From: Cirrosporium novae-zelandiae
Taxonomy: Eukaryota
DNA: 64,000 nucleotides
NCBI GenBank assembly: GCA_026023565.1
Contig: JAPETS010000016.1
Coordinates: 434,001-498,000 of the forward strand
Direction of reading: 5' to 3'
The translations under genes were made by a program, and so were the position numbers. The notes below the pieces were generated by a model. That model was not told the DNA's origin, did not search any database, and was given only the letters and a program-made list of their open reading frames with translations. Of this stretch, positions 1 to 64,000 are shown one piece after another (the stretch's first letter is position 1; each line of letters opens with the position of its first letter).

Positions 1-334
1 GAAAGTTGGAAAAGAGATCTTCCTGGGTTAAGGCTTGATTGAAGTTCTGGGTGTCGAGGAAAGAAGGGTCGGTTGATTGAGTGGAAGGGTACTGCTGCAC
101 TTGTGAAGAATGGATAAATCCAGGAGACACGCCTGGAGATTGTGAAGTAAACTGGGGAGAGTGGCCGGCGTTATTAAAGGGACCGGTAGTGAAGGTAGTC
201 TGAGTGATAGCGGATTCGAAGCCGGTATTAGAGCCAATGTTCTGATGGCACTGAACAGGAGAGGGTGAATGGCTCAAAGATCGACTTTTATTACTTTCGG
301 GAGCCGATCTACTTCGAGTTTGATGATCATCCAT
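1..334 (-). CDS. crz1: N-terminal part (runs off the window) of a probable calcineurin-responsive C2H2 transcription factor (Crz1/CrzA-like)
   Basis: ATG at 334 opens a frame that stays open to the window edge: MDDHQTRSRSAPESNKSRSLSHSPSP...TFTTGPFNN...DPSFLDTQNFNQALTQEDLFSNF. This resembles Pezizomycotina Crz1 N-termini. The zinc fingers are outside the window, so the name is tentative. Confidence 0.55.
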   Translation of the reverse strand, partial: MDDHQTRSRSAPESNKSRSLSHSPSPVQCHQNIGSNTGFESAITQTTFTTGPFNNAGHSPQFTSQSPGVSPGFIHSSQVQQYPSTQSTDPSFLDTQNFNQALTQEDLFSNF

Positions 335-2136
335 TATGCAGGTACTGATCTTTTCTTAGTCTCTGATCGAGTTGTGTATCTGGTCCTTGGGCGGCGAGTG
401 GAGGCAGTAAGGCGCCACGACCGTTACAGGGACGATATGTACAACTCAAATGCAGGGACGGAGGGTATGGTTGAACAGAGACGAGTAGATTGGAGATGAG
501 CCGCAAGTCTGGTTGTCCCTCGTACTGGTTCAGGACATTTCCTGATCCTATGTATTGTGGCGCAAGGATTAGCCGTTGACCGCAGCAGCCGTCTTGGATC
601 CAAATCCAAATTTGGCCATGGAACAGAAGCAACGAAGATAAAGAAAAATCATGTTAACGGTGAGCCGCACCTGAACTTATCTCTCACAGTACCAACGGAC
701 AAACGTGGCGATGTACCGAACAGGCGCCTGTATTTTGGGCGCTTGTTGTAATCTGACGTTCCAAGCGACGGCTGGCTCGATATTGTGATGTGAGCGGCTG
801 GGGAGATTTGGGACAGATGACGGATATAACACAATGCGGGAGACAGAACACTGGAGAATTTTTGAAGTTGTAGATTTCAGTCTTGAGATGGAATAAATTG
901 AATGTGTTGGGTGTGTTGGGTGTGTTGAATGTGTAGTTCAAGGATGGAGTGCGATGTTGTGTGTTAATGTGCGCCCAACGTATCGAGGATATGAGCAGAT
1001 AAAGGTCGGGACTATTTTCCCAGGTTGGAAAGGGACTCTCGAATACGGGGATGTGTGGACTCGGGGAGAAAAGAACAAGAGATTGGTTTTTTTGATAGTA
1101 TAGTAATATAGTATACTATTAATAATTCCTGCTGGTACTAAAGTAAAGATGAATTTGTCGTTGATGTTGTTGTCGGTTAGTTGGTTGGAAGGGTTAAGTT
1201 GGTTAAGTTGACGAGTCTGCCTTGAAGGGAAGATCAGACAATTCTTTGGGTTGGATAGTTAAGGTGAGGAATAAGGTACCAAATCCGGGCGCTAGGCGTC
1301 AGTACAAGGGTGAAGGGCACGAGGGTTAGGAACTTAAGGCTGCCCAACAGAGTAATGACGCAGTTGGTACAGAAGAGTAGAACCCATTTCAGCCTTCTAT
1401 CCTCACGTGTAATCTTCTACTCAGCCACCTTTCTACCTAGATAGGTTACTTGAGACTTGTTTGATACATCGGATACATCTGATACATCTGGGGAGTAGCT
1501 TAGCATCCAGGAATTAATTAATTAATTAGCATGAAGCTTGAATTCCACTTTCAAGATCCCCGTTTTAAATTGATGATTGAAATTTCTCAGGATCAAAAAA
1601 AAAGAAAAGAAAAGAGCCTCAATTGTCTACCAAGGATCTCCATTTCATGATTTTCTCTTTAAAGCTATAAGAACTCCCACTGAACCATATCATCACAACT
1701 TATATTTAGCTACTAGGTACTTTCGAAAGTACTGTACTGGAAATAACTGACTGTTCGCTTAATTGGTCCGAGGTTCTGCCAATCCCACAAGGCAGACAAA
1801 CATTTCTTTGCACAGCCACCCTCTTATCTTATCGTCCAACACTAAAATTCTATTTTTCCAACACAGGCCACACAAGTCAGTGACACGGTAATTAATAGCA
1901 AATACTACATGCAGGTGTTAGGATACCTTGAATTTCCTCAAAAAAGTTACGTACTAAGTATATCGTAGTTGAAACCAACTAACTATACATGTCCATTGAA
2001 GTTCAGCTCATTAAAGTTGGAGATACCTGTCTGATCTCGACTCAATTGATGTTCGACTGAGAAAGGGATATCTTAATCATCAAGTATACATTATCTAACC
2101 ATGGTGAAATGAAGCCATTTATCAATTCCCTTTCAT

Positions 2137-3753
2137 TCAAACCACTGCCTCGACCTGAGTAATACTTGCTCTGTGTACACCTTTCTCCACGTCTTCTTTG
2201 ACCTCTTGTACATGTTGGTCCAGTCTGGACCCTCCCCGATAGGTCTTCCATGGTGGAGGTGCATCCTTACCAAACAGAAATTCAATTTCTTCAAGAGTCT
2301 TTCCGCAAGTTTCTGGGAATCCAAAGTAGAAATGTGTCGCCGCACCCATACAAAGCACACCGAAGGTGATGTACGTCTTCCACTTGATATTCCTGAACGC
2401 TGGAGGAATGAAGAACCCGAGAGCAAAGTTAAAGATCCAGTTACCAAGGGCAGACCATGCCATACCCTTTGCCCGTGTTTCATTGGACCAGATCTCAGCT
2501 GCATATACCCAACACATCGGAGCCAAGGTGAGACCGTAGACAACCATCATGAGATATGAGAATGCAATGACAACACGTGAGGCAGCGCCATCGACCTTAA
2601 TGGTTACATTAGCGTTACCATCAACCCCTCCTGGAACAGCAATACCATAGGAACCAAGACAGCCGCCAATGACAAAATGGCAGATACCCATTCCAATAGC
2701 ACCGCAGACCAGCATAGGCCTTCGACCAAACTTATCAGCCAAGGGGAAAACAATGATAGTACAGATCACAAAGACAGCATCATTGACTCCCGAGGATACC
2801 AAGTTGATATTTCCGGTAAGACCAGCCATTTCGAAAACATAGGTGATATAATAGGTCATAACATTAGCGCCAGCCAACTGTTGCCATGCTTGAGCAGAAA
2901 ATCCGGTTAATGTCCGTTTCCACAAGCCGTTCTTGTAGAACAAACTGAAACCTTTGCCTCCACTGCGCTCAGCTGCAATAGTCGCAGTAATATCCTCCCA
3001 TTCAGCAATAACAAGAGGATCTGTTCGGTCGCCATGGGCTTGGATCTTAGAAAGGACATCGATTGCTTCTTCAAGTCGGTCTTTTGTCGCCAGCCATCGA
3101 GGCGACCGAGGCAAGAACGGCAACCCACAAATCAGGCCCACACAGGGTACCCATTGGAGAGCCCAAGCAGTTCTGAAGGACCATTCCCCAGCGATGAATG
3201 AACAACCATAACCGATGAAGTACATGATCAAGATACCCCATTCAATGGCCAGTTGTTGAATAACGATAATCGTTCCTCGCCGTTCTTTCTTGGCAATCTC
3301 GGCCAGCCAGACGGGAACTTGAGATGACGTAATACCGACGCAGATACCGTTGACTACACGTCCCACAATAAGTGAAGCGTACCCTTGATTTCCTACTTGA
3401 ATAGCTGTTCCGACCATCCAAAACCAGGCGGCAACCATGCTTGAATCTCTTCGACCCAATCTATCTGACAGCGGACCGGCGACGAGACATCCAACAATGG
3501 AGCCGCCAGCAAGGGCAGCACTGATACCTCCCTGGAGGGTACCAGCAGGATTGTTATAATAGTTGATGTATTGATCGGTTGGAATAATGGCAGACATAGA
3601 AGAGATATCGAAACCGAATCTGTTACATGGTCAGCCCATTGTCATTCACTAAGACGTGGATTTGTGGGAGAAAGCTTACAGCATACCACCGATTGTGGCG
3701 ATAGATGCCACAAAGTAGGTGTTGTAGGTCTTGGGAAAGCTAGGGAGCTTCAT
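2137..3753 (-). CDS. MFS sugar porter (high-affinity glucose transporter, HGT1-like)
   Basis: Exon 1 3753-3680 (MKLPSFPKTYNTYFVASIATIGGM), GTAAGC..CAG intron 3679-3620, then LFGFDISSMSAII. Sugar-porter motifs DRLGRR, PRSPRWL, QQLAGAN, DKFGRRP and PETCGKTLEEI, with multiple hydrophobic helices. Confidence 0.95.
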
Positions 3754-4979
3754 CTTGGCGATTTTCTTCTCAATTATCTCCAATGAAGACAAGGAGGTTT
3801 GAAAATTGGAAGAGTGGAGATATCAGAAAGACAGGGACTGAGCAGCTATATAGCTTCTGGCAAAAGTACCGACAAAGAGGTAAGTCCTATCTCTGATGAT
3901 CACGCTTCCCACAACGGACGACGCATCTGGAGAGCTCGTCATACAAGGAATCATTCTAGCTAACCAGGACCCTAGATGGTTCGAATTTGGTCGGCTATAA
4001 CGGTTCACCCAGCTTAAGTGGTTACTATACCTGCGATGATTGTACCAGGATGATTATTGACGTCTCGATGGACGGGAAAATAGCTAGATGGATGGATTTT
4101 AGCATCAATTCGGCAATAAGAAAGACGAAGGAGCATTCTGACTCGCGGGATTATTCAGGCCGAGAAGGTGGGGAATGCGGGTTAGATGCTGGAGCAGATA
4201 GTCTGGTGCTACAGTAGCAAAGTCACTTTTTCTGGGGTTCATGACTTTAGGGCTCAAGAGGGATTCAAATTGAATGTTAAACGAGGCTAACAAGGTAGAA
4301 TAATACTACCTTGAGGTGTCTAACAGAGTGTCTGAGGGAATTGCTGATAATTAGTTGGTGGGACTTAGAACAAGAAAGCGATTGAGATCCGGGTTACTGT
4401 GGTAGCAATTGGAGCAATATGAAGCTAAACTTTTCTAGGAATTTGAGAACATTTTAGCCGGTCTTTTCTCCGCTCCCCGACAAATGTGTCTGGGGAAAGG
4501 GGGGATGTCGTGGAGAAGTCCCCACTCGCTACACAATACTCGAGTACAATACGCACAATAATAAAAACAGTCAATTATTTTTGGGATGATGATCATGATA
4601 CTTTGGAAATAATTCATGTCTTTTTGTGGTTTCATGCCAATATAGACAGGAAGCATTTTAATACACAGGAGAAATAATTACCTAAGTAATCTAGACACCT
4701 AGGCGTTGGAATGACTTGCAGGGGTGTAGGGACAAGGCAAGACTAAGGCACCTACCTACCTAAGTCGGTAGTTTAGTGGACGAAGATCAATACCTAGTAA
4801 GCATCCCCAGCAAACCGTTGAAACAAGCCCTGCCACGCACGTTATGTAAGAGTACCATAATGTGCAAGAGATCCGAATTCCTCCGGTGGCTGATGACCGA
4901 ACTTTTGACCATTGATCCTTCGACCTCCTCAACAACCTCCATCATATTTTGAAACAATTTGGATTTTACCCGGTAACTT

Positions 4980-6180
4980 GACATGGACAATCTCTTGACC
5001 TCCTTGAACCCTACATGTCGTGAAAATATCTATCGGGTTGGCAAACACCGAAAGCTACTCAATATCGTAGCTTTCCACCATCCGTTTGCCTGTTATCTAA
5101 CTTTTGAATGCTATCTAGCAGGTATGCACCTACAAGTAGGGCCCTTGTCATTTTTGAGGTGAAAGAGCCATATCATTCGTGTGTAGGATGGCTCACAAGT
5201 TATTGTATATCCAAACTACTAAGTACCAGCGACTCTATTGTACTTATTCTACAATAGCCTTTGAGGATCCTCACAGGATCCTGTCCTATTCTGGACACTC
5301 GGGGACTGTTTGTCGCTTTTCCCCGGCTTCGCCCCAGTCTCCACCTTTCTCTGCCCAGTTGGAAAAATTTGGTTAATAAATATGTTTACAAGGTAAGATT
5401 GATCTAGATCACAAGTTCCACCTCTTTGGTGCTGGATAACCGTCTTATTGTCATGATATGGGGGCCCATCCAGATAGCTGGGTGTTTTAACCTTAACCCT
5501 GTGGAAATTTACATTGGGACTCGTTATGATATAATCAGACACACATGATAAATGAAACTCAACGTCGACGGCGAGAGCTCTATAACTCCTAGTTTCGTCC
5601 GGTACGATATGCACCATCTTACAAATAATATCTTACAAGCAATATCAAACTGGCCAGTCGAAGCTCAGCCCCCCTATTATCTACAAGTATAATATCTCAC
5701 AATATGCTAATAACGAAATGGGATATAGTAGATCAAAGCTACGGCAAGAATAGCTAATGCTGCAAACCCATTCATCCACAAGACTTCTCGCTATGCTTTC
5801 AGATGAAACTATATTTTCATTATTCAAGGCATTTCGAACCCAATGTTATTGGAAATCTAACAATTGTATCTGATCCGGGGATGAGGTTGACCCATGCATT
5901 ACCCCACGAGCTTGATACCTAAGCTTACATGACCTGCATGAATGAGCGCAGGCATCTCTTCCTACATTACAGTATGAAGTGAGACGGGCTAGGACAAAGC
6001 CCTCGATTAATGTAACTAACCTAAGATATTCGGCACCCCAGCCTTGCATAAATACTGCTATTGGCCTCCTCATCTTCTACCAGGTGCTGACTTTCATTGC
6101 ACTCGCATGACCCTCCGGAGTCCAATTACTTGGAAATACTGCCCAAATCAAGATAGTTTCCGGTGGGGAGGCTGATCCTT
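4980..6180 (+). pseudogene. Possible decayed fungal-specific (Zn2Cys6-type) transcription-factor gene
   Basis: Protein-like fragments in different frames, separated by stops and frameshifts: QDPVLFWT (5274), NETQRRRRELY (5551), FQMKLYFHYSRH..IGN..SDP..HELDT (about 5797-5919), HKYCYWPPH/FYQVLTFIALA (about 6047-6107). Recognised by eye only; boundaries approximate. Confidence 0.3.
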
Positions 6181-6752
6181 TTATTTATCATTGAAAATAA
6201 TTCTTTTGTCTTTGGTAATTTTGATCTTAAACACGGTTAAATAAGTCTCGAAATCTATAGTCAACCAATAAAGCAAAATAAATCAAGACTGGGTGCCCTT
6301 AAAGCTACAGCTCATCGCGACGATACAGAAGTCAGAACCAAGACCGGAAAAATAGGACGGAATATTCAAGGGCCTCGTCCACCGGAATAGAAATTAATTA
6401 TATCTTGGGTCTATTATTATACTTGAAAGTACGAGAACGAGGTATTATAGAACCCTTGCTCTCTTGTTTAGTCTGCCAGTCGACTTCATTAAAATTTCTA
6501 ACAAACAAATCAATGTAGCGAATGTGGGTTGGTCCACGGAAAAGAGAATGCTAGGTATATATTATGCCTTAGGCATCGTAACTCTGGAATTAGGCTAGTC
6601 TAATATTTACCCCAGTCGGCTTTACTATTATCCTTTGGCCTTGCATATACTTGGCAAGAACGCCAGCAAGCTTACATCTCCACGCTTTACTATGTACTTG
6701 TTTATATCAGATAGTTACTATTCACCTTGGTTATGGGTTGATATTATGCAGA

Positions 6753-9188
6753 ATGGATTGCCCTTCAGAAAATAACAGATTTGAATCCGACATGGAAAGG
6801 TCAAGTGGAAAGACTTTCAAGTCATGTCGAAGATGCAGGAAGCAGAAGATGCGTTGTGATGCTCGCCAACAAATACCTTGTTCGCGTTGCAAAGCCGCCG
6901 AGGCAACTTGTACGTTCGATAGAATCGAAGATAAAAAACGATATAATCGTGACGAAGACCAAGTAGAAAACAATAAGAGATCAAAGTAAGTCTTGGATCT
7001 AAATGCTGATTCCAAGTCTCTGAGCCGAGCTTACTTGGATTACTTACCTTATTACGGCTAGGTATTTACATCTCGAATTCGAGGTGCAGAAACTCAGAAG
7101 CGAAATTCACTATCTCAGAACAGAGCGTACCGGTCTTATTAACGGTAGACATGATCTCGAACACTCTCAAGATCACGGCCCGGCCAGGAAATCAGCTACC
7201 GTTGAGCAAGAGAACTTGCCACTTGCAGAAGGACAGGTAAATGAACTGCAGGATATAAACACGCTTGATACGAATGCCCCACTTACTGCTGTTCATATAA
7301 TGGCCAACACCTCTAAGCCACAGGTCCTCATGCACTCTAAGCGTGACCCGTTCTGCGTTGATGATGTTGTGTCTAGAGGGGTTCTCTGCGAAGAACGTGC
7401 TAGAGCTATCTTTGACATGTTCATGACAGGAAGTAGGAATTTCACGCCGCTTTTTGATCCTGTTTTAGACTCGTTTGACTCTCTCCGACTCCGCTCGACA
7501 TTTTGCTTTACAGTAGTGATTTGGCTTGCGGTACGTGCTAGTGTAGAATCTTGTAACGATACGCAATTGGTGCAGATCTGCCAGGATGAAGTCAAGAAGC
7601 TTACATACGAGACCCTATTCAAAAACCCGCCAAATTTGGAGACCATTCAAGGGATGATATTACTAGCCGCATACTCAGAGAAGAGCTTCTTTGCTCTAGG
7701 ACACGCTCTCCAAATGGCCAAAGAACTTGGCATAAGTAAAACTCTTGCCACTCTTCACCATAAGCCATCTAGACAGCATGATTCAACGACAAAGCCAAAC
7801 TGTGATCAAATTCTTATTCAGCAAGCAAGGACTTATCTCAGTCTTCATGGTATTGAACAAGAACATGCATATGGAGGAGCCCGCCGACCAAGAGTTGAAG
7901 AGATTGATGATGCCCAATTACAAGCATTTCTAAACCATCCTCTTTCCTTACCTTTTGACATACGAAAGGTCGCTACTGTTGAACTCAACCAGCTACGAGG
8001 TGAGTTGAAAATTTCATCCGGGGATCCAGGCTAATATAACGTAGAAAACATTCATAAGAGTATCGAGAGCCAAAATGATTCTCGCTATCTGGTAATGACC
8101 ATGTGTCCGGAAATGATGGCAAAACTAGAGCGTTGGTGGACTACTTGGGATAAAATCCATGCAGGTATATCAAAAACGGCATCCTCTTATTATACCAAGG
8201 ATAACGAAGATCCCTTAATCAATATTTACAATTGCTGATGTAGCTTCTAATCTCGCTTGATATTCGCAGATCAAGGCTTCCATACGGTCTCGTTTCAACG
8301 AATAAGCATGAAAATACAATCCAATAATTCGAAGATATTTATGCTTTGTCTTATTCTAGGGAAATTGCAAAAGAGTACCCCGACCAGTTTAGAGACAAGC
8401 GAACCGTCTTCCGTATCAGAGTTGCTACATAATGTTCTCAAAAGCGTCATGTCTATGATTATGGACCATCTTGAATTTATTCTCGACAGTGGGTCGTATC
8501 GGTGGCAGCTAAAATGGGCTCCAAGTTATTCCGCATTAACAATGGCATTTTCAGGCAGGTCTAATTCTTGGGTTGATGCCATTCTAAATGCTAACCTTTG
8601 ATAGCTGCCTTTGCTTTGAAAATTGCACGTTTACAGCCAGAGTTGATAGATCAATCTGCCTTGCTCGAAAGAGAACGTCAAATTGCTGATTTAATGAAAG
8701 AGCTACCCTATCCCAATTTCTATCGTTTAATAGACCTACTAATTACGTTACCCCATGTTGCACGGTTCCGCGACCGCATTGTCACCGGCGGGATTTGGCA
8801 TGGGACGCAGGAACAAAGCCTGGATCGTTTCAAGGCCATATGGTGCGACCAACAAAAGCATGACCATGTTACCGGTGCATATCCATCGGAACTAGCAGTA
8901 CAGACACCACAACAAACTTTCAATCAGAGCTCGAGCGGTTCGCAAGTCGAAGGCAGTGGGCTAGCACATAATGACAATGACGAACTTCTTCACAATCTGC
9001 TTTCTGGGCCACAGCAAATTACTCCAACCCTCAATCCGCAGACGACGACAATCCAAGCTCCCAGCTGGATGCTTACAAATTCCTCTATTGAGTCCTATGG
9101 ACTTCCCGAAGAAGGTCTAGCTAGCTTTTTTGATTTTGACTTACCATTGCTTATGGATCCAAATGTACAAAATAACAATTTGGGTTAA
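6753..9188 (+). CDS. Zn(II)2Cys6 transcription factor
   Basis: Binuclear cluster CRRCRKQKMRC-x6-CSRC-x6-C. Introns at 6986-7061, 8000-8044, 8165-8269 and 8555-8604 (GC-AG). Fungal TF middle region (FTPLFDPVLDSFDSLRLRS, ETIQGMILLAAYSE) and an acidic C-terminal tail. Confidence 0.92.
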
Positions 9189-10245
9189 AGTGGTGCTCTT
9201 GTTTGCAGCTCACAACTAATCGGGCTCTTTTTTATCTATTATCCAGTAAGAAAAGTGCACTAGATTGAAATAGTTATTCATATGAGCTATTTTTTTTACC
9301 CAACGGATTTATACAATAAAGGATCCTGACTATATAACATTCGGTCTACAATCTCTAGTCAGCACAAGGTTAGGAGAGATTATCAGCGTCATATCGTCAA
9401 TCCCCAATACAGGTTGTACAGTACCGATATATGAAGGTCAGGATACCTGCAAAGGTAATGGAATAATTTCTTGTACTTGCTATGGTGCATCACTCCCGCA
9501 ACTAAATCTATGATTGATATCTCTGCATTACCTCATCCCTGAACTACGATCTCAATTTTTTACCGGTATATGAGATCTGCCCACTTAAGGCCGTAGATTC
9601 GTAGATTGATATCGATATCCTCTGCCGGTGCGGGCTTCGCTTGCGATACTTGCGACATTTAGGTCATATTGAGAATCCGAAAGTGAGGCGGGGGTACCAG
9701 GATAGGGTAGGAGGCGAGGAGACTCGGGCAGCTGTTTCTCATGACTAGTCGGGGCCTAGATTGGAAATTTGACGACAAAGCACTAGGCCTTGAAAAGAGT
9801 TTCAGCAGACCTTGAAGAGATGAAGATACGGATTTTAGTGTAACTTGAAGAGATAAAAGGAAGAAAAAATCTTGGTAAATTTTTGTTCATTTCGTTGTAT
9901 TGTGCACAAGCATCAACACAGGAATCATCCCTCGAGATTCACTCAATCTTTAGCAACCCTCAATCTGTCCATCCACCACTTATCCCGAGAGGGAAGTAAA
10001 ACAAAACGCCCCTGTTCAAACCCTTAGTTCTCCTTAAAAAAAACCACAACAGATAAGCTGAAGGCCAGTAACAAAATCCATTTCAGAAATGACACCGATG
10101 GACACCGGTAGCGACAGTTCAGCATATCATTAATGTCATATCATCACAGCAAAAGGCCACTCCCAGCATAAACATAAGATAAGAAATCAGTAGACATAAT
10201 AGGTCTGATGTCGTCAACAAGTAGGTTCATGCCAACTGAGGCTGA

Positions 10246-10837
10246 CTATGATTGCCATTGAATTGGTACGCCTTCACGTTGTGGTGGGGGACTGATACTT
10301 TCTTCGAGTTTTTCATTCTGTTGGTTTTCCTTGTTATCCTTTGCATTCTGTCCATTTTGTTCATCCTGATCATCAATACTTTCTCCTCTGTGCAAGAAAC
10401 TGCTTTCCTTCACGGGGCTTGCACTCTTTCCTCCAGTCACCTGTCCAGAAGGAATACCACCGTGGACACCATTGACGCCACCGGGCAAAGCCATTCCAGG
10501 ATGTCCATTCCCAGGACCAGCACTTCCGGCGCTAGAACTCAAATGGGGAATATTTTCAGGAAGTGGATGCTGTGAGCCGATTTGAGTCACACCAACGTCT
10601 GAAGCTTTGCCTGCCTTAGAGAGTGCATAGTCACCAGAATCGAAATATTTACGTTCTTTGAGCTTATTTTGGAGGAGATCTTTCTTGTTAGGGAGTTTGC
10701 CATAAAGGCGGAAGAGACGCTGCTCATCTGAGGTGAGTTTCTGAGGTTAATGTTAGCTAAGGCTGATTGATCGGAGATATTTATATAAGAGTGTAACGTA
10801 CAGAAATATCGACCTTGTTTCTCTGGTGAGGATTCAT
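10246..10837 (-). CDS. IGO1: Endosulfine / cAMP-regulated phosphoprotein (Igo1/Igo2)
   Basis: Exon 1 MNPHQRNKVDIS, intron 10801-10741, then ...LYGKLPNKKDLLQNKLKERKYFDSGDYALSKAG. FDSGDY is the Greatwall/Rim15 site that defines endosulfines. Confidence 0.95.
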
Positions 10838-12595
10838 GATTGTTTGTTTCTTTGATTGAGAAGTTGTAGGATAGTGGATAATCAGAGATTTGGGTGTGCT
10901 GGCACTTAAGAAGAGTTCGTGAGGGATTGGCGTGGTTTCCGGCTGGTGTCCTAGTGAATTGAACTTATAGTCGTTGGCAGAAAATCCTGATTGGTAGGTC
11001 TGATATCATACCCCTGCACGGATAGAAAGTCGTCAGAATGTTTGCTGCTCAAGGGAGGCAACTTCGAAGGAGAGGTGTTTTGGAAGATGCTTTGGGCTCA
11101 AATCTAGAAAGCTATCAGGTTCCTGCAGAAAGAAATGACGGACAAGGTGAGTCAATTACCTTTTTAGAAAAAAAGGTTTGGATCAACCTGGTCGAATGGT
11201 AGGGTTGTTGGTGGGGCTTTTCGATACCTGACGATGACGCCAGTCCTGATAGGTTATACAAATGTCCCTGGTCGAATGAATATAGCGAGGGTTACAGGTC
11301 AATGGTAAAAATTGAAGTTAGAGTGAGAATCTGAGACGTCTGAGGATAGGGAGAGTGAAAGTGAACAGGACAAGAAGTTATGATAAGTTGAATGAGGGGT
11401 CCAAAGAAAGTCTGGCTGTTCGTTGGTTGGAAAGCTGCAAAAGAAAGTTGATAAATCCACTAACTTGTTTTATAATATCTATTCTAAAAAAGGAATGGTT
11501 GGTAATATTTGAATACAACCAAATGACCATAATAACCTAAAGATTTCATGTGGTCTCACCAAAGGAGTTTACTTTTTGTCCTCAAATACAGGTTTTGTGT
11601 TATTGTGCCGTATTGGTGGACTTGTCAACCTTGGATACAAAATGACCGGAAGGCATGTTGATCCGTCGTTAGGCCATAGTTTTAGTGCCCTTGGTAAGGC
11701 CCAACTTCAGGCTTAGCCAATGAACGAAACACAATGTCTTCCTGGTGCCTCCAAAGACTAACAACCGGGGCCCCATGCCCAAAATTCTGGTACTTAGTAG
11801 ACCTACCAAACCATCACTGGGGAATAATTATCAGATTCCTTTTTCTCCCACAATCATTTCCAAATCCCAATTCATCGCTTTCTAACCCTATCTTTGCCTC
11901 TTCCGATTCAAGCTACACAACTGGCAGATGCTTATCACATTTTCAAATCTCATAAAGCTTGAATATTAGAATCATCACAAGACTTTACATCTCCCCACTC
12001 CTTATCCTGTGATCCTGTGACTAGGCACTAGATTTATCTATCACATGAATGACTAATTGACCAGGACCTGAGAACGACTGGTTTCCTGTTACAGCCATTC
12101 GGATTGAACCCTGGATAGGTGTCGTGTTCCTGGTCGTGGACTCACCAAAACCCACTGCTAAAAGTATTGGTACCGGAGTCCTGTTTAAACATCCAAAGCC
12201 AAGACCGTCACCGTAGGGCTTCCTGGGTTTTCTGGCCTTCTAGCTTTCTTGGATTCCCTGCCTCAGGCTTGCACGCTTCTACCTTTTTATAGGCCTTTTC
12301 CGATCTTAAAACTCTCTCATTGAACAAATTCTCCTTAGCCATCATTGGCGTCGTCATAACCATCCCAGGGGTATTGAAAGTCATCGGCATATCAATAAAC
12401 AAAGATAAGTACGTGGAAATGCATGTGAATTCATCAGTCAATCATCTTCACGTGTCTCTCCTGACCGTCAGCAGACAGCTTTTCTAAATTGTTATTTCTT
12501 GAGCCTAGAGAACTTCTATATTGAACCTCTGCTCTCAATTCACTGCTCTATTAGCAATACTCATATCTGGATATTTATTCAATCAACCGGCATTC

Positions 12596-13450
12596 ATGGG
12601 TGGATACGCTAGTCATCCAAAAAAGACCATTGTCATTGAACATCTCGACCCCGAACTTGGTCCTTGGTCAGCCAAAGAATATGAAAATATAACCAAGGAA
12701 AGTTCCAACGATGGGTGGAATTTCATCCTCTCTTTATCACCACAAGAAATTGAAATGCCACCAACCTTGAAGGAGAGCCCCTCCTGCAAATTCGAGCATC
12801 ATAGCGTCGAGTCATTATTTGCAGATAAGAAAGACAGCGTCTGTCTTCTGGATCCTGCAGCTGAAAATGAACTATGTCCTAACGATGCTGATCAATTCAA
12901 TATCTTCTTGTTTGGTGGAATTCTCGGTAGGTTTTTGTTCGACCTCTCCTGAATATGGAGCTGATTATGGATAGGCGACGACCCTCCAAGAGGTAATTAT
13001 GTGATTAAGTAAAAAACACCTGAAACTAATCGATGGTAGACCGCACATCTGAGCTTCGGAAAAAGGGGTTTGTAGGAAGACGACTGGGACCACAACAGAT
13101 GACCACAGACACTGCAGCTAGAGTGACTAGATTGGTCATTCACAATAAAAGTATGCAAGGAGTCCATTTCAATAAATCGTAATACGTTTGAAAGATAAAT
13201 ATTGACGGTACTTTTAGTCCCTTTAGAAAAGATCCAATACATCGATTCCCCAGAGTTTAGGATTGATGCACACGAGAGCGTCAAGATGCCGTTCCGGTAT
13301 GTTAAAGGGGACAATGGGCAACCAATTATGCCTCAGGTAGGAGATGAAATTTAATCCAGCTTTGAGTTAAGAGTCATGGCTAACACATCAAAGGGTATGC
13401 TCGAATTAATCAAGGAAGATTCAAATAAGGGATTCGAGGAGCTCTTTTAA
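12596..13450 (+). CDS. SFM1: SPOUT-family protein arginine methyltransferase (DUF431)
   Basis: VIEHLDPELGPWSAKEY, VCLLDPAA, FLFGGILGDDPPRDRTSELRK, RRLGPQQMTTDTAARV, MPFRYV. Four introns, including an 18-nt microexon. Confidence 0.9.
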
Positions 13451-14180
13451 ATGACCGAGATATTCACTTTTGGATAATCTGTTATTAGATGTGCTAGGGA
13501 TTGGCTAAGGATTGGGTAGATGTAGGCCTTCGGATACTTTGGCTAGTAAGATGGAAAGGAGATTCAGGCACAAGTAGTTACAAAGTTAAAACCTTGGGGT
13601 GCAAGTTTATGAGAACCATGCGACAATGGCAAAAGACATGAGCAAAGCACTCATCTCAACGCAAGTGACTCAAATCACTTAAATGAAGCAACAAAAAGCA
13701 AAAAGACTGGACTGAGAGAGTGGATATATAAATGACACATGTAAATAAATCCACAGTGAACATGTGCTTTCGAGTAATATTCCAGTTGCCTGTTTGTCTG
13801 TCAGGTTTGTGCACGGACCATGATCCTCTAAAAAAAGGGTCGGCTATCCGGAATAGGATTACAATAAACCCTCGCGGTCATCAGTTTCTCGGTGTTCCAT
13901 GGGCCACGAATTCTAATTAGCCTGCCACACAGCACGTCTATTTACTATACATCTCAACCATTAACAAAGCATTTCATTCTTCAACTTTTCTGGAGCTTGA
14001 GGCTCATTTATTGTGTAACTTGAATACAGCCATGCCGCGGTAACCAAATCCTAAGTTGACGACATTGTGACACCCTCGCGACCGTTTCAGGCAGATGAAC
14101 AACCTGTCTAGAGACTGGACCTTCTTTTATTCTACAAGGCACTCAGGAGCCCATTCCAACATTTGCATTCGATAACTATA

Positions 14181-16205
14181 ATGTTTTATTCGGCTATCAA
14201 ACCGTTTCGGCGGCGGAACTCTTATATTTTAGGGATATGGACCGTCCTGTGTACTTTCCTAGCCGCGACAGGGAGCGCAGACAAGACGGCAGCTGACTAC
14301 TACGTTAAATCTTTACCAGGAGCTCCGGATGGACCTTTGCTGAAGATGCATGCTGGGTAAGTCTCATTACAAATTTATTGCATGTCTGCTCACCACCCCT
14401 TTACAGACATATCGAGGTTAATCCGGACACTAACGGCCACCTATTCTTCTGGCACTTCCAAAATCGACATATCGCAAACCGACAAAGGACCGTTCTATGG
14501 TTAAATGGAGGTCCGGGTTGCAGTTCAGAGGATGGAGCGTTGATGGAGATTGGTCCATACCGAGTGAAAGATGAAAACCATTTGACATATAACGATGGTT
14601 CGTGGGATGAATTTGCGAATGTGCTATTCGTGGATAATCCAGTAGGGACTGGATTTAGCTACGTCAATACGGATTCATATATCCATGAATTGGATGAGAT
14701 GGCAGATCAATTCATTGTATTCCTGGAAAAGTGGTTTGATCTATTTCCTGAATATGCGAGAGACGACGTAAGTTTTACCCGTCATACCACTAAGCATTTC
14801 TAATTGAAAGTAGCTCTATATTGCAGGGGAATCATATGCTGGCCAACACATTCCTTATATCGCGAGAGCAATTCTAAAGCGCAACAAGGAAAAGGAGGAA
14901 AGTGCTAGATGGAAGCTAAATGGTCTACTGATCGGGAATGGATGGATATCTCCGGTTGAACAATACATGGCATATCTTACCTATGCCTATAAAGAAGGCA
15001 TGATCGAAAGAGATTCCAACGAGGCAAAGCAATTAGAGTCGCAACAGGCTATCTGCATCAAGGCTCTCGATGAAGCGGGAACTCCAACGCCAATCGACGT
15101 TTCGCAATGTGAAGCCATCCTCCAGGATGTTCTACGGTTGACAAAGACAAAGTCGAATCAATGCTACAACATGTATGATATTCGGCTTAAAGACTCGTAC
15201 CCAAGCTGCGGCATGAACTGGCCTCCCGACCTGACCTCTGTGACACCCTATCTTCGTCGGGAAGATGTTGTTCAGGCCCTTCATATCGATGCAGATAAGC
15301 GCAGTGGCTGGTCCGAGTGTTCAGGTGCTGTCGGCAGTGCTTTCACAGTCAGGAATTCGATCCCTTCGATCGACATCCTCCCAGATTTACTCAAGGAAGT
15401 TCCTATACTTCTCTTCTCTGGTGCAAAGGACTTTATTTGCAACCATATAGGCACTGAAGAGCTCATTCATAATATGAGATGGAATGGGGGAAAGGGATTT
15501 GAATTGTCTCCCGGTGTTTGGGCACCTCGTCGTGACTGGACTTTCGAAGGCGAACCAGCTGGTATCTACCAGGAGGCCCGTAATCTGACCTATGTTATGT
15601 TCTACAATTCTAGTCATATGGTGCCATTCGACTACCCACGGCGCTCACGGGACATGCTTGACCGGTTCATGAGAGTCGATATTGCTAGCATTGGCGGGAA
15701 ACCTGCAGATTCTCTCATTGATGGGGAGGAAGGCCTCCAAACCTCGGTGGGTGGTCATCCAAACAGCACGTATGCTCAAGAGGAAGCCGAAAAGAAACTT
15801 CTGGAGGCTACATGGGCAGCATACTACAAATCTGGAGAAATCGTTCTCGTGGTCGTGGCAATTGCTGCTGTAGCTTGGGGGTACTGGATCTGGCGTGGTC
15901 GTCGCAGAACTACGGGATATCAAGGCCTCTTTGGTGGGCCGCAAGCCAATCCACATGGTCGTCATGTATCATTTGGAGGCGTGTCTGCAAGCTACCACAG
16001 CAAGCGTTCAGCAGATCTTGAAGCTGGTGATTTCGATGAGGATACGGTGCTGCAAGATCTACATGTACAATCACCGCGAGATGCAGAAAGGCCAAATGGC
16101 AACGGAAAGGAATATCAAGATGATATGGAAGCTGATAGATACAGCATTGGGGGGATAAGCGATGAGGAGGATGGTCCAACGGCCAAACCAAGCGGAGCAA
16201 GATAA
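14181..16205 (+). CDS. KEX1: Pheromone-processing serine carboxypeptidase (S10 family)
   Basis: Signal peptide, [27 protein letters not shown] nucleophile motif, [10 protein letters not shown]-terminal TM helix and acidic cytosolic tail. Two introns (about 14357-14406 and 14768-14813). Confidence 0.95.
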
Positions 16206-17675
16206 AAAGCTAAAAGAGCGAGCTTTTATAAAGATTATTGTATTTCATGCTATTCATTCGTATGTTCTTAAAGGTTTGGGCGAGGCTGGAGCAGGTTGGT
16301 GGGAATATGGTTCGTTAGATGTATGGGTATCTGGCTAGATTTGGATTTGCTACAATTAGTGGCAGCTGTATAAATATGTTTCCCAAACGAGATAGCATCA
16401 ACTTTAACTGATAGAGTTGCCCAAGAGAGTATTGTGGCGGCAAGCAATTTTACTGGGAGAGTTGGTAATCCCCACGACAGAAAGGTTATTAATAAAGGTA
16501 GGAATGGATGAAGTATGTAGCGCCTCGGAAAAGAAGGAACCGTGCAGGAGAGATTCCGAAGGCAATTATCTTGTCGTCTTACCTACATGACCTTAGTGTA
16601 ATGCGGTGCGTGTTGAGAATCTTGCTCAGTACCGAGAGAAGTCTAAATAAAGCAATAGCCCAAGGTAAAGCATGAGACAACTGTGGGGGGGGTACGGTTA
16701 GTTGCTGGCTGGTAAGATACGAGGTGGGTGGTAGTAGTGGGAGTGGCGGGAGTATAGTTGGTAGTTGGTGGTAGTGGTGGTAGTATAGTTAATAGTGGTA
16801 GACTGGTCGTAGTGAGGCGAATGGATTGAGGAAGGATGGACGGGCATTAAGTCAATACATGTCAATACATGCCAATACAAACAGAATACAGGAGATGATT
16901 TCTGCATGTCCTACATTTTCTCCGGACTCTTGCATCTTTAATTTGTTTATTTGAAATAACCATCTGAATCTCCACTTCTCCCTTACTGTATTTGGAGCAG
17001 ACCATTTGACGGACCATACTCAAAGCTAAGCATAAAATAACGATAAACTACCCATTTTAAGGACAGGTGGATGGGTTAAGATGGATTAAGATGTCTCTAG
17101 GGATTTTCACAAGGATTAACAAGGATTACTGTTCTCTTTCTCTCATGATCAACCGAACCAGTCAAAACAATATCAATCAAGCCAAGACGCCTAAAAAGGG
17201 TAAATGTCTTTGATCTCAGAGTCATGGATATGATTTCTCTTGGAAATGTCTCGAACTTCACATTTCCACTCCACACCCCTAAACCAAAAAAGGTCACCGT
17301 GGAATACCTCTTCTCCAGACTTTGGCTTGAACTTTAGTTACTCAATATGCTTGCATGGGAGCTGTCAGGGTTCCCTATTTATCCCCGACATTCTCCTCTT
17401 TCCTTTTGTTTTTTTTTCTTTTATCTTTTCTTCCCTTCTGCATACCTTTAAAAAAGTCAGTCGTTTTCCAAAGATCCTTGAAAAGAAAAGAAGAAGAAAA
17501 CAAACGAACATTCCAATCGTTTAGTTTTTTTATTTGATCTTGATCTTTCATCTCATTCTTCAAAAAAACACATTCGCTCTAGGCCAATCTTAGGCTTTAA
17601 TATCCATTAAGTCTAAATATCTTTAATTTGATCCTCGTCAGACCAAACAAACACCAATAATTCCATCTATTCATC

Positions 17676-18730
17676 ATGCGTTTCGAGACTGTTATCCTTG
17701 CGGCCATTGCCTCGTTGGCTGCTGCTCAGACTACCACTACTACATCCGCCGCTAGCTCCACCACCACCAGTTCAAGCTGTGATGCTCAGAAGTGAGTTTT
17801 ACTCTATTTTATTTATATGTTATTGGGGAAGCCCTCTACATATGATGAACCGTTGAAACAAAAATCGCTGACCTCAACTCCGCAGCATTCTGGATGCTTG
17901 TCTTGATACCGAGAACGCCAGGCTTGACGATTGTGATGGCAATGACTATATTTGCCTGTGTGATAACTGGACAAATGTCTTGACGTATGTCAATCCTATG
18001 CTACTTAAAACCCGCTTTCTACCCTACACACATTACACACATAGATGATTGTATGGTGCTCTGAACTGAAGACCGTTGACGAGTCTTTTTGATCAAACAC
18101 AAACCGAGTCATTGGGAGTCCTCCATCATACAATAGAGGCTTCACTCTAGTCATCAATCTTGCCAATTGCCTTTCACTACTTCAGGTGCATAGGTCTAGG
18201 GTCAATTATGCTTTACCTAGAATCTTAGATGAACATGGGACTCAAGGGTACACACAAGAGCTTACCAACACAACATACTTTATGATTCCACCAACGCCCC
18301 TTGACAACTATGTCATGCATACCACGCAACCACCCCCTCTTCTCCTAACCCTCCTTACTCCCATCTCCCTATCCAAAAACCCCCAACTAACCACCCCCAT
18401 CACAGCTGCTATAACAACTGCCCGAATGACAGTGGTGCCTTCGCCGCCCAACAAGAAAAGACGCAAAACTGCAACGCCGCTTCCGCCTACGGCTCAACCT
18501 CTTCAACTCTAAACTACACCGTCACAGCCACAGGCACAGGCACGAAAACAACTGGATCTTCGGAAGCTACCACCACGGGCGTGTATACCGGATTTGCCAG
18601 CGAGAGCGGAAGCAGTGCCAGTTCGACCAACAGCGACTCCGGTGCTGCTGCGGCTGTTACTGGAGTTGCGAAGTTCGGTGTTGGGGCCGTAGGTGCGCTT
18701 GGGTTGGCGGTTGCTGGGCTTATGATGTGA
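17676..18730 (+). CDS. GPI-anchored Ser/Thr-rich protein with a small Cys-rich domain
   Basis: Exons 17676-17791, 17886-17984 and 18406-18730 give a signal peptide (MRFETVILAAIASLAAAQ), a Cys domain (CDAQNILDACL..CDGNDYICLCDNWTNVLTCYNNCPND..NC), an S/T stalk and a hydrophobic GPI signal (SGAAAAVTGVAKFGVGAVGALGLAVAGLMM). Confidence 0.9.
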
Positions 18731-19775
18731 GTGGAATGTGTGGAATGTGTGGAAAGCAAGGGAGGGGGTAGTGAAGAGGGAGAGAGACGTTTTTAGTTAT
18801 CATGCATGGTCTGGTGCAAAACATTGATGCTGGTGCTACTGTGTGTATGGGTGCGGGTGCATTACTCAATATACTACTTAATTAATCAATTAGTTTATGG
18901 GCGTGGTTTATATGTGATTAATGCCCCTCTTAGGTTACTGCTGCTTCTCAAAATACACCCCGATTCATCCTATCCAATTTGTCATTGATTGGTTGATTTT
19001 ATTGACCTCCCAACCTATCATTGTTGCTGTTGTTGCGATTGTTAAACGTGTCATGCGGGGACTGGACTGGCTGGATATGTATATGTATATCCATCTTAAA
19101 TCCATTCATTCAATTCATTCCTTCATCCCTTCCGCCTTTCGTACATCTACTGTACTTTCCCTAGCGTAGCGTTTCTCCCAACAAGTTATATATATATCCC
19201 ATATCCCATATATTATCTCCCGAACTTGAACATCCCATCCCATCCCATCCCAACTATACATACACGTCTGTCTGTCTGGTCTGTCAATGTTGGAAACTTA
19301 CTTGCATATATATGCATATATACCTATCTATCTGTCTGTCTGTCCGTCTGTCTGTACGCGATATAACATAACATAACCAATCAAAACAAAATTCAAATTC
19401 AAATCAATAAAACGCATCATTCTCGAATTTCATATTCCCAAGTCCCAAGTCTCAAGCTCCCAAGTTCCAAATCTCAAGTCCTAAGTCCAAGCCCATGCGC
19501 GTTACTTGGACATGACATGATGAAAAACCGAAACCAAAGCAAACCAAAGATTGGCTAAGCTAATCCAATCACAAAGACACGAAAAGCAAAAGCAAAAGCA
19601 AATAGAATCAGATTCTCTAGAACGCGACACAATGCATGGAACAACATAGCTCGCACCACATAGCTCAAAAAAAGGTGTAATCTAGTGGTCCGGACCAACA
19701 CCCTTCCCTAGAAAAAAACCCCCCGAACTTGGGGTCCAGCTATTCATTCTACCACTCATAACCATCCAATTCAAC

Positions 19776-22697
19776 TCAATTCGTATTCACAGCTGCCACG
19801 GCCGAATCATTCCCAGCCCTACTTCCAGCACCAACCCCCCTCTCAACCTCATCATAAACAGTTCCATGGGCCTTAAGGTCCTCCTCTCGAACCTTAGCTA
19901 GCACATCCACAACCTTGGCGACCTTCTCCCCAAGCTCGGCAAAGCCCGCATTCGCCAACACCTGAGATGCCGTGCTAGCGACCCTGACTCTATCCGAAGC
20001 GCTGCTTGCGGAAAGGCGGGTGATGACGTGGGTTCTTAGTCGAGAGAAGAGTACTTTGGCGACGGGATCGGTAAGTTGAGAGGTTTGGACCTGAGAGACG
20101 AGGCGGGAGATAAGGTATTGCAGTTGGGTTTTTGTCGTTGGTGGGAGCGAGTGCGTGGAGCTGATGATGGTGAGGAGCAACGAGCTAGGGTCGCTTGCTA
20201 CAGAGCTGGTGGGAGGTGAGCTTAGTGCGTCCCACATGCGCTCCGCTTCTGGTTTCCATTGACTTCTCACATCACGCTTGAGCAGATTCTTCGATGTCAA
20301 TAGGATTGAGGCAATGAGGACTATCCGAGTCACAGTCGTATGGATACCATGTAATCTCGTTAAATCCAGGTGGAGCGTCTCGGGGGAATTTTCATCATCC
20401 CAAGGGGTATTTGAAATGACGAGTTCACATAATGCCTGTGTGTATATCTGTGCAGACGTTGGAGTTGGGTTAGGATTAATGCCCTCCGGATCCCTCCTAC
20501 TAAGCTCCTCGACGAGTTTCGCCCTGGAATTCTTCCACCAGCGTTCCGTTCTCTCCAACGTAGTACGCCCGGTAGCAAGATCATCCGCAAAGAATACCTG
20601 TTCATACCGCGGTGCTTCGGGGATAAGTTTTGGAGCCGCGAGCTGGAGCATGAAGTTTGCGTAATCAAGACATATGGTATTTATAATCTTGAGCAGCTTA
20701 GCGAGACGGGTGACGACGTCACTAGTATCGACGGCAAACGCTTTGATCTCAGGATCGTGGACCGGTGCGCAGAGTTGAAGTAGGATTGTAGACATGAAAG
20801 AAAAGAATTTGTCATAGGAAAAACTGCCGACGCGGCATTGTTGTTCGATGACATCGGGGTCTAGAGTTTCAGATATAAGGGTGCACATGGATTTCCCTTC
20901 AGGGACAAGACGTAGCAACTGGTCGCGGATAACACGAGCCATAATTACGGTCCACATATCTCCTCTACCCTGGGCAATATCCTCTCGAAGCACTACGCAA
21001 AAGGTATCATAAACTTCCTTACTGACATCTCGGCGCGCTTCAATTTTAAACTCCTTATTAATGGCAAGTTCATGTACAAGGATTCGGTTGTCTGGGATGG
21101 TAGTAAGCATTTGCGTCAACCGCGTGTCATCGACAATTGGCCTGGCTAGTGGTATGCTGGCGGCTGCGTTTCCAGCTATCTGCTGGTCTGAAGATGCATC
21201 TTGATGTTTGGAAAGTGGCTTTAAATGAGAATTGACTTTGGCGGTCGTCTTTCCATCAGGAGGAGATAGAATCTGCTTTGCTACTGATGGCGAACTAGTT
21301 TCTCCTTCGGATACAGCTCTTGGCTTGACGTCGCGGACCTTGGTTCGAGATTTCGCACGTTTTATATTGCGGAGTGCCTGTTGAACCATTTTTAATGCCT
21401 CTTCAGATCCTGCTAGTCTCTTCATCCTGGTTAGAAGTAATGTCTGATTCATGCGGATGCCATCTCTGTATTCAGCAGCAACACCTCCTTCAGTGTCATT
21501 TTTTACTGTCTGCCAAATATTATGTAGGGAAATAAACTGATCGAGCATAATCTGCACCAACGCGCTTGAATCATGAGCTTTCCAAGCTTCAAAAGCGGTT
21601 GAAAAAGTAGTGTAAGATTCTGACAGCATCTCAAGCTGGTTTGTAAATGATGGATCATGAATATTACAGCTTTTCTGAACGGTATCGCGAAAAGCCGCCA
21701 GCAAGTGTCGTGCTTTAATAGCAAGGTCCTGCTCTTGTTCACCGTTGTGACTAAAGACATGGGATCCTTGCCCAAGAATTAAGAAAATGCTTAGAAATAC
21801 TCGAGCCGCAGCCTGATCCTGGGACTCGCTTTCACCGGTAGTTAGATTAAGCACCTTCAAAAGCCGAGTGGTAGTAGATAACACATGCTCCGAGGAAATG
21901 AGCTCGCCGACGTCATCAAAAGTCATCCGTTGGATTCGCTCAACACTCAAATCGAGGGTAAGATATTCTTTTAGGATCTTTTTCTTTTGATAGTTTCTCC
22001 ATGCCCTTTGAATCATACGAGCTGACGCAGGTTCGGAAAGCGGCCTCAAGTCGGAATTAACTACCTTTTTCTCAACGACTGGGGGAAGACTAGTATTACG
22101 TCTTCTCTTCGAGGTGCGTTGGTAAAGCAACCTCCTTCGCTCCGCTTCTGCAAATTTCTCTTCCAAGCCCTGCCTTAATTTTGCATTTTCGGCGGCTTTT
22201 TGTTCCTTCATTTCTTCTGCTATTTTCTTTGCTCGGCGTACTTCTTCTTCACACCTGGCGGTAATTTCCGCTAAGTATTTCTCTCTTGCCTGTTGTGCCA
22301 ATAATGCCTTCTCTTCAAAGTTTGACCGAGGTGCCGTTTTCGCCAGCGCAGCTCGCAAACGGACTTTCTCTGCATGAGCTGCTCTGTCTGCTAGTCGGGC
22401 CTTGCGACCCTCAAGGATGGATGCACGGCGCAGATGTTGTGCGACATGGTTGCTCTGTACGCCACTATGACAGGTTCGATTTGCCGAATGATGAGAGTGC
22501 AGTGACGAGATAGAACTGCGCCGAGATGAGACGGCAGCGGACTTTGTGCGGCGGTTGGTGGCAGAACGATAGAAGCGGGCGGCTAGTCGAGCAGGTGGAT
22601 CGGGTGTTTCTGAGTCTTCAGGAGGTGTTTGCCCATCATCGTTGTATTCGGGTCCATCAAGCATATCAATATCGTCGAGATGTGTTGATCGATGCAT
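19776..22697 (-). CDS. T-complex protein 11 (TCP11/Sok1) domain protein with an IQ-like motif
   Basis: 973-aa single ORF. N-terminal coiled coil, IQRAWR motif, and TCP11-type motifs LVHELAIN, LQLCAPVHD, LDYANF, PETLHLDLTRL. Confidence 0.85.
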   Translation of the reverse strand: MHRSTHLDDIDMLDGPEYNDDGQTPPEDSETPDPPARLAARFYRSATNRRTKSAAVSSRRSSISSLHSHHSANRTCHSGVQSNHVAQHLRRASILEGRKARLADRAAHAEKVRLRAALAKTAPRSNFEEKALLAQQAREKYLAEITARCEEEVRRAKKIAEEMKEQKAAENAKLRQGLEEKFAEAERRRLLYQRTSKRRRNTSLPPVVEKKVVNSDLRPLSEPASARMIQRAWRNYQKKKILKEYLTLDLSVERIQRMTFDDVGELISSEHVLSTTTRLLKVLNLTTGESESQDQAAARVFLSIFLILGQGSHVFSHNGEQEQDLAIKARHLLAAFRDTVQKSCNIHDPSFTNQLEMLSESYTTFSTAFEAWKAHDSSALVQIMLDQFISLHNIWQTVKNDTEGGVAAEYRDGIRMNQTLLLTRMKRLAGSEEALKMVQQALRNIKRAKSRTKVRDVKPRAVSEGETSSPSVAKQILSPPDGKTTAKVNSHLKPLSKHQDASSDQQIAGNAAASIPLARPIVDDTRLTQMLTTIPDNRILVHELAINKEFKIEARRDVSKEVYDTFCVVLREDIAQGRGDMWTVIMARVIRDQLLRLVPEGKSMCTLISETLDPDVIEQQCRVGSFSYDKFFSFMSTILLQLCAPVHDPEIKAFAVDTSDVVTRLAKLLKIINTICLDYANFMLQLAAPKLIPEAPRYEQVFFADDLATGRTTLERTERWWKNSRAKLVEELSRRDPEGINPNPTPTSAQIYTQALCELVISNTPWDDENSPETLHLDLTRLHGIHTTVTRIVLIASILLTSKNLLKRDVRSQWKPEAERMWDALSSPPTSSVASDPSSLLLTIISSTHSLPPTTKTQLQYLISRLVSQVQTSQLTDPVAKVLFSRLRTHVITRLSASSASDRVRVASTASQVLANAGFAELGEKVAKVVDVLAKVREEDLKAHGTVYDEVERGVGAGSRAGNDSAVAAVNTN

Positions 22698-23237
22698 GAT
22701 GAATAACCTTCCTGAGTGATCCTTGGATTTAAATGCTGTAGAGTGAATAAAGGTGGATTAAAAATCCATACGAAGGTTGAAGTCTGCAGGTAAAACGACA
22801 GACAAAGATAGCTTGTCGTCGAAATGATAGCTTCTTCCTGGTTGCGGTTGGATTCTATTGAAAGTGATGAGAACAAAGGTATTTGAAGGTCGGCTACAGG
22901 CGAACGAACAATATATTGTATTCACGAGAACCAGATAAACTAAGGTATCTTTGCTAGTTGGATATGAATATAAGTAAATAAAAAAAAGTGGGGGTTTTCT
23001 AGTTATATATTCTTGCTTTCAGTTTGCTTTCAGCTGTTGTAATAGGAAAGTAGAAAGCGGAAAGTGGGAGGCTGGTGGATAAGTAAGAAGGAGGAGAAGG
23101 TAGGTGGAGGAGGAGGAGAGTGAGATTGTAAGGATCTCCGGGTGATCTAGAGTGACGATGATACAGACCTACCTCTGTTGGTCGGTTGGTCGGCTGGTCG
23201 GTCGGTCGCAAATCTGTCGTTCCGTTCCTTCAAACAC

Positions 23238-23269
23238 TAACTTTGGTAACTTTGGTAACTTTGGTAACC
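23238..23269 (+). repeat. Short tandem repeat (AACTTTGGT, about 3.5 copies)
   Basis: taactttggtaactttggtaactttggtaacc. Confidence 0.8.
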
Positions 23270-24435
23270 TCGTTTACCAATCCAAATGTCAGAAGGTGCC
23301 AGAAGCCAAGCCTTTTGCTTTCTCATCTTTCCCATCCCCCGTCCTGCCCCGTTGACCTTTTTATTAATCCATGGCATCATGCAAACCATATCTCCTCGAT
23401 TTCTTCCATCTTTATCTTATCACTGAAATCATGTATATTCACACTTTTGCCTCCATCATCCTCGCCACAATCCACTCATTTCATCCATCTTTTACAATGA
23501 TTATATCGCACCAATCTACCGAGACCCTCCTGATCATAAAAGAAAAATCCCTCAGAACTGTTGTTTCATCATGCTTTAAGGAGTCAATCACCAAACTGGG
23601 GTTCAAACCCTGTCCTTGTGTTCTCGGCCTAGAGGCATGCATGCATGATCCCAACCTGGTAGAAAGTTAATAATCGTCAAACCATCGTCGCCATGCGGTT
23701 CAAAGAGATGCGGATGCGCTACTGCTAGCAACATGTCTATTTTTGAATCATCACCATCTTCAAGATCCCGCCGATCAAACGAAATCATCAAGGCTAGTGG
23801 AGCTACAGAATTCTATACATCAAATACTCGACAATGGCACACCAGGAACAATATACGTAGCGAAGGCTGGCTAGCCAATTGTAACAATACTAAAAAGTAT
23901 CTAGGTGTACTGCACAGAATCACAGAATCTCCACAAGAATCGAAGGACGAGACACCAAACAACGATCCTAAGCTCAAAAGAAGGTTGGTCATTGAAAACT
24001 TGACCACATAGCTTTGAATTGCCTCAAAATCTTATATTCATTTTCCTTGCAAGGAGCAAAAAAATTGGGTATCTGAATGTAGCCACAGAGGTAGACAACC
24101 AACGAGGTATTGTACGTGCATGTCCAAGCTCTGCCTGTCCATACCAAACTCCTTCCATGCTTTAAAGAGTCGTCATTGCATAACCGCTAATCCCGTGCCG
24201 TATCGCGAAGAATGGGACTGAGACCAACAGGACCCTTTGCCTGAAAGAGCCTCCTCAATTGGGGGCCTGCCGCAAGGTGATCGACACAATGCTAAATCAA
24301 GAATTGAACAAAAGAAAAGTAATATTTATCCCAAATCATCTATACCCAGGACTTCCAAGAATGTAATTATGTCCCTATTACCGGCCAGCGCGCCAAGGAA
24401 ACCTACTTAAGCAAGACTCTCGAAAGAGTCATCAC

Positions 24436-25435
24436 TTACCAACGACGATAATAACCAGTGGGAGCTGGGCCTCCGGAGACGGCACCGCTTCCGCTTGGCA
24501 TGAAGCCAGTAGGCTTGGCAATGGTCATGAAGGTGCTGCTGCACTTGCGCTTGGTGGAGGTGACAGCAGTGTCATTGGCGTAGGGGGCAACACTGGAAAC
24601 CAGAGTTGGGAGTGCACTTGATGAGGCACTCTCTACGATGGTGCTGGTGTAGACCTCGGTGCTGGTACCAACGTGGACGGTGACGGTGGTTGTGACATCA
24701 TCATCCTCAGTGGTGTAGGCTGCGATTTGGCTCTCTACTTGGGAGAACGAAGAAACAGCTGCAGTCGGGGTGACAGTCTAAGACAATTTGTCAGAAGGAG
24801 TTATCACATTATCCTGTCGAATTACTTACCACTGTGGTGGTTTCTTCCTCGGTAACGGTGACAGTTGTTCCAGCGGCGCATGAAGCAGCACTGGAAGCAA
24901 AGACATTAACAGCAGTGTTAACGCCAGCGGCGGAAGCTGAAGGAGTAACGGCATAGACAGTGATAGTCTCAGTCGTGGTGGAGGTCGATGAAATGGTGGT
25001 GGTGCCTTCAGGGTTGGCGGATGCAGCAGAGACATCTGCAACTGCGGCCTTGGTGGCATATACGGTCTGATATCACGTTAGAAGAATCTTGAGATGTAGG
25101 TAAATCAAACATACCACTGTCTCAACTGCGGTTGAAGTGTGTTGTACGGTGGTTGTGACAACGGTAGTTGAGGTTCCGGATCCAAGGGTATAGACCAAGG
25201 TGTTGTTCGTTACAAGGGTGGTGGTATATGTTGAAGCTACGGCACCACTTGCACCACTTGCATATGCGGCAGTTGCAGCAGCAACACCGCTAACAGCAGC
25301 GACTGAAGTCGGGTAGACTCCAGTGCCATTGAGAGCTCGATGGAATTGTTGGTGACCAAGGTGTTCATGTGTGGCCTGGCCAACGGCAGCCAAAGCTGCG
25401 ATGAAAGCAACGGAAAGCTTGCTGAAGGAGTACAT
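24436..25435 (-). CDS. Secreted Ser/Thr-rich cell-surface protein
   Basis: Signal peptide MYSFSKLSVAFIAALAAVGQA. Exons 25435-25115, 25066-24830 and 24777-24436. T/S/V-rich beta-type repeats; ends ...PTGYYRRW* with no evident GPI signal. Confidence 0.85.
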
Positions 25436-27477
25436 GGTGTTTTTTCTTTTCTATTTACTTCGTTTCGAGTTTGAGAGATAACTTAAATGTGTCGGTTCTT
25501 GCAAAGGGCGATGATGGTTGGACGGAATCTCAATTCAGATAGGTTGTTTTGATATTGGAGGGGGAAGATGGTTAATCGTATGCGATCGTGATGACTTGAG
25601 TAGTTGTGTAGTAGGAGTATGATGCGAAATCTATTCGCAGGTCGTATCTAAAAGAGTGACTGTAGTTTGAAAATGACACAAATCCAGCGGATAGCTGTAG
25701 AGAAAGATTGACAAGCACGGGGGATGGTGAGTCGTGGGGAGAAAAGGAAAGAAAAAAGAATGCGAGCTGGGGGAAGAAGTAGTTGATAAAAGGAGCGGTA
25801 AAACGAAGCCAACACTTTCTAGGGATTCTTAGGGAGATTTGTGGTCCCATGAATACTCAGGATACTCAGGCGATGATAGGCCTCTGCTGGCCAGTGTTGG
25901 TCAAGCGCCTGAACAACGGATAGGACAGCGGAGCCATATTCCATGCCGCAGCCAATCTCACGGGAAATGAGTTTATTACTCTTTGACATGGGTGGATAAG
26001 AATTGGGGACGTGGATATTGGTGGAGAGTTGTGAATGAGTGGACGGATGCAAGGTACCCTAATCATTTTATTGGACATATATTCCCTAGCCACATATTCC
26101 AAGCCCACGCTAAACCCACGCTACCTTAAACTAACCTACTCTAGGGACCCTGCGTCATCTCGGGCAGTTGAAAAAGAAAAAAATTACAACAAATTGAAGA
26201 TTCCCCCCCCTTCCCCTCCCTTCCAATTCATCCATTGAACGTGGCGGTCTCACTGTGAGCCTTGGAACTCTTTGGAACATTTATTAAAGAAAAGCTGAAC
26301 TTTCACTATATACAGGACGGTCACTGACAGTACTACAATTCAATCCCACCTCTCTTTGTTTGAGTTTGTTTTGTTAATTAGAATAATTTAAAATAAATCT
26401 CTCTTCTATTCCAAATTACGAGAACAAATTAAAAATCCGGCTTTATATTCATGTCGTCGTCGTAGTAGGATGGAGCCTCATTTCCGATACCAAATTGCCG
26501 AGGGCCCCCCAATTCCTCTTCGCTTCTCCTCCAACGGTTTGGCCTCCCTCCACAGAGCAATCAAAGCTTTCTAGTCCCAGACTAACCCAACAACACTAAC
26601 AATTGGAAAAAAAGTTTTTTGTCCTGAGACACCCCGCAAAATCTTGATAAAGCCGTTTCACTCGGAATCATCATCTCCTCCCTGGTAGTGATCTGTTGAA
26701 TACGAACAAGACAAAACTCCCCGTTGATGAAACTCTTAACTACCCTCGGTTCGCTTGTCAACCTTGAATCCTACAGTGGAAATCCTTTCATGTCAAGGTG
26801 CGCTTACTCCAAATCTTTTTGGTGTACAAGGTCATGGTGGTGGCACAATCTTCCCCTGAACTGAAGCTTCGGCGGATCTTATTCGCAAACAGGAATAGTT
26901 GCGTCTCATGTTAAGACGATCAACAAAGACCGACTCTCAACCTTTCTAACTGCCCACTTGGCTTCCATGGCCCCATGGGTCACCGCTGGCGGAAATTTCA
27001 AATGGTTGACATTAATATCACCAACTCCTATCTGCGTGTATCTCCTACGCAACACCACCAAGTATCCTGGTCTTACTTCTACATCTGGTAACTTGATATA
27101 TCTATCTGTACTTGAGACATTTTCTTTAGCCTTTACTACCTTAAGCAACACTTTATCCTTAAATTGAGCTTCCTTAAAGCTCCTGTGCCCACTTCCCAGT
27201 CTTCCCAGCCCCTTCAGTGTTATCACCCCCTTCCAGGGCGAACGAGGTGCAATATCCCTGTAAGCGAAGGATTCTTCTTGGCGCACCTGAAGGCAATGAT
27301 AGGGCTGCACCACCGCGTTGCACAATTAGAATACTGCAGGTCATGTTGTACATATCATGTTTTAATTCGGCACCCAAAAACCATGCGGTTGATCCTCCGC
27401 TGTAGGAAGCCGTCAACTCCTACCCTTTCCTTACGCCTTGCAGCCAATCCCGGATATGCATCGTTCCAATATTCCAA

Positions 27478-29248
27478 TCACTGCTTCGCCTTTTCCTGGA
27501 TATGCCGCAATTGTTCTTCAATGTTCATACTTTGCATCCTATTTGCATCCTTGCTTTCTGGTTGCCCATCATAACTTGCTAGGGCCACCCTCTTCCTCCT
27601 AGCCGCCTCCTCTTCGCTAACAATAGGTTGTCCTGTAGCGGCATCAAAAACATCAGTTCTTTGACTAGCTAATCGCTTCAGGTTAGCCGCCACTTCGCTT
27701 GTAGATAAATTAGTGGTCTGCGCATTTGCTCTTTCCTTCTGCCTTTGGGTTTTCCATCGTGAATCCAGAAGCTCAATCCGTATATGCTCATCGAATTCGT
27801 TGGCAGGAATCGCTTGTTTACAGTTTGGACAGATTTGTGTGTTGGCAGTTTGCCGTTTAACTTGTGCTCGTGGAACATAATCATTTCGTATCCGCATCGG
27901 TTGTGTACCAGGGGCAGCCCTTGCAGCTGCTTGAGCAGCAGCCGCACGTTCTCGCTGGTCGACCCGTTCGCGAATAAGACGTTCTTCCTCCTCTTCGCGC
28001 GCTGTCTTTGCTGGCGGAGGTGGTAACATATTTTGAGCTTGAACTGGGACAGGTGCTCCTGGAAGAAGTGCCATTGGTTGATTGAAATTATTAGGGGTAA
28101 GAGCGGATACCGGGTATTGAGGCTGGGCATGTGTTTGACCATATTGGTCATAATAGATAGCCTGGTCAGTAGGCATAGCTTCTTCGATGCGCATGTTTGA
28201 TGGTTGTAGTGACATCATGGCTTTCTGTTCTAGTGATGCAGATTGAAGGTCGTTCAGTGAAGTAGGGGGTGGTAGATCTGCTTGATCGTCTGCTTCTGTG
28301 AAGAGAACAGTTTCGACGACGACAAAGTCATGCCAATCAATTTCTGCATATGCTCCTGAAATAACATTAGTAAAGAGTCTAAAGATAATCCAAAATGGAA
28401 TCTCCTCACTTTGCTCTCGTTCAGCCTCTTCTTCCTTCTGCTGTTTCTGTTGTTCTTGGTATTGTACCCACTCAGCTCTTTGTCGTGCCCGATCGAGCAT
28501 ATGAAATTTGTCGTTGACATTGTGATCCAGTTCTGCTATTCGTTTCTTCTCGGATTTACCACCGTCCACCCCATTCGAACGTAAAAGCTCTGTATATTGA
28601 TCGACTAGCCGAGTAAAGAATTGATATAAACTATGTTGTGGTCGAAGGAAATCAAACTGGTAATTCCTCGTTTCGCGTTGAGATAGCGCAGTCATAAAAC
28701 TCTTCCCTCTTTCCGCCACAAATAGAGCTGTAAGTTTCACCACTTCGAGATCTTGCGCGTTGATATTTGGCATACGTGCTGAAAAATGGAACTCGGGAGG
28801 CTCTGGCGGTCCTTTAGGCTTCTCCGGTTCTGCTGCTGGTGTTTCTCCAGCTCGACCTGCGGATACAGATGTACCTCGTCCTTCACGTATTTCCTCTAGG
28901 CGCCATTCATAGAAAGGGCCGTAGGGATCAGCCGGGTTAAGGAATGAAAATCTGGGATTGCTTCTTTCTTTTTCGCGTATTCGGTCTATTCAGGACTCGA
29001 TATTAGACATCTTCCCATTCGCACATAATAAGGGACTAACCTTCAAAAACCGGTCCATTCCTAGCGACATACCCGGCAGTCTTCTCCACAATAGCTATAG
29101 GATACTAGTTAGCATGTAGCATCGACATGCGACAAGTTTGGTTCTTACCTCGGATCTCTTTAGGAGGCAAGACAATCCCAGCAGGTGGGTTGTTCACCTC
29201 TTCTGGGAGATCGCTTGAATCTCCATTATGTATATCAGTAGCAGCCAT
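27478..29248 (-). CDS. PRP21: Splicing factor 3a subunit 1 (SF3a120/Prp21/Sap114)
   Basis: SURP1 (IVEKTAGYVARNGPVFE..RFSFLNPADPY), SURP2 (VVKLTALFVAERG..QFDFLRPQHSLY), AYAEIDWHDFVVVETV, CPNC..EHIRIELLD. Three introns. Confidence 0.95.
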
Positions 29249-29628
29249 TGTAGATGTGACAATTAAAGGCGACAGATATATAGTTCAGTTTGTGTAAGCT
29301 GATGGAGAGGATGAAGAACCGCAAGTTTAATGGAGCTTAAGTGTCTAACATGGTCCGTGCGACAACCCTAGATCTAAGATCTTCAATATAATTCCTAACA
29401 ACGTAATTTTCTATAGCCCTACAACCTGGCAACTACAAGATACTTTCCTTCATCATTTCACCTCTACTTCTTGCATTTGTACAGTATATAGTATTCTTTA
29501 GAGTATCATTTCATGATGTGTATATTTCATGAGAACAGGCCGTTGAGAGTCCCTTAACTCCACGTCAGTATCGCAGCTTTTATATCTCCACGACCGAAGC
29601 GGCATGTGGACAAAACAATAAATTATCA

Positions 29629-30705
29629 TCATATATCAACGGCCTGTAAAGCCATTGTCTTCACTCCCTCGAATGTTTTGTTTCCTCCAATAAATCCACT
29701 AGCATGAACGAAAACACAGCCTTCTATCCCAGTAACTTTATCCAGGTCTTCATCTCGTACCCCTCTCCATTTCTCAGGAAGCGGCTTCCGGCTTTGGAAA
29801 CTATCTTTAGTAACACTTACAGCCTGAATTCTCCATTTAGCACCCTCCTGCGGCCCCTCTGGATACAGGACATAAAGTACTTTTTCTGCATCAGTGGTTC
29901 CACTAGCTTCTTCCACTGTGTAGAGATGGTCTTTCCAAGGTAGTGATCGAGGCAGTACCATTATCCGACCTTGGGGATCAATGTCCCGTCGAGTTTCGAA
30001 AACTTTATATACGCCAGCCCGGGCTGGTAGCCATGCCTGATGGTAATAATCCAATTTCCGTAAGAAAACAGTACCCATAAGGTTCGATGCCTCCAGGAAC
30101 CTTTTATCTTCCTCCTGCTGTAATTCTTCTCGAGAAACATTTTTGTCTGTTGACTCACTCTGATTGCTATTGATATCTCCTACCAGACTTCCAAGATTGA
30201 TTCCTGAGTCATTGAACCGTTTCTGTAGTCCTTGTGTCTGTGCGGGATCATAGACACTTATACCATTATCGTTTGCATCTAATGCTTCGATAAATCCCGA
30301 ATAGATCTTCTCATATAACAACTTGATATCCTCATTATCCTCTTTGAGACCTGTCCTTTGAGCTATGATATCTTTCCCAAAGTGCATGTAAACTAGACCA
30401 GCCGAAGAAAGCTTTGTAGCATGGTTTGGGAAAGTAGTGGTGAAAGTTCGCATATGATGATCGTAGCGATTGTTTGTAGGGGAATATTCTCCACCAACAT
30501 CAACAACAATCTGACATGTCTCAAGAAGAGTAGGATCACGTGTACGGATCAAGGTGGATTCTCGGTATGAAGGAAGAAGTCGGAGCAGATAGACGGCAAG
30601 AGCCTCATCAGCATGAAAATGACCGTTGTGGGTGCCAATTTTCGGAGGTTCAATTTTGAGTCGTTTTGCTGTTTGTTCTACCATCTTAAAGACAGCGCGT
30701 AGCAT
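29629..30705 (-). CDS. MYG1: MYG1 / UPF0160 metal-dependent RNA exonuclease
   Basis: IGTHNGHFHADEALA, VVDVGG, RYDHH, KLSSAGLVY, DANDNGI, FVHASGFIGG. Confidence 0.95.
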   Translation of the reverse strand: MLRAVFKMVEQTAKRLKIEPPKIGTHNGHFHADEALAVYLLRLLPSYRESTLIRTRDPTLLETCQIVVDVGGEYSPTNNRYDHHMRTFTTTFPNHATKLSSAGLVYMHFGKDIIAQRTGLKEDNEDIKLLYEKIYSGFIEALDANDNGISVYDPAQTQGLQKRFNDSGINLGSLVGDINSNQSESTDKNVSREELQQEEDKRFLEASNLMGTVFLRKLDYYHQAWLPARAGVYKVFETRRDIDPQGRIMVLPRSLPWKDHLYTVEEASGTTDAEKVLYVLYPEGPQEGAKWRIQAVSVTKDSFQSRKPLPEKWRGVRDEDLDKVTGIEGCVFVHASGFIGGNKTFEGVKTMALQAVDI

Positions 30706-31607
30706 CCATATATGAAAAATGAGGTGTTAATCGGAAGTTTGATGCGTTGTCTGTGTTGGATTGGTGGAGTGTAAAAATCAATTGTCATAGTTCGAATCAA
30801 ATTCCATGATTAAATTTCAAAAGGGAACTTATCGAAAGATTCGGCTCAAAAGTTCAGTCCTAATTGGGCCTAGTGTGGGATCTGAGAATTCCTGAGAATT
30901 TCTGAGAATTATAACGACAATTGGGTGGTTGTGGGTTGGTTGGTGGTCGTGGATTTTGGCTACATGTGATCTGGCTTGTTTCTGAGAGGCCGAGCACCCA
31001 CCAACAAATCCCCCAGAAAGTCCCAAAAGTTCCAGAAATCATCCCCAAATTCTCTAGATCAGATTATTCTGAGGGTCCCCTTTTCTTATTTATTAAATTC
31101 TATACAGATACAGCAACCATCCTACAAGGATCCTCGACCAGACTACCCGAACACAACATCCTAGATTGCACGCGACCTGAATGATCCTCTCCCCCCCTCC
31201 AATAGTTTAGCCCCCAAGTTTGTTACTTCCATATTCTTCTTTTCTCCAGACCAAGAAACAAAGGCTTCATACATCCCTCCAAACTTGAGATCAACCTTGT
31301 ACGCTAGCAAAAGAGCAAACAGCATCTTCAAACTGACCGCCGATAAACCCTTGGAGAAACTAAAATACCACGTCTTCTACTTCATGAGTAACATCTCAAG
31401 AAATCAAAACTTGGTTTACCTTATGTTGCAACATCTCCAACCTCATCTGCTACGTGACATCAGACTCTCAAAGGCCTGACTTGGGGAGCCTGCGACAACC
31501 TTCCATCCTTCAGCGCAGCAGGCGCATCAGCGCTCATTTAGCAACCTCCAAACTTCATACAAATAATATATTTCATTTACTGCAAATAGCTACTGACCAC
31601 CGCCTCC

Positions 31608-32982
31608 ATGTGGATCCTACGAGTTCTCTCTTCCATTTTCTTTCTCTTCGCCATAATCCTCACCATTCCCATCGCCTTCGACGTGGGGGGAAAGACCTGC
31701 GGCTTGGCTTTCTCCCTCTCTCTCGCTATATTTTACTTCTTTTATTCGCTCCTTCGACTAGTAACGCCAGACCGTTCGCGCTATCGTTACGGACTGTTGC
31801 AAGCCTTTTCCTTGGTACAATGGGTATTACTACCCTCCTTGCTGATATGGGCTTTGGGGCATTTCGCCGTGGATGCAGATAATAGTAGTGGTTGGGTGGA
31901 AAGAACATTCGGTGGAAAGAGAGCGGATTTCACATCAGTTCAAGAATGGATATTTGGTTCCGAGGGGTTGGTGGAATCTTTCAGCATCACATCCTGGGAC
32001 AAGGTTCTCCATTGGTCTACTCCAGTATTCCAACTTACGGAAGGGTTCTGTAGTCTTCTCGTTATTCAAGCTGCAGGGCAATTTACAAGATATCTTGTCA
32101 ATAGTGATGGAAGAAGTGATAGCTGGATGGTAAGTTGGGATCAAATCAAATGACATTTTATGAAACTAATCTGGCTTCTAGATTGGATTACTGGTCCTAT
32201 CAGCATCAATTATTTCGAGCTCCATCTACTTCCTCATCCGTGTTATTCAATTTCCCGACATCAGCAATGTTGACTCCACCTTGATTGGTGTTGCAATAAC
32301 CTGTGCCGTTTTTCTATGTGCCTGGGGTATTGGTAGTGGCCGAGGTAATCCTGTCGAGAGCTCTCTACTTTTTGCCTACATCGTCCTATGCATATACCAG
32401 ATTTTCACAGACTATCAACCATCTCACCCAACTGAGCCGACACCTCCAGCAGCAGAAGCAGCAGAATTTCCGCCTTTCCCTCCTATCATCATGGCATCCT
32501 ATACAACTTTAATTCATGCGCTTTCGACCCTTCCTTCCGCCATCCTTGGCTCCTTCAATTTCATCGCAGCTGCACTCAACACCGTCACTCCTTCAGTACT
32601 AATTTCTTTAACCTACCGCCTCTTCGTCCTCTACGCTGCAACCAGGATCATTCCTGCGATTCGAGAATCAGGCGCCCGTGCTCTCTCACAGGAACCTTCG
32701 CTTGAAGACTCTGATGGTGCAGGTCGCTTCCTTGGGCTATTAAGTTACTTTAGTCCTTCTATTTTAATTGCTGTTTATACAAACCTTTTGTTGCAACATT
32801 TTTCGACGACAAATGGAGAAAGTGTCCAGGACTGGTGGATTCTACAAGGGGGCGCCAATGCGGGAGGAAGCTTTTGGAAATGGATCAATCTGGCAGGAAC
32901 AATGATCTTGTATGCCGTTGAACTGTATATCGGTACAGATGATGATGATATAAACTTGACCAGTCATTGGAAAGAAGACTGA
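31608..32982 (+). CDS. ICE2: ER membrane protein Ice2
   Basis: ILTIPIAFDVGG..CGLAFSLSL, STPVFQLTEGF, GIGSGRGNPVESSLLFAY. Multi-pass membrane protein with one intron at about 32130-32181. Confidence 0.9.
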
Positions 32983-35194
32983 AGACAGATGGGCAAGGGT
33001 CGCTTAGGACGCTAACTCTATTCTGGACCTTGAATATGTGACAGATGGCAACTTCGCTTCGCTGAAGCACATGGCCGTTTGCCCATTCAATGTCTTGCTA
33101 ATTGCTACTTTGCGTCATCTTATCCTCCATGGTCTCCCGGCTTGAATGAAGAAGTACGTACTAATGATAGCCTCCCGTGAATCGGACTGCAATGTGGAAG
33201 TAATCTTTATTGAAGCTTTTAAGAAGCCTTCTGAGCTACATTACTATGACAGAAGATGGGGATTGCATAGATTAATCCCTGTACTAGGGGAAGATGCCGA
33301 GACCTGGAGAGAGTAAAGCAGAAGGACTGGCGCATGATGGGAGGGTAGGAGGGGGGAAAGCCGATGGTTGTTCGAACAAAGAAAGTGGTTGGGTATCTGA
33401 AAGTCAGTTCCCACCCTTGGCCTCTTCAGATGAAGTCAGAAAGATAGTAGGGACTGAGAGGGGAAAGGGGGGGGAGGGGGGGATTTGGGGCTGATGCCGT
33501 TGATACCATGTTCTCGGTTTGTTACCCATTATTAAGTCAGGTGTGACAAAACTAGTAGCCTGTAAATGACATCACGTATACTTACTATTCTGCGAATTAT
33601 ATCTTGAAATTAGAACCTTTTGAACCGAATACATGCACTAAATCTACTCTACCGTGTCTACCTTTGTTTTTTTTCATTATTGTACCGTGTTAAACCCTGT
33701 CGTGATTAATCGGATGTGTCCTGTATCAAAGTAGAGTGCGGCGGAGGTGGTGTAGGTGGTGATAATTGTTGAATTTGTGGCAGACCAACGAGAACGCAAG
33801 TACTACTCTGAATTATTATTAGATACTGTGGCTTCTTTCCAACCATTTTCCTGTTTTTTTTTTTTAAAATTCAACATTTCCATTCGGTCTACTAATTAAT
33901 AACTCCCTACATATGCAACGTAGAGATAGATAGATCATCGTGACCATCCATCTACCTATCTAGGTGACCTATCTTCATGTCACCATATAGTGGCTGTAAT
34001 CTAGGAAAAAGCAAAAAAAGGTAGGATCTTAACACGATATTGCAGAGAGAAAATAAAAAGCCTATTCTCCTCCAATAAAGGGGCTTCATTTTAAATCTCC
34101 TTGTTGAAGTAGTTGGCATGGGGCTTTTGATTCCTGTTTGTTTGGAAGGCTAGATAGGCTGTCCAGATTTATTTACCATAGTCTCAATGTGGCGAGTAAG
34201 CAGCGGAAATTATTATCATTAAAGAAACCGGTAATCTTGGATTTAATACTATATCCTAATATTTAGGTCGGGTCGCCATAGCATCGGATTGTATTACAAT
34301 TACACATACACTCGTGGTTGACCTTGAAATTGATAGCCTAAAGGTGGGCTCAAGAAGTAATGATAGGCTGGAGTTCTCTAGCTCCGCATTGTTGCGATGC
34401 TGTGGAAGGTGGCATTGCATGTATTCCGAATCTGGAAAGTGTTGGCATATCTCTCGAACCTTGTAATGATTTTACAGAGACAGACCAAATTAATACCTTT
34501 GATGGTTTCAATACTCCAGCAGTAGAAAAGGCGTTGCCCTTAATACTGTACATATCAATTAAACCGTCCAAATTTCTGAGAAAACCTGTCCCTGAAGGAT
34601 AGGTGTGGTGCCATGCCATGAAAGGGATTCCTAGGTTAATATATAACGATGACAGACTAGTGGGCAAATTGGAACTGAGGATCAAGGGGACCAACAACCA
34701 TGTCATATAAGTCAATAATATCGTAACATCAATCCTCATCTAGGTTATGTCATTAGTATAGATTAGTAGGTATCAATACCTGAATAAAAGAGAGGCAGCA
34801 ACGATTGAAAAATCCGAACACACCCACGTCCTTGAAAAGAGCAGGTTTGAATTATACTTCACCGGGATTGTAAAACAACGTGCTAGAAGAAGCAGTTATC
34901 ATGACTATGTTTCTGCGATTAATGTTTGATATATATTTTGTGCCTGTGCTTTCTCCCGCTTTTAGAAGACTCTTCCCTCTTCTTGGTTTGTAGTGCCTAG
35001 AATCACTTTGTTCGAACTATTGTAGTAGCAAGATGAGGAGAAAAAAGTTGAATTTTCGAATTGTTTCTAGGATGACCTCTAGTTTTTCATATCTATGCCA
35101 AGCTTCAACGAAAACCTAGCCAAGGCCTACCCCACTATCAAAATTTGTCTTTAATATTCTTTAATATTGCCTTTCCTCATAACCAATTACAACA

Positions 35195-35273
35195 TCCAAA
35201 CTGGTGTAGCGGTAACATACGTCGCTCTCATAGAAGTGCCGACGTGCCCAGGGTTCGACTCCCTGGTTTGGAA
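35195..35273 (+). tRNA. tRNA-Glu(CTC) with a short (about 8 nt) intron
   Basis: Acceptor TCCAAAC/GTTTGGA, D arm GTGT..ACAT, anticodon stem CGTCG/CGACG with loop CT-CTC-A[tagaagtg]C, T arm CAGGG-TTCGACT-CCCTG, followed by a T-run Pol III terminator. Confidence 0.92.
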
Positions 35274-35796
35274 TTATCTTTTTTTTTTGCATCTTCATAA
35301 AAGTGAAAATGTTGTAGGCTAGGCTTTTAGTGAGTGCAAGGGAATAAATAGGATAATAATACATGTGAATGAAAAATAATATCCGCTCTTTTTCTAAGAT
35401 AGAGAATATCCATCTAGTAAAAGCCTTAAGACATTTTTTAAATAATCAACTATTTATTTATAAAAAGTTTACGACTATGTCCACGTACAATGAAAATGAA
35501 TGGGTTTAGGTCTCGGGCATTGCCGCGGCTAAAGCATGTACCCACGTCTGGCCCAGGCAGGCAGCTACCTAAATTGATCGGCGTCATGGGAGAGCGCAAA
35601 TCGGATGAAACCTGTACTCTACTTTCAACGAGGGAATAAACCACGCGGAGAAGGAGCATGACAGCTCCTTTCTCATAACATTCTCCCCCCTCCACGTACA
35701 ACAACCCTTGCTTCCTAGAATCGAAGCTATCTTGTCTGTGATGGCTTGAGATTTCCGGGTAGAGACTACAGCCTGAAACGACAATCACTCGTTACA

Positions 35797-37431
35797 ATGT
35801 GGTTATTACTCCTCGCCTCCCTCTTGGCTGGGACCTTCTCTCTCTTCTTCTTCTCCCACCTGCCGGTTCTTTATGTCGGTCGATTGCTAGGGGATCGTCT
35901 CCGCTCGAGAGATATTGATAGGCGAGAACAGGAAATTACTCGTATTAGAGCAGTGGATGAAGAATGCCAAGCCCAGAAAAGAAGTTCCACTAAGGGCGAA
36001 GAAGATGATGAATGGGAAAAGGTGGAAACATATGCTGCTGGTACAGCAAAGAATGGAGGCAAAGCAGAGCCTGAGTTTGAAGGTATCTTCGGTTTCTTCC
36101 ATCCCTCCTGTCACGGTCGTGGTGGTGGGGAGCGAGTGCTTTGGGAGGCTATCAAGGCTATCCAACAACGTTGGCCTAGGGCGATTTCCGCCGTCTACAC
36201 CGATGACCATGTAGACAAAATGACTATTCTCGAAAGTGCTGAAAAGAACTTTAATGTTCCATTGCACCATCCAACAATCATCTTCCGTTTCCTACACACC
36301 TGCGAATTCCTTGAAGCTAGTAGATGGAAACATCTCACTTTACTTGGACAGTCACTAGGCTCATTAATTCCTGCCAATGAGGGGTTTCACCTGCTTATTC
36401 CAGATATCTTCATTGAGACTTGCAACAACAACTTTACTCTAGCGCTTTCAAAATTATATTTTCCAGATATGCCAACAGCTACATATACTCACTATCCGAC
36501 CATATCCACGGACATGTTGGGCTCCTTGGATTCGGAGAAGGCAGGAGGTCGAGGTGTAAATGCTGGCCTTGGAAAAGGTTGGAAAGGTATAATGAAGAAA
36601 CGCTACTGGCTCTTGTTTGCCCAACTCTACGGTTGGGTTGGTTCTAACGCCGACATTGTTATGGTCAATTCTTCCTGGACTCGTAATCACATTCAATCGC
36701 TCTGGGCTGCCTCCCGCTCTAAATGGCCTATTCCCCAATCCATCAACGTCCTTTATCCCCCGGTCAATTTTGCTGAACTGGAATCTGCTATTGAGATTTC
36801 CGATTCCGTTGAATTCTCTCGTGAACCAATTCTTCTCTATATAGCACAATTTAGACCCGAGAAAAACCATAGTCTCCTTCTCCATGCCTTTGCACGGCTT
36901 CTCCGTCCTCAGGGCGAAGATTCCCCAGAGCAACCTCCTCAAATCGCCAATGCTAAACTTGTCCTCCTCGGGTCTGTTCGTGAACAAGACGAAAAAGGAG
37001 TATATTCTCTTCGTCTTCTTGCCCGCGATCTAAACATCAACTCTTCAGTCGAATTTGTATGCAATGCGCCCTGGCAGGATAAGAATCGTTGGCTTCGACG
37101 TGCTTCTATCGGTGTAAGCGGCATGTGGTGTGAACATTTCGGAATTAATGTCGTAGAATATCAAGCCGCTGGTCTCATCAGCATTGTCAACGACAGCGGT
37201 GGCCCAAAAGAGGACATTGTAATTGATTACCATGGAGGTCCTACCGGGTATAAGGCCAGTACCGAGGAAGAGTATGCAGAAGCATTCAAGAAGGCCTTGA
37301 TGCTACCAAAGAAGGACAAGGTCGCAATGAGAAAGAGAGCGAGAGAGAGCGCCAAGCGGTTTATGGATACAGAATTTGATACCAGATGGATTAAACATAT
37401 GGAGGAGTTGATTGGGATGCTGAAGAGGTGA
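35797..37431 (+). CDS. ALG11: GDP-Man alpha-1,2-mannosyltransferase ALG11-like (GT4), divergent
   Basis: N-terminal TM, FFHP..GGGERVLW, TLLGQSLGS, HYPTISTDML, NSSWT, AQFRPEKNH, EHFGINVVEY (EX7E), SGGP. Intronless. Confidence 0.88.
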   Translation: MWLLLLASLLAGTFSLFFFSHLPVLYVGRLLGDRLRSRDIDRREQEITRIRAVDEECQAQKRSSTKGEEDDEWEKVETYAAGTAKNGGKAEPEFEGIFGFFHPSCHGRGGGERVLWEAIKAIQQRWPRAISAVYTDDHVDKMTILESAEKNFNVPLHHPTIIFRFLHTCEFLEASRWKHLTLLGQSLGSLIPANEGFHLLIPDIFIETCNNNFTLALSKLYFPDMPTATYTHYPTISTDMLGSLDSEKAGGRGVNAGLGKGWKGIMKKRYWLLFAQLYGWVGSNADIVMVNSSWTRNHIQSLWAASRSKWPIPQSINVLYPPVNFAELESAIEISDSVEFSREPILLYIAQFRPEKNHSLLLHAFARLLRPQGEDSPEQPPQIANAKLVLLGSVREQDEKGVYSLRLLARDLNINSSVEFVCNAPWQDKNRWLRRASIGVSGMWCEHFGINVVEYQAAGLISIVNDSGGPKEDIVIDYHGGPTGYKASTEEEYAEAFKKALMLPKKDKVAMRKRARESAKRFMDTEFDTRWIKHMEELIGMLKR

Positions 37432-38269
37432 CGAGAGGTAAAGCGTTTTCTATAAGAAATTACCCGAATAATATAAATGGTGGTTGGCAGAAGCACAACT
37501 GTTCAAGGAACTGGATGATACGTTTATAGAGCCTTCGTGTTTAGCATTCAACTTAAATACTTCCATTTGAAGCTATAAATCATGCTATACTATTCCGCAA
37601 CGCCCCCTTGCTATGCTAAACTTCAGTCCGCACGCATCACTAGTCTAGTTTAACTACCTATTTTCTCAGATCAAGCTGTACAACCTTTTGACAAACCTGG
37701 CTTATTGCTTTGCTTCAGTAGTGTTGAATAATTTAGGTGGGTTTCGAGCTCGACTAACTACGCCATAGGAAAAAAAGGGGGGCTTAGGCGAAGAAATCGA
37801 TGGGCGACATCATGATTCACGGGTGAATCACAGAATTATATAAAGGTATGATTGATTTAATAAATAAATATATAATATATATCAATCAGAGGTTTCTAAG
37901 GAAGTTATGGTGGTGATTTCCATCAGGTTTCCCCTAAACCTCACCAGCAATATTGTCGAAAACCAAAGTTCAAAACGACTAATTAAGTCCCTCAAATGAT
38001 ACAATCAGCTTTTGAAAATTGGACGTGCAGCAATAATTATATTCTTCCTGAGGGGTGGTTACTGTACTGTAATTATATAAAATCCGGAAAAATCAAAATC
38101 CTGAAGGTGGCACGACAAGTTTTTGAACTCCAGACTCACAATGTCTTGTCTTATCTTCACGTGATTTTTTATCTAATCTAAAATGCTAAACTCCAACGCT
38201 TTTAATTAAACCTCCCCCCACCAACCTCAATCACAAAAATTCCCCCCCCCTTATCTAATAATTTGTATT

Positions 38270-38401
38270 TTTATAGACCAAATAGACTTTGAGCAATTAG
38301 GGTCCTAGTCGGTCTATCTATCAAAAAGCTTAATTTGGATCGGTCTAAGGTCTATAGGTTAGACTATCTATTTGGTCCTAATTAGTCTATTCACAACCCT
38401 T
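38270..38401. mobile_element. Transition-mutated terminal fragment of a DNA transposon (hAT/MITE-like)
   Basis: Dense TAGAC/GTCTA/GGTCC subterminal repeats ending in TTCACAACCCTT, the reverse complement of a CAGGGTTGTGAA-type terminus. The pattern fits C>T and G>A decay of GGACCG repeats. The partner end was not found. Confidence 0.55.
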
Positions 38402-39202
38402 GCCAAGCATACGGGCATTTGAGCTAAAATAATATATAGTTATTAGTTCTTCTTAAACCCTTTTCTAGTCATGAAACAAATTTGGGTTTCAAATTCGGAG
38501 CTTTTAGATACTATAGGGAATCAAATATTTAGGTGTATATGCAGTCAATAAATGAGCAAATAAGGTGCTATGTGCTATGTGCCATGCGCGGGTGCGATGC
38601 AGAATGGGGTAGGTAGGTAGGCCGAGTTTATGATATTATGGGAATGCAAGAGAAGAAGGTGTCCTATATTGGTTTTTGGTTTAGGTGGCGGGAGTGTTCG
38701 TTGGCTTGTCTCTAATAAGGTGGTTCAAAAATATACCGCACTTGAGAGATGCGTCTATAAAGAGAATCGTCATGCCCTTGGATTTAGTTTGTTTAGGAAT
38801 GTATAGGCTGTGAAGTCTGGAAATGGAGTGAATCTGGAAATGGAGTGAATACGGGAAGGAAGCAGGGGCCACTTTGGGCAGAGACTCTCTCCTAAACTCT
38901 TGAATACAAAAAAAAACTAGTCTTCGGGTTAGCTATATCATATGAAAACCTCCTAAGGTTTTCGGAGAAGAAAAGATAGCGAGACGAAGGTGAATAAAAA
39001 GCCAGCCTGGCCATTTCGCTTCAACATACCTAAATCCTCAATTGATTACAAGAGAGAAAAATCATAAAGTTGAATTAAGTTGGCTTGTTCAGTTCTTGGG
39101 TGCGAAAAAAAAAGAAGGGCCGAGTGTACTTAAATTTCTATTGCCCCCCTCCTTCTCACTTCTTCTTCATTATTCTTACAGCCGACATTAGAACAACGCA
39201 AA

Positions 39203-40438
39203 ATGCCGCCACCAACATCTCGCCCTAGCGATTTCTATGATCTCTCTCGCTGTGGTACAGGCCAGATACTCGAATACCTCCGTCTCGCGATCGACTACGT
39301 GCATGAACATTGCCATGATCCTCCCGCCCACTGGGACCACCGGGACTGGGAGTACTACAGCGATGACGAGGAGTACTGTAACGATGACGAGGAGTGGACA
39401 GGCCCGGCAACGGCGAGGGATAGAGATGAGTCGCAGAACCAGGAGGTGGAAGTGAGAATGGGAGCTGCAGCCTATAGAGCAGCTAGGGAGAGAAACCAGG
39501 GTGAGGATGACATGGATGACATGGATGACATGGACGTCATCGAAGTGCTCCGAAGACAAATAAATCGCTTACGAATTGAGATCAGCGATGTACGACATGA
39601 GCGCCAGAGGCCCTCCCAAAGGTTTAGCAACGCAATTATAAACCATGACTGGGATCAACCCAGTGCTAGCAACCCCGTCGACGATGGTGTTTGGTATAAC
39701 GATGAGCGACCAGCAGAGGATCATTCAACTCCTAATAGGCTGGAAGAACCTGTATTTTCAATAGAAGAATCAGATCCATTCGTGAATACTACCCATGATG
39801 GTGTTCCGACCGTATGGTACCACTGGCAGGACATGATTCTATGGTCGCTAAGAGGCAATGTTGACGAGGTGAGGGATGAAATTCAAGATTTCTTTCGCTT
39901 TGAACCACCTATTAGCAGAGAATATATCCGTGAAAGACTTTTCGGTACAATTGAAAGAGTTTCCGAGCATCTCACATTCCTAGAACGGTATCTTCCTGGG
40001 GAAATTTGCACAATTCGACGAGCACGCGCCCGGCTCAATACAATTAGAGAAGATATCAATGAACAGGCAGTCCTAGATGGTGGCGAACCCGGTGACGTTG
40101 CCGTCTCATCTACCGATTCTGAGAATTCTGTTACTCCTCCCTGGCCTAACGAAAACCCACCAGATAGGTGGAATAGAGACGACGATGTCGAGTTGAATAT
40201 ATTACTAAGGGCTGGACGACCACCAGGAGCATTTGTGGGCCATCTAGGATCAAACATAGAGACAGCATGGATATCAAGTGAGAGAGTAAATCTGGAATGG
40301 TTGGCTATACGCATGGCACAGAGCCTACATTTGGGTATCACGGATCGCGAAGTGGCACTTGCGATTGAAACACAGGATATCAGAGAGATGGAAAATTCTT
40401 TTGTTTTGGAAGAGGAGAATGCTTTTGTTTCGGAATGA
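39203..40438 (+). CDS. Hypothetical acidic, lysine-free 411-aa protein
   Basis: Uninterrupted 1236-nt ORF with a good start context (CAAAATGC) in an otherwise AT-rich gap. No recognisable family. Confidence 0.8.
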   Translation: MPPPTSRPSDFYDLSRCGTGQILEYLRLAIDYVHEHCHDPPAHWDHRDWEYYSDDEEYCNDDEEWTGPATARDRDESQNQEVEVRMGAAAYRAARERNQGEDDMDDMDDMDVIEVLRRQINRLRIEISDVRHERQRPSQRFSNAIINHDWDQPSASNPVDDGVWYNDERPAEDHSTPNRLEEPVFSIEESDPFVNTTHDGVPTVWYHWQDMILWSLRGNVDEVRDEIQDFFRFEPPISREYIRERLFGTIERVSEHLTFLERYLPGEICTIRRARARLNTIREDINEQAVLDGGEPGDVAVSSTDSENSVTPPWPNENPPDRWNRDDDVELNILLRAGRPPGAFVGHLGSNIETAWISSERVNLEWLAIRMAQSLHLGITDREVALAIETQDIREMENSFVLEEENAFVSE

Positions 40439-41080
40439 TGATGAAATTGGTTTAACGGCATACAAGAATCAGAATGGGGCCTTTACGATTCTATGCAAAA
40501 CTGAAATTGGGTTATTGTTGCTGGTTTTTGCTGATTTTGTTAGTCTGTCCTCCCTAATTTTAGATATCGATACGCAGTAGTATTCTATCATTCCGGTCCT
40601 TGGGACAAAAAAGTTGTTGAAATGAAAGGACTTATGGCCTTTGGACTTCTCAGAAGTCACAATTTTTTTTTCCTTTTTCAAGAGGGTCCTCCCAAATGCT
40701 AGTAGGTGGGGAATACTCGCAGGTATCCTCTCCACCCAAAGGCCCGGAAGTACATAGAATGCTTCCAAATAATCTATCCTTCTGTATATTACGATGTCTT
40801 GGCAGAAATGTTAGATCTTTGCATCTCCTTTAGAACACCTTGATAGAAAACATACATGTTCCAGTCCATAGTTGCCCACCTCATTCTTGGGAATTGCATT
40901 TCCTTCAACCTTCGGTCTCTTGGAGAGCTTCCCCTTGGCTGATGTAGATCGTTAGGAAACGATGGTTAAGTACCTAGGTACCTACGTAGGTAGCATTGCA
41001 AACTCTGAAGGAAACTAGTCGGTTGTGTCCCAGTTCATACTTGATAGTGGATGTAGCCATTGACGATAGGCTAATACAGA

Positions 41081-42124
41081 TCATTTAGAAGCTGCCCTGG
41101 GTTTCGTAACTTTCACAATATTTAAATGATACTTGGGCTTGCACTTCATTGGCGGCAATTTCAAGGGCATCTTTATATTCATAAACCCCATAACAACCAC
41201 GCTCATCATCATATTCGAAACCCAATACTCCAGGATCGCAGTTGGCATTGCCACCATGATTGGGCCCATGGCGAAGCTCACCATGTACAGAGTTCGCGTT
41301 AAATATTTCTGGAGCCTGGTTCGGTCTCGTGTGCCCGTGAACCTCGTTGAAGAGAGGTAAACTGTTGTGATCATAGAGGCCGAAAGGAGAATTGGGAGTC
41401 CGAATGTATAGTCCATGGCGGTGAGGTTTTCGAACCAGAGAATACCTTCGGTGTACATAGATTCTTGAAAAGGGATAAGGCTGTGAGACAACATTTTTTC
41501 AGAATCGTTCATAGTCCAGCCCATAACCATGGAAAGTAATCCCTCCCTGAATCCGCACATTCGCCGGAGGGTATCTAATACCGCTATAAATATAGGTGAC
41601 TGCACCATGAAGGGAGCAAACAGCTTCCATCCCTGACAATTGTGGCGTTTGTAGAATATTTTCTGTTGTTTCTTGATTTCATCTTTAAACTTGGCCTCCA
41701 GAGCCTTTGGGTTCCTGGCTAAGTATTCATCTTTAAACAATTCCTTCTTCTTCAATTGAGCCCAGGCATTCATAACTGGCGCCACGTCTAATCTCTTCTG
41801 TGTCACTCTTCTGCTCATGATTTGCGGAAAGATAAATATGGTTCGGAGAATGACGGCCGTCAGCGGGAGGGATAATCCCCAACATAGGCCCGTCGCATCG
41901 TGGATACCGAGGACGAAGGTATATGACATAGTTAAGACGCCTGAAAGAATTTCGGGAACTTGCGTAAGAAGTTCTGGAGACCGTGCAGGTGGAGTGGCAT
42001 GGAAATTTCGAGCATTGAGTGGTAGAAGAATTGAAGCTCTCGGGGTCCACGAAGGAGCAAAAGCCGGATGACATAGTCGAGACTTCAATTGACAAGTCAA
42101 TCTGGGGGGATGAAAGGGCCGCAT
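41081..42124 (-). CDS. COX18: Mitochondrial inner-membrane insertase, Oxa1/YidC family (Cox18-like)
   Basis: Arg-rich presequence (RNFHAT), IHDATGLCWGLSLPLTAVILR, PFMVQSPIF, EGILWFENLTAMD, PTAILEYWVSN. Lacks the long ribosome-binding tail of Oxa1. Confidence 0.85.
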   Translation of the reverse strand: MRPFHPPRLTCQLKSRLCHPAFAPSWTPRASILLPLNARNFHATPPARSPELLTQVPEILSGVLTMSYTFVLGIHDATGLCWGLSLPLTAVILRTIFIFPQIMSRRVTQKRLDVAPVMNAWAQLKKKELFKDEYLARNPKALEAKFKDEIKKQQKIFYKRHNCQGWKLFAPFMVQSPIFIAVLDTLRRMCGFREGLLSMVMGWTMNDSEKMLSHSLIPFQESMYTEGILWFENLTAMDYTFGLPILLSASMITTVYLSSTRFTGTRDRTRLQKYLTRTLYMVSFAMGPIMVAMPTAILEYWVSNMMMSVVVMGFMNIKMPLKLPPMKCKPKYHLNIVKVTKPRAASK

Positions 42125-42676
42125 TAGGAATATAAACGAGAGAGAGGTTTGATATAATCGTAGTAATGTTTATGTATATATTGTTTAAAGTAGACTAAAG
42201 GTTGACGTAAATTTGGGATGGCGCCGTCGGATAAGGTAGGATAAAGCCGATCGGAATCAGGGCTGACATTTCAGGAACATTTCTATCTCCTGACTTAGAA
42301 TCCATCATCCCTTTTGTGTTGTATTGGTTTTTAGGGCTCTAACATTTTATTTAATTAGATAAGGTATGTATGAGTCCATTAGGATTTGCAAGTGATTAAA
42401 ATTTTTGAGGAAAAAGAGACATGTGTTCCTCAAATTGGAATTATGTTGTCAGCGGCTTTGAATGCTAAGGCAGCCCATAATACGGTATATACATGTTACC
42501 AATATCCACATATTGGCTAGTAAAGCTGCAATATAATAGATGCAGATCAATGTCTCGCCATGCCACACTCAGGAAAGTGTTACCATTCGACCTCTAACGC
42601 CTTTAGACATCCCATGGCAAACACCATTACTTGGTAGCCCCCAAGCATGTTACAGTAGAACCAGGTCTTGTACTAT

Positions 42677-44646
42677 TCATAGCTTCGACTTTGGTTCTGG
42701 TTCTGTAGCACTAGCTTCACGGTTTAAGACTACATTTCCACTCTTATCGCCTTCGCCGAAGAAGATGACCTCAACAGTTAGATCATCCCTATATTCAAAA
42801 TTAATCAAATGCTCTTTGATGGTTTAGGGAGTATACACACCTGTATCGCCGAGAGAAAGGACTTGGTAAGGTCAGCAATGCACAAAGCATATCCTGATCT
42901 TTACCACCCAAAGCATTTCTAACCAAATGAGTTGCAGCATTCTTATCCTTGATAACGAATCTATCTTCGGCTCCAGGAACTGACCATTGCTGCTGCCTAA
43001 TAGGAGCTCTTTGGCCGCTCTCATCTTGTTGTTTCATATCTTTCGAAATTGGTAGACCATTGTTCGAGTCGCCTGAAAGCCAACCAGGTAGCCAAGAGTT
43101 CTTACGGCTAGTAGCACCGGGCCCCTCGGTTTCCAGCCATTGTCCGACCAGACCAATAGCCTCCTCATTGGTAAGCATTTCCCATAACCCATCTGAAGCC
43201 ATGACTATAAAATCACCATTCTTAGGCTCTATCTTGGTAGTAGTGACAACAGGTTCTGCTGTTACATAGGGAGGAGATCTTAAAGCATTGAATGGGGTCC
43301 GTGCGAAAAATGATCTCTTGAGCTTTTCTTGGGTTTCCCGAGACCATTTGTATACGGCATCTCCGAATGCTCGAGTAGGTTGGAGACCACCAAGAACGCG
43401 ACCTTTAGAAACAACAACGCGTTCTTCGCCGGGATGTTCACGACGAAGTCTCTCGATTTCGGAAGGAGTATCACCAGTTTGGTCTTCAGATAAGGGAATG
43501 GCCATCCATTTACCATCAGGGCCACGACGTCCAAGAACGGCACGAGCATCACCAGTGCAGGCAACTCTGAGGTTCTTTGAATGGCTATCATAGAATGAAA
43601 GCAGTGCAACTGATCCAGACAGGGCAGGAGCTAGCAACTCGGCGGCAACCAGTTTGGTATTGGCTTTCATAACCTTTTCTACACTTTGATAGACAATTTC
43701 GTCATCGAGGCGAGTGAACCCCTTCTTAATAGCGGCATCAATAGCCTCTGGGCTGGGCATAGTTTCTGAAGGATTAGTGACGGCAGATTTGTAGGCCGAA
43801 TTAAGCTCTCGGACAACAAAAGATATCAAGACCTCGCGAAGTTTTGCAGAGGTAGTCCATCCACTACATGATGGTCAGTTCTATAAGGAACATATCTCAC
43901 GAGAAGACCGACCTGTGCCCATCATAGACTCCCCAAAACATCCAATCGCTGCTCGGCGACCCATCGGTGGGTGCAATGGCTGAGGGAACTTCGACGATTT
44001 TCTCGGCATGATCATCTTCAATCGGATCATTACTTGGGATCTGAACTACATCGTAACGGACTACCCCTCTTCCTCGCCCTACCAAGTATGATTCTTCATT
44101 TCTTCGTAATCTTTCGGTTGCTTGTTCTGGTGTCAACATCTCAACCGTCTTCCTACCAGAGTCGTCAGTCTCTTTAGAAAGAGGTCCGTCACCAACAATA
44201 TCTCCCGTATATATCTGGTTGTCATCCACAACTAGAGCTCGGCGAGTTGATTTGGCGGCCTCGTCCTTACTGGCGGAGTTAGGCGGTGCTTGGGAGGAGG
44301 TAGAATAAATTATTGGAGACGACAGACTTCTAGAGGATGTCGAAAATTTGGCGATTGAGGTATTGTTTGCAGATTGTAGGCTATCGCCTTCACCTGGAGG
44401 GATGCCTTTGTATGCGAACCAGGCACCAGACGCGACGAGCGTCGAGATGAGTGCTACTGAAAAGTTTCGGACGTACATGGAAGACTGTAATATTTTCCTT
44501 TGGCCATGCTTTGGCGGCTGCCAAAATGATGCCGATCGAAAGCCTAGATATTCATGTGTGAATTGAGGTATTTGACTGCGACTAAGGACCTTCGTGAAAC
44601 CACTAAAACGAGCTGTGCGTATCGCTTGGATAGCCGCTCGCCGCAT
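42677..44646 (-). CDS. PTC5: PP2C-type pyruvate dehydrogenase phosphatase-like protein (Ptc5)
   Basis: Presequence plus TM, SNDPIED, GVYDGH, ACTGDARAVLG, GGLQPTRAFGD, MASDGLWE, RDDLTV. Two introns; the last exon ends EPKSKL*. Confidence 0.93.
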
Positions 44647-45029
44647 TGGAAATGAAGGTCAAGGTGACATGCAAAGGAGTGACAGGAATATTTCAAGACA
44701 TGAAGGATTGATAGATTTATAAGTGGGATTTAGAGAATGAAGTAGAGTTGGTGTTCTTTTAACTCTATTAATACCATGTATTGAACCGTGTAACTTACTT
44801 GGTCAACTTACGGAGGGCGCGAGAACAAATGCGGCAGGTGGTCGTTGAGTCAAGGCCCCAAGGCGGTGGCAGAATGAATTATTAGAATTACAGTGACTGC
44901 GTCATTCCTAATAATCAGCGAACCACATCACAGTTGATTTAATCATTATTTTATACAGTAAAACACTGAAGTCTCTTTCAACTATAAGCTCATATCCCAT
45001 GATACAAAATAAACCACTACGAAACCGCC

Positions 45030-47513
45030 ATGTCGTCTCGTGCTCTTAGAAAATTACAGCGACAAAAAGAACAAGAAAGGCTAGCGAAACTAGAAGAAGC
45101 CGAGGCAAATGATGCATTAGAAGATGAAGAAGAGGAACCACAGGCAAATAGTCAAGGAAATTTCTTCGATATGCTGATGGGAACTACACAACAAGATTCG
45201 GAAAACTCGGAGCATTCAGAAAAAGAAAGCGAAGAGGAGGTTAAAGAGCAAATAAATAATAATGAAGTCGACCCGAAACCCTCACATCCTTCCGAGAAGA
45301 AAAAGAGGAAGAAGAAGAAAAATAAGAAGCAGAAAGAGAAGGCTACCGAAAATAGAGCTGCAAAAAAAGAGAAGGGAAATGTCGACGAGATTGATCTGGC
45401 CTTACAAGAGCTTGCCCTGAAGTCAAAGCAACTCGATTCTACTACAACAAAGTCTACACCTACGTATAATGACAACGAGTGGTATAGTCTTTTATCAGTC
45501 GACTCACGGAACCTTGATCCACTAAATGAAATGAAACGATTGTTTGGCAGTGAGGTGGTTAACTCTGACCAAGAATCTCCAAGTGCTGGAACGCCCAACA
45601 GCAGGCGGAGAGGGAGAGTACAACATCTGGACCTGGCAGGAGCTCTTGCTGGACGTAACAGTCCCATTAATCGGGGCCAGGTTCTTTCAGGACTTGCTCT
45701 TCGGAAAAATGTATTTGTTCGAGGAAAAGACGACTGGCCACAAGGTACGGGAGGTGGATTAGGCATGGAAATGGTGCGCAAGAATGAAGATGGTTCAATT
45801 CTGTTCAAATTCGTGCACAATTCTGTATATAATGATGTGCAACGCCAATTTGGGACTTGCGTTGAATCTATGGATCCCGAAAGACTTATCCACCTCCTCG
45901 TCTTCAACCCGTATCATGTTTCTACACTTTTACAGGTCTCGGAAGTCGCAAAACACCAGGGAGACCACTCTGTTGCTGGCGATTTACTAGAACGTGCTCT
46001 CTTCACATTTGGACGGTCAACATCATCTTCTTTCGCGAGTGCCCTTCACGAGGGTAAGGCTCGTATGAATTTTGATATTTTCGAAAATAGAGAATTCTGG
46101 CTTGCGGCATGGCGCTATTTAAATAACCTCGGTATGCGAGGAACATGGAGAACCGCATATGAATGGGCGAAACTCCTATTAAGCCTTGATCCAACCGACC
46201 CTTATCGAGTTGATCTCATTATTGATCAGCTTGCTATTCGTGGTGGTCAATATGACCATTTTGTCAAGCTGGAAATGGCTGGCCCTCACCTTCTACCCCA
46301 TTACCCTATTTTAAATATCCAAATCTCCCTTCCTCTTGCTCTACATAAATTGGGCGATGCACGTTGTCGGTATGAGCTAGAAAGGGCCATTAAGGTATGG
46401 CCATGGGTATTTACTCGTCTATGTCAGGAGCTTAATCTTGAACCAATTCCGAAAGCTATCTGGGGTAAACAACCTCCCAATAACGATGCAAACTTGTTTT
46501 GCGAGCTCTATGTCCAACGAGCGAAAGACATTTGGAATACCCCCGAAGCCACTTCTCTTTTGATGGAAGTAGCAAACCGTGTCGACCAGAAGGACACGGG
46601 GAAACAAAAACCCCCTAAAGAGCGACCAGATCTAAACGTCGCTCGTCACCTCATGCTGACTGAAGATCGCAAACTTATGGCCCTCCTACCACCTTCCCTT
46701 TCTCACCGCGAAATATCCGCCTCAGATCCTTTCCCGCCAAGCGAACAACAATCACAGCCCCAACGCTTCTTTACAAATGAAATAATTCCTCCTCTTCCCC
46801 AGGGCGAACCTCCACAGTATCAAGGTAATATAGACGAAGCGGGCGAACCAGCAGCTGATGCCTCGTCAGTAGCCAACCTTATCCGAAACGCGATGAATTG
46901 GCTGCGGCCCGTTTTGGGCACACCAGATGTATTGGGGGGTTCTCAAGGCGACGGTGAAGCCTCGATGGAACGAGCCGAAGATGAAAACGAAAACGAAGGC
47001 GAAGCAGATAGCGATGCTATCGCATCACCCCTCCGCCCTACCGATGCTAATGAAGAAGAACGAGCGATGCTGCTCGCACGGATGGAACAACTCCTCGAAG
47101 CCGAAGCCCGCCTCCGCCAAGAACAGCACCAACGACTGTATGGAAACGAGGAGAACGAAGCCGAAAACGAAATGGACACAGAATCCATAGACCCTGACTA
47201 CGACACTGCGCCTCGAAGTGTAGAAGAACTTGAACAACGCCATCAGCACTGGCTGGCCGGCCGTGGCATGCTTGCTCTTCGTGACTTTACGGCTCAGCAT
47301 GGAACGGATGAGTCAAAATGGCCTGTGGACCTTGACTACGATATCGTCCTCAAGTATGCGGATCGGTTGCAAGGATTAGAAAGCCGACAGGCTAGAGACT
47401 TTATACTTAAATATTCGCTCACGCAGGGAACATCGAGGGATGTGAGCGCGCTGGTGAGGAGGGTGTTGGATGATGAAGAAGAGTTTGAAAGAAATGTGGG
47501 GAGTGTGGTGTGA
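45030..47513 (+). CDS. RQC1: Ribosome quality control complex subunit Rqc1 / TCF25
   Basis: MSSRALRKLQ start, polybasic KKKRKKKKNKK tract, NPYHVSTLLQVSE, DLLERALF, ENREFW, RGTWRTAYEWAKLLLSLDP. Confidence 0.93.
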   Translation: MSSRALRKLQRQKEQERLAKLEEAEANDALEDEEEEPQANSQGNFFDMLMGTTQQDSENSEHSEKESEEEVKEQINNNEVDPKPSHPSEKKKRKKKKNKKQKEKATENRAAKKEKGNVDEIDLALQELALKSKQLDSTTTKSTPTYNDNEWYSLLSVDSRNLDPLNEMKRLFGSEVVNSDQESPSAGTPNSRRRGRVQHLDLAGALAGRNSPINRGQVLSGLALRKNVFVRGKDDWPQGTGGGLGMEMVRKNEDGSILFKFVHNSVYNDVQRQFGTCVESMDPERLIHLLVFNPYHVSTLLQVSEVAKHQGDHSVAGDLLERALFTFGRSTSSSFASALHEGKARMNFDIFENREFWLAAWRYLNNLGMRGTWRTAYEWAKLLLSLDPTDPYRVDLIIDQLAIRGGQYDHFVKLEMAGPHLLPHYPILNIQISLPLALHKLGDARCRYELERAIKVWPWVFTRLCQELNLEPIPKAIWGKQPPNNDANLFCELYVQRAKDIWNTPEATSLLMEVANRVDQKDTGKQKPPKERPDLNVARHLMLTEDRKLMALLPPSLSHREISASDPFPPSEQQSQPQRFFTNEIIPPLPQGEPPQYQGNIDEAGEPAADASSVANLIRNAMNWLRPVLGTPDVLGGSQGDGEASMERAEDENENEGEADSDAIASPLRPTDANEEERAMLLARMEQLLEAEARLRQEQHQRLYGNEENEAENEMDTESIDPDYDTAPRSVEELEQRHQHWLAGRGMLALRDFTAQHGTDESKWPVDLDYDIVLKYADRLQGLESRQARDFILKYSLTQGTSRDVSALVRRVLDDEEEFERNVGSVV

Positions 47514-47939
47514 TTGATTGATTGACAAAACGAAAATAATACAAGGTTTCGGTTTTCTGTATTCTGGGGAAAATAAAATGCTAGGAAAGAAGCGGTTGAT
47601 GACATTATCATTAATGATAATTCATCATATTGTCCATATGCTACTCTTGGGCTATAGACAATCGTTGTGACATTATCATCAAATTATATAGCTTACGTTC
47701 ATCATGTCCTCCCATTCTCCTAAATTTAATCCAAAGGGTTTTCCTAGTTACCGAACCTTCACCTTTATATTTATGTATATATGTAGATATCCCGTATGTA
47801 CTGTAAATATTCTTAATCGACGCCTAGATATAGAACCAATTTAGTCATAAACTATCTACCCCCTAAACCCAAACCACCCTCACACCCACCCACTCACCAA
47901 AAAAAAACCAAAAACCAATCACCAACTACAACACATGCA

Positions 47940-48072
47940 TGCTTGAACCGTGAATCGAACACGGATCTCCTGCTAACACTTACTTAGGTTACAAAGCCCA
48001 AAGTAAGCTTAAATTATTTAAGCCTCTCCTCAAAATGGAAGGCAGGAATTCTAACCATTGAACCATTCAAGC
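47940..48072 (-). tRNA. tRNA-Gly(TCC) with a long (about 61 nt) intron
   Basis: Minus strand reads GCTTGAA-TG-GTTC-AATGGTTA-GAAT-T-CCTGC-CT-TCC-A-[intron]-A-GCAGG-AGAT-CCGTG-TTCGATT-CACGG-TTCAAGC-A. Confidence 0.92.
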
Positions 48073-48648
48073 GAAAACGAGCCAAGTTGCGTTTTTTTTA
48101 ATTGGTTGGATTTGTTTTTTAGGGTCGGGTTTGAGGGTTATATATTTTAGTGGGGGGGGGGGGGGTTATGCAATTTATTGTTGGTGATCGGTGGGGCTGG
48201 GCATTTTTTTTATTGGGTGTGTTTGGGGGAGAGAGGGAGGTGTGTGTATGTGTGTTTAGGTTGGGGTTTGGATTTATGTTGATGGGTTGTTTATTATTTA
48301 TTTGTAATGCTGAGTATATGGCCACGACGGGGTTGCTTGTAGCTCGACCTGTCTTTTATGTATAACTCAACATATGTATGGCAATGGGATGTCTTGGTTT
48401 TTAGTGAGGGTTCTGTTACAGGAAGAAAGTGGGCAGAAGGGATTGGATTATTAGCATCCTGAGTCAAAGATCCATACTGGTAATATAGGATAGGTAATTT
48501 AGTTAAATATAAAATAGCCTTGAGCGAGATAGACGTTTTAATCCCAATCATAAACGACAGGCGACTGTGTTCTCGCTCCTATATACTATGTCATATCGGG
48601 CTATTATCCAGGAATGTTGCCGTCGTTTGGTAACCCAACACAGAGAAC

Positions 48649-49774
48649 TTAGTTGATATCCTTAAAATGTGGCGCCTTGGCTATATACTCCTTCCAGGTC
48701 GTCAAAGGTTCGGAGGCGTACTGGAGCACGGTGTTAGTTGAATTGTTAAATTGAAAAAGACCTATGTGATGACTTTACCTTCTGGGATTCTTCTAGAGGG
48801 GCCCCTCCATAGTATCCATACTTATCAAAGTACACAAGCATCTCACAAAAATCATTTTGGACCGGTTCTGGCATGCCAGACATTGCCAGAAATCCCTTAA
48901 ACGTTTCCTCGGGAAGCTGAGCGTAGTGCGCGCCTTTACCCGCATTGGGCTTCACCTCGGTGAATTCCTTCATCACCTGCTCGGGTGTCCAGTACCCGCC
49001 AGCGGCATAGACTTGCTTTCCGAGAGATTTTTCGCGGTTGAGGAGGATACCCTTGACGAATTTTCCCGCGTCGTCGACGGTGTCAAGGAGAGCGAACTTG
49101 GAGTTAGGAGCAGCGGGTGTCATCCAGACATACTCGTGTTGCTCGGATTGTGGGTTTGGTTTTATCATATCGGCGAGACTAGACATATACATTGCGGGCA
49201 TAAAGAAGGTTGCGGGAATACCGATGGAGCGGATGTATTCTTCGACTAAGGCTTTGGAATCGAAGTGGTGAACGCCCGTGATTTTTCCATTAGTGACTTT
49301 AGTTGTAGTGTTAGAGGTGGTTCCTGTCAGAGATTTAGGGATAGAATATACATTTGGTAACATTGAAGAGGGAGCTGTAGACCATATGTTGCACTCTGAC
49401 TTCTTTGGCAACGTCTGCAATGTTTTTTCCTTGTTGGGTTTCTTCCTCTTTGTCCATCTTTGCCCAGTAGTCTGTTACTGCATAGACTGCATAGGCACCA
49501 GCCAGCGCTTTTCGAAGAGACTCCTTGTCGTTTACATCACCCTATAGGATATTTAGAACCTGGAGACGTATAGTCAGGGAGGAGAGAGACCTACAGTCAC
49601 ACATTCGACGCCTTTCTCCTCTAGAGCCTTTGCTTTTGGCTTCGAAGGGTCTCTGGTGATTGCTCGGAGTTTGAACTCATTGCTAGCCTTGGGATCGGAG
49701 AGAATGGCTTTAATCACGGAACCTCCTTGGACACCAGTGGCACCAAACACAACAAGAAGCTTCTGGGAAGACAT
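48649..49774 (-). CDS. NmrA-like / HSCARG-type NAD(P)-binding protein
   Basis: VVFGATGVQGGSV Rossmann motif, AITRDPS, GAYAVYAVTDYW, HFDSKA, DAGKFVKGIL. Three introns. Confidence 0.92.
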
Positions 49775-50699
49775 GGCTGTAATTGAAGTTATATGGAAAG
49801 AGAAGATTGGGTCTGGAGACTATTTAAATGTTAAAGACTGGTTAAGTTGCAATTGAATGGACAGGACTGATACTGAGAAAATGAGAAGGGAAGAGGGGCT
49901 CTTTTATCCGTCTCTGCCATACAAAAGACCTTGAGCATTTCAGCCCGGGTATACCATGCATGCTTCGGTGAAACGTCTTCGTCATGAACTTCAGATGTTC
50001 GGGTCACTCGTTCGTTCAAGCTCTCCGAGACAATCTCCAACCATTACATAAGTTGGAGGAAGATCATAGCATGCATAACCACATATGGACGCGTGCAGTG
50101 TACACTTTGAGTAACAACGGAAGTATCTCTCAACCATGGCCCCGACGACCGACATTGATGTTGATAATCACCCAAACTAAACCTAGATAGGCAATGCTGC
50201 TTTCTCCCAAAAAGGGAAATCCAAGAAACCAGAGCCTCATCCACTATTCAAGAAGACTATTGTGCAGAAGCTGAGGAATCAAATTGACGTTAGAGAGAAT
50301 AGAGAGAGTTCAGGGTTCAAGGAACCTTTTAAAGGAAAATGATTATCTAGTTTTAATGAAAATAGGAAGACTGTAGAATCCCATATAACAATAGCCTTTC
50401 TCTATTAAATAATTAATTAGATGGAGTAATAGTCAGGTATTATTTGGATTCTTGAAATAGATAGTGAATAATATGTTTGACCATGGAAGCTTCTCGTTTA
50501 TGCTTAGTTATTGGTGTACAAACAGCCCGGACTTTTGTTAATGCGTATTCATAAATGGATGACTGAGGTATCAACTGACGTTCTAGTCAACTCCAAGATG
50601 CACCTCATTATCCAGACACAACCTAAAACAACTTTCTACAAACGACATCTTTTTACTTCATACTAAAGTCCATATTCAAGGACCCATAGACCTTAAAAG

Positions 50700-53600
50700 A
50701 TGTCGGACAATATGTCTGATGCGGAGAAGGTTGTTTCCTGTCGCCAACTTAACAAGAGCTCACTTAGCTGACATCATTGACAGATCCGCAATAAACGGTT
50801 GGCAAAACTTGGTGGTGGTAATGCAGTTAATCATTTAGATGGAACTTCTTCGCAGCCCTCTTCATCAACTTCAACTCCTCAGCCCAAAGGGGAGAGCCAG
50901 AAATCACCTATTTCAACTCCATCCACACCTTCCCTCACGAATCCTTTCCAGCAGCTGGGTTTAAAACAGCCTACAAGTGAACCTCGGATACGTGATAAAC
51001 CTGCAAGCCCGGAACAGCATACAGGGCATAATACATCACGAAAGAAACCACATCTAGAAGACATTGGGATATGGGAAGATCGAACGTTGAGCTCGATATT
51101 TAGACTCACATTGAAGGAGGATGTTAAGACCGATCTACATGGGCATGACCTATTCTTTATTCCTGGAGTAAAATCAGAGCTGGAAGATCAAGGTGCACCG
51201 GTCAGTCTTAGTGCTGGGGTTCTCGAACAAGCTCTCCTTGAGGCAGCTTCTGGATGCAAGGGCACACCCTTAGATTATCTTCTAGGATGCTGGAAGAGAG
51301 TATGTAGAGCTCTGAAGGCCACTGGGAAAGTGGAGCCTAGGCATGGAATTATTAAGGAAGCCAAACGATTATGTATGAGTTATTGCATATTCGCTGCGAC
51401 AATGCCAGAGATGTTTGGGTAAGTCTGTTCTTACACTAACACCATCGAAGACTGCTGATATTTTGTAGTGTGGAAGAACCACTAGAGAATTCGCTCACAG
51501 CACATCTCCTTGTGGATTCCGAGGACGATTGTGGCCTATGCCCCGAGTTTCTGCAAGAAGCTGTGAACCGGTTCCCTGAAGATGATACTATTCGTGATGC
51601 TCTTGTAGGCGCTGCTGAAGATATCAGTCGGAAGCTAGCGAAATTAACGATGAATGATGATTACAAGCCATATGTGACGGCTTTGAGAAATCTAGCGAGA
51701 TTTCCCAAGATTATTGAAGCAATAGTCGAGTCTCCATCATTTCTACCTCTACTCACCAATTCCCCCGACATCGAGCAACAGACATTTCTTGGGCCATTCT
51801 TTCGTATCTCTCCCTTGCAGGTTCCGGTGGCGCAGAACTACTTCTCTAGTCCCAAAACTCTGGATAAAGGTTATATAGTCAACTCGCAACGAGCACTCCG
51901 CATGACTCTTAAGAACCACCAGGACGACTTGTATGATATAATATTTAATTTTGTTCGGGCTGCCCCACAGACTCGCGAGAAGACCCTGGACTGGTTCGCA
52001 ATGTGTGTCAATCTGAATCACAAGCGGAGGGCCATGCAGGTTAATCCTAACGAGGTTTCCACGGATGGGTTTATGGTCAATGTAACGATATGCTTGGATC
52101 AACTTTGTGAACCCTTTATGGATGCAACGTTTTCCAAAATCGATCGGATAGATATTGGGTATTTGAGAAGACGCCCTAGAGTCAACATTCGGGATGAAAC
52201 CAAGATCAACGCTGATCAAAGTACTTCAGATCAGTTCTATGATCAATCTACCGAAGGCACCTCAAATTTCATCTCAGAAGTTTTCTTCTTAGCCCTTGCT
52301 GCTCATCACTACGGCTATGAAGCTACGAACCAAAAGCTCGACCAGCTCGAGAAGCAGTTAAAGCACATGGAAAAACAAATCAGCGTTTTCGAACTTGATC
52401 GCCATAAATATGTAAACCAGCCTGGAGCCCTCGCAATGTTTGAAAGAAGCCTTAAGAAATACAAACAGAAGCTTGATGAAGGTCTTTCCTACAAGTTGGC
52501 TGTCCGAGGAGTGCTCCTCGATGAGCTATCTCAGGCTCGGTCAATGCAATTCATGCGTTATGTAATTGTCTGGATGCTCCGCCTTGTCTCTCCAGGTCAA
52601 ACATACCCTAAGCAACCACTAAAGATTCCGCTTCCCGAAGAGCCATCCGAGGTATTCAAATGTCTTCCTGAGTACTTTCTCGAAGACGTTGTCGACAACT
52701 TCAAATTTATTACCCGCAACATCCCTCAAATTATTACTGCTTCTCAAAGCGAGGAACTAGTAGTTCTCTGCATCACCTTTCTCCGCTCTTCCCAGTACAT
52801 CAAAAACCCTTACCTAAAAGCTGGCCTCATTACAATCCTCTTCCGCGGTACCTGGCCTATGTACTCCCGTCCTAAAGGTATTTTAGGCGATCTTCTCGTA
52901 GGCTTCCCCTTTGCAACTGAGCATCTCCTACATTCCCTGATGCAATACTTTATCGAAGCAGAGTTCACAGGTGGACACACCCAGTTCTTTGATAAATTCA
53001 ATATCCGTTTTGAGATTTTCCAAATCATTAAGTGTGTCTGGTCAAATACGGTGTATCGCCAGAATCTGCTCACGGAATCAAAAGTCAATGTTGAGTTTTT
53101 TGTTCGCTTTGTGAACTTGTTACTGAACGATGTTACGTTTGTACTTGATGAGTCTCTTGGGGCGCTAGGAAAAATCCACACGTTGCAAGAAGAGCTCAAA
53201 GATCCATCCCTTGACCAGGCAGCACGGGCGAACACGGAAGAGAAGCTACAGCAAGAGCAAGGCCGCGCAAAGTCATACATGCAACTTACAAACGAGACGG
53301 TGGCAATGCTGAAGCTCTTTACGGAAGCTTTGGCGGACGCATTCACAATGCCCGAAATCGTACAACGGTTAGCTGACATGTTGGACTATAACCTGGATGC
53401 GCTTGCGGGGCCAAAGAGCTCGGATCTCAAGGTTGACAATATGGGGGAATATGGCTTCAACCCGAAAGCTCTGCTCGCCGAAATCGTTGACGTCTACATG
53501 AACCTTCATCGAAAAGATAATTTTATTCTTGCAGTTGCCAGGGACGGCCGATCCTACAAGCCCGTAAACTTCGAGAAAGTGTCACAGTTGATGAAAAAGT

Positions 53601-54186
53601 TTGGCTTGAAAAGCGCAGACTACATTGTGGAATGGGAGGCGTTGCAGGTTAAATTTGCAATGACCAAGGCCGAGGATGATAAGGTTGAGGAGGATCTAGG
53701 AGAGATTCCGGATGAGTTATTGGGTGGGTTGCTGTTTTCATTCTGGTTGTTTCTGTTATTTACGCTAACACTATCTTCAGATCCTCTTATGTATACCCTC
53801 ATGGAAGACCCCGTCATCCTCCCCACATCCAAAATCAGCATCGATCGTTCTACCATCCGTAGCCATCTCCTCTCGGACCCCAACGATCCTTTCAACCGTG
53901 TTCCATTGAAAATTGAAGATGTGATCCCGGGTACGTATTCCTACCCCCTTTGTATTCTACCCCAATTCCCGACATCTTCATCATACCTTAACTAAACAAT
54001 ACTAACCCCCAACCTTATTTTCCATCAGACACGGTTATGAAAGCAAAAATTGACGCCTTCGTCCAGGAGAAAAGAGGACGCTCACGCAAGGAATTCACGA
54101 GCACGAATACTAATGCTACTGTAGGCGGAGTTGGAGAAGGACATGAGGAAGGGGGTACGGATCCTATGGATACGACTGCCGGTTAG
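50700..54186 (+). CDS. UFD2: Ubiquitin conjugation factor E4 (U-box)
   Basis: [10 protein letters not shown] start, [38 protein letters not shown], and U-box ([36 protein letters not shown]). Four introns. Confidence 0.96.
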
Positions 54187-55597
54187 ATTTGTTATCATTG
54201 AGTCCTGGGTGATTGATTAGTTGGTTGGTCGGCTGGTTAGTTTGTTGGCTAGGAGGGCGCCTTTTGTAGAAAGGATTAACAGGGTCGCATGTTTCATGCT
54301 TCTTGATGCCTTGTGCCTGTGGAATTAGTCGTTTATGATATGACCAACAATACATGCATGTATGAATTATGATTTTGGGTTTTTGGAAGGTAAATAAAAG
54401 TAGAAGAGTTGAGTGGAAAGGGGGAAGTATGGTTTGTATTGTATTTTTCCTTCTTTCTTTCTTTCTTGGATCATTAATTATCTAAGTGAATAAGGGAAAT
54501 GAGTAACCAACTAATTATGTTAGTAATAGTAGAAATAAACAAGCAGAGGAAGAGAGAAAGAAAGAAAGAGAGAGAAGGAAAGGGAGGGTAAGGGAAAATG
54601 GAACAACCATACTTAGGTACAGTACATATATATATATCATCCTTTTAACCCATAATTACAATTATCATTACAACTACAACTACAAACCCATATATAACCA
54701 ACCACTTCCAGCATCCTCTCATACCATACATATATTCTTACATATCCACTATCCACTATCCTATCCCTCCTACCTCATTCCTCCCCTCCCCTCTCCTATT
54801 TTATTTATTATTATACATCTATCATCTACCATTTACATACGGATATAGATATAGATATAGATATATACTGTATCCGCATAACCGACTAACTACCTAGGTA
54901 CATATATATTACAAAAACAGCCCCGTCCCTTTCTCTCCCCTCTCCCTCTCTCTCCCTCCTTTCTGCTTTCCTCTTTACTTACCTCACTTCTCTAACTCTC
55001 CAAGACCCTTTTAAAATAATAACAATAATACTAATGATGATTATATAGTTAAAAAAATCTTTTTATATAATTAATTTAATTTAAACAAACTTTGACCCTT
55101 TGGGCATCCCATGATCCATCATTATAACCCCATTAAAATGAAAACGAATATGAAAAATAAAAATGTGTGACATATATGGCCCAGGGTTTTTTGTGTATAT
55201 AAAAAATTAAATTGAATCAAAATAATTAGGAATGGAAATGAAATTGGGGGGAAGTGGGAAAGAAAAAGGGGAAGGGGGGATATTTTTGTTCCCGAAATTT
55301 GGGAAGACTGGTATAAAAAGGGAAGGAAGGTGAGTGGAGAGTGTGGGTTGTATATTTATTTATTAATACCTTCTGAGGGTTTCGTTTCGTTTCGTTCGGC
55401 TTATGGTCTGTCTGTCTGTCTGTTTTGGTCGTGGGGTCGTTGGTGAGTGAGTGACTGGCTGGAGATAGGGGGTGTCTTTAAGGGCTTGATGTTGGGAGGT
55501 GAGGAGATTTGGAGATGGCTGGCTATGGCGTATGGCGTGTTCTAATATCGCGAAGAGTTGGGGGTTGGGATTGGGGTTTTGAATGTTCCTCCTATAC

Positions 55598-57065
55598 CTA
55601 GCTGTTGTGGTGGTTACGTGGAGAAGGTCCACTATAAGCCCATGTTCGAACCTATGTGCATATATACTCAAGTTAGAAGAAACTCAAAAGAGAAAGATAA
55701 AACATGTATTTATTGAAGCGTATGTCATGCTGCCTTGCATTTGAATTCAGATTTAGGATTCTTCCTTACCGTCATATCCCCACTCGCGGTTACAAACGCA
55801 TCTTCAGTTGGACTTGCGGCGACGGAGATGACTAGAAAAGACATGAGTTTTGGAACGCTTGAATTTCTAATCTTCAAACATATGCAATATGCAACGTACT
55901 GCGTTTGAAAAAAAAAAAGGCCGAACACATACCTGTATTTTTGTGCCCGCTTAGCTTGAGATGGAGTAGGCCGGTTGAAATGTTCCAGATGTATACACTG
56001 CGGTCTTTTGAGCCCGCGAGGAGCCATTTGGAGTCGCGGGTTACGGATACTGATACCACATAGTCCTTAGACAAGTCAAGCAGGTGTTAGCAATGACAGC
56101 AATCTTTTTTGCTTGCTTGCTTTGTGAAAGATTGACTCCATACATACCGTGGGGCCGTGATAAGTTCGAACAAGTGGCACCGAAGCTGACCTGAAATCCC
56201 ATGCTTTGACTGTGTGATCCAAGCTGCCGCTAAACAGCAAACTGCCATCGGGTGAGAATGAGATTGAGTATGCTGCATCTTTATGACCATCCGGGCTGTT
56301 CTCGGTAGCCTTGTTGATTCTCCTTTCGTTGGAACCGGATATATTCCAGATGACGATGGATCCGTCGACCAGGCCAGCGGCAATAAATTGACAGTCGGAA
56401 GAGGTGGCGAGGCTACACACGCCGTCTGAGACCTCGATGTTCATGAATTTCCAGGATATTTCCAGGCTCGATAGGTCGTTAAGCGTGACGATCTTGTTTG
56501 CGCCCCCGGATGCAATCAGGTGGCCATCGGTGGAGACTGCAACAGCATAGATGTCGCTGTTCCCGAATCCTGGGTGGCTAGGGGAATCTGGAAATGTCCT
56601 GTAGAGCGATCCAGTAGCGTTATTCCAAACCTGGAAGATTCAGTGTCCGTCAGGCAAAGACGTCCTCTGGTGACTTACTCTCAGAATTCCATCTTCCGAT
56701 CCCGTTACCAGAAGCATTCCATTCGGACTGAAGCACAAAGATCGCACGTAGTTGTCGACCGGTGGTGGCTCAACACCACCTAGCTGAACAACCATCCTCG
56801 AATCTTCCAACCTGTAGATCGAAGCACCACTGTTGTAGCCCACCGCGAGAAACTTGCCATCAGGGCTAAAGGAGGCGCTGCAGACCACGCTGTTAAGGTG
56901 AAATGTCTCTCCAAGATCGACATCGAGGGCTCCAAGAGTATTGGAATTAAATTCAGCATGCCAATCAAGACCGTCTTTTCTGTGCTGTTGGCTGGGATCA
57001 AGCGTCAAAGCCGCCAGGGCATTGTTGACACTGTTCAAGCCTCGCATAGGTATTTGAACTCTCAT
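55598..57065 (-). CDS. Tup1/RcoA-derived WD40 propeller protein (divergent; no N-terminal Tup_N domain seen)
   Basis: Exons 57065-56679, 56630-56148, 56065-55933, 55831-55770 and 55651-55598. Tup1-type segments KDGLDWHAEFN..LDVDL..SVVCSASFSPDGKFLA, YVRSLCFSPNG, DGHKDAAYSISFSPDG..SGSLDHTVK, GSKDRSV, GHKNTVISVAASP, SGDMTVRTW. The 5' end may extend past 57065. Confidence 0.85.
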
Positions 57066-60000
57066 TGTTAATGAACCTTGAGTGATAGTGTCAATGCCAT
57101 CCGCAGCCTAGGTTTTAAGGACGGGATGAAGGGAAAGAGGTTGTCGTTCTCGCACACGGGTCCAGATACCTTGTGTAACAATGAATGAACTGTCAAGAAC
57201 GAGGAGAGCCGATGTGGAGACTAGAATTATTCATGGATGCATATTGAGGGGTAAAAGAAACAAGGATCGATCCTCGAGAGCGCCTTGTGAAACAGTGCTT
57301 TCGATTTTTATTGCAGAACGCGACTCCTATGGACTGAAATATCTTCCGTCTCTGTGTTTCTTGATTCAATGTAGGCATGATAAGCATTATCAATGGGCAA
57401 GTAAGATAATATTAATCAATCCTTATGTCGAAACAGTTCTTCCCGTTCCAAATTAATGTAGAGAGAAAAACACGTCGAGTGAAATAATTAATCGCGGTGA
57501 AGCAGTGGACTCGGAGGGTGTGACAAGCCGAAATAAACACCGTAATCTTTGTGCTGAGAACAAATGAAATGGCTCCAACATAGCAATATAAGACATACCT
57601 CAGCAATGATGCAGAAATTATTTGTTCATACTTTCCTATTATTTAAGCCCTGGATTGAACATGAGGTCAAGGTTATTAAGATATGACAAAGTGTTTGTTT
57701 TCTTGTAGCTACCCCTGCGGTTACGTTTCCTCTTGTTCAGTATTCCCGACTCGCAATCGATTGAATCTATTCTAATATTCACATATCCGGTCCAGTGTTC
57801 AACATATTTCTTCTCCCCCTTGTCGACGAGTGTATGATACATTGTCCTCGGCTTCCGTGTGTGCTTCTGCGGGTCAGTGCAGTGCCCTGATGCCGGCCCA
57901 TCACCCAAGCGGCATTGCAGATATGCAGGTACAAGGTTCAAGGGATCAATCTGATCGTTGTTGGGAATTATCAACTTCCTATTGCATATTTGAGCTATTG
58001 TCGCTTGTTTTCGTGGTTGTATTGGACCTAAATACGATCAGATCGAGATTCAAGTCGATTAGGGAATAGAATCATTCTTGACAATGGATATCACAGAGTG
58101 TGATAACGATAGTTAATAAGCTGCATAACTAACCAAACACACCCTAGGAGAAGTCATCCGGCCAATATGCTGTAGATGGCAGGTATGCCTAGGTTGTATG
58201 GAATTTGTTGTCAGATGGACGGGGTATTATCAGACGAATTCTGACGTGGCTCATGATCCCACTTTTCCTCTTGAATGGATGTGATAGAGAAGCATGCTTA
58301 GGGTGCTTTTGCGACGGGATCAATATGAAGTTAAACAACTATACGCATTATGCGATTTACCCGTACAAGAATTCCTTTACAATTATCAAAAAGTAGAGAT
58401 GAGTAAAAATGATTATTTAGCTCTTAGAAACCTGCAAAAAAGGGGAAGAAGCAGGGAGGGTATTTGAGATGGTGGTATCTTCAGATAGTACCCTAAGACA
58501 GAGCCCTCGTGGTATGGGTAGAAAAGTGAAAGTGGATCACAAAGGGATTCAGGATTATAGTATTGATTCTTGCGTCACAACTTGGTAGTTCCAGATTTGA
58601 CATGATCATCCATTTATTGCTCGAATAGGGATATATTCGTTACCAAGGAAGAGGCTGATAACCAGCATCCGAGTTTCTGATAATATTTGGCAGGCCGTCA
58701 CCTTTGACCTCTTCTGGGACATCATTCGATTGTAGTTTCAGGTTATTCTTTTCTTTCCTCTGATGCTTCCGCTGACTTCTCAATGTCACCAAATATTGTT
58801 TTTCAAAAGGCCAATCCACACCGAAGCTATTATTGACATTTGTTTGAGCTCGGATCTTGGGTATAACCTTCGGCTGGTCTTTTCCTGGTAGGTAGCGTTC
58901 CGCGTTTTAACGATCGTCAAAGAGTGCGGGCCGAACATTATTTGAATGAATAGATAATAAAAAGAAGAAGGCCAAGTTGAAGAAGAGTGGAACGGTAGAA
59001 CATCGGAATATTTTTAGAGAAGAGGTTTTAGAGGAGCCGAAGGAATTAATGGTCGGCGACCCCATTGTCGTCGAGGTCGGGAGGTGGAGCCGGGCTGAAG
59101 TGCTGGGTCCAAAACTGACACCATTTCAAACAGCAAGCATGTCAATTGTTCTGCATGTGATACTATAGCCATCTCATGACTCTTTGAGAGATTGAAGTTG
59201 TGGGGAAATGCGACGAGTATTCCTGATAAAGATTTGTATTCGAGAATATCCTTTTGGCTAAAAAAAAAAATAGATTCCCAAGAAAGGAAGAAAGGAGTGG
59301 GGGTACCAAGTTCAGGTGAGACTTTGGGTAACATTGCCCGCAAGACGCCACCTCCACGACCTCCACCCCACCGGGGCTTTGTCGGATCTGGTATCTTGGC
59401 ACTTTTATTTAGTAAACTGTAACCCTAAATACTGAACGCTGAGTACTTAGTACTGAAATACCTGACATACTCAAAACACCTACACACGTGCCACAATACC
59501 CAATAACCGCCATCTACCACCATCTGCCGCACCCATCTAGCCACCCTCAAGGACGGTAACCTTAAAAAATGATAAAAACCATCCATGGAAAACATCACCA
59601 GATCTTATACATTTTGAAGGGATTTGTGTTAAAGTAATGCTTGAATCACGCCAAGAGTACCCTCAGACCAAACCACTAAATCACTTGTATCCAGAGTGGC
59701 AACGAACTACGACAGTAAGGTGATGAGCTCTAATGAGCGGTAGTGCGACGGAAATCGGAGATTCTCTACATCAGGCCAGTTGCCTTGGTGGGGAAAGCAC
59801 TAAAAATCAACAACCGGCGGGAAGCAATGGGAAACGATGGGAAACGATGGGTAACTCTAGATTGACGACATTTTAAAAGCTGGAATCCGAACCTCCGTAC
59901 CCCATGGGCGGGCACGAGGGCTCAGCTCGACGGAGGTGCGTTACGTGGAGATCTGAGACAAAATTTACTGTTTATATTGTCCTGTACTTAACAAAACATG

Positions 60001-60457
60001 TGAAATTCTCAAATTCTCCAATCCTCAAGGTGCATATGCTATTACACGTTGCAAAACGGTGGATATCATGTTGGGTTTTGTATCTCTCGTGTTTCTAATC
60101 TAGACAATAGTTCCCACTCATTATCGACATATCCCATTTTCACATTTAATTTTCCACTTCAAACTCTCCCTGTAGAATATATATGTATGGGAAGTAAATA
60201 TCCAAACAATGGTCGGTTGAATGGCGTGTTTCTGTTCATTTGGTCATCGGAAAGGCTTTTGCGGCCGCGTAGGTGGACGGGCCATTAATTTATCAACCCC
60301 ATATTCGTCCATGTGAAGAAATCCCATCACCATGAGCATCAAAATTCATGCCCGATCCAGCATACACTCTTCCCTCAAGTCCATTTCCAGCCCATGCTCC
60401 ATGCATATAATATAACATCCCGTATTATTTAAACGCCTTCCCAGCATTATATGATGC

Positions 60458-63273
<2,816 letters not shown>

Positions 63274-63972
63274 GATAGATACAATGGAATAATGGTTGAA
63301 AAAAGCAGACGCAAGAGCGATTGAGATGAGATGGCGACGAGTTCATATTCGATAGGTGGGGGGGGGGAGGATAGTCACGATCTGGTGATCGCAAAAGGCA
63401 AGGTGATGAGGGAGATGAGGATTCTATGTATCAATAGATGAAGGGGTACGGTAATGCGGAGGGGTGGTGCTTGTCTCCGAAAATGACTATCCAGAGAGCG
63501 GCTAGGGTGAAAATGAACAGCAAAGGATGGAGGGAGGGATCAAAGATACAACGAAGTTATTTGATTTTGGTAAGGGATCCGTGCTGGTTGCATGATGTTC
63601 TTTTGGCTAAGATCTATGGTTGATTTGCCTAATTCAGATTGTGGAGACTATGGAGACTGGAGACCATCATGGAGTCTCTTTCTCCAGACCCCATTTAGGA
63701 TGAGGGCCCGGGAAAATGACCTTGACCAACAACAGTAATACCAGGTATCAAATTAAATTAACCAATCCCAATATGGTCCAAAGTTGTATATTTCATTAAC
63801 TAAAACTGACCACGAGAACGGACAAGCATTTGACAGGTGGAGCCGTGGATGAGCCCTGTTAGGTTTTCTTACTGCCACCCTCGCACTGACTTTTTGATAA
63901 GTACAGTCCCTAGGTAACCTTTTAACCCTGCATCCGAGTTGGTATGAAGAAGTTGAGAATCATATACCTGGG

Positions 63973-63994
63973 TATATATATATATATATATATA
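63973..63994. repeat. (TA)n microsatellite
   Basis: Perfect TA run of about 11 units. Confidence 0.9.
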
Positions 63995-64000
63995 ACCAAT

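Follow-up and report, generated by a model that had tools for sequence, protein, structure and literature searches.

A lysine desert is a continuous lysine-free region that spans at least 150 amino acids or at least 50% of a protein sequence (Szulc et al., PMC10665810). Such regions are reported to cluster in components of the ubiquitin-proteasome system, and the retention of arginine in them is regarded as speaking against an explanation by charge. Slx5, a subunit of the yeast SUMO-targeted ubiquitin ligase (STUbL), is described in a review as having a lysine desert of 398 residues, a trait of its large homologues in fungi. In San1, a nuclear quality-control E3 of yeast, the disordered substrate-binding regions are devoid of lysine, and single introduced lysines lead to rapid degradation (reviewed). 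The non-catalytic adaptors RAD23A, UBQLN1/2 and BAG6 contain lysine deserts of hundreds of residues (482, 521 and 950), in which arginine is not depleted (Kampmeyer et al.). VHL and SOCS1, substrate receptors of cullin-RING ligases, are small non-catalytic adaptors in which lysine was replaced by arginine as these proteins evolved, the folded substrate-binding domain included (Szulc et al., PMC10665810).

We studied a lysine-free protein encoded in a 64,000-nucleotide stretch of Cirrosporium novae-zelandiae DNA, referred to below as the window. The protein resembles Slx5 in having a long lysine-free, acidic and apparently largely disordered region that keeps arginine and carries acid-flanked SIM-like motifs. 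Unlike Slx5, it has no RING, shows no detectable sequence relation to that protein, is lysine-free over its whole length including a folded domain, and has a single SIM-like motif outside the fold. San1 differs in possessing a RING with clustered lysines, whereas our protein has neither a RING nor any lysine. Unlike the UBL-UBA shuttles, it has no UBL, UBA or STI1 domain, and none was found in the 34 members of the family alignment; its second repeat bears a weak structural similarity to the XPC-binding domain of Rad23 (Z 3.9 and 3.6) that is within noise. VHL and SOCS1 are set apart by their signatures, since no SOCS, VHL, F-box, BTB or DCAF WD40 match to Pfam was obtained for the protein or the 34 members at E<=10, and its fold lacks a clear counterpart in the PDB. 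Until now, most lysine deserts have been linked to proteins that can be recognised as parts of the ubiquitin-proteasome system. The present case is a whole conserved family without a known domain, in which lysine is avoided in folded and putatively disordered parts alike and independent lysine-free members range from 245 to 797 residues.

Lysine avoidance in the protein and its relatives

Retranslation of the reading frame (Table 1), whose ATG stands in an AAAATG context, gave 411 residues, among them no K, 41 R and 89 acidic residues (47 E and 42 D), in agreement with the first-pass annotation, which had described a protein without lysine but with abundant R, D and E. All 411 of the 411 residues thus belong to one lysine desert as defined by Szulc et al. 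(2023). The motifs quoted in that annotation (EDDMDDMDDMDVIEVL, EEPVFSIEESD, RDDDVELNIL, VLRRQINRLRIEISDVRHE and HEHCHDPPAH) were all located in the translation. Its description of the gene as intronless is consistent, for the part encoding the C-terminal domain, with the gap-free alignment of that domain to the relatives.

Table 1. Features of the locus (positions in the window)
Feature	Position	Strand	Basis or description
ALG11 mannosyltransferase gene, syntenic anchor	35797..37431	+	Pfam ALG11_N, E 4e-69
AT-rich intergenic gap, 1.77 kb, from ALG11 to the gene studied	37432..39202	.	no ORF >91 codons
Open frame, stop to stop	39134..40438	+	434 codons
Complete CDS of the lysine-free protein	39203..40438	+	411 codons + TGA; family HMM E 1.2e-76
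N-terminal half, residues 1-190	39203..39772	+	charge-hydropathy, single-sequence AF2, limits of homology
Acidic run and hydrophobic core EDDMDDMDDMD-VIEVL, residues 101-116	39503..39550	+	SIM-like motif scan
C-terminal domain (predicted helical), residues ~198-395	39794..40387	+	common to all 33 homologues
Repeat unit 1, residues 199-248	39797..39946	+	P-x-x-W...D..L...RG...F.F.PP.S...I..RL.
Most conserved stretch YLPGE-x-x-T-x-x-RARAR, residues 263-277	39989..40033	+	family alignment
Repeat unit 2, residues 316-373	40148..40321	+	P-x-x-W-x-R-x-D-D-x-x-L ... (F/W)L-x-x-R-M-A-Q

The absence of lysine is hardly a matter of chance. Twelve neighbouring ORFs contain 5.10% Lys with a K/(K+R) ratio of 0.44; at these rates the probability of no K in 411 residues is ~4.5e-10 (the earlier estimate was ~7e-10), that of no K among 41 basic residues is ~4e-11, and most relatives are lysine-poor too. 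Read in the two alternative frames, the DNA of the ORF has 17 and 14 AAA/AAG triplets, against none in frame, while 47 GAR, 21 AGR and 22 AAY codons lie one step from AAR. AGR codons make up 21 of the 41 arginine codons of the gene vs 128 of 411 in the neighbouring ORFs (Fisher p 0.014), which fits replacement of AAR by AGR. A compositional cause is ruled out by the GC content of the window (44%) together with the 5.1% Lys of the neighbours.

The protein had been called an orphan. An exhaustive HMMER search revealed 33 homologues at E<=1e-3 (21 of them at E<=1e-10), all detected through the C-terminal domain, with phmmer E-values between 7.8e-29 and 9.8e-4. A word-index homology search returned only the protein itself, and the same kind of search with the full-length alignment was swamped by low-complexity words (six rows, three of them new). 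There is a methodological lesson in this: the protein is an orphan for a word-indexed search and has 33 relatives for an exhaustive HMM search. The literature search found no paper for the locus tags or accessions of the named relatives, and a search on lysine-less, lysine-free or lysine desert proteins in Aspergillus or Pezizomycotina found no such fungal family among the papers listed.

The pooled homologues contain 1.49% Lys and 8.56% Arg (K/(K+R) 0.148). As a control we used 119 homologues of ALG11 from similar fungi, with 4.86% Lys and 6.60% Arg (K/(K+R) 0.424). In 25 of the 33 homologues the lysine content is below the lowest value (2.25%) among the ~119-120 ALG11 orthologues, so a normal lysine content of relatives, named earlier as an observation that would speak against a special role, is not the case for most of them. 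The depletion is not universal: eight homologues have 2.3-5.6% Lys. Four of the 33 representatives contain no lysine, namely P0128 (245 aa), P0138 (710 aa), P0140 (700 aa) and P0152 (797 aa); P0156 and P0157 (797 aa), further members of one cluster, are lysine-free too. Nearly lysine-free are P0142 (388 aa), with a single K, and P0153 (815 aa) and P0160 (772 aa), with 2 K each. The lysine-free and nearly lysine-free members are spread over at least three separate clades of a domain tree of 33 rows (P0151 was left out as too short), which roughly tracks taxonomy. We conclude that the protein is very likely a genuine member of a lysine-poor family.

Depletion affects the domain (1.36% Lys) and the parts of the homologues outside it (1.60%), and at each column of the domain alignment at most 6 of the 33 relatives have K. 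Avoidance of lysine in both parts, with arginine kept or enriched, implies a constraint on the lysine side chain and not on charge. The lysine content of the domain reaches 4.9% in A. clavatus and 4.1% in P0145; lysine is therefore tolerated by the fold and by some lineages at least. Within the clade of our protein the number of lysines per sequence varies from 0 to 28.

Such variation, with relatives from 0 to 5.6% Lys, is what would be expected if a fast-evolving, acidic, arginine-preferring and weakly constrained protein had drifted to little or no lysine without any functional reason. Two more facts are in line with drift: the N-terminal halves are barely alignable, and slightly fewer than 10% of eukaryotic proteins contain a lysine-less stretch that spans 150 aa or more or takes up 50% or more of the protein (Szulc et al., PMC10665810). 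However, drift leaves unexplained that proteins from separate clades lack K over 797, 710, 700 and 411 residues with Arg remaining at 9-10%, nor does it account for the absence of in-frame AAR beside so many codons one step from it; base composition is excluded as a cause. We therefore regard drift as a rather unlikely explanation and consider it likely that lysine avoidance is under selection.

Architecture of the protein

The N-terminal half is acidic (20 R, 47 D+E, net -27) and is classed as disordered by the charge-hydropathy criterion. The single-sequence AF2 model has pLDDT <50 across most of this half (its overall pLDDT of 40 makes it unusable). Most relatives cannot be aligned to it; in 32 of the 33 homologues homology begins at about residue 133-214. 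This non-conserved half contains the His/Cys cluster as well as a putative short helix, previously read as a coiled coil. Judging from these properties of the sequence, the N-terminal half is fast-evolving, strongly acidic and probably disordered.

Candidate SIM-like (SUMO-interaction-like) motifs were sought in the sequences with definitions from ELM and the literature. The single strict motif outside the folded domain is EDDMDDMDDMD-VIEVL, where shuffling of the N-terminal residues predicts 0.10; it is not conserved family-wide. Counted over the whole family, strict acid-flanked motifs show no enrichment (7 found, 4.66 expected). A core of the VIDLT type occurs at one aligned position in four of the seven members of the long subfamily. 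Another motif of the first-pass annotation, RDDDVELNIL, is not a free linear motif, as it forms part of a helix that is conserved within the folded domain (W323, D328).

The C-terminal domain comprises ~200 residues and was modelled by AF2 with the family alignment at pLDDT 87.2 and pTM 0.83. It is lysine-free in our protein and net acidic (21 R vs 37 D+E). Its two halves are homologous according to hhalign (score 26.6, P 7.7e-5, 49 columns); the maximum score among 60 column-shuffled controls was 15.9, and the reversed control scored 7.5. Thus the domain is built of two homologous repeats, helical in the model. F233, L246, P265, E267 and R277 are invariant in the family, and all invariant and near-invariant residues are kept in our protein. 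P265, E267 and R277 belong to the YLPGE stretch, where L264, G266 and R273 are near-invariant; to our knowledge, this YLPGE...RAxAR stretch has no counterpart in Myb/SANT or transposase-type HTH domains. The arginines R217, R273, R277 and R370 are invariant or nearly so across the family. A helix motif RRQI-x-R-x-L was rejected as a shared feature: it is off by one residue in our protein and occurs in only four members of one subfamily.

Domain searches agree with the earlier remark that no RING is visible: our protein matches no Pfam family, RING included, at E<=10. In 16 homologues, searches at E<=0.01 detected none of the ubiquitin, SUMO, RING, U-box, F-box, SOCS-box, UBL and UBA domains; among the 34 alignment members no Pfam family recurs in more than two at E<=10. 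A catalytic domain of the RING, U-box or HECT kind was found neither in the protein nor in its homologues or the 34 members. A sequence-profile search of the PDB gave 0 matches at E<=10. Structure prediction followed by Foldseek, proposed in the first-pass annotation as a check, yielded nothing specific (best E 2.3 in PDB and 0.55 in BFVD). Among 48,161 chains compared by VIA-align, none reached Z>=5 (best Z 4.8); the ESM Atlas contributed no usable feature match, and its structure rows, with TM <=0.38, came from a poor Atlas model (pLDDT 0.37).

The matches of VIA-align at Z 3.5-4.8 (rmsd 2.0-3.5 A over 44-60 residues) are below the level of noise of the tool for helical folds. Those to SETMAR, Mos1, Tc3 and Myb domains cover residues 132-195 of the model, where repeat unit 2 is predicted to form three helices with a weak likeness to HTH/Myb folds. 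One could accordingly imagine a chromatin or nucleic-acid protein with a diverged tandem Myb/SANT-like (HTH) domain for the binding of DNA or histone tails. On that view, the avoidance of lysine would come from work beside lysine acetyl- or methyltransferases, or arginine would be needed for binding or for condensates, in the formation of which Arg and Lys differ (Kampmeyer et al.). As in Myb/SANT tandem repeats, the model has two three-helix units of ~55-60 residues, each led by a Trp and having an acidic helix 1; the two homologous helical repeats share the pattern W...D..L / (F,W)L..R(M,L), and for both halves the best matches, weak as they are, are of the HTH/Myb kind (SETMAR, Z 4.8; the R2 Myb region, 4.5; Mos1, 4.3; Tc3, 3.9; T. 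vaginalis Myb3, 3.9; ISWI SANT-SLIDE, 3.5). Nevertheless, all these Z values are below 5, within the noise range just mentioned, and no Myb, SANT (PF00249 and relatives) or HTH domain of Pfam was matched by any of the 34 members even at E<=10. The net acidic charge of the domain is also unlike that of DNA-binding Myb domains and sets it apart from transposase-type HTH domains. We find a role of this kind improbable.

Genomic surroundings and conservation of the locus

The gene lies on the same strand as ALG11, whose end is 1.77 kb upstream. In all four named species that were checked (Sarea resinae, Arachnomyces sp. PD_36, Aspergillus clavatus and Piccolia ochrophora), the NCBI accessions of the family member and of ALG11 differ by exactly 2 within the same contig. 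These species represent three classes and one unplaced genus. The synteny check suggested earlier thus gave a positive answer, read in the relatives from the order of accessions and not from DNA sequence. The gene is a positional orthologue beside ALG11, conserved in at least three classes of leotiomyceta as far as accession order shows, and the former label "lineage-specific" is not supported. Within Aspergillus, A. wentii and A. melleus carry orthologues as well. A scan of metagenome contigs for DNA of the relatives, with an alignment of eight sequences and with P0152 alone, gave no match.

The reading frame itself looks coding by the base composition of its codon positions (0.38 G at the first, 0.36 A at the second). 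That it is dead or spurious and unexpressed is very improbable, since it is open over 434 codons from stop to stop, has this coding-like composition, keeps every invariant and near-invariant residue of the family and matches the family HMM with E 1.2e-76.

The surroundings are indeed AT-rich, as had been noted, with a GC content of 0.38 and 0.41 in the flanks vs 0.485 in the ORF. They had also been described as transposon debris, which we could not corroborate. No repeats of at least 25 bases were found within 30-48 kb of the window, the RIP (repeat-induced point mutation) indices of the flanks match those of the other intergenic gap, the Pfam search of six flank ORFs returned no match, transposase included, and neither did an Rfam search of the surroundings. 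The family HMM found the ORF as its sole match in the window, i.e., no second copy of the gene. A selfish or transposon-carried, lineage-specific factor that evades the proteasome, as once proposed, might be suspected from the AT-rich flanks and the empty word-index search, but is scarcely credible given the conserved place by ALG11 in 4/4 named species, a domain tree that roughly tracks taxonomy, and a window with no repeats, flank-ORF Pfam match, RIP signature or second copy.

A possible adaptor of a lysine-modifying machine

The gene represents, at this locus, an old and unnamed family of filamentous ascomycetes (leotiomyceta) that has stayed beside ALG11. Our preferred explanation, to which as a whole we give slightly less than an even chance, is that its product escapes lysine tagging. 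The protein would act as a non-catalytic adaptor or regulator. Its C-terminal domain may dock onto a lysine-modifying machine, most likely a ubiquitin/SUMO conjugation or targeting complex, and clients or SUMO may be bound by the acidic N-terminal tail, which carries one or more short hydrophobic motifs flanked by acidic residues. The lack of lysine would spare the protein from bystander tagging and turnover, as has been described for lysine-desert proteins such as Slx5, San1, Rad23/UBQLN and VHL. That the machine is one of ubiquitin or SUMO is somewhat less likely than not. Against the proposal count the negative searches for ubiquitin- and SUMO-system domains, the SIM-like motifs that are not enriched in the family, the eight relatives with 2.3-5.6% Lys and the unspecific fold searches. 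The escape reading has a point against it: according to a review, naturally lysine-free proteins are in some cases still ubiquitylated at the N-terminus.

If the signature marks work beside a lysine-modifying machine, the family would be a candidate new player in fungal ubiquitin/SUMO biology. It would also offer a natural test bed, as relatives that span 0% to ~5% Lys are available for comparison.

A bolder version of the adaptor proposal is that the family represents a new fungal class of "amine-free", non-RING adaptors of the SUMO/ubiquitin system, untaggable by amine-directed modifiers; we hold this to be quite doubtful. It starts from the idea that a protein with a Met-Pro start and no lysine, as the lysine-free members of up to 797 residues are, would have no primary amine left after removal of Met. 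Thirteen of the 34 representatives start with Met-Pro, and the starts may be wrong in some relatives, whose gene models are automatic calls on short contigs. The same reading also cites the two Myb-like repeats without a clear PDB match and the SIM-type motif upstream of them.

Lysine absence in the predicted gene

The translation of the ORF bears out the claim of the first-pass annotation that its 411 residues contain no lysine, and every sequence motif quoted there was found in it. The protein, called the query below, contains 47 Glu, 42 Asp, 41 Arg and 13 His residues and has a net charge of about -48. The absence of lysine is real and far beyond chance. Twelve neighbour ORFs (6,388 codons) have 5.10% Lys and 6.43% Arg, i.e., a K/(K+R) ratio of 0.44. 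From these rates, the probability of no Lys in 411 residues is about 4.5e-10, and that of no Lys among 41 basic residues is about 4e-11. Among the 34 stop-to-stop frames of at least 150 codons in the window, the query's frame has the lowest Lys content (0.2%; its single K precedes the ATG); the second lowest belongs to the membrane protein ICE2 (0.8%). AAA/AAG triplets occur 17 and 14 times in the other two frames of the same DNA. The GC content is 0.485 in the ORF versus 0.442 in the window, so that the lack of Lys cannot be put down to base composition. AGA/AGG codons account for 21 of 41 Arg codons in the query versus 128 of 411 in the neighbours (Fisher p 0.014). Such an excess is the trace expected if AAR codons had been replaced by AGR.

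The ORF is predicted to be a gene from a frame open over 434 codons, base periodicity of coding type and the retention of all invariant residues of its family. The antisense ORF overlapping its 3' half most likely results from the codon bias of the sense strand. The sole Pfam match of this antisense frame (199 codons) is DUF5570 at E 0.055, whose 13.9 bits stay below the cut-off of 26.2.

Positions and strands of the features discussed in the text
Feature	Position	Strand	Remark
S10 serine carboxypeptidase, first frame	14309-14803		profile 15-139
S10 serine carboxypeptidase, second frame	14814-16205		profile 138-419
ICE2, first frame	31590-32153		
ICE2, second frame	32182-32982		
ALG11	35797..37431	+	mannosyltransferase gene
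Gap from ALG11 to the query	37432-39202		1.77 kb
Short tandem duplication	38816-38853		ggaaatggagtgaat, two copies
A9 runs	38911-38919, 39106-39114		in the same gap
Lysine-free gene (query)	39203..40438	+	ATG-to-TGA ORF, 411 codons
Antisense ORF	39883-40461	-	192 codons
Oxa1/60KD_IMP-type gene	41081..42124	-	follows the lysine-free gene
TCF25/Rqc1-type gene	45003-47513		4.6 kb downstream of the query
Ufd2-type gene	51440-53995		11 kb downstream of the query

An old family linked to ALG11

The query belongs to an old family of filamentous ascomycetes that is unnamed and linked to ALG11. It had been regarded as an orphan, which is contradicted by phmmer. Run exhaustively against 1.84 billion representatives, phmmer yielded 33 homologues at E<=1e-3 (21 of them at <=1e-10) with 26-41% identity, all aligned to query residues ~190-395. 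A word-indexed search of 5.8 billion proteins returned the query alone. The best non-self relative of the control, ALG11, was found there at 55% identity, among lichen-forming and other leotiomyceta. Thus the database contains no close relative of C. novae-zelandiae, and the empty result carries little meaning. The word-indexed search missed all 33 homologues recovered by phmmer; when given an alignment, it was overwhelmed by acidic words of low complexity.

The named members come from Eurotiomycetes (eight Aspergillus species and Arachnomyces), Sareomycetes (Sarea resinae), Lichinomycetes (Phylliscum demangeonii) and leotiomyceta incertae sedis (Piccolia ochrophora). All are annotated as hypothetical or uncharacterised, and a full-text literature search with six of the members' identifiers found no paper. 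Pfam gave no family for the query at E<=10 and no domain in any of 16 homologues; in a loose scan of all 34 members no family recurred in more than two.

In all four named species with both accessions, the family member and ALG11 lie on one contig exactly two NCBI protein accessions apart, gene order being read from accession order and not from the relatives' DNA. These are Sarea resinae (KAI9831447 and KAI9831449, respectively), Arachnomyces sp. PD_36 (KAK2763889 and KAK2763891), A. clavatus (EAW08045 and EAW08043) and Piccolia ochrophora (KAI9801246 and KAI9801248). In A. melleus a single contig of 181,538 bases carries both genes. Because of this shared position, the gene is a positional orthologue that dates back at least to the common ancestor of the classes represented by these species, which rules out a lineage-specific or mobile origin as proposed earlier.

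Exactly one protein accession separates the two genes in each of the four species. The corresponding gap in C. novae-zelandiae contains no ORF longer than 91 codons; possible reasons are the loss of a gene, a small gene with many introns, or a different local order. No function is suggested for the tandem duplication in this gap.

The genes around the query are ordinary core genes. On one side are PRP21, MYG1, ICE2, tRNA-Glu and then ALG11; on the other, beyond the Oxa1/60KD_IMP-type gene, are PP2C and TCF25. The outer genes include a sugar transporter, endosulfine, S10 carboxypeptidase, Tcp11, NmrA-like, Ufd2, a WD40 gene and a fungal transcription factor. The "transposon debris" reported beside the gene did not withstand inspection: within 30-48 kb of the window, neither direct nor inverted repeats of >=25 bases are present, and there is no Rfam match, no Pfam match in six flank ORFs and no further copy of the gene within the window. 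The repeat-induced point mutation (RIP) indices of the query's flanks (0.97/1.16 and 0.90/1.19) are like those of the ICE2-ALG11 gap (0.91/1.18) and fall short of the second RIP criterion.

The S10 carboxypeptidase is divided between two adjacent frames, which could reflect an intron or a frameshift; ICE2 is likewise split. The Ufd2-type gene encodes a ubiquitin chain-elongation factor (Ufd2P_core E 4.7e-248 and a U-box). Its nearness to the lysine-free gene, like that of the TCF25/Rqc1-type gene, is probably a coincidence.

Conserved domain and SIM-like motifs

The first 190 residues of the query are acidic, with a net charge of -27; relative to the charge-hydropathy boundary they lie with disordered proteins, and they can hardly be aligned to relatives. 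The conserved C-terminal domain (residues ~198-395) is a duplicated helical unit without a clear PDB match. Its AlphaFold2 model, built from a 34-sequence alignment, is all helical (pLDDT 87.2, pTM 0.83), with a linker of lower confidence at model residues ~100-140. The two halves are mutually homologous (hhalign 26.6, P 7.7e-5, 49 columns; maximum of 60 column-shuffled controls 15.9, reversed 7.5) and share the pattern P-x-x-W...D..L......G......(F/W)(L/I)..R(L/M). Conservation is highest in YLPGE-x-x-T-x-x-RAxAR, including the invariant P265, E267 and R277.

Foldseek searches with the model gave best E values of 2.3 against PDB and 0.55 against BFVD, a PDB sequence-profile search gave 0 matches, and VIA-align against 48,161 chains gave none at Z>=5. 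For both halves, VIA-align ranks three-helix domains of the HTH/Myb type highest (SETMAR, R2 Myb region, Mos1, Tc3, Myb3, ARR1, LUX, ISWI SANT-SLIDE), with Z 3.5-4.8, within the noise of the tool for helical folds. "Myb/SANT-like" is therefore a model-based lead, not a finding.

Among the proposed SIM-like motifs (SIM, SUMO-interaction motif), RDDDVELNIL is a conserved helix of the domain's second repeat, and EEPVFSIEESD lies at the domain's N-terminal edge. DMDDMD-VIEVL is the query's one strict acid-flanked hydrophobic core outside the fold, versus 0.10 expected from shuffles. The N-terminal parts of 33 family members show no enrichment of the strict motif (7 observed versus 4.66 expected). 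Several N-terminal blocks without a Pfam family, e.g., RTRPRHHFRRGAISEASG, YGREGWWTVE, LNLFQSVDLFAPP and EPEGW..L..V.DDDYP.EV.FHIGS....YPIEEVE.W, are strongly conserved in a long subfamily (P0138, P0140, P0152, P0153 and P0158-P0160; 700-846 aa, 0-6 Lys). Four of its seven members have a (V/I/L)(I/V/L)D(L/F)T core after an acidic run at one aligned place (shuffle expectation 0.03-0.05 per protein), a core that may resemble the PIAS/RNF4 type of SIM.

Lysine avoidance across the family and its possible meaning

Lysine avoidance with arginine kept is the hallmark of the family. The 33 homologues (14,006 residues) have 1.49% Lys, 8.56% Arg and K/(K+R) 0.148, versus 4.86%, 6.60% and 0.424 for 119 ALG11 homologues from comparable fungi (65,623 residues). 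In the count of lysines in homologues proposed by the first-pass annotation, 25 of 33 lie below the minimum of 120 ALG11 orthologues (2.25%). The avoidance is not a strict rule, as the other eight have 2.3-5.6%. The homologues are poor in Lys both inside (1.36%) and outside (1.60%) the domain. Domain columns have Lys in at most 6 of 33 relatives, and four Arg columns are invariant or nearly so. Lysine-free representatives are P0128 (245 aa), P0138 (710), P0140 (700) and P0152 (797), the cluster of the latter adding two lysine-free members of 797 aa each; P0153 (815 aa, 2 K), P0160 (772 aa, 2 K) and P0142 (388 aa, 1 K) come close. A tree of the domain (33 rows, P0151 being too short) places lysine-free rows in at least three well-supported clades; members of the query's own clade have between 0 and 28 lysines. 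The domain of the A. clavatus protein has 4.9% Lys. Some N-terminal extensions rich in lysine may be automatic gene calls that start too early, e.g., that of P0137, whose internal MPLIIP matches the start of P0134.

By analogy with known systems, the avoidance is most likely a protection from lysine-directed modification by a partner machine, for which ubiquitin or SUMO would be the first candidates. This reading is weakened because some relatives have normal lysine levels and because there is no recognisable pathway domain. As defined by Szulc et al. 2023 (PMC10665810), a lysine desert covers >=150 aa or >=50% of the sequence; the query falls within this operational definition and qualifies by the conservation of the depletion as well. 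The same paper places deserts in under 10% of eukaryotic proteins and describes Lys to Arg changes in the evolution of VHL and SOCS1. A 2026 review (PMC13696103) covers San1 and the 398-residue desert of Slx5. Deserts of 482, 521 and 950 residues are described for RAD23A or UBQLN-type shuttles and BAG6 by Kampmeyer et al. 2023 (PMC10169902), where Arg kept in deserts argues against a net-charge cause and Arg and Lys are said to differ in condensate behaviour. The query cannot be assigned to SUMO-targeted ubiquitin ligases (STUbLs), San1-type E3s, CRL receptors or UBL-UBA shuttles, since the defining domains of these classes were not found in it or in the homologues scanned.

N-terminal ubiquitylation is still reported for p14ARF, p16INK4a and HPV-58 E7, which naturally lack lysine (PMC13696103). 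Thirteen of the 34 family representatives start with Met-Pro: the query (39203-39214), P0123, P0133, P0134, P0138, P0142, P0146-P0148 and P0150-P0153. Such a start occurs in 1 of 120 ALG11 orthologues, a set that is not independent. After Met removal, a lysine-free Met-Pro member would have no primary amine.
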